Source of the DNA: a virus
Lineage: Duplodnaviria > Heunggongvirae > Uroviricota > Caudoviricetes
Length of the DNA stretch: 6,117 nt
Direction: 5' to 3' (one strand)
Virus record (IMG/VR): IMGVR_UViG_2778261389_000007
Position numbers and translations under genes: made by a program
Shown here: positions 1-6,117 of the stretch, piece after piece
Position numbering within the stretch: the stretch's first letter is position 1
Layout of the letters: every line of letters begins with the position of its first letter
The notes under the pieces: generated by a model
Seen by the model: the letters and a program-made list of their open reading frames with translations, nothing else
Told to the model about the DNA's origin: nothing
Database searches by the model: none

Positions 1-1314
1 TTAACTTACTGATTTTAATAATCCTCTACTGCTAGTTTGTGGTCTATGGGGCATCAATGGGGCAAAATCACCCAGCTTCTGATTCAGCATTGCGATCTGC
101 TCTGCGTTATTGTCTGCCATCCATGCGCCGTACACATTGAAAACCATTTGCGCACTAGCGTGCCCCATCTGACTGGCTATAAAGCTTGGATTGGCGCCAG
201 CGGCCAGTGACCAGCACGCGTAAGTGTGGCGCGACTGGTAAGCTTTTCGATGCCTGATCCCCGCCTTTTTTAACCCTGCGTCCCACGAGTCACCAAACGA
301 ATCAACCTTGTAGATAACCCCCACATCCTTACTTCGACGGACTATCTTAGGGTTAAAGACAAATGTACAGCTGTGCTGCGTTGTTCGACCATATTCACGC
401 AATTGCACGTTGATGTGATACTGCTGCCCGAGTCTAGTCATTTCCATCTGATTCCTTAACGCATCGATGGCTGGCTGAATGAGGTGTATCACTCTATCCG
501 TACTGGCGTCCGTTTTCGGTAGTGTGAACTCGCCCAGTTTTGTATAATTACGGCGAATTGTTATTGTACCCGCTTCAAGGTCTATATCTTCCCATGCCAG
601 GGAAACCAGTTCTCCGTGACGAACACCTGTGTACACCGCCAGTGACCACATGTTTTTCGTCTGCTGATGCCGGCACGCATCTATCAGACGGATGAATTCA
701 TCACGGCTGAGCGGATCTGGCTCCACCCTGGCCCTTTTTAATGGCTTTATTCCATCAAAGGGATTTGCCTTTATGTACCCATTATCGGCGGCGAACTGGA
801 ACATTCCGGCGATAGTCGTCATGTAGTAATTGACGGTGACCGCGCTCCGGCCCTTAACAGGGATCCTGCCCTTTGCCGCGCACTGATAACCCATCAAAAG
901 CTCTTTCCTGATGTACAGCAACTCTTCTTTCTCAATCGCTGTCACCAGTCGGGTAGCCCCGATCAGCGGTACAACAACTGCCACGACCGACTCGTACCGT
1001 TTGTGCGCGTTCGCGCTGATTTCCATCTTTTTCAGATCCAGCCACTTCTCTTCGAGTTCTTTCACTGTGATTTCTTTCTTGCCCAACCCAAAAATTTTAA
1101 GGTTAGGTGAATCTGGAAACCGTTCAGCATAATCAAAGCTTCCCGTGCGGATGGCAAAGCATACCGACACCCGCAGTTCCCCGGCGATCTTCCTGTTCTT
1201 AGCGGTGTCAGGGACACCGAGGTTTTCCCTGACGCGCTTACCTTTAAAATTAAACCAGATGCGCAGACTGCCACCGTGGTTTTCGACGCCTGTTGGATAT
1301 GTGATTTTATCCAT
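1..1314 (-). CDS. int: Phage tyrosine integrase (lambdoid Int family), 437 aa
   Basis: Seen: full ORF with ATG at 1314..1312, preceded on the minus strand by GGAGG with a 5-nt spacer; stop TAA at 3..1. Established: N-terminal arm-type region (MDKITYPTGVENHGGSLRIWFNFKGKRV), then tyrosine-recombinase motifs in canonical order: TGVRHGEL (catalytic Arg, about aa 232), SRHTYA (Arg-His box, about aa 362), GHASAQM...NVYGAW (His about 385, nucleophile Tyr about 395). Resembles E. coli lambdoid prophage integrases from memory; not searched. Confidence 0.93.
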   Translation of the reverse strand: MDKITYPTGVENHGGSLRIWFNFKGKRVRENLGVPDTAKNRKIAGELRVSVCFAIRTGSFDYAERFPDSPNLKIFGLGKKEITVKELEEKWLDLKKMEISANAHKRYESVVAVVVPLIGATRLVTAIEKEELLYIRKELLMGYQCAAKGRIPVKGRSAVTVNYYMTTIAGMFQFAADNGYIKANPFDGIKPLKRARVEPDPLSRDEFIRLIDACRHQQTKNMWSLAVYTGVRHGELVSLAWEDIDLEAGTITIRRNYTKLGEFTLPKTDASTDRVIHLIQPAIDALRNQMEMTRLGQQYHINVQLREYGRTTQHSCTFVFNPKIVRRSKDVGVIYKVDSFGDSWDAGLKKAGIRHRKAYQSRHTYACWSLAAGANPSFIASQMGHASAQMVFNVYGAWMADNNAEQIAMLNQKLGDFAPLMPHRPQTSSRGLLKSVS

Positions 1315-1369
1315 TAATACCTCCAGACGCCCAAGAGCGATACGAGCTTACCTTTTTCATGGCATCAAA

Positions 1370-1606
1370 TCATCCTGGCTGCTTGCTTTTCATTGAAGCG
1401 ACCCAGGCATCTACAGCCTTTCTGTTATACATGCACTCACTGGAAGGTTTTGGATTCCCGTCAGGTGATACGTGGATATACTCCCTCCCAACCATCCAGC
1501 ACTCTTTTCTGGCCCGGAGGATGGTACCGGGCTTGAGCCCGGTAACCGCGATAAGAACGCTTTCACAAACCCAATCGTTAGGAGCTAACTGAATAACATT
1601 GCTCAT
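1370..1606 (-). CDS. xis: Excisionase-like protein (putative Xis / recombination directionality factor), 78 aa
   Basis: Seen: 78-aa ORF immediately upstream of int on the same strand with a 55-nt gap; ATG at 1606 preceded by GAGGCGGG. Inference: position and size fit lambdoid xis; the basic central segment (KPGTILRARKECWMVGREYIHVSPDG) is consistent with a small DNA-binding excisionase. Family membership not verified. Confidence 0.65.
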   Translation of the reverse strand: MSNVIQLAPNDWVCESVLIAVTGLKPGTILRARKECWMVGREYIHVSPDGNPKPSSECMYNRKAVDAWVASMKSKQPG

Positions 1607-1615
1607 ATACCCGCC

Positions 1616-1762
1616 TCACACCAAGTCAAGGCCACGGCAGTGGCGCCACACATCAAACATCCGCTTTACCACTTCCCTACAGTAAAAACCGTCGCAATCT
1701 CGCGTAAGGTCGTAACGGCTCCCGTACCGTTGGCGCACCCATATTTCAAATGCTTTGTGCAT
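1616..1762 (-). CDS. Small hypothetical protein, 48 aa, Cys/His-containing (MHKAFEIWVRQRYGSRYDLTRDCDGFYCREVVKRMFDVWRHCRGLDLV); absent from the supplied ORF track
   Basis: Seen: hand translation of the minus strand. ATG at 1762..1760 shares one base with the TAA stop of the upstream gene (TAATG); stop TGA at 1618..1616 lies 9 nt before the xis ATG and overlaps its GAGG Shine-Dalgarno. Fills an otherwise unexplained 155-nt gap in a tightly packed operon. Too short for the ORF track. Function unknown. Confidence 0.5.
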   Translation of the reverse strand: MHKAFEIWVRQRYGSRYDLTRDCDGFYCREVVKRMFDVWRHCRGLDLV

Positions 1763-2073
1763 TACTTCACCTCTGCAGATAACGTCGTCACAATGACATG
1801 CTGGCGCGCCTTGGGTTTTATCAGAAAAATAGCCTTGTCATGCCTGAGCCCGTATCCACCTTCACGTTCGCAGCGTGCGACTGAGGCGCACAAAGAGCGG
1901 GGAATACCTTTCTTGCTGACATCAAATACCCAGGCGTTTTTGAGATCGAGGATCAGATTTCCTACATCGCCACCAATGCGTTCGATATAGCGTTCAATAG
2001 CGTGAACAGTCACCATGTAGTGGCGAAACTGCACACTTCCTGAGGCGGTCATTATTGGTGTAGTGGTGGTCAT
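1762..2073 (-). CDS. Hypothetical small phage protein, 103 aa, with HAIERYIERIG motif (possible small toxin-like/nuclease-like fold; speculative)
   Basis: Seen: the track ORF 1762..2109 has an in-frame ATG at 2073 preceded by a strong Shine-Dalgarno (GGAGGTGAAGTG then ATG) and sharing one base with the upstream gene's TGA stop (TGATG), so the 103-aa form is preferred. Inference: the HAxERxxER motif and hydrophobic C-terminus (VIVTTL) are reminiscent of small toxin-like domains, recalled from memory only. Confidence 0.7.
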   Translation of the reverse strand: MTTTTPIMTASGSVQFRHYMVTVHAIERYIERIGGDVGNLILDLKNAWVFDVSKKGIPRSLCASVARCEREGGYGLRHDKAIFLIKPKARQHVIVTTLSAEVK

Positions 2074-2534
2074 CACTTCACCTCCACGCCGATCCCGGCA
2101 ATGACACAAGCTCGCTCTATAGCTTCTTTCACCCAGCGCTTATAGGTTTCCGGATGGAATACTTCGCTTTTCCCGGTATCGCTCCAGAACGCTTTTGACG
2201 TAATATCTGGCAGGGTGATGGTCAACGGTTTACCAGAAGTGACATCGCTAACCACTCTCTCCCAGTGGTCGCCAGTCTGCGATTCAAGACGCTGAATTAA
2301 CTCCCCAATACTTAAAGGGGCGATCAACTGCTGGCGTAAGCGCTGAATCTCCGCCGCCATGTAGTAACCGGTTTTGCTCCAGGTATCTACATCATCACCG
2401 GCCATATCCGGTTCCATCGTCGCCATCAGAACGGCGTCGTGATAGTCCTGGCTGCCATTGGTGATCGCGACAGCGTAGGTATCACTGTTTTCGCGCTTAT
2501 AGATAAGCACGACAGGGTTAGTGATTTTGCTCAT
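2073..2534 (-). CDS. Hypothetical phage protein, 153 aa
   Basis: Seen: ORF with ATG at 2534 in a 4-nt ATGA overlap with the upstream gene's stop (2531-2534, plus-strand tcat); its TGA stop overlaps the start of the downstream 103-aa gene. Mixed amino-acid composition typical of real coding sequence. No recognisable motif. Confidence 0.75.
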   Translation of the reverse strand: MSKITNPVVLIYKRENSDTYAVAITNGSQDYHDAVLMATMEPDMAGDDVDTWSKTGYYMAAEIQRLRQQLIAPLSIGELIQRLESQTGDHWERVVSDVTSGKPLTITLPDITSKAFWSDTGKSEVFHPETYKRWVKEAIERACVIAGIGVEVK

Positions 2535-2743
2535 TTCGCCGTCTCCCGCTCAGCTTCGATGATGGCATCTACAGCCATCACCAGAGTTCTGGCTAGGTCG
2601 TCGTAATCCTGCCATGCATCATTGCTAAAAAAATTCGTGAGCATTACCGGCGCTATCTGCACAACGAGGTGCTGGCGGTAAGTCATGCCACGGGGAGTAT
2701 CAATGCGCGGGCATGGGTAAGCTGAATGCTGGCCTTTGCTCAT
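2531..2743 (-). CDS. Hypothetical small phage protein, 70 aa
   Basis: Seen: ORF bounded by ATGA overlaps at both ends (2740-2743 and 2531-2534). Function unknown. Confidence 0.7.
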   Translation of the reverse strand: MSKGQHSAYPCPRIDTPRGMTYRQHLVVQIAPVMLTNFFSNDAWQDYDDLARTLVMAVDAIIEAERETAK

Positions 2744-2964
2744 CGTGTCGCCTCTCGTTGAATTGTCTTGTAGGCTCGCAACATATCGCGAGATTTTCCG
2801 GACAAAACCGTCTTCATGAAGAACATTCCACTACGGTTTGCAACTATTCCTGGTGTGCAGAGCAGTGTGGCGTCTACCACGCGGTTATGTTTACGGAACT
2901 CAAACACAGTACTGGTGATCACGATGTTCGCTACGGCGCCATAGTCCTGGTATTGGATTTTCAT
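2740..2964 (-). CDS. Hypothetical small phage protein, 74 aa (MKIQYQDYGAV...)
   Basis: Seen: the track ORF extends to 3006, but the in-frame ATG at 2964 forms an ATGA overlap with the upstream gene's stop (2961-2964) and has GGAG about 10 nt upstream; the 3006 ATG has GGTGG directly abutting it with no spacer. The shorter start is preferred. Confidence 0.65.
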   Translation of the reverse strand: MKIQYQDYGAVANIVITSTVFEFRKHNRVVDATLLCTPGIVANRSGMFFMKTVLSGKSRDMLRAYKTIQREATR

Positions 2965-3386
2965 GAAATTGAATCTCCGGCAGTTTCTTTTGTGTAGTTT
3001 TCCCATCCACCATAGCTGTTAACCATTTCGCCCAGCCGCGAGAAGCAAGCATTCATCCATCGGATGCCCCTTGGGGTTAGTGTTGGTACAGTCCCCCAGT
3101 CGATGAAGTCAGAATTACTGCGGTGCATATATTTAATGAGGTCCAGAATGTTGATGTAATGGGCACGGCGTTTTTCCATATCCCATCCCTTATCTTCCAA
3201 ATACGAATCGATAAAGCTCTTAATGGCTGGTTGGTCTAGTGAAATATCCCCGTACTGATGGCGGTACACCGGGCGACGGTGCATGCTGACTAAGTGGAAC
3301 AGGTAGGCATCAGACACCCATATCAGCGCTTGCTGGTGGGCCAGCTCAACAGAGCCAACCGGTACCCAAATTTCATTATTGTTCAC
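2961..3386 (-). CDS. Hypothetical phage protein, about 141 aa (146 aa if the ATG at 3401 is used)
   Basis: Seen: ORF 2961..3401. A GTG at 3386..3384 is preceded by GGGAGGG with a 6-nt spacer and forms a GTGA overlap with the upstream Bro-N gene's stop (3383-3385). The ATG at 3401 would overlap that gene by 19 nt and has only a weak GGTGA upstream. The start is therefore ambiguous; the protein is unrecognised. Confidence 0.65.
   Translation of the reverse strand: MNNNEIWVPVGSVELAHQQALIWVSDAYLFHLVSMHRRPVYRHQYGDISLDQPAIKSFIDSYLEDKGWDMEKRRAHYINILDLIKYMHRSNSDFIDWGTVPTLTPRGIRWMNACFSRLGEMVNSYGGWENYTKETAGDSIS
3332..3339 (+). other. Chi-like octamer GCTGGTGG (RecBCD recombination hotspot sequence), single copy
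   Basis: Seen: exact 8-mer on the plus strand at 3332-3339. Established: this is the E. coli Chi sequence. One copy in 6 kb is roughly the expected background density in enterobacterial DNA, so significance is doubtful. Confidence 0.3.
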
Positions 3387-4141
3387 TGTTGACCCTCCCA
3401 TCCAATCACCTGGAACAGCCCCATCTTAGGGTGATACCACCGGGTGCCTCGAGGTTCAGCTTCAAACATCATTTTGGTGAATGCCGTCATAAATGGCTGC
3501 TCACGCACAATGGTCATGGTGGATTTGGTTCCTCCAGGCGCAATAAATGGGATAGGCTTATGGTCGATGTCATAAGCGGAGACTAACTGGCGACACTTTG
3601 CATCTGAAAGTCCGCACAGTGCTTTCAATTCCGAGTATCCAGCCCAACCAGGAGGCGTTGCACCACGAGCGATATGATCTACTAGCTCGGTAACCTCAAC
3701 GACCTTGTCCTCAACGTGGTTAAGGCGACGCTCCTGCTCAACATTCAGCAGGGCCATTTCGGCAATGATCTCCGCCTGAGATTTAGGGCGTTGGTATCTA
3801 TAGCTGCCAGTTTCGCGGATAGATGGCAGAACATCTTCGCATACCCAGTCTTGTACACGTTCAGCGGAAGCAAGCTGGCTACGGAGAATGAGCCGGTAAG
3901 CATCAGATTCAGACGCAAGTTGCATGCCACGAATTTTGTCGTTAAAACCCAATTCTCGCGATTCGCTATAATTAAGTTTAATCAATGACTTGCAGTGAGT
4001 TTTTAGCGCGTCAGCCGGATTTGCGTAACCCAGGGATTTTGCCAGCTCAACGGCATCAAATACTGGTTTTCCCTGGTAAAGCATCCCGCTCAGAGAAATG
4101 CCGAGATCCGACGAGTTAAATTTCATCAGTTGATTACTCAT
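3383..4141 (-). CDS. Bro-N domain protein (phage antirepressor-like N-terminal DNA-binding domain) with uncharacterised C-terminal domain, 252 aa
   Basis: Seen: the track ORF 3383..4267 has an in-frame ATG at 4141 (MSNQLMKFNSS...) preceded by GGAGGAAG with a 9-nt spacer; the longer form would overlap the next gene by more than 130 nt. Established: the N-terminus carries Bro-N hallmarks (GKPVFDAVELAKSLGYANPADAL ... YRLILRSQLASAERVQDWVCEDVLPSIRETGSY). The C-terminal half, about 135 aa, is unrecognised. Confidence 0.8.
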   Translation of the reverse strand: MSNQLMKFNSSDLGISLSGMLYQGKPVFDAVELAKSLGYANPADALKTHCKSLIKLNYSESRELGFNDKIRGMQLASESDAYRLILRSQLASAERVQDWVCEDVLPSIRETGSYRYQRPKSQAEIIAEMALLNVEQERRLNHVEDKVVEVTELVDHIARGATPPGWAGYSELKALCGLSDAKCRQLVSAYDIDHKPIPFIAPGGTKSTMTIVREQPFMTAFTKMMFEAEPRGTRWYHPKMGLFQVIGWEGQQ

Positions 4142-4418
4142 TGTCTTCTTCCTCCAGTTCCTTTGCTTCTCGTTCGGCAATTGCATCGAGTTCTGCATCA
4201 AGCGATTCGGCCTCGCCATAGGTCGCGATGCGGATAGATTTGAATGCTGGTTCGCTGAATTCAGCATGCCCCTTACAGAGCCCAGCAGTCGCAGAAACTA
4301 CAGCCTCCATTTCGCTACTACTGCCGACAAAGATTGAATATTCGCGGCGCTCGGCATTTTCAGTCACCATGAATGTGACGCAGTACCACGCAGTGATAAG
4401 TTCGTTTTTCATCATCAT
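4134..4418 (-). CDS. Hypothetical small acidic protein, 94 aa, with strongly acidic C-terminal tail (ESLDAELDAIAEREAKELEEEDNE)
   Basis: Seen: ORF with three tandem ATGs at 4418, 4415 and 4412; GAGGT lies 2-3 nt before the first, so the true start is probably the second or third. Its stop overlaps the Bro-N gene start by 8 nt. About 21 acidic against 8 basic residues, by hand count. Confidence 0.65.
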   Translation of the reverse strand: MMMKNELITAWYCVTFMVTENAERREYSIFVGSSSEMEAVVSATAGLCKGHAEFSEPAFKSIRIATYGEAESLDAELDAIAEREAKELEEEDNE

Positions 4419-4423
4419 TTACC

Positions 4424-4930
4424 TCAGTGCAAAATGTGTTGAACGGGTATTGCTTCGCCGACACGTAACCGAACAGCAAGATCCATAAACATCTCGTCGA
4501 GAAAACCGCTGAACCACGAATGACCGTCTTCTTTCAGGCGCTGATCGTTGGCGGAGTAGAACTGGAAGACAGCCAGATATCGCTCCTGTGGTTTTTGCTC
4601 GAGCAGAGCGCCTTCTACGTGTTCAATAAGCAGGTTCTCGATAAGCTCCCGCGTTAAGCCAAAAACAAACTCACCAGTTTTAAACTGGTATTCACCGTCA
4701 CGAAGTCCCCAGCGTTTTTCGCACTCAATCAGGTAGGTAAGGGCGACAGTTCCGCCCATGGAGTGACAAACGGTTTCAGCCCATTCATGCTGCTCTTCAG
4801 TTGTCAGCGTACCTTTGCCGTAACGATTTTCATCGAGCATCCACGCGGGGATGTGCGTACCGGACTGCTCCTGCATTTCTTTCAGTCGGGCAACTAGCTG
4901 CTTTATGTTGTCGTTTTTGTTGGTACTCAT
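4424..4930 (-). CDS. Hypothetical phage protein, 168 aa
   Basis: Seen: ORF with ATG at 4930 in an ATGA overlap with the upstream ORF's stop (4927-4930); GGAG about 10 nt upstream. Mixed composition; no motif recognised. Confidence 0.75.
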   Translation of the reverse strand: MSTNKNDNIKQLVARLKEMQEQSGTHIPAWMLDENRYGKGTLTTEEQHEWAETVCHSMGGTVALTYLIECEKRWGLRDGEYQFKTGEFVFGLTRELIENLLIEHVEGALLEQKPQERYLAVFQFYSANDQRLKEDGHSWFSGFLDEMFMDLAVRLRVGEAIPVQHILH

Positions 4931-5145
4931 CGTTTTAATTCTCCGTTATACGTTTCATGACTCATTACTTCCCAGTTCTTGCCGCCATCGCGGGATAGCA
5001 GCCGCCAGCGCGGATTAACCTTCAGGCTGAGAAATCCGGTGCGTCGCATACGTCGTGCATATACTCGCTTCCGTCGGTATCGCAGCAGGACCTGCATCGC
5101 CTGCAGGTGTACGCGTTCAGGTATTCGAATTGCTGTCAGTGCCAC
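4927..5145 (-). CDS. Hypothetical Arg-rich small protein; start uncertain (GTG at 5145 gives 72 aa, ATG at 5097 gives 56 aa)
   Basis: Seen: ORF whose stop is ATGA-coupled to the downstream 168-aa gene. The N-terminal part is very Arg-rich with rare CGA/CGG codons (RYRRKRVYARRMRR) and overlaps the 3' end of the frameshifted gene upstream; the C-terminal part (SRDGGKNWEVMSHETYNGELKR) looks more protein-like. Could be a small basic nucleic-acid-binding protein, or partly a non-coding frame. Confidence 0.4.
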   Translation of the reverse strand: MALTAIRIPERVHLQAMQVLLRYRRKRVYARRMRRTGFLSLKVNPRWRLLSRDGGKNWEVMSHETYNGELKR

Positions 5146-5369
5146 CAGTTAGCTCCTGTATACGTAACCCGGCTTCGCGAGCCATTTTGATAAAAGTGTC
5201 CAGTGCGCAAATATGTTCGTCGTCGAGCAGCCGGCGGTCGCATGTCACACGCCCTTTTTCGATGTAAAGAACCACGCGTCCGGTGAAATCCGGAAGCACA
5301 TGCAGATCCACGTTGAGGACTGGGGGGGGGGATCTGCATTCCGTGCATAATTGTTTGTTGTGAGGCCAT
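5117..5369 (-). pseudogene. Small phage ORF split by a frameshift in a G10 (minus-strand C10) homopolymer; an 83-aa product would be restored by a 1-nt contraction
   Basis: Seen: ATG at 5369..5367 is TGATG-coupled to the upstream gene's stop and reads MASQQTIMHGMQI-PPP into the C-run, after which that frame turns Arg-rich (SPQRGSACASGFHRTRGSLHRKRACDMRPP...). The -1 frame after the run is protein-like (VLNVDLHVLPDFTGRVVLYIEKGRVTCDRRLLDDEHICALDTFIKMAREAGLRIQELTGGTDSNSNT, stop at 5117). With 9 rather than 10 G the two halves join in frame (hand-checked). Confidence 0.5.
5300..5339. repeat. Perfect 10-bp inverted repeat (ATGCAGATCC / GGATCTGCAT) with a 20-nt spacer containing the G-run
   Basis: Seen: plus strand 5300-5309 atgcagatcc and 5330-5339 ggatctgcat are exact reverse complements. 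The G10 run (5322-5331) fills the 3' part of the spacer and runs 2 nt into the right arm. Each arm contains a GATC. Confidence 0.85.
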
Positions 5370-5731
5370 CAGTTAATTCCTCCACATACGTATTTCTCTT
5401 TCGCGTGTTTAATTAATTCCGCAAAAATCTCGTCAACAATCATCTTTCCTGTTTCGGTCAGATATTCGGTGTGTCCATTGATATCGACGCTTTTCATATA
5501 CGTCTGGCGAAGAAATGTTTCCGCTTCTGTGTTGAATTCAGTCCGAGCCTGTTTTTCGAAGCGCAGCAAAAGTTTCATCATTGATTCTTCGTTAATCTCG
5601 ATAACCTGAATATTGTTATCGGGCATATTTACGGATAGGCAATAACCTCCTGTCTTACGCTTCATTCGATTTAATGTCGCAATAGCAATGCGGCGGCGAT
5701 AAATTTCAATGGTGTTGTTTTTCATTGTCAT
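5369..5731 (-). CDS. Hypothetical phage protein, 120 aa, in an apparently lower-GC segment
   Basis: Seen: ORF with ATG at 5731 sharing one base with the upstream gene's TAA (TAATG); a second in-frame ATG lies two codons in. Two 60-nt samples counted by hand gave about 38% GC here against about 53% in int. No motif recognised. Confidence 0.7.
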   Translation of the reverse strand: MTMKNNTIEIYRRRIAIATLNRMKRKTGGYCLSVNMPDNNIQVIEINEESMMKLLLRFEKQARTEFNTEAETFLRQTYMKSVDINGHTEYLTETGKMIVDEIFAELIKHAKEKYVCGGIN

Positions 5732-6117
5732 TACCGCCCGTAAGCCTTGCGCAGAAAAAGGTTTGCAATATGCAGATAACTATTTCCATAAGAGGCAAAA
5801 AGTTTTGCTGTGTTGTGTGCTGCTTTATCTTTCAGAAACGTCATTATTGCCCCCCCCTTTTTTGAGGTGTTCTCCAATGTCATTTGGGTCATGAAGCAAA
5901 GCTCATTAAGTAACGAGGTGAATCTTCCTGCTACCTTCACATCAGTGCGTGTGATTGCGGGCATAAGTAACTGGGTAAATTCAGCACGCAGCTCATGCGC
6001 ATATTTATTGGCACACTCTGCTGTTTTGTGGGCTTTATTTATGTAAAGAAAGTCGCCATCCTGATTGGCTGGATGGGCTTTGTTATTCACGACTTCACTT
6101 CTGACGATAATATTCAT
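5731..6117 (-). CDS. Hypothetical phage protein, 128 aa; start codon coincides with the window's right edge; contains an in-frame A6G8 (plus-strand C8T6) homopolymer
   Basis: Seen: ORF open from the ATG at 6117..6115 to the TAA at 5733..5731; whether the gene extends beyond the window cannot be told. The frame reads through the homopolymer as TCA AAA AAG GGG GGG GCA ATA ATG (S K K G G A I M). Confidence 0.6.
   Translation of the reverse strand: MNIIVRSEVVNNKAHPANQDGDFLYINKAHKTAECANKYAHELRAEFTQLLMPAITRTDVKVAGRFTSLLNELCFMTQMTLENTSKKGGAIMTFLKDKAAHNTAKLFASYGNSYLHIANLFLRKAYGR
5850..5863. repeat. Homopolymer tract C8T6 (plus strand) inside the last coding sequence
   Basis: Seen: 5850-5857 is C x8 and 5858-5863 is T x6. 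It is the second long G/C homopolymer within about 550 bp. Confidence 0.85.

What the first reader, a model, noticed from the sequence alone, without database searches (positions are those of the whole stretch)
1616..1762. Unannotated 48-aa Cys/His-containing micro-ORF wedged between xis and the next gene
The 155-nt gap in the ORF track holds a 48-aa ORF whose ATG shares a base with the upstream gene's stop (TAATG) and whose stop overlaps the Shine-Dalgarno of xis. That degree of coupling is hard to explain for non-coding DNA in this operon. The product has C23, C28, H41 and C42 (DCDGFYC ... RHC), a possible small metal-binding module. Its position next to xis could mean a recombination-directionality accessory or a small regulator.
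Basis: seen in the sequence. Interest (0 to 1): 0.45.

Follow-up and report, generated by a model that had tools for sequence, protein, structure and literature searches.

The report
Conserved small phage gene beside xis
The 48-codon ORF between xis and the next gene is a real, selection-maintained small prophage gene from an already catalogued family of unknown function, but it is neither a conserved zinc-binding protein nor specifically tied to the excisionase.

Summary
The ORF is at 1616..1762 (minus strand) as described. It has 48 codons, TAATG start/stop overlap with the upstream gene, and its TGA stop sits inside the GAGG Shine-Dalgarno of xis. It is a genuine gene. It is intact in 103 of 105 related loci from Escherichia to Morganella, with median dN/dS 0.14 in its own frame and above 1.2 in four of the five other frames. 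It is not new. RefSeq annotates the identical protein (WP_047400036.1). It matches PHROG 3871 end to end and equals BP-4795 ORF3 and Fels-1 STM0895.1n. About 14% of complete E. coli genomes carry it.

The metal-site idea fails for the family. C23 is Cys in 8 of 123 clusters, and some lineages have no Cys or His at any proposed position. AlphaFold predicts a helix, β-hairpin, helix mini-domain with no known structural relative.

Enterobacterial copies sit directly upstream of excisionases from six unrelated families. However, DNA homology breaks exactly at the TGAGGT joint, identical copies pair with different Xis families, and distant members lie in the nin/replication region. The most likely reading is a stand-alone early accessory protein. 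Its function is unknown.

The parts
1616..1762 (-). 48-codon CDS (stop included) of the PHROG 3871 family. Predicted fold: helix (residues 2-13), beta-hairpin (about 21-27), helix (30-42).
   Evidence: ORF list. PHROG 3871 match over 1-48/48, E=1.6e-32. Identical to annotated WP_047400036.1. dN/dS. AF2 pLDDT 90.
1768..1773 (-). GAGGTG Shine-Dalgarno for the small gene, 5 nt upstream of its ATG and inside the 3' end of the upstream gene.
   Evidence: Read from the sequence.
1762..1764 (-). TAA stop of the upstream 103-aa gene, sharing base 1762 with the ATG (TAATG).
   Evidence: In related loci the upstream gene stops between a few bases of overlap and 3 nt before the ATG in most cases, although it belongs to about 15-19 different families.
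1607..1618 (-). Joint TGAGGCGGGTAT: stop codon, xis Shine-Dalgarno (GAGG 1617-1614) and spacer up to the xis ATG. This is also the mosaic breakpoint between the early-left arm and the int-xis cassette.
   Evidence: Sequence. The junction TGAGG[T/C]N5-8-start recurs in front of six excisionase families. Homology of 97-100% ends exactly at TGAGGT in L091 versus L067.
1370..1606 (-). xis (78 aa, DUF1233 / phrog_539 excisionase), the downstream neighbour.
   Evidence: Pfam PF06806 E=1.3e-32. phrog_539.
1..1314 (-). Tyrosine integrase (437 aa); context only.
1762..2073 (-). Upstream neighbour, a 103-aa hypothetical protein with no family match; context only.

Best explanation
Shown. The ORF is a bona fide protein-coding gene of a small family restricted to temperate phages of Enterobacterales (PHROG 3871; BP-4795 ORF3, Fels-1 STM0895.1n, RefSeq WP_047400036.1). 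It is the last accessory gene of the leftward early operon and lies exactly on the mosaic joint with the int-xis cassette. It has its own strong Shine-Dalgarno. Its start overlaps the stop of the preceding gene, and its own stop lies inside the xis Shine-Dalgarno.

Inferred. It is made from the same early transcript as xis after induction or infection. Ribosomes that finish it are placed to start on xis. The product is a basic, aromatic-rich mini-domain of about 45 residues (helix, beta-hairpin, helix). Its fold depends on a hydrophobic and charged core (F5, E6, Y17, D22, G25, Y27, R29, E30, M35, W39), not on a conserved metal site. It most likely acts as a stand-alone small binding or modulator protein aimed at a partner conserved across host genera. 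This would put it in the same class as other small accessory proteins of lambdoid early operons. It is probably not a cofactor specific for a given excisionase. Its molecular target is unknown.
For: Coding status.
- The ORF is intact in 103 of 105 loci.
- In 17 species-level loci, in-frame mean pN/pS is 0.29 and median dN/dS is 0.14, with close pairs at 0.03-0.26. Four of the five other frames exceed 1.2; the wobble-matched antisense frame gives 0.44 but has stop codons in every locus.
- Mean pairwise difference by codon position is 0.24/0.19/0.48.
- Indels between homologues are in frame.

Known family.
- Full-length PHROG 3871 match.
- 182 clusters at 90% identity, all about 47-49 aa and named 'hypothetical/Bacteriophage protein'.
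- Only 28 representatives among 1.8 billion proteins.
- 774 of 5426 complete E. coli genomes carry it, always annotated as a hypothetical protein. 44 phage records carry it.

Fold.
- AF2 gives pLDDT 90.

Not metal-dependent.
- Column frequencies and lineages free of Cys and His.

Not Xis-specific.
- The identical protein sits upstream of both phrog_539 and phrog_2917 excisionases.
- The homology breakpoint falls at TGAGGT.
- The E. coli Nissle prophage has the same int-xis at the same site without it.
- Distant members lie after NinH, NinG or a helicase rather than near xis.

Operon packing.
- No promoter-like or terminator-like sites in 1200-2300.
Against: - No experiment or paper on any member was found, so expression and function are inferred.
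- In the Enterobacteriaceae clade the gene is immediately upstream of an excisionase in 96 of 105 loci and in 10 of 17 species-level loci. The excisionases come from six PHROG families, while the upstream neighbour varies over about 15-19 families. This asymmetry could reflect a functional tie to excision that this explanation treats as inherited gene order.
- One natural in-frame fusion to a DUF1233 Xis exists.
- C28, C40 and C42 are each kept in 77-85% of clusters. That is high for cysteine and may mean a metal or redox role in most members.
Confidence: 0.7

Rival explanations
1. A generic helper of prophage excision. The protein would work together with whatever excisionase lies downstream. 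It could act through a host factor used by all of them (Fis/IHF-type DNA bending, or Lon/FtsH proteolysis of Xis) or by setting the rate of xis translation. That would explain why it stays welded to the xis start.
For: - It lies directly upstream (gap of 10 nt or less, TGAGG joint) of excisionases of phrog_539, 2917, 66, 1300, 1553 and 629.
- The upstream neighbour is highly variable.
- There is an in-frame fusion to DUF1233 Xis in L107/P0098.
- 15 of 17 species-level loci have it within one gene of xis.
Against: - There is no covariation with the Xis family, and the homology breakpoint falls between the two genes.
- The same int-xis cassette occurs without it.
- Distant members and two enterobacterial sub-clades lie in the nin/replication region.
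- Fusions to the upstream neighbours also occur (P0118 with DUF4222, P0033 with phrog_1001), so the Xis fusion may be an accident.
- Conserved gene order in lambdoid phages is enough to explain the adjacency.
Confidence: 0.17
2. A small zinc-binding (beta-beta-alpha, zinc-finger-like) regulator. In the window's variant, C23-x4-C28-x12-H41 has classical C2H2 spacing with C42 as the fourth ligand. Most other members carry C28 plus a C40-x-C42 motif.
For: - The predicted hairpin followed by a helix fits a beta-beta-alpha topology.
- C28, C40 and C42 are conserved at 78%, 77% and 85%.
- The C-x-C-[KR]-G tail persists in several distant members.
Against: - C23 is Cys in 8 of 123 clusters, and H41 is variable (H 72%, otherwise Y/E/A).
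- 22 of 123 clusters have two or fewer candidate ligands, and Morganella members have none.
- No zinc-finger Pfam model matches.
- The best-conserved residues are aromatic and charged, not Cys or His.
Confidence: 0.1
3. A leader ORF whose only role is translational coupling. Under this reading the act of translating it matters for xis expression and the peptide itself does not.
For: The stop codon lies inside the xis Shine-Dalgarno, and this joint is conserved in front of different downstream genes.
Against: There is strong purifying selection on the amino-acid sequence along the whole ORF. The fold is confidently predicted. Family members occur in other genomic positions with other downstream genes.
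Confidence: 0.03

Closest known systems
PHROG 3871 (unknown function); members include BP-4795 ORF3 (CAD88806.1), Fels-1 STM0895.1n (YP_001700536.1), and RefSeq WP_047400036.1 / WP_001030158.1
   Same: Full-length homology (E=1.6e-32 over 48 of 48 profile positions). Same length. Same place next to int-xis at the prophage end.
   Different: Nothing of substance. The window protein is a member, and it is identical to WP_047400036.1. No member has a known function.
Lambda lambdap35 (NP_597778.1), the 55-aa hypothetical gene directly upstream of lambda xis
   Same: A positional analogue: a small uncharacterised gene as the last early-left gene before xis.
   Different: No detectable homology (hhalign probability 0.3%).
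Small host-directed or regulatory proteins of lambdoid early operons (lambda/P22 CIII, Kil, Ral, and the Nin and Ea proteins)
   Same: Same size class. Same operons (early-left end and nin region). Non-universal, mosaic distribution. The functions of CIII, Kil and Ral are from general knowledge of lambda biology.
   Different: No sequence similarity to any P22 small early protein tested. The target is unknown.
Classical beta-beta-alpha C2H2 zinc finger
   Same: A predicted hairpin plus helix. In the window variant, C-x4-C-x12-H spacing.
   Different: There is an extra N-terminal helix. There is no second His at +3 to +5. The ligands are not conserved in the family. No Pfam or structural match.

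Membership tests
PHROG 3871 small phage protein family | Full-length match to the family profile | tested here: met
   E=1.6e-32, residues 1-48 on profile 1-48 of 48. All 52 aligned homologues match.
PHROG 3871 small phage protein family | Conserved core residues of the family (F5, E6, G14, Y17, D22, G25, Y27, R29, E30, M35, W39) | tested here: met
   All are present in the window protein. Column frequencies are 92-99%.
PHROG 3871 small phage protein family | Encoded in the early region of temperate phages or prophages of Enterobacterales | tested here: met
   The window is an int-xis-early-left arm. Homologues occur in 44 phage records and 502 IMG/VR loci.
Zinc finger / small metal-binding module | Four metal ligands conserved across homologues | tested here: not met
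   Frequency of the proposed residue: C23 6.5%, C28 78%, C40 77%, H41 72%, C42 85%. 22 of 123 clusters keep two or fewer. Morganella members keep none.
Zinc finger / small metal-binding module | Match to a zinc-finger sequence or structure family | tested here: not met
Zinc finger / small metal-binding module | Bound metal in the protein | not testable with these tools
   Needs purified protein.
Recombination directionality factor accessory | Consistent genomic linkage to an excisionase | tested here: inconclusive
   Immediately upstream of an excisionase in 96 of 105 loci (six families). But distant members and some clades lie in nin/replication regions.
Recombination directionality factor accessory | Co-inheritance or covariation with its partner Xis | tested here: not met
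   The identical protein occurs with phrog_539 and phrog_2917 Xis. The mosaic breakpoint lies between the two genes. The same xis occurs without it in E. coli Nissle.
Recombination directionality factor accessory | Effect on excision or integration | not testable with these tools
   Needs genetics in a lysogen.
Leader / coupling ORF without a functional peptide | Stop codon positioned at the downstream gene's ribosome-binding site | tested here: met
   TGAGG, 7 nt before the xis ATG. The joint is conserved.
Leader / coupling ORF without a functional peptide | No constraint on the amino-acid sequence | tested here: not met
   Median dN/dS 0.14, and four of the five other frames exceed 1.2.
Known anti-phage defence components (PADLOC) | Match to a defence-system protein model | tested here: not met
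   No hit for the ORF or its neighbours.

The most novel reading that the evidence does not exclude
The protein is a generic helper of prophage excision that does not depend on the Xis family and rides on the border of the integration cassette. For example, it might raise or stabilise any downstream Xis through a host factor, or through reinitiation at the shared TGAGG joint. That would explain why one small gene sits in front of six unrelated excisionase families.
Probability: 0.12. Interest if true: 0.6.

Novelty: already known. Interest (0 to 1): 0.25.

Why it matters
For genome annotation, this is a true gene and should be called. Some classic records (phiP27, VT1-Sakai) still miss it. Biologically it is one more conserved small phage protein with no known function. 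It is present in about one in seven complete E. coli genomes, including Shiga-toxin prophages.

Two results are mildly new, and I found neither described in the literature searched. First, the gene sits precisely on the recombination joint where int-xis cassettes of six different excisionase families are exchanged. Second, it carries the ribosome-binding site for whichever excisionase follows. If the protein or its translation influences Xis output, it would be a general control point for prophage excision. If not, it is an ordinary accessory gene.

Tried and rejected
- Pfam, NCBIfam and PADLOC scans of the ORF and its neighbours: no informative hit.
- A weak, recurrent match to phrog_343 (38 of 52 members, best E=2.7e-4). 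That family also has no known function, and I could not retrieve its members.
- Exhaustive HMMER search of 1.8 billion representatives: 28 hits. The two long ones (P0090, P0099) are repeat-protein artefacts.
- Homology to P22 NinY, NinZ and other small P22 early proteins was tested because some members occupy those positions. None was found.
- Homology to lambda lambdap35: none.
- A CII-type TTGC-N6-TTGC box inside the ORF (1694-1707, one mismatch). The count is no higher than chance, and the V23 homologues encode a different residue at that spot, so it is unlikely to be conserved.
- Promoter and terminator scan and Rfam scan: nothing.
- Literature: four full-text searches, the supplements of the O157 Sakai small-gene Ribo-seq paper, and the Enterobacteriaceae microproteome preprint. 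No mention of this protein.
- The fusion with Xis was considered as evidence of interaction. I down-weighted it because deletion fusions with upstream neighbours also exist.

Full report
**What is in the window.** All long ORFs lie on the minus strand and form the left end of a lambdoid prophage:
- a tyrosine integrase (1..1314);
- a DUF1233-type excisionase (1370..1606; Pfam E=1.3e-32, phrog_539);
- the 48-codon ORF (1616..1762);
- a 103-aa hypothetical gene (1762..2073);
- further early-left genes, including a BRO-N/Ant-like protein.

The stretch 1300-2200 is 99.9% identical to the E. coli G3/10 chromosome. There the prophage lies next to a DUF72 gene, yecN and cmoA.

**Check of the observation.**
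- The ATG is at 1762-1760 and shares base 1762 with the TAA of the upstream gene (TAATG).
- A GAGGTG Shine-Dalgarno lies 5 nt upstream of the ATG.
- The TGA stop (1618-1616) overlaps GAGG (1617-1614), which lies 7 nt before the xis ATG (1606).
- Cys23, Cys28, His41 and Cys42 are present.

An ATG-to-stop ORF of this length occurs in 0.5% of shuffles of the 158-nt stretch. The claim "unannotated" is wrong for public records. PGAP annotates the identical protein in G3/10 (WP_047400036.1) and an 81%-identical homologue in other E. coli genomes (WP_001030158.1). Every listed match among 774 of 5426 complete E. coli genomes lies under a "hypothetical protein" CDS. It is ORF3 of phage BP-4795 and STM0895.1n of Fels-1. 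It is left uncalled in phiP27 and VT1-Sakai.

**Is it a gene?** Yes.
- The protein matches PHROG 3871 over its whole length (E=1.6e-32).
- A search of 5.8 billion proteins found 78, and with a profile 182, clusters at 90% identity. Nearly all are 47-49 aa. They come from Escherichia, Salmonella, Citrobacter, Klebsiella, Enterobacter, Cronobacter, Pantoea, Serratia, Hafnia and Morganella.
- I collected 105 loci: 19 from species-representative genomes, 80 of 502 from IMG/VR, and six phage and E. coli records. The ORF is intact in 103.
- The two exceptions are a CAA->TAA change at codon 4 in what looks like a decayed Morganella prophage (L021, few long ORFs around it) and a 3' remnant in a Klebsiella genome (L022).
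- Over 17 species-level loci, the ORF frame has mean pN/pS 0.29 and median dN/dS 0.14, with close pairs at 0.03-0.26.
- Four of the five other frames give values above 1.2. The wobble-matched antisense frame gives 0.44, but it contains stop codons in every locus.
- Mean pairwise difference by codon position is 0.24/0.19/0.48.
- Length differences between homologues are in frame.

**The protein.** AlphaFold2 with a 52-sequence alignment gives a confident model (mean pLDDT 90). It shows a helix at residues 2-13, a short beta-hairpin around 21-27 and a helix at 30-42.
- In BFVD the only good match is a family member. The rest are weak matches to uncharacterised phage proteins.
- An exhaustive HMMER scan of 1.8 billion representatives returned only 28 hits. 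The two long ones are repeat artefacts. This is a narrow family that stands alone as a single small domain.
- The best-conserved positions are F5, E6, G14, Y17, D22, G25, Y27, R29, E30, M35 and W39.

**The metal-site idea.** Among 123 near-full-length clusters:

| Position | Main residue | Frequency |
|---|---|---|
| 23 | Cys (otherwise V/I/D/Q/M/T) | 8 of 123 |
| 28 | Cys | 78% |
| 40 | Cys (Arg in the window protein) | 77% |
| 41 | His (otherwise Y/E/A) | 72% |
| 42 | Cys | 85% |

Twenty-two clusters keep two or fewer of these five residues. Morganella members read ...NYAREIVRRMFEVWRAAKG, with none of them.

Two caveats remain. The window variant has classical C-x4-C-x12-H spacing. Most members also share C28 plus a C-x-C-[KR]-G tail. 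A metal or redox role in part of the family is not excluded, and I give it about 0.1.

**The link to xis.** In the Enterobacteriaceae clade the gene sits directly in front of an excisionase (gap of 10 nt or less) in 96 of 105 loci. The excisionases belong to six PHROG families with no detectable mutual similarity in BLASTP:
- phrog_539 / DUF1233 (72 loci);
- phrog_2917 (11 loci);
- phrog_66, AlpA-like (6 loci);
- phrog_1300, PrtN-like (4 loci);
- phrog_1553, HTH_17-like (2 loci);
- phrog_629, Exc-like (1 locus).

The joint is always TGAGG[T/C], then 5-8 nt, then a start codon. The upstream neighbour, by contrast, falls into about 15-19 different clusters. One contig (L107) encodes an in-frame fusion of a family member to a DUF1233 Xis. 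These points speak for a tie to excision.

Several results speak against a specific tie:
1. The identical 48-aa protein occurs in front of both phrog_539 and phrog_2917 excisionases. Near-identical proteins occur in front of AlpA-like and HTH_17-like ones.
2. In such a pair (L091 versus L067), DNA identity is 97-100% through the small gene. It drops to random exactly after TGAGGT. The small gene therefore belongs to the early-left arm, and the int-xis cassette is exchanged at its 3' end.
3. The E. coli Nissle prophage, at the same integration site, has a 93%-identical xis. A 3'-5' exonuclease gene precedes it, and the small gene is absent.
4. In Serratia (L017), Intestinirhabdus (L015) and phage PhiR5_2 (L025) the gene lies in the nin region, next to NinG, NinH and Q. 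The most distant members lie after NinH, after NinG or after a replicative helicase.
5. Deletion fusions with the upstream neighbours also exist (P0118 with DUF4222, P0033 with phrog_1001). The Xis fusion is therefore weak evidence.

Conserved gene order among recombining lambdoid genomes is enough to keep a "last gene before xis" in place.

**Most likely mechanism.**
- *Shown:* a selection-maintained small gene, packed into the operon, with its own ribosome-binding site. Its stop lies inside that of xis. There are no promoter-like or terminator-like signals nearby and no Rfam match.
- *Inferred:* it is co-expressed with xis from the early-left transcript, and terminating ribosomes are handed to xis. 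The peptide itself is a basic, aromatic-rich mini-domain. Because its sequence stays constant while phage neighbours change and hosts range from Escherichia to Morganella, it probably binds a conserved cellular or general phage component. This would resemble other small accessory proteins of lambdoid early operons.
- *Weights:* stand-alone accessory protein about 0.7; generic excision helper about 0.17; metal-binding regulator about 0.1; pure coupling leader about 0.03.

**Comparison with what is known.**
- It is a member of PHROG 3871 (all tested criteria met), a family without a known function.
- Lambda has a positional analogue, lambdap35 (55 aa, directly upstream of xis). It is unrelated.
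- No P22 small early protein is related.
- No paper mentioning the protein was found.

**Verdict.** The gene is real but already catalogued. The zinc-module reading is not supported for the family, and the excision-accessory reading is not supported as a specific partnership. The one point worth remembering is that this small gene marks the exact joint at which integration cassettes with six different excisionase families are swapped, and it supplies the ribosome-binding site for the excisionase. Interest is low to moderate (0.25).

Noticed in passing
window 5322-5331: A G10 run (C10 on the coding minus strand) splits an early-left ORF. As it stands, the 77-aa ORF 5136..5369 changes frame after MASQQTIMHGMQIPPP. 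Removing one G gives a continuous 83-aa ORF that runs into the 5117..5311 frame. This is either a sequencing error or a slippage-prone tract.
   Followed up: partly
L091 vs L067 (IMG/VR), joint equivalent to window 1607-1618: The mosaic breakpoint between prophages with different int-xis cassettes falls exactly after TGAGGT, which is the stop of the small gene plus the Shine-Dalgarno. Identity is 97-100% upstream and random downstream.
   Followed up: yes
L107 3962-4336 (Logan DRR526068 contig): A natural in-frame fusion of a diverged family member (about 49 aa) to a DUF1233 excisionase. It is called as the 111-aa protein P0098, and a longer 125-aa reading starts at ATG 3962.
   Followed up: partly
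window 2740-2964 and 2531-2743 (minus strand): Two other small genes (phrog_1001, 74 aa; phrog_2728, 70 aa) are found upstream of the 48-aa gene in Citrobacter, Pantoea and Trabulsiella loci and in the Chryseobacterium-labelled record L007. Diverged phrog_1001-like copies also occur in Superficieibacter, Pantoea and Morganella loci. A deletion chimera of phrog_1001 with the 48-aa protein exists (P0033). This may be a recurring small-gene set.
   Followed up: no
L007 (record titled Chryseobacterium sp. 18061) and H41 (Elizabethkingia phage EKP1): Copies of this enterobacterial phage gene at 81-83% identity, with enterobacterial-type neighbours, appear in records assigned to Flavobacteriia. This suggests contamination or a wrong host assignment.
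   Followed up: no
L108 (E. coli Nissle-type strain EcN_Sk): A prophage at the same DUF72/yecE site has a 93%-identical xis and the same type of integrase. A 3'-5' exonuclease gene sits directly upstream of xis and the 48-aa gene is absent.
   Followed up: partly
window 2073-2534 (minus strand) / L001 3774-4235: The 153-aa ORF is intact and 98% identical in E. coli G3/10. PGAP annotates only its last 171 nt there, as a partial 'ATPase' pseudogene. This is probably an annotation artefact.
   Followed up: no
window 1640-1990 (plus strand): A 116-aa GTG ORF lies antisense to the small gene and its upstream neighbour. The antisense frames show no purifying selection (pN/pS above 1.3) or contain stops in homologues. 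It is spurious.
   Followed up: yes
window 1694-1707 (minus strand): TTACGCGAGATTGC, a one-mismatch match to the CII-type TTGC-N6-TTGC box, lies inside the ORF. The number of such matches in the window (7) is no higher than in shuffles (8.3). Homologues with Val at position 23 would lack the second TTGC.
   Followed up: partly

Follow-up and report, generated by a model that had tools for sequence, protein, structure and literature searches.

A 103-amino-acid (aa) protein encoded close to the excisionase gene (xis) of a lambdoid prophage is best explained as a solo phage RNase of the BECR fold, whose gene is probably separable from the 153-aa backbone gene that precedes it. The two genes are neighbours that can occur apart, in a slot beside xis that is prone to exchange, and the shorter one therefore probably encodes a stand-alone phage RNase and not one half of a new toxin-immunity system. 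This differs from a preliminary description of the same DNA, in which the genes were put forward as a candidate two-gene toxin-immunity or abortive-infection-like module.

Gene order and anatomy of the locus

The whole stretch of DNA that was analysed (6,117 nucleotides, referred to below as the window) contains the following features:

1..1314, minus strand: tyrosine integrase gene (int), marking the prophage end (RefSeq annotation of the near-identical E. coli G3/10 prophage)
1370..1606, minus strand: excisionase gene (xis; DUF1233; Pfam PF06806, E 1.3e-32)
1616..1762, minus strand: 48-aa gene (phrog_3871; PHROG match, E 1.6e-32), conserved right flank of the cassette slot
1762..2073, minus strand: 103-aa gene for a colicin-like BECR-fold protein, a predicted RNase, in the variable cassette slot
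1783..1803, minus strand: codons of residues 91-97 (QHVIVTT) of the 103-aa protein, predicted terminal beta-strand (alignment A3; model strand 91-97)
1966..2013, minus strand: codons of residues 21-36 (VTVHAIERYIERIGGD) of the 103-aa protein, predicted first helix (alignments A1 and A3; model helix 23-32)
2073..2534, minus strand: 153-aa gene for a modular prophage backbone protein (open reading frame with 733+ homologous clusters)
2076..2243, minus strand: C-terminal module of the 153-aa protein (aa 98-153), conserved left flank of the cassette slot
2078..2085, minus strand: Shine-Dalgarno (SD) sequence GGAGGTGA of the 103-aa gene (sequence reading, junction table)
2319..2534, minus strand: N-terminal module of the 153-aa protein (aa 1-72; phrog_492, E 2.3e-12, residues 1-72)

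The presence of two overlapping genes next to xis was confirmed in the sequence. The 153-aa open reading frame (ORF) is read from 2534 to 2073 and the 103-aa ORF from 2073 to 1762, the start of the latter being an internal ATG within a program-listed ORF of 115 aa. Their junction reads GGCGTGGAGGTGAAGTGATGACC and includes the TGATG overlap noted before, in which base 2073 belongs to both the TGA stop and the ATG start. The claim of a very strong ribosome-binding site for the 103-aa gene also holds: GGAGGTGA matches the anti-SD sequence perfectly over 8 nt and stops 4 nt short of the ATG, and no other gene in the window has as long an SD match. The final codons (G-V-E-V-K) of the 153-aa gene contain it. 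Comparison with homologues shows purifying selection on both ORFs (dN/dS 0.09-0.20) and, judged by these values and by the clusters of full-length homologues (733+ for the 153-aa protein, 17 for the 103-aa protein), both are real genes.

The leftward gene order is Bro-N/Ant-like, 146 aa, 74 aa, 70 aa, 153 aa, 103 aa, 48 aa, xis and int, with further genes upstream and with the 48-aa gene overlapping the 103-aa stop codon by 1 nt. The region probably lies near the end of a long leftward early operon in a lambdoid prophage found in Citrobacter, E. coli and Salmonella. Overlaps of exactly 1 or 4 nt occur at 8 of the 14 tabulated junctions of this gene string; the 1-nt overlap is therefore not special to the 153/103 pair, and the translational coupling of these genes is generic for the operon. 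Neither promoter-like (sigma-70-like) nor terminator-like sites were found on the minus strand between 1300 and 3100. A search for Rfam elements and structured RNA gave no match at E <= 1, and an RNA antitoxin was rejected on this basis. A recent foreign insertion was likewise rejected from composition, which shows no anomaly (GC ~0.50 throughout).

The 103-aa protein: predicted fold and conserved residues

The 103-aa protein has no family match in Pfam, PHROG, NCBIfam or PADLOC, and its own family is very small: 1.84 billion proteins include 29 of its representatives at the 50% identity level. Truncation or a frameshift affects four of the 17 close clusters, which could reflect either a costly gene or an assembly error. 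In the IMG/VR loci collected with the closer alignment (A2) the gene is intact in every case (28/28), and it is carried by lysogens.

The HAxERxxER motif of the preliminary description is present within residues 21-36 (VTVHAIERYIERIGGD), and its H24, R28 and R32 are conserved across the family (alignments A1 and A3). On the predicted terminal strand, T96 is invariant and H92 mostly conserved (A3). Across 33 members, down to 25% identity, no substitution occurs at R28, R32 or T96 and H24 is nearly invariant, and we regard H24, R28 and R32 as putative catalytic residues. In the active-site configuration of PBECR (phage BECR) domains and colicin D, a His in the N-terminal helix is combined with a C-terminal Thr/Ser (PMC5512222), while in the colicin-like group the active-site positions lie on pre-alpha plus the terminal beta4 (2026 BECR preprint). 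The predicted H24/R28/R32 helix and T96 strand match both patterns.

Structure prediction with an alignment of 13 sequences gave one model of five at pLDDT 69, the other four ranging from 39 to 57. The elements of the model (E, strand; H, helix) are E14-16, E19-21, H23-32, H37-45, E48-50, H63-71, E74-78, E81-86 and E91-97. This predicted topology agrees with that described for colicin-like BECR domains, i.e. an N-terminal helix or helices on a four-stranded antiparallel sheet, with extra N-terminal strands optional (2026 BECR preprint). The structural neighbours of the model are almost exclusively BECR-fold RNase toxins, the best being the CdiA-CT NC101 tRNase, and two different structure-comparison programs return the same top match and the same superfamily; from the BFVD viral structure library only uncharacterised phage proteins were retrieved. 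One of the two proteins is therefore predicted to have a recognised toxin fold. The earlier suggestion of a toxin- or RNase-like protein is supported by these structural matches and by the His/Arg/Thr pattern, the modelled protein resembling an RNase toxin of the colicin/RelE type. The hydrophobic C-terminus noted at the same time does exist, but it corresponds to the predicted last two beta-strands of the fold and contains no membrane segment.

CdiA-CT(NC101) (PDB 5i4q) is a colicin-like BECR tRNase that cleaves tRNA acceptor stems with EF-Tu, and its sequence identity with the 103-aa protein is only 9%. It lies at the C-terminal end of a very large secreted CDI effector, whose cognate CdiI is always encoded directly downstream, whereas the 103-aa protein would be a free-standing cytoplasmic phage protein and has no conserved neighbour. 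The conserved His is also placed differently, i.e. in the first helix of the 103-aa protein and near the C-terminus of CdiA-CT.

A weak parallel in sequence is offered by DUF4258/Ntox49, BECR toxins of type II toxin-antitoxin (TA) and polymorphic toxin systems. An HA..R...R-type motif in the N-terminal helix is typical of DUF4258 and is common to both families. They are also of similar size and, according to the model, share the colicin-like topology; DUF4258/Ntox49 has been placed in the colicin-like BECR group (2026 BECR preprint). Two members of the 103-aa family align end to end and co-linearly with the whole DUF4258 profile (PF14076, positions 1-70/71; E 0.008 and 0.057); the best score in the family is 16.9 bits, below the gathering cut-off of 25, and single members reach similar E-values with unrelated Pfam families. 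The protein of the window itself has no Pfam match at E <= 0.1, and no PBECR-named family appears among the Pfam matches of its relatives at E <= 1. In the PDB, neither single sequences nor the family profile found more than chance-level matches, and a homologue search seeded with P0163 as a bridge to DUF4258 recovered the query alone. DUF4258 toxins adjoin an antitoxin, often MqsA-like and sometimes fused to the toxin, but none is found at the 103-aa locus. On balance, we consider the protein likely to be a stand-alone, colicin-like BECR-fold member with a distant likeness to DUF4258/Ntox49 and a His24, Arg28, Arg32 and Thr96 signature.

Among phage proteins, a close concept is that of the PBECR domains defined by Iyer, Burroughs, Anand, de Souza and Aravind in 2017, which include 'solo versions in phages' and whose proposed role is the cutting of host, phage or defence RNAs (PMC5512222). 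[quoted passage not shown] PBECRs were defined mostly from domains within giant virion proteins, polyvalent or fused to MuF/portal, that are injected with the DNA, whereas the 103-aa gene is an early-operon gene of a temperate lambdoid phage. The phage BECR-fold RNase T4 RegB is expressed early without an antitoxin, as we propose for the 103-aa protein, and is toxic when cloned. RegB shows no detectable sequence match to the 103-aa protein and is not a top-rank structural match; moreover, it belongs to a lytic phage and requires ribosomal protein S1, in contrast to a gene of a temperate lambdoid phage.

A BECR-like protein is not necessarily a nuclease. The 103-aa protein might instead bind RNA or a host protein (EF-Tu, ribosome) and act as a regulator or an anti-defence factor. 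A precedent exists in BECR domains that are inactive, for example the phage Mu MuF C-domain, and inactive PBECR domains with a predicted RNA-binding role have been described by Iyer et al. (PMC5512222). The lack of a cognate antitoxin anywhere in the 103-aa family and the intactness of a gene carried by lysogens are consistent with such a role. However, the invariant and near-invariant positions are exactly the catalytic-type His, Arg and Thr, and an active enzyme is therefore expected rather than a binding scaffold, which leaves the non-nuclease alternative unlikely.

The 153-aa protein and the cassette slot

The 153-aa protein (153-154 aa across its homologous clusters) consists of an Eae-like N-module, a variable coiled-coil middle part and a conserved 55-aa C-module with the consensus LTITLPDxxSKAFWSxTGKxEVFHPETYKRWVKEAIERxCVIAGIxVxVK. 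In tblastn searches the N-module matches the 'Eae-like protein' of phage Cyrano and others over the N-terminal part only, and elsewhere it is fused to other C-termini (e.g. a 164-aa protein at locus L013 shares aa 1-70 only); the C-module is joined to other N-termini in Fels-1 STM0895 and at loci L041 and L046. Named relatives share one module or the other: 'Eae-like' proteins have the N-module, and STM0895 has the C-module (57% identity over aa 66-153). A further relative is ES18 gp36. STM0895 sits in the corresponding place, ahead of the 48-aa gene, xis and int, but its N-terminal half is different and the next gene encodes a 71-aa Zn-ribbon-like protein instead of the BECR protein.

No family in Pfam or NCBIfam matches the 153-aa protein, and phrog_492, over the N-module, is its only PHROG match. 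HTH, RHH, AbrB and Phd domains were not detected (Pfam, NCBIfam), the only PADLOC match was to a BrxC fragment at chance level (E 0.013, 11 bits), and there are no sequence relatives in the PDB. The AF2 model was unusable (pLDDT 44), because the homologues used were >= 82% identical. The name 'ATPase' attached to this family in public sources is an inherited label, which we reject: reading of the sequence reveals no Walker A motif (GxxxxGK[ST]), and neither Pfam nor NCBIfam identifies an ATPase domain.

The gene following the C-module was determined for the best 80 of 111 confirmed IMG/VR relatives. A member of the 103-aa family comes next in 23 of these 80 loci. Nine other gene families or the 48-aa gene itself fill the slot in 56, including a 71-aa protein (21 loci), a 120-aa protein (12), a DUF4222 protein (8) and direct continuation into the 48-aa gene (5); a single locus has no downstream ORF. 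Among 5426 complete E. coli genomes the pair was found in two, and one more carries the 153-aa gene with another neighbour. Conversely, the gene upstream is an unrelated one in about 13 lineages of the 103-aa family (L007, L009, L012, L013, L016, L038, L042, L044, L127-L130, L132). Cryptic C-module homologues in this position were sought and rejected, the upstream proteins of L038 (72 aa), L130 (114 aa), L007 (80 aa), L012 (138 aa) and L128 (165 aa) giving hhalign probabilities of <1%; the similar endings of upstream genes (..GVEVK, ..GVGK, ..EGVAK) arise because the SD sequence of the next gene is embedded there. At L038 and L039 a 92%-identical 103-aa copy persists with neither neighbour intact. 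No conserved neighbour of the 103-aa family was found across the surveyed loci.

The two genes also differ in their divergence. Relative to locus L034, the 103-aa gene has a dS of 0.20, against 0.59 for the 153-aa gene. Proteins of 103 aa that are 100% identical adjoin upstream proteins only 58-71% identical, and a C-module 83% identical lies beside a 103-aa homologue 51% identical. As an antitoxin candidate, the 48-aa gene was rejected: it stays beside xis regardless of the BECR cassette and is absent or disrupted at L009, L016, L038 and L041. We conclude that the 103-aa gene is probably one of ~10 alternative cassettes that occur between the C-module and the 48-aa gene.

These data bear directly on the possibility of a genuine type II TA-like pair, in which the 153-aa protein, by way of its C-module, would bind and neutralise the 103-aa BECR toxin and translational coupling would set their stoichiometry. 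The toxin-like fold predicted for the 103-aa protein, the 1-nt overlap with a strong SD sequence, and the 23 paired loci are all compatible with this reading. Moreover, the C-module precedes 103-aa homologues diverged to 51-65% identity (L041, L045, L046), even where the N-terminal part differs, and some linkage beyond very close relatives therefore exists. However, the slot is otherwise occupied in most C-module loci, the pair is rare in E. coli, the ~13 lineages lack a C-module upstream, the partners do not co-vary, the 153-aa protein has neither a DNA-binding or antitoxin domain nor a promoter of its own, and the same overlaps occur at unrelated junctions of the operon. An Abi-like or defence pair fares no better, given that the 103-aa protein has no match in PADLOC, that there is no internal promoter, and that the coupling is generic. 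The genes occur apart in other phages, in both directions, an observation that the preliminary description had itself named as speaking against a module. A dedicated toxin-immunity pair is thus quite improbable.

Proposed role and significance

According to the explanation we favour, the solo BECR RNase, the 103-aa protein would be a metal-independent endoribonuclease. Its gene would be transcribed only via read-through from the early-left promoter; we propose that it is therefore silent in the repressed lysogen, where a cognate antitoxin would be unneeded. Once transcribed, it would be translated efficiently from its own strong SD sequence, and after induction or infection the protein may cut host or phage RNA. 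By analogy with colicin-like BECR enzymes, tRNA would be the most likely substrate; the analogy with T4 RegB makes mRNA a possible one. The phage may benefit through host takeover, counter-defence or exclusion.

A broader proposal, which we regard as rather speculative and improbable in its full form, is that a dedicated effector slot, driven by recombination, lies between the C-module gene and the 48-aa gene in the early-left operon of lambdoid prophages from enterobacteria. The cassettes of this slot (BECR RNase, Zn-ribbon, ClpX-zinc-finger and DUF4222 proteins, and others) would be interchangeable counter-defence or host-takeover effectors, with the BECR cassette encoding an RNase without an antitoxin, which on induction would destroy a host defence RNA or one specific tRNA. 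Alternatively, within the same proposal, the C-module protein would be a shared chaperone or inhibitor serving different cassettes. Finally, it is very unlikely that the BECR assignment is an artefact of a shallow alignment and that both proteins are ordinary lambdoid 'ea-region' fillers with no RNase or conflict role: the modest pLDDT of the best model (the other four being worse), the lack of profile matches above threshold and the similar sub-threshold Pfam noise for unrelated families would fit this view, but two structure-comparison programs agree, two members align end to end with DUF4258, and the conserved residues fall on the structurally expected elements.

Two lessons for annotation follow. 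Overlap and a strong ribosome-binding site next to xis are no evidence for a TA module in these operons, and the unfounded 'ATPase' label of the 153-aa family makes RefSeq call an intact gene a pseudogene fragment. So far, phage BECR domains have been treated chiefly as TA toxins or as components of polyvalent virion proteins that are injected. If our interpretation is correct, a stand-alone, immunity-less BECR RNase would be added to the early genes of temperate enterobacterial phages, and the enzyme, with its H/R/R/T signature, could easily be assayed for its substrate (tRNA, mRNA or defence RNA) and might serve as a reagent.

Gene string and junctions

Every long ORF of the window is encoded on the minus strand, and together these ORFs make up a compact leftward string with xis and the integrase gene at its end:

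1-1314, minus strand: tyrosine integrase
1370-1606, minus strand: xis (Pfam DUF1233, E 1.3e-32)
2073 to 1762, minus strand: 103-aa ORF
2534 to 2073, minus strand: 153-aa ORF (6474-6935 in the compared locus L001), of which RefSeq/PGAP labels the last codons a pseudogene

Next downstream of the latter two genes come a 48-aa gene (phrog_3871) and xis. Given this gene string and the matches in E. coli G3/10 (a near-identical prophage, 99% over 1600-2760, adjoining the DUF72/yecN/cmoA genes) and Citrobacter youngae CCUG 30791 (103-aa and 153-aa proteins both 100% identical to those of the window), the element is a lambdoid prophage of Enterobacteriaceae.

The two genes meet at GTGGAGGTGAAGTGATGACC, in which base 2073 is common to the stop and start codons. 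The Shine-Dalgarno (SD) sequence of the 103-aa gene, GGAGGTGA (2078-2085), matches the anti-SD perfectly over 8 nt, and no match in the window is longer. The overlap and the very strong ribosome-binding site noted in the preliminary description are therefore real; the overlap does not mark a special pair, since the gaps along the operon are of the same kind (-1, -4, -4, -4, -4, -1, -1). From 1300 to 3100 the coding strand contained no promoter-like or terminator-like site, a search for Rfam elements found none, and there was no break in composition. Both have full-length homologues and are under purifying selection (dN/dS 0.09-0.20, Nei-Gojobori).

The same 14-nt junction, GAGGTGAAGT[G/A]ATG (SD, stop and start), occurs on both flanks of the 103-aa gene (2071-2084 and 1760-1773, minus strand), so that the proteins upstream of both junctions end in EVK; it may serve as a linker for recombination when cassettes are exchanged, or the two sites may just be strong SDs. 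Elsewhere in the window, a 10-nt homopolymer at 5322-5331 (G10 on the plus strand, C10 on the coding strand) lies between an ATG-initiated frame (from 5369) and a plausible protein-like one (VLNVDLHVLPDFTGRVVLYIEKGRV..., end 5117). Adding one C or removing two would fuse the frames into an ORF of ~83 aa, and the tract may be a sequencing error or slippage-prone.

A variable slot behind a modular protein

The 153-aa protein has >733 cluster-level homologues (153-154 aa) in Citrobacter, Salmonella, E. coli and Enterobacter, most of them labelled 'ATPase'. This name looks like a propagated mis-annotation, because the protein lacks ATPase features: it has no Walker motif, no Pfam/NCBIfam domain and no PDB relative. 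RefSeq/PGAP confines its annotation, an 'ATPase' pseudogene ('missing N-terminus'), to the last 56-58 codons of what is an intact ORF. The AF2 model of the protein could not be used (pLDDT 44). Sequence comparison shows a modular protein. Its residues 1-72 resemble phrog_492 and proteins annotated 'Eae-like', and are paired with other C-termini elsewhere; the middle is a coiled-coil region of varying length, giving 153-, 164-, 195-, 209- and 224-aa versions; the C-terminal module (C-module, residues ~98-153) is conserved and carries unrelated N-termini in Fels-1 STM0895 and in loci L041 and L046. The length versions differ by inserted coiled-coil blocks (upstream genes of L019, L023, L026 and L029), and the insert YDWQRQRLH..AEKVI.W.RQEA....GD..KAE.YACV.ELRDA..FCE also lies inside a separate 133-aa protein (L007, 3368-3769), a mosaicism at the level of domains that recalls lambda Ea22-type genes.

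With the C-module as query we searched IMG/VR, and the best 80 of 111 confirmed relatives were sorted by the gene that comes next.

Gene following the C-module (loci out of the best 80 of 111)
103-aa family: 23
71-aa Zn-ribbon-like basic protein: 21
120-aa coiled-coil protein: 12
DUF4222 protein: 8
48-aa gene directly: 5
93-aa protein: 4
Cys-rich 119-aa protein: 2
ClpX-zinc-finger protein, 106 aa: 2
singletons, one a 71-aa membrane protein: 2
downstream ORF not found: 1

Annotated C-module carriers without the 103-aa gene include phage phi467, Fels-1 and E. coli EC2001. The stretch from the C-module to the 48-aa gene (1616-2243, minus strand) behaves as a hypervariable cassette slot, with at least 10 alternatives among these contigs (L047-L126).

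The other side of the 103-aa gene varies as well. A 153-family gene precedes it in close relatives and in L011, L041, L045 and L046.

Other genes upstream of 103-aa homologues, by locus
L007: 80-aa basic protein
L009: ORF6N anti-repressor-like protein
L012: 138-aa protein
L013, L044: small membrane proteins
L016 (Aeromonas phage ST4): recombinase
L038: 72-aa protein
L042: unrelated gene, a homologue of the window's 74/88-aa protein, with its end 20 nt upstream
L127, L132: methyltransferases
L129: 293-aa protein
L130: 114-aa protein

All five alternative neighbours that were compared with the C-module by hhalign proved unrelated to it (probability <1% each). In L038 and L039 a 92%-identical 103-aa gene is present without a 153-family gene or an intact 48-aa gene. 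The ORF6N protein (L009, 3255-4001) and the window's Bro-N/anti-repressor-like protein (3383-4267, minus strand) have a common C-terminal tail, ...EAEPRGTRWYHPKMGLFQ.IGWE.., a further case of shared module ends at junctions. The methyltransferase neighbours, a DNA adenine methyltransferase-like gene (Pfam Dam; L127, 1856-2455) and an NPPF-motif methyltransferase-like fragment (L132, 2-448), each lie directly upstream of a distant 103-aa member; with two cases only, this may be coincidence.

The divergence of the two genes is discordant: 100% identical 103-aa proteins adjoin upstream proteins only 58-71% identical, an 83%-identical C-module adjoins a 51%-identical 103-aa homologue, and dS to L034 is 0.20 for the 103-aa gene versus 0.59 for the 153-aa gene. 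The pair lacks both the co-inheritance and the autonomous operon that define a type II toxin-antitoxin or immunity module, and it matched no PADLOC defence model. With the slot variable, the upstream genes variable and divergence discordant, the proposed two-gene module is wrong or at least unsupported. The C-module does stand upstream of several diverged 103-aa homologues, an association that synteny shared among prophages of one related group would give; a looser functional link is improbable. The region appears to hold a variable cassette slot between two conserved genes rather than a toxin and an antidote that co-evolve.

The 103-aa family and its predicted fold

The 103-aa family is tiny, with 17 clusters at 90% identity among 5.8 billion proteins and 29 representatives at 50% identity in a family-profile search of 1.84 billion (E <= 1e-3). 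One sequenced phage, Aeromonas phage ST4, has a homologue (29% identity), and the gene occurs in 2 of 5426 complete E. coli genomes. The protein matched nothing in Pfam, PHROGs, NCBIfam or PADLOC. The motif singled out earlier is present as VTVHAIERYIERIGGD (residues 21-36), and in an alignment of 33 members, with identity down to 25%, R28, R32 and T96 are invariant and H24, G72, L76 and F83 near-invariant.

In the best of five AlphaFold2 models (13-sequence MSA; pLDDT 69, pTM 0.62, the others being worse) the elements follow one another as beta-beta-alpha(23-32)-alpha(37-45)-beta-alpha-beta-beta-beta(91-97). In colicin-like and phage members of the BECR superfamily of RNase toxins, the active site is described as a His (with Lys/Arg) on the 'pre-alpha' helix near the N-terminus together with a Thr/Ser on the last strand, and phages carry solo versions too (PMC5512222; bioRxiv 10.64898/2026.08.28.747851). 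The 103-aa family is alike, with H24/R28/R32 and T96. The only recurrent Pfam signal was DUF4258, in two members (profile positions 1-70/71; E 0.008 and 0.057), sub-threshold and at a noise level equal to single matches with unrelated families, and it weakly corroborates the BECR reading. DUF4258/Ntox49 is the nearest named sequence family and 'solo PBECR' the nearest concept; the protein was assigned to neither, because the sequence threshold of no curated model was reached, and we file the proteins as an unannotated small family of the BECR superfamily. With moderate confidence, we read the 103-aa product as a free-standing BECR-fold protein of the colicin-like kind and a probable RNase. The toxin-like nature first ascribed to it is supported by the model and the conserved catalytic-type residues; its 'hydrophobic C-terminus' is the last two beta-strands of the predicted fold.

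Four of the 17 close clusters (P0010, P0013, P0016 and P0017 of alignment A1) are truncated, frameshifted or fused after residue 60-80; in P0010 and P0016 the frame runs on into the sequence of the 48-aa gene, and P0013 and P0017 end at 83 aa. This damage could reflect inactivation of a costly gene, or assembly artefacts, and we give it little weight.

Proposed role

The 103-aa gene is a small early-operon gene under selection. A very strong SD belongs to it alone, it lacks both a separate promoter and a conserved partner, and the modelled product combines a BECR-like fold with conserved catalytic-type residues. The protein would act as a metal-independent endoribonuclease. Its gene would be transcribed only on derepression of the early-left operon, at induction or infection, and a cognate antitoxin would therefore be unnecessary. 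Two toxic proteins that phages make early, T4 RegB (a BECR RNase) and lambda Kil, have no known antidote. The most likely substrate would be a tRNA, as for colicin-like BECR enzymes; mRNA or defence RNA, as proposed for PBECRs (PMC5512222), may be the alternatives.

Follow-up and report, generated by a model that had tools for sequence, protein, structure and literature searches.

'Antirepressor-like' proteins of the Bro, Rha and KilA types are among the commonest unexplained gene products of temperate phages, and few of their C-terminal modules, KilAC being one example, have an assigned activity. In the AriS-like KilAC regulators, alternative N-domains are swapped on a constant C-domain (PMC9043618, which credits the observation to Iyer et al. 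2002). The Bro-N protein analyzed here, which is encoded next to a small acidic protein in an enterobacterial prophage, resembles these AriS-like, Bro-N, AntA and Rha proteins with KilAC (ANT, PF03374) in being made of two modules joined by a helical linker. In both groups the N-domain alternates (Bro-N, Rha, AntA-like, KilA-N or ORF6N) while the C-module stays constant, and both are encoded in early operons of temperate phages and match PHROG families annotated 'anti-repressor'. The C-module of the protein described here is not KilAC, however, and we know of no SOS inhibition or repressor binding by this module.

The order of the two genes recalls the Acr-Aca operons, in which a small, often acidic gene lies immediately upstream of the gene for an HTH regulator within the same operon. 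The acidic gene studied here likewise lies immediately upstream of a gene for a regulator with a predicted HTH. In the Acr-Aca operons, however, the HTH gene is the conserved element and the small genes vary, whereas here the small gene is conserved and the N-domain of the regulator varies. No Aca-type family was matched in general family searches, and literature searches on Bro-N in connection with anti-defence, or on Gp2-like proteins of prophages, found nothing relevant.

Genomic setting

The window, by which we mean the whole 6.1-kb stretch of DNA analyzed (6,117 nucleotides), carries all of its plausible genes on the minus strand, reading toward an excisionase gene (1370-1606, minus strand; DUF1233) and an integrase gene (1-1314, minus strand). 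A near-identical contig of 19 kb extends this picture. In it, the block sits downstream of a CI-like repressor gene (HTH_3 plus Peptidase_S24), giving a run of genes on one strand between the repressor and xis/int, and it adjoins chromosomal genes about 81% identical to the cmoA-cmoB-cutC region of E. coli. The repressor and the chromosomal neighbors identify the block as the left early arm of a lambda-like prophage, carried by a member of the Enterobacteriaceae other than Escherichia, and the two genes lie inside the early-left (pL-type) operon of that prophage.

Promoter-like and terminator-like sites were found at no excess over chance, and no internal promoter or terminator scoring above chance separates the acidic gene from the Bro gene. 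Overlaps of start and stop codons are frequent across the whole operon; the coupling of the acidic and Bro genes is therefore not special and by itself says little. None of nine ORFs of the window that were searched matched a PADLOC defence system. The gene upstream of the pair encodes 168 amino acids (4424..4930, minus strand) and belongs to PHROG 37204, which carries no functional annotation. It stands outside the cassette formed by the two genes and marks the slot in which the cassette is found.

The Bro protein and its C-terminal module

Both genes lie on the minus strand where a first-pass annotation, made from the sequence alone, had placed them, with starts that have been refined. The Bro gene (3383..4141, minus strand) encodes 252 amino acids, as judged from its ORF, its Pfam match and gene calls on near-identical contigs. 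The ORF obtained mechanically (294 amino acids, 3383-4267) is too long. The true start is the ATG at 4141 (MSNQLMKF...), which has a Shine-Dalgarno sequence, GGAGG (4151-4155), 9 nt upstream and on which the gene callers applied to near-identical contigs agree. The Bro-N domain, recognized from the start in the first-pass annotation, occupies approximately residues 1-112 (3806..4141, minus strand). Its assignment is secure, with a match to PF02498 at residues 23-106 (E 2.1e-15; 57.5 bits against a gathering cut-off of 25.6). PHROGs 130, 2899 and 463, all annotated 'anti-repressor', match residues 1-149 with E values from 2e-38 to 4e-25. Homolog searches found the Bro-N domain of this protein joined elsewhere to KilAC and to other C-termini.

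The remainder of the protein, about 135 residues, had been described as a domain that could not be placed, and that description was fair. The last 135 residues matched no Pfam or NCBIfam model and no PDB sequence, whether a single query or a profile of 29 sequences was used. No Pfam or NCBIfam model covers residues 118-252, which leaves no match to ORF6C, P22_AR_C, T5orf172 or similar partner domains, and a Pfam search of the Bro protein of the window gave no KilAC/ANT match at E values up to 0.1. Membership of a common Bro/KilA-C family thus found no support in the Pfam and NCBIfam profile searches. The C-terminal part does match PHROG 6610, which lacks functional annotation, with an E value of 1.8e-23, and, weakly, it matches PHROGs 1726 and 63, both annotated anti-repressor, over their C-terminal parts.

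An AlphaFold2 model of the C-terminal part, built from the 29-sequence alignment, has a mean pLDDT of 81.8, with values above 90 across most of the globular part. It predicts, in order, a long helix (residues 122-158), a beta-helix-helix-beta-beta-helix arrangement and three short strands. The long helix (3668..3778, minus strand; pLDDT 50-76), which is also delimited by the alignment, would form a linker and possibly a coiled coil. It is exchanged for other linkers in variant homologs, which match profile positions 49-131 only. The globular C-module (residues 165-243; 3413..3649, minus strand) is predicted to consist of a beta-helix-turn-helix-beta-hairpin wing of the MerR/excisionase type, followed by a helix and a three-stranded beta extension that bears a conserved W-x-H-P-K-M-G-x-F motif.

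Comparison with the MerR/excisionase proteins (HTH_17, Xis, TorI, AlpA) suggests that the beta-HTH-wing fold is shared in the model, while the helix and the extension with its motif are additions of the C-module. Another difference is that the C-module in every case has a further DNA-binding domain fused in front of it. Sequence similarity to these proteins is at the level of noise, with HTH_24 matched by two of the 29 members (E 0.043) and HTH_17 and MerR by one each (E 0.079 and 0.21, respectively), and a profile search of the PDB with the C-module returned no HTH family. On the predicted structure, the C-terminal region of the Bro protein is best described as a linker plus a winged helix of the MerR/excisionase class, so far uncatalogued, with a beta extension. 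The winged-helix part is weakly basic (net charge +2).

A relationship to KilAC was considered and rejected. PF03374 matched none of the 29 members at E values up to 1, and hhalign gave a probability of 0.65% against three KilAC C-termini, which form a thin template profile. When the BFVD was searched for similar folds, the sole match to reach an E value of 0.001 was a KilA-N protein of Ralstonia phage Eline, and a KilAC protein of phage Fnu1 scored 0.36.

Besides Bro-N, the C-module (at 52-82% identity to that of the Bro protein) is found fused to ORF6N, Rha and KilA-N domains. A further N-domain to which it is joined has no annotation of its own but is equivalent to the N-terminal part of PHROG 1726, an 'anti-repressor' family. 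The C-module family is compact: when 1.8 billion cluster representatives were searched exhaustively, just 47 clusters reached E <=0.001. Deposited phages supply 56 records with the module, including those of Stx-converting phages, phiP27, D6 and APSE, where it goes by the labels 'DNA-binding protein', 'anti-repressor' or 'Roi'. The position of its gene in Stx-type phages is after cro. The analysis thus defines another recurrent C-module of Stx-converting and other enterobacterial phages, one that is absent from Pfam and that offers both a handle for annotation and a compact domain for experiments. As to the 'Roi' label, it is attached to a single phage protein with Rha and the C-module. In HK022, roi lies in the right-hand 16.7 kb of the genome, and this part contains no similarity to the C-module; the label transfers none of the biology of HK022 Roi to it.

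The acidic protein

The gene upstream of Bro encodes a protein of 94 amino acids if read from position 4418. Most of its relatives begin at the third of three ATG codons, which here has GAGG 9 nt upstream, and this family consensus start (MKNEL) gives a likelier product of 92 amino acids (4134..4412, minus strand). That a small protein with an acidic tail precedes Bro had been noted before, and the calculated properties agree, with a pI of 4.33, a net charge of -13 and most of the charge in the last 27 or so residues.

The ORF is a real gene, as indicated by 89 homologous clusters, a confident predicted fold and low dN/dS. In an alignment of 29 family members, mean column identity is 78%, and W11, T19, E26, E36, A39, V41, R63, A65 and T66 are invariant (94-aa numbering). 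The predicted model has a beta-beta-alpha-beta core at residues 10-64 in the same numbering (4227..4391, minus strand), with pLDDT values of 90-94. The conserved acidic C-terminal tail (GEAESLDAELDAIAEREAKELEEEDNE; 4137..4220, minus strand), recognized from the alignment, dN/dS and the model, is predicted with low confidence (pLDDT about 50) to be a weakly amphipathic helix. When twelve divergent acidic genes, among which synonymous change is saturated, are pooled, the core has a dN/dS of 0.09 and the tail one of 0.20, which shows that both are constrained as protein.

The family comprises the 89 clusters at 90% identity. Its named members, all annotated 'hypothetical', are without exception from Enterobacterales, including Citrobacter, Salmonella, Enterobacter, Klebsiella, Erwinia, Pantoea and Hafnia. 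The acidic protein matched no Pfam, PHROG, NCBIfam or PADLOC family and no sequence of a solved structure, and tblastn searches of deposited phages and of plasmids gave no match in either collection. Among species-representative genomes it was found at one locus, in Pantoea stewartii. The Bro protein is built like known modular regulators of the antirepressor type and would work like them. Its small neighbor fits into no known family.

The acidic protein showed no relationship in sequence to T7 Gp2, eL20/LX, PurS or YkzG. It differs from Gp2 and similar proteins in its extra acidic helix of 27 residues and in its setting in the early-left region of a prophage, and the beta-beta-alpha-beta fold is too common to imply any function. 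With Ocr, ArdA, lambda Gam and DinI it shares a low pI. The conserved acidic helix of the protein described here has a conceptual counterpart in DinI, which acts through a C-terminal helix of negative charge.

Linkage of the two genes

The acidic and Bro genes overlap by 8 nt (ATGAGTAA; 4134..4141, minus strand), so that the start codon of Bro is nested within the last two codons and the stop codon of the acidic gene. The junction, of the form xAT-GAx-TAA, is kept across the acidic family even where a different gene follows, and it appears as ATGAGTAA, ATGAATAA or ATGATTAA across 11 contexts. Because xAT-GAx and TAA contain the start of the next gene, the last two residues of the acidic protein are always N, D or H followed by E or D.

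Twelve distinct contexts of the acidic gene, out of the 89 clusters, were compared. In nine of them the next gene downstream of the acidic gene, with the 8-nt overlap, encodes a C-module, either in the canonical form or as a variant that has a different linker. The N-domain of the C-module protein in these nine is of three kinds (Bro-N, Rha-like or unannotated), and the genes on both flanks of the cassette vary from context to context. A prophage of Enterobacter asburiae carries two acidic/C-module cassettes in tandem. The other three contexts, one metagenomic and two from Pantoea, have an unrelated gene of 187-191 amino acids after the acidic gene. Where two acidic paralogs in one prophage stand beside a canonical and a variant C-module, they are nearly alike in the alignment, and thus no co-variation with the type of C-module is visible.

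C-module genes, conversely, are often found alone. Close full-length Bro homologs, at 74% and 60% identity, lack the acidic gene. Limnobaculum has such a full-length homolog with Bro-N and the C-module in the same operon slot, where a homolog of the 168-aa gene (33% identity) is followed directly by the Bro gene, and in Yersinia ruckeri a full-length homolog with both domains comes directly after cro, again with no acidic gene. The acidic protein was present in none of the 56 phage records that bear the C-module. In phage SaltyDalty, a gene equal in length to the 168-aa gene and situated inside the DNA match is followed directly by a gene for an antirepressor with ORF6N and a KilAC-like domain; the slot has a Lar-like restriction-alleviation gene and lacks the acidic gene. 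The synteny is therefore asymmetric, the acidic gene being mostly (9/12) beside a C-module gene whereas C-module genes often lack the acidic one. The earlier proposal that the two genes form a candidate host-interference pair holds as far as linkage is concerned, as seen in the 8-nt overlap and in nine of twelve contexts, but the pairing is not obligate.

Possible roles of the cassette

The reading that we favor, with a probability of about 45%, is that the two genes form a regulatory cassette of the early operon. The acidic protein would serve in it as an optional modulator, acting on the C-module or on the target of that module. The analysis shows the layout of the genes, their domains, the shuffling of modules, the folds as predicted, the selection and the synteny; binding of DNA or protein by the C-module, contact between the two proteins and their biological role are inferred. 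The genes would constitute a small mobile cassette inside the early-left operon. The Bro protein would be a modular 'antirepressor-like' regulator, composed of Bro-N, a helical linker of about 40 residues and the winged-helix C-module, a module that phages exchange between N-domains of the Bro-N, Rha, KilA-N, ORF6N and other kinds. Most likely the regulator binds DNA, a repressor or a host protein early in lytic growth, and such binding would tune the lysis-lysogeny decision or host physiology. The acidic protein, presumably produced by translation coupled to that of the regulator, may act as an inhibitor, a timer or a chaperone on the C-module or its target, probably through its acidic helix. 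We counted in favor of this reading the setting in the operon, the Bro-N match and the fusions of the C-module, the persistence of the pairing through changes of flanks and N-domains, the tandem duplication, the SaltyDalty slot that holds a KilAC-type antirepressor but no acidic gene, and the constraint on the tail. Counted against it were the Bro homologs and the 56 phage records without the acidic gene, the three contexts with an unrelated neighbor, the frequency of start/stop overlaps in the operon, the charge of the winged helix, which at net +2 offers no obvious complement to the acidic helix, and the lack of co-variation.

The main rival, to which we give distinctly less credence, is that the two genes are neighbors through inherited synteny at a mosaic, recombination-prone boundary, that their adjacency has no functional meaning and that the two proteins act independently. 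Homologous 'arms' for exchange of the N-domain would then be supplied by the conserved C-module on one side and by the acidic gene, with its conserved 3' end, on the other. Several observations suit this explanation: start/stop overlaps are the rule in the operon, the xAT-GAx-TAA sequence is kept even before an unrelated 191-aa protein, Bro homologs manage without the acidic gene, and the acidic paralogs do not follow the type of C-module. It accounts less readily for a pair that survives changes of flanks and N-domain across prophages of the Citrobacter/Salmonella type and of Enterobacter, Klebsiella, Erwinia, Pantoea and Hafnia, for the duplication of the cassette as a unit, or for the KilAC-type antirepressor that occupies the same slot in SaltyDalty without an acidic gene. 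A modulating role for the acidic protein would add a further layer of control to lysis-lysogeny circuits; if it has none, it is one more accessory gene of the early operon. Either way the protein is a cheap and concrete target for experiments, and the overall result is a tidy gain in annotation and a modest lead that does not overturn current understanding.

Other roles for the acidic protein seem to us unlikely. The first-pass annotation had suggested a DNA mimic or anti-restriction factor, which would here act as a stand-alone anti-defence protein beside a separate Bro antirepressor. The pI of 4.33 and net charge of -13 are suggestive, as are the early expression of a gene in an accessory slot, the Lar-like gene found in that slot in SaltyDalty, and the orphan status that the family shares with many anti-defence proteins. 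The suggestion fared poorly, since the acidity is concentrated in one low-confidence C-terminal helix instead of being spread across a folded surface, and the searches of PADLOC, Pfam and PHROG returned nothing; fold, layout of charge and distribution lend it no support. Membership among DNA mimics such as Ocr, ArdA, Gam and Ugi, judged by a DNA-like carboxylate surface on a folded domain or by similarity of fold or sequence, was rejected, and on the predicted model we do not regard the acidic protein as a DNA mimic of the classical, folded sort. Weaker still is the case for a toxin-antitoxin-like pair in which Bro is toxic, as has been reported for some KilA/Ant proteins, and the acidic protein neutralizes it. 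The layout fits, with a small acidic gene upstream of and overlapping a larger gene for a DNA-binding protein; Makarova et al. (PMC2701414) placed BRO/antirepressor genes among toxin-antitoxin-like pairs and remarked on the toxicity of some proteins with an Ant domain. The partner of Bro in that work is an Xre-type repressor (PMC2701414), however, which the acidic protein does not resemble, and assignment to the type II systems was rejected on two grounds: neither protein has a toxin or antitoxin domain recognized by Pfam, NCBIfam or PADLOC, and each gene is also found without the other, Bro homologs lacking the acidic gene and three acidic-family genes preceding an unrelated gene. Least probable of all is a host RNA polymerase inhibitor of the T7 Gp2 kind. 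On this reading the acidic protein would be, like Gp2, a small beta-beta-alpha-beta protein that has a strip of negative charge and, in its final strand, a conserved arginine; homology was rejected at an hhalign probability of 0.2% against a Gp2 sequence.

A further proposal, improbable but somewhat less so than the DNA-mimic reading, is that the acidic protein is an 'anti-antirepressor', whose acidic helix would mimic a nucleic acid or repressor surface and dock on the winged helix encoded by the next gene. If so, early lytic development would include a self-limiting pulse of the regulator, and the protein would represent a new class of phage modulator, specific for a domain rather than for a whole protein.

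The gene following the cassette

The cassette is followed by a second backbone gene, which encodes 141-146 amino acids (2961..3401, minus strand) and belongs to PHROG 24826, also without functional annotation. Its probable GTG start overlaps the stop codon of Bro in the sequence GTGA.

Duplication and possible exchange of the cassette

The cassette of the acidic gene and its downstream C-module gene occupies what looks like an exchangeable accessory position. In Escherichia phage SaltyDalty (PP925825.1; locus L034, 3296-4413), the slot held in the window by the acidic and Bro genes contains instead an ORF6N + KilAC-like antirepressor gene followed by a Lar-like restriction-alleviation gene. 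In Enterobacter asburiae CP077411.1 (L004, 3893-5994) the cassette is present twice, in tandem. The first copy consists of an acidic gene and a 274-aa gene joining Bro-N to a variant C-module, the second of an acidic gene and a 240-aa gene with an unannotated N-terminus and the canonical C-module; the acidic and C-module genes overlap by 8 nt in both pairs.

The public contigs closest to the window are Logan ERR8960408 and ERR14173472 (L001 and L002). Despite a tabulated identity of 100%, their Bro protein has a single substitution relative to that of the window (H to Y, within RRLN[H/Y]VEDK), so the window sequence is distinct from both contigs. The mechanical ORF list gives the Bro ORF as 3383-4267 (-), which is 42 codons too long and overlaps the acidic gene (4134-4418 (-)) out of frame. 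Three ATGs stand in succession in the acidic gene, and the third is used by most of the family.

Genes flanking the cassette

Upstream of the cassette in the window lies a 72-aa ParE-like ORF (4927-5145 (-)) that matches the ParE-like toxin domain of Pfam, PF24732 (E 6e-19, 68 bits), and is very basic (pI 11.8). It is followed directly, with a 4-nt overlap, by the gene for a 168-aa acidic protein of unknown function (4424-4930 (-); PHROG 37204, pI 5.1). These two genes could be a toxin-first TA-like pair within the operon that holds the cassette. The ParE-like gene is also present in the related loci L002, L004, L019, L021 and L032.

A 191-aa protein gene (L003, 4275-4850; L017, 705-1280; L027, 3608-4183) is the 3' neighbour of the acidic gene in Pantoea and of the Bro gene in Hafnia. 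Its product matches PHROG 3007, labeled "RusA-like Holliday junction resolvase" (E 8e-56), and also a PHROG of DNA polymerase processivity factors, at E 4.5e-8; a search of Pfam gave no matches. It carries the motif RYYLEGVHI...ATNGHVAL, which resembles sliding-clamp motifs. The RusA label may be wrong for this protein.

C-module genes are also found directly 3' of a cro-like gene, in the early-right operon, in Yersinia ruckeri (L037, 2742-3762) and in PhiR49_2 and an Stx1 phage (L024 and L025, 1908-2902). In lambda this slot belongs to cII, and the post-cro location hints at a role for C-module proteins in the lysis-lysogeny decision.

Follow-up and report, generated by a model that had tools for sequence, protein, structure and literature searches.

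The window analysed here, a 6,117-nt stretch of Caudoviricetes DNA, carries a run of ten G/C base pairs that is probably a slipped-strand hypermutable, contingency-type homopolymer. The run lies in a conserved small gene of the PHROG 340 family, within the leftward early operon of a lambdoid prophage. This reading rests on a comparison of the locus across public contigs, in which run length varies from C6 to C13, the out-of-frame copies that could be assessed are otherwise intact and the encoded protein bears the mark of purifying selection.

A G/C run breaks a small gene in the window

The tract occupies codons 13–16 of the ORF, and its length modulo 3 sets the ORF open or closed. The in-frame (ON) length is C9 and the window carries C10, the +1 OFF length. 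The features concerned are as follows.

5117..5369, (−) strand: tract gene, a small accessory gene of the PHROG 340 family; 83 aa at C9, frameshifted here
5322..5331, (−) strand: poly-C tract, C10 on the coding strand and G10 on the + strand, comprising the last base of Ile13, the Pro14 and Pro15 codons and the start of Pro16
5136..5369, (−) strand: ORF open from the coupled ATG; 77 aa, made of 16 native and 61 out-of-frame residues
5117..5311, (−) strand: 64-aa remnant ORF, starting at GTG, with almost all of the conserved core (DLHVLPDFTGRV...)
5379..5383, (−) strand: Shine-Dalgarno motif GGAGG, 9 nt before the ATG at 5369, read from the sequence
5369..5731, (−) strand: upstream gene, PHROG 1737, 120 aa; its TGA overlaps the tract-gene ATG in a translational-coupling arrangement

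The G10 run is highly non-random by composition, with 0.009 G or C runs of at least 10 nt expected in the window, and long G/C homopolymers are rare in Enterobacteriaceae. Translation from the ATG at 5369, which shares 1 base with the upstream TGA and is preceded by GGAGG, leaves the native frame after IPPP and ends at 5136, and the conserved frame goes on as the 64-aa remnant. No Shine-Dalgarno motif is visible in the sequence upstream of this remnant, which is annotated as a protein in 11 contigs. With one G deleted, the ORF is 83 aa long and its product is identical to that of the annotated CDS WP_088902160.1, from a near-identical E. coli locus (NZ_LR536431) where the run is G9. These observations agree with an earlier interpretation of the window made from its letters alone (the sequence-only reading), which had placed a G10 run here, described the ATG at 5369 as correctly coupled, located the break exactly in the run and predicted that one base fewer would restore an 83-aa ORF.

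We propose that, as the C/G run is replicated, the nascent strand slips out of register with its template, so that single bases would be gained or lost. At C9, and also at C6 and C12, reading from the coupled ATG would continue through the tract to give the 83-aa protein (ON); C10, as in the window, would give the 77-aa nonsense product, and C8 a 40-aa truncation. Such length changes would be frequent and reversible within a lineage, and the resulting ON/OFF mix of phage or prophage genomes may be consequential, for example as bet-hedging over an accessory function after induction.

The tract gene encodes a conserved protein

The repaired 83-aa protein matches the PHROG 340 profile (E 2.5e-26, residues 7–83 on positions 3–79 of 85). 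Homologues occur in Citrobacter, Enterobacter, Salmonella and Klebsiella, the first three of which are hosts of prophages carrying the tract-gene locus, and relatives are present in Fels-1 and in Klebsiella and E. coli phages; at a minimum of 85% identity, the allele is found in 1 of 5426 E. coli complete genomes. Because dN/dS is 0.12 (at mean dS 0.36), the comparison indicates that the gene is real and that its product is under purifying selection. The tract precedes the conserved core, within an N-terminal tail that is variable; frame-switching repeats usually sit in this position.

Structure and representative searches were carried out with P0001, a protein 92% identical to the repaired product. 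With this stand-in, AF2 returned a confident model consisting of a β-hairpin and a helix; an AF2 run on a shallow alignment was unusable (pLDDT 52). The predicted fold has no known match in PDB or BFVD. Likewise, the protein matched nothing in Pfam, NCBIfam or PADLOC, a Pfam scan of 28 diverse family members gave no match, and neither did a profile search of PDB sequences with the family.

Tract length varies among otherwise identical loci

The uninterrupted tract was found in 37 distinct public contigs, as C6 (three), C7 (one), C8 (seven), C9 (14), C10 (11) and C13 (one). The slipped-strand length change put forward in the sequence-only reading predicts variation of this kind, C6 to C13 among otherwise identical or near-identical loci. 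Indeed, three loci with identical 950-nt flanks differ in the tract alone (L015 and L032 with C10, L029 with C9), and five identical coding sequences were each seen with two tract lengths. The in-frame share of the distinct contigs, 17/37, does not significantly exceed the 1/3 that random phase would give (p 0.075). We also counted contigs bearing the exact predicted products of the window's allele at each length and obtained 1 for C6, 4 for C7, 22 for C8, 90 for C9, 31 for C10, 9 for C11 and 4 for C12. This distribution is unimodal with its peak at the in-frame C9, and 95/161 contigs are in frame (p 2e-11 versus 1/3), a count of non-independent samples in which clonal strains were sequenced repeatedly.

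The OFF alleles are otherwise undamaged. Setting the tract to C9 gave an intact 76- or 83-aa ORF in 43/43 assessable out-of-frame loci, with no second lesion. In one locus (L056), the frame lost at C8 is regained through a 7-nt duplication shortly after the tract, which argues that the frameshift is real and the ORF worth restoring; tract length still varies after this compensatory duplication (L056 versus P0059).

Comparing the same locus in relatives, a check that the sequence-only reading had suggested, showed that run length is polymorphic and that relatives without the run are nearly always intact. Alleles bearing the run are intact in 17/37 cases, compared with 47/48 for relatives in which it is interrupted (CCC CGC CCC, encoding IPRPV, and other forms; Fisher p 1.8e-8), and at the level of these alleles the tract itself is the cause of breakage. 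Most relatives lack the run; ATC CCC CGC CCN, which most relatives carry here, is one substitution away from it, and several lineages with an interrupted run (IPTP, IHPQ, IPSP) are stable. Where present, the run persists across alleles with a mean dS of 0.36. An analysis of its retention at synonymous sites was underpowered, with only 2–3 informative sites and 8/11 background four-fold sites polymorphic. A separate origin of the long run in a Klebsiella clade (P0061, IPPPV) was considered and ruled out, the codons there being CCC CCG CCC.

Inverted repeat and GATC sites

The run is flanked by two short complementary segments.

5300..5309, strand not assigned: left arm of the inverted repeat, ATGCAGATCC, containing GATC; coding-strand codons (Val)-Asp-Leu-His
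5330..5339, strand not assigned: right arm of the inverted repeat, GGATCTGCAT, containing GATC; coding-strand codons Met-Gln-Ile-Pro; its two + strand G end the run

The arms are 100% complementary over 10 bp with 20 nt between them, and each holds one GATC, as the sequence-only reading had reported. Its further statement that the run lies in the spacer holds for 8 of the 10 G, because the right arm begins with the last two. Perfect inverted repeats of at least 10 bp with a 3–30 nt spacer number one in the window against 0.18 expected, and at least one arises in 12.7% of shuffled windows; taken alone, the repeat is not highly non-random.

The sequence-only reading had also suggested that the hairpin could affect slippage or translation, and had pointed to the Dam sites. 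It is extremely improbable that the repeat and its two GATC sites form a functional element, whether an RNA or DNA hairpin or a Dam epigenetic switch, that controls slippage or expression. The perfect complementarity and the GATC in both arms speak for such an element, as do the predicted hairpins (RNA −18.8 kcal/mol, z −1.9; DNA z −2.5), the pairing of the arms at 6–10 of 10 positions (mean 8.6) in all 28 distinct arm combinations and compensatory changes in one or two of them (L008 CAA/TTG, L109). Against this, arm changes among relatives mostly disrupt pairing or leave a wobble pair, an internal T-T mismatch interrupts the stem in the non-tract allele seen most often (GTGCTGATCC), the fold z-score reaches only −1.9, the arms are largely conserved in relatives without the run, and covariation across the 28 combinations gave the hairpin no convincing support. 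Pairing instead follows from the codons of a conserved peptide, MQIP and (V)DLH, since CAGATC (Gln-Ile) and GATCTG (Asp-Leu) are reverse complements. Both GATC sites are intragenic, falling in the codon pairs CAG-ATC and GAT-CTG, and no promoter-like site was found in 4800–6117; known Dam switches of the pap, agn43 and gtr type carry GATC in regulator-binding sites of promoters, not in ORFs. Judged on codons and alleles, the inverted repeat with its GATC sites is most likely a by-product of the coding sequence.

Operon context and a second variable tract

Further features of the operon bear on how the tract gene may be used.

4927..5145, (−) strand: downstream gene with a ParE-like toxin domain (PF24732, PHROG 1525); GTG start with AGGAG 7 nt upstream
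5731..6117, (−) strand: gene with the second tract, 128 aa here, the tract lying near codon 88–92
5850..5863, (−) strand: second variable tract; the coding strand reads A6G8; within gene 5731–6117, in frame in the window

The downstream product matches PF24732 ParE_like above cut-off (E 6e-19), and its gene shares 29 nt with the 3′ end of the tract gene. A role for the tract gene as obligate antitoxin of this neighbour was considered and rejected: among 80 loci retrieved with the ParE-like protein, the PHROG 340 gene is upstream in 71 and absent in 9, and the 76-aa forms of the tract gene have no ParE-like gene downstream. The predicted fold gave no antitoxin match (RHH, Phd/YefM, PaaA2 and so on), and the shared C-terminal tail GGTDSNSNT is part of the ParE-like module's leader.

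The second tract lies two genes upstream of the tract gene in the same operon. It ranges over A2–A7 and G6–G11 in relatives and is in frame in 9/31 distinct loci, close to random phase; many relatives of the 5731–6117 product end at about residue 89. The window and its relatives encode an integrase, an excisionase and Bro-N/Ant, with a cI-like S24 repressor upstream. In the lysogen, repression probably keeps the operon silent, so that OFF alleles may simply be tolerated.

A bolder reading, which we hold as possible but doubtful, is that a widespread group of lambdoid prophages in Citrobacter, Enterobacter and Salmonella deliberately retains several long G/C homopolymers in successive accessory genes of the leftward early operon, with two tracts (C9/C10 and A(n)G(m)) as the minimum. 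Every burst or lysogen population would then hold a combinatorial ON/OFF mix, and temperate phages of mismatch-repair-proficient enterics would possess a contingency system that hedges bets against superinfecting phages or host defences. The reading frame of the tract gene might also set translation of the ParE-like protein, because the +1 ORF stops a few bases past its start codon (TGA at 5136–5138).

Alternative explanations

The sequence-only reading had named a homopolymer miscall or assembly error as the trivial alternative. As a general explanation this does not hold, because lengths vary, OFF loci are otherwise intact, L056 carries a repair and relatives without the run are intact; some length calls in individual assemblies could nonetheless be homopolymer errors. 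That the window itself is miscalled, with a true G9 and an intact gene, is quite improbable. Ten-base G/C runs are error-prone on some platforms and G9 is the commonest length in relatives, but the window's identical C10 product occurs on 31 other contigs (38 index blocks) from independent sequencing runs, in Logan and ENA assemblies and in prophages with different immunity regions. C10 is also present in a Citrobacter youngae type-strain locus (96% identical) and in a Logan contig (98.4% identical), and the C6–C13 range together with the compensatory duplication cannot all be miscalls. An unlikely, though more serious, competitor is a neutral mutational hotspot or decaying gene: one G-to-C change in CCC CGC CC would have made the long run, which would now slip often, and broken copies of a dispensable gene would persist with no evolved switch or benefit. 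The ancestral-looking sequence of most relatives, one substitution from the run, fits this account, as do the in-frame shares in distinct loci (17/37 for the run, not significantly above 1/3, and 9/31 for the second tract, close to random phase), the stability of the interrupted lineages and the expected silence of the operon in the lysogen. It is opposed by the dN/dS of 0.12, which shows the protein to be under selection, by the absence of a second lesion in all 43 OFF loci, by the frame restored in L056, by the peak of the exact-product census at C9 (non-independent counts) and by the persistence of the run across diverged alleles.

The C10 allele might instead be partly expressed by recoding, through a +1 ribosome slip on CCC-C at a Pro-Pro-Pro stall or through RNA polymerase slippage, with run length tuning the amount of protein; we regard this as improbable. 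On CCC-C, tRNA-Pro is classically prone to +1 frameshifting, ribosomes need EF-P to pass consecutive prolines without stalling, and long homopolymers can give transcriptional slippage; OFF alleles that are common and otherwise intact would be compatible with any of these. However, out-of-frame length is not fixed at any one value, recoding is superfluous for most alleles, and the majority of relatives have no run. A stimulatory structure after the run is absent, since the run lies between the hairpin arms and not upstream of a hairpin, and transcriptional slippage is best documented for A/T runs. Slipped-strand contingency in a selected gene is our preferred reading of the run.

Significance and comparison with known systems

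Phage contingency loci have been described only recently, in Campylobacter phages in 2021 (hypermutable polyG tracts; Sorensen et al. 2021, Cell Rep 35:109214, as cited in PMC10877375) and in T-even phages in a 2025 preprint (Gomez, Barrick and Waters 2025, bioRxiv 10.1101/2025.10.21.683753). As a candidate contingency locus, the present one is a further case of a kind already known. It offers a large natural record of lengths, C6 to C13 over hundreds of public contigs, and its combination of a selected protein, a compensatory mutation and a second tract makes it a test case for whether temperate phages use or merely tolerate slippage tracts. Annotators should expect "frameshifted" copies of the tract gene and of its neighbour in about half of assemblies, and should read these neither as assembly error nor as gene loss.

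Several known systems resemble the locus in part. Like ParD/ParE type II pairs, it has a small gene directly upstream of, and overlapping, a ParE-like (PF24732) gene, but the pairing is non-obligate in both directions and the fold has no antitoxin match. Dam-dependent phase variation of the pap, agn43 and gtr type involves GATC in promoter regions, whereas the sites here are intragenic. Programmed ribosomal frameshift sites have a fixed out-of-frame slippery sequence and a downstream stimulatory structure; here the run varies from C6 to C13, is most commonly in frame and lies inside the only predicted hairpin.

The closest parallels are contingency loci, although homopolymer phase variation is uncommon in Enterobacteriaceae and regarded as atypical of them. 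PolyG length in Campylobacter phages reportedly varies by slippage, switching frame and producing mixed phage populations, as Sorensen et al. in 2021 are said to have shown experimentally. The present locus shares with them a G/C homopolymer in a phage ORF whose slippage-variable length switches the frame. Theirs lie in receptor-binding and tail genes of virulent phages whose host has no mismatch repair, whereas ours lies in an early-operon accessory gene of a temperate lambdoid prophage in mismatch-repair-proficient Enterobacteriaceae, with length polymorphism known between isolates only. In T2, T4 and other coliphages, mononucleotide repeats in ORFs cause reversible ±1 frameshifts at an elevated rate, and such phage contingency repeats have been proposed as bet-hedging against host defences (bioRxiv 10.1101/2025.10.21.683753). 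Those repeats are mainly A runs of 6–9 in virulent phages with measured reversion rates; they are enriched in regulatory and hypothetical genes, and some regions hold several (same preprint). Here the tract is 9–10 G/C, much rarer by composition, lies in a prophage and is known from a natural length census.

Homopolymeric tracts of Neisseria, Haemophilus, Campylobacter and Bordetella, described for example in PMC1891110 and PMC5084427, are the bacterial counterparts. The likeness lies in a tract near the 5′ end of the ORF, ON/OFF states set by length modulo 3, lengths centred on the ON length and OFF alleles that are otherwise intact. Classic bacterial cases are surface or restriction-modification genes of host-adapted pathogens, whereas the gene studied here is phage-borne and probably expressed only after induction. 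With slipped-strand contingency loci in general it shares a long repeat in an ORF, a length that differs while the flanks stay the same and a frame set modulo 3 without any other lesion, and with those of phages it shares the placement of the repeat in a phage-encoded gene (PHROG 340).

Genomic setting of the run

The window is the leftward arm of a lambdoid prophage. Related contigs carry a cI-like HTH-S24 repressor ~1.3-2 kb upstream in the same orientation and a divergent Cro/YdaS-like gene, so the small gene starting at ATG 5369 (the tract gene) is about the fourth gene of a pL-type early operon. The prophage copy in E. coli (L001) has another early gene annotated as frameshifted (L001:5410-5831) and an IS5 transposase insertion upstream of the operon (L001:7112-8092).

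Features of the window
1-1314, minus: tyrosine integrase
1370-1606, minus: excisionase-like gene
3383-4267, minus: Bro-N/Ant protein, alongside a series of small genes
4927-5145, minus: ParE-like domain protein (PF24732, E 6e-19)
5117-5311, minus: 64-aa remnant, carrying on the conserved frame
5300-5309 and 5330-5339: inverted-repeat arms (repeat finder: 100% complementarity, 20 nt between)
5322-5331, plus: G run of ten bases
5369, minus: ATG of the tract gene, overlapping by one base the TGA of the upstream gene 5369-5731
5379-5383, minus: GGAGG preceding this ATG
5369-5731, minus: PHROG 1737 gene
5731-6117, minus: further gene without assigned function
5850-5863, minus (coding): second tract, A6G8 (C8 on the plus strand at 5850-5857), inside gene 5731-6117

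The plus strand at 5300-5339 reads ATGCAGATCC ACGTTGAGGACT GGGGGGGGGG ATCTGCAT, with one GATC per arm and the final two G of the run included in the right arm. From ATG 5369 the frame reads MASQQTIMHGMQIPPP and is then lost, so that translation ends at 5136 after 77 aa. The window sequence thus confirms what the sequence-only reading had described: a G10 run, a 10-bp inverted repeat, GATC in both arms and a gene broken in the run. The unusual part is the run, as base composition predicts 0.009 G/C runs of at least ten bases in the window; the inverted repeat is much less so, since 12.7% of shuffled windows contain one of such size.

The tract gene encodes a conserved protein

The tract gene is real. 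Removal of one base restores, as had been proposed, an 83-aa ORF. The product of this ORF is a full-length match to PHROG 340 (E 2.5e-26). The same protein is annotated in E. coli NZ_LR536431 as WP_088902160.1, from a locus with G9 whose DNA is 99% identical to the window. The protein has many homologues in Citrobacter, Enterobacter, Salmonella, Klebsiella and related genera, and in phages including Fels-1; a whole-library profile search returned only 66 clusters at 50% identity, small proteins throughout.

The family core begins at about residue 18 (L-x-V-x-P-D-F-T-G-R-V ... F-I-E-L-A-R-x-A-G), and residues 1-17, including I-P-P-P, form a variable tail absent from many members. Twenty distinct 83-aa alleles of the tract-bearing clade give a dN/dS of 0.12 at a mean dS of 0.36, and the protein is under strong purifying selection. 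From a diverse alignment AlphaFold predicts, with confidence (pLDDT 83), a beta-hairpin and a helix; no significant match to this model was found in PDB or BFVD, nor one to the protein in Pfam, NCBIfam, PADLOC or PDB sequences.

Tract length is polymorphic

On the coding strand the tract is a C run, in frame at C9 (ON) and out of frame at the C10 of the window (OFF). We searched species-representative genomes, IMG/VR viral contigs and metagenome contigs with the protein and a gapped DNA pattern as queries, and retrieved 37 distinct contigs with an uninterrupted run. Separately, the protein predicted for each tract length of the window allele was looked up by exact sequence.

Tract lengths in the contig census (distinct contigs) and the exact-product census (predicted product, contigs)
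C6: 3 distinct contigs; 82 aa, 1 contig
C7: 1 distinct contig; 76 aa in the +1 frame, 4 contigs
C8: 7 distinct contigs; 88 aa, called from an upstream GTG, 22 contigs
C9: 14 distinct contigs; 83 aa, 90 contigs
C10: 11 distinct contigs, including the window and the Citrobacter youngae type strain; 77 aa, 31 contigs
C11: 89 aa, 9 contigs
C12: 84 aa, 4 contigs
C13: 1 distinct contig

The tract is polymorphic on a large scale; the exact-product distribution is unimodal and centred on the in-frame length, and a C8 variant allele occurs on 114 Enterobacter contigs. A homopolymer miscall or assembly error in one record, the trivial explanation raised for the G10 of the window, is not needed. The identical C10 product is found in 38 index blocks, in Logan and ENA assemblies from independent runs and in prophages that differ in their immunity regions, and C10 recurs in a 98.4% identical contig and in the 96% identical C. 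youngae locus. The finding is therefore no artefact in general, and an error confined to the window record is very improbable.

Several comparisons among the retrieved loci (L numbers) show recent and recurrent length changes. L015 (C10), L029 (C9) and L032 (C10) share identical 950-nt flanks, near-identical loci differ in length (L004, C8, versus L012, C6; L023, C10, versus L014/L022, C9), and five coding sequences, identical outside the tract, are each found with two lengths.

Breakage of the tract gene is caused by the run: where a long run is absent, 47 of 48 loci have an intact gene, versus 17 of 37 tract alleles (Fisher p 1.8e-8). Setting the run to C9 gives an intact 76- or 83-aa ORF in all 43 assessable out-of-frame loci. 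Loci without a long run mostly read ATC CCC CGC CCN (IPRPV), others having the interrupted forms IPTP, IHPQ and IPSP. At L056:1501-1755 (IMGVR_UViG_2938147185_000005), a C8 run is followed immediately by a 7-nt duplication (CCTCAAC) that restores the frame as IPPQSSTLNV instead of IPPPVLNV; the related protein P0059 carries this duplication too, next to a tract of a different length.

Among the non-tract relatives only L119:1498-1749 is broken. It has CCCCGCCCCC (C5 after G) versus CCCCGCCCC in its closest relatives, which suggests that short runs at this site also slip occasionally. The 81-aa protein P0157 leaves the frame at a shortened C tract and returns ~20 codons later at an A5 run (GAAAAAGGG). 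The most conserved motif is scrambled by this double frameshift, and P0157 could be either a genuine hypermutator product or the result of faulty assembly.

The inverted repeat and the ParE-like gene

The predicted hairpin has an energy of -18.8 kcal/mol as RNA (z -1.9) and a z of -2.5 as DNA. Its arms are the codons for M-Q-I-P and (V)-D-L-H, and pairing follows from the peptide because CAGATC is the reverse complement of GATCTG. Among 28 distinct arm combinations most changes are pair-breaking or wobble, compensation being seen only in L008 and partly in L109, and the arms of the commonest non-tract allele contain an internal T-T mismatch. The GATC sites fall inside codons, and neither a promoter-like site nor a minus-strand terminator-like site was seen in 4800-6117. 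The suggested role of the hairpin and Dam sites is thus without support.

The tract gene overlaps the ParE-like gene by 29 nt. Of 80 loci found with the ParE-like protein as query, 71 have a PHROG 340 gene immediately before the ParE-like gene. We rejected an obligate toxin-antitoxin pair for three reasons: the remaining nine loci place the ParE-like gene after the PHROG 1737 gene, which there bears the same GGT(D/N)S..NS tail; no ParE-like gene neighbours the 76-aa forms of the tract gene; and the predicted fold of the tract-gene protein matches no antitoxin fold.

The C-terminal GGTDSNSNT tail of the tract gene (5117-5145) is encoded by the leader of the ParE-like gene, which contains AGGAG, and is attached to the PHROG 1737 protein in L195, L202 and L206, which have no tract gene; it is a module-junction by-product belonging to neither protein family. 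NCBI annotation starts the E. coli ParE-like homologue at an internal Met (56 aa), whereas Pfam and PHROG profiles and the SD-GTG arrangement indicate 72 aa from GTG 5145.

Further tracts in the prophage group

The second tract lies within 530 bp of the first in the same operon, and is also variable. Relatives range over A2-A7 and G6-G11 and keep the frame in only 9 of 31 distinct loci, so that many relatives of the protein encoded by 5731-6117 end near residue 89 and not 128. Long G/C runs seem to be unusually frequent in this prophage group. Further runs of 8-10 bases are present at L012:9641, at L019:2250 and L028:5820 (same site), at L001:9103, and at L042:5379 and L079:552, with two lengths in two contigs (C9 versus G10, opposite orientation) at one or more of these sites.

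A candidate contingency tract

The run, a long homopolymer near the 5' end of an ORF under selection, with lengths spread around the ON length, is probably a slipped-strand hypermutable, contingency-type tract. Its origin is simple, as one G-to-C change in the common relative sequence CCC CGC CCA is enough to give C9. From what is known of slipped-strand mispairing, the run would gain or lose bases during replication at a rate far above that of ordinary frameshifts, moving lineages between ON (C6/C9/C12) and OFF. Because the gene is in an early operon, the effect would be expected mainly after induction or infection, as progeny or lysogens differing in an accessory function. Tract phase also shifts the stop codon: the C10 ORF ends at 5136-5138, a few bases past the GTG start (5145) of the ParE-like gene, the ON state 26 nt further on and the C8 state ~100 nt earlier. 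Translational coupling to the ParE-like gene could therefore be altered.

An adaptive switch is favoured by the strong purifying selection that acts on the protein, by the survival of the run in alleles with a dS of 0.36, by the compensatory duplication and by the sharp C9 mode, with 95 of 161 contigs of the exact-product census in frame (p 2e-11 versus 1/3, on non-independent counts). However, the in-frame share is 17 of 37 among distinct contigs (p 0.075), and the run is interrupted in some lineages. Given a contingency-type tract, selection for switching itself is possible but less likely than not.

Comparison with known systems

Homopolymer phase variation is classical in bacteria and provides one close system; hypermutable polyG tracts were reportedly described in Campylobacter phages by Sorensen in 2021 (cited in PMC10877375). 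Phage contingency loci have been reported in T2/T4 and other coliphages, with several repeats per region in T-even phages (bioRxiv 10.1101/2025.10.21.683753), a pattern that the two variable tracts described here fit. The tract locus has a repeat inside an ORF whose frame it controls, the repeat varies in length on identical backgrounds, and the OFF alleles carry no other lesion. By such sequence-level criteria it appears to add to the known class of homopolymer contingency loci, a class defined in its behaviour by a within-clone switching rate and a phenotype. Unlike the closest systems, it resides in mismatch-repair-proficient enteric hosts, belongs to the early operon of a temperate phage and is based on a long G/C run. 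It offers an unusually rich natural census of lengths, with a second tract next door.
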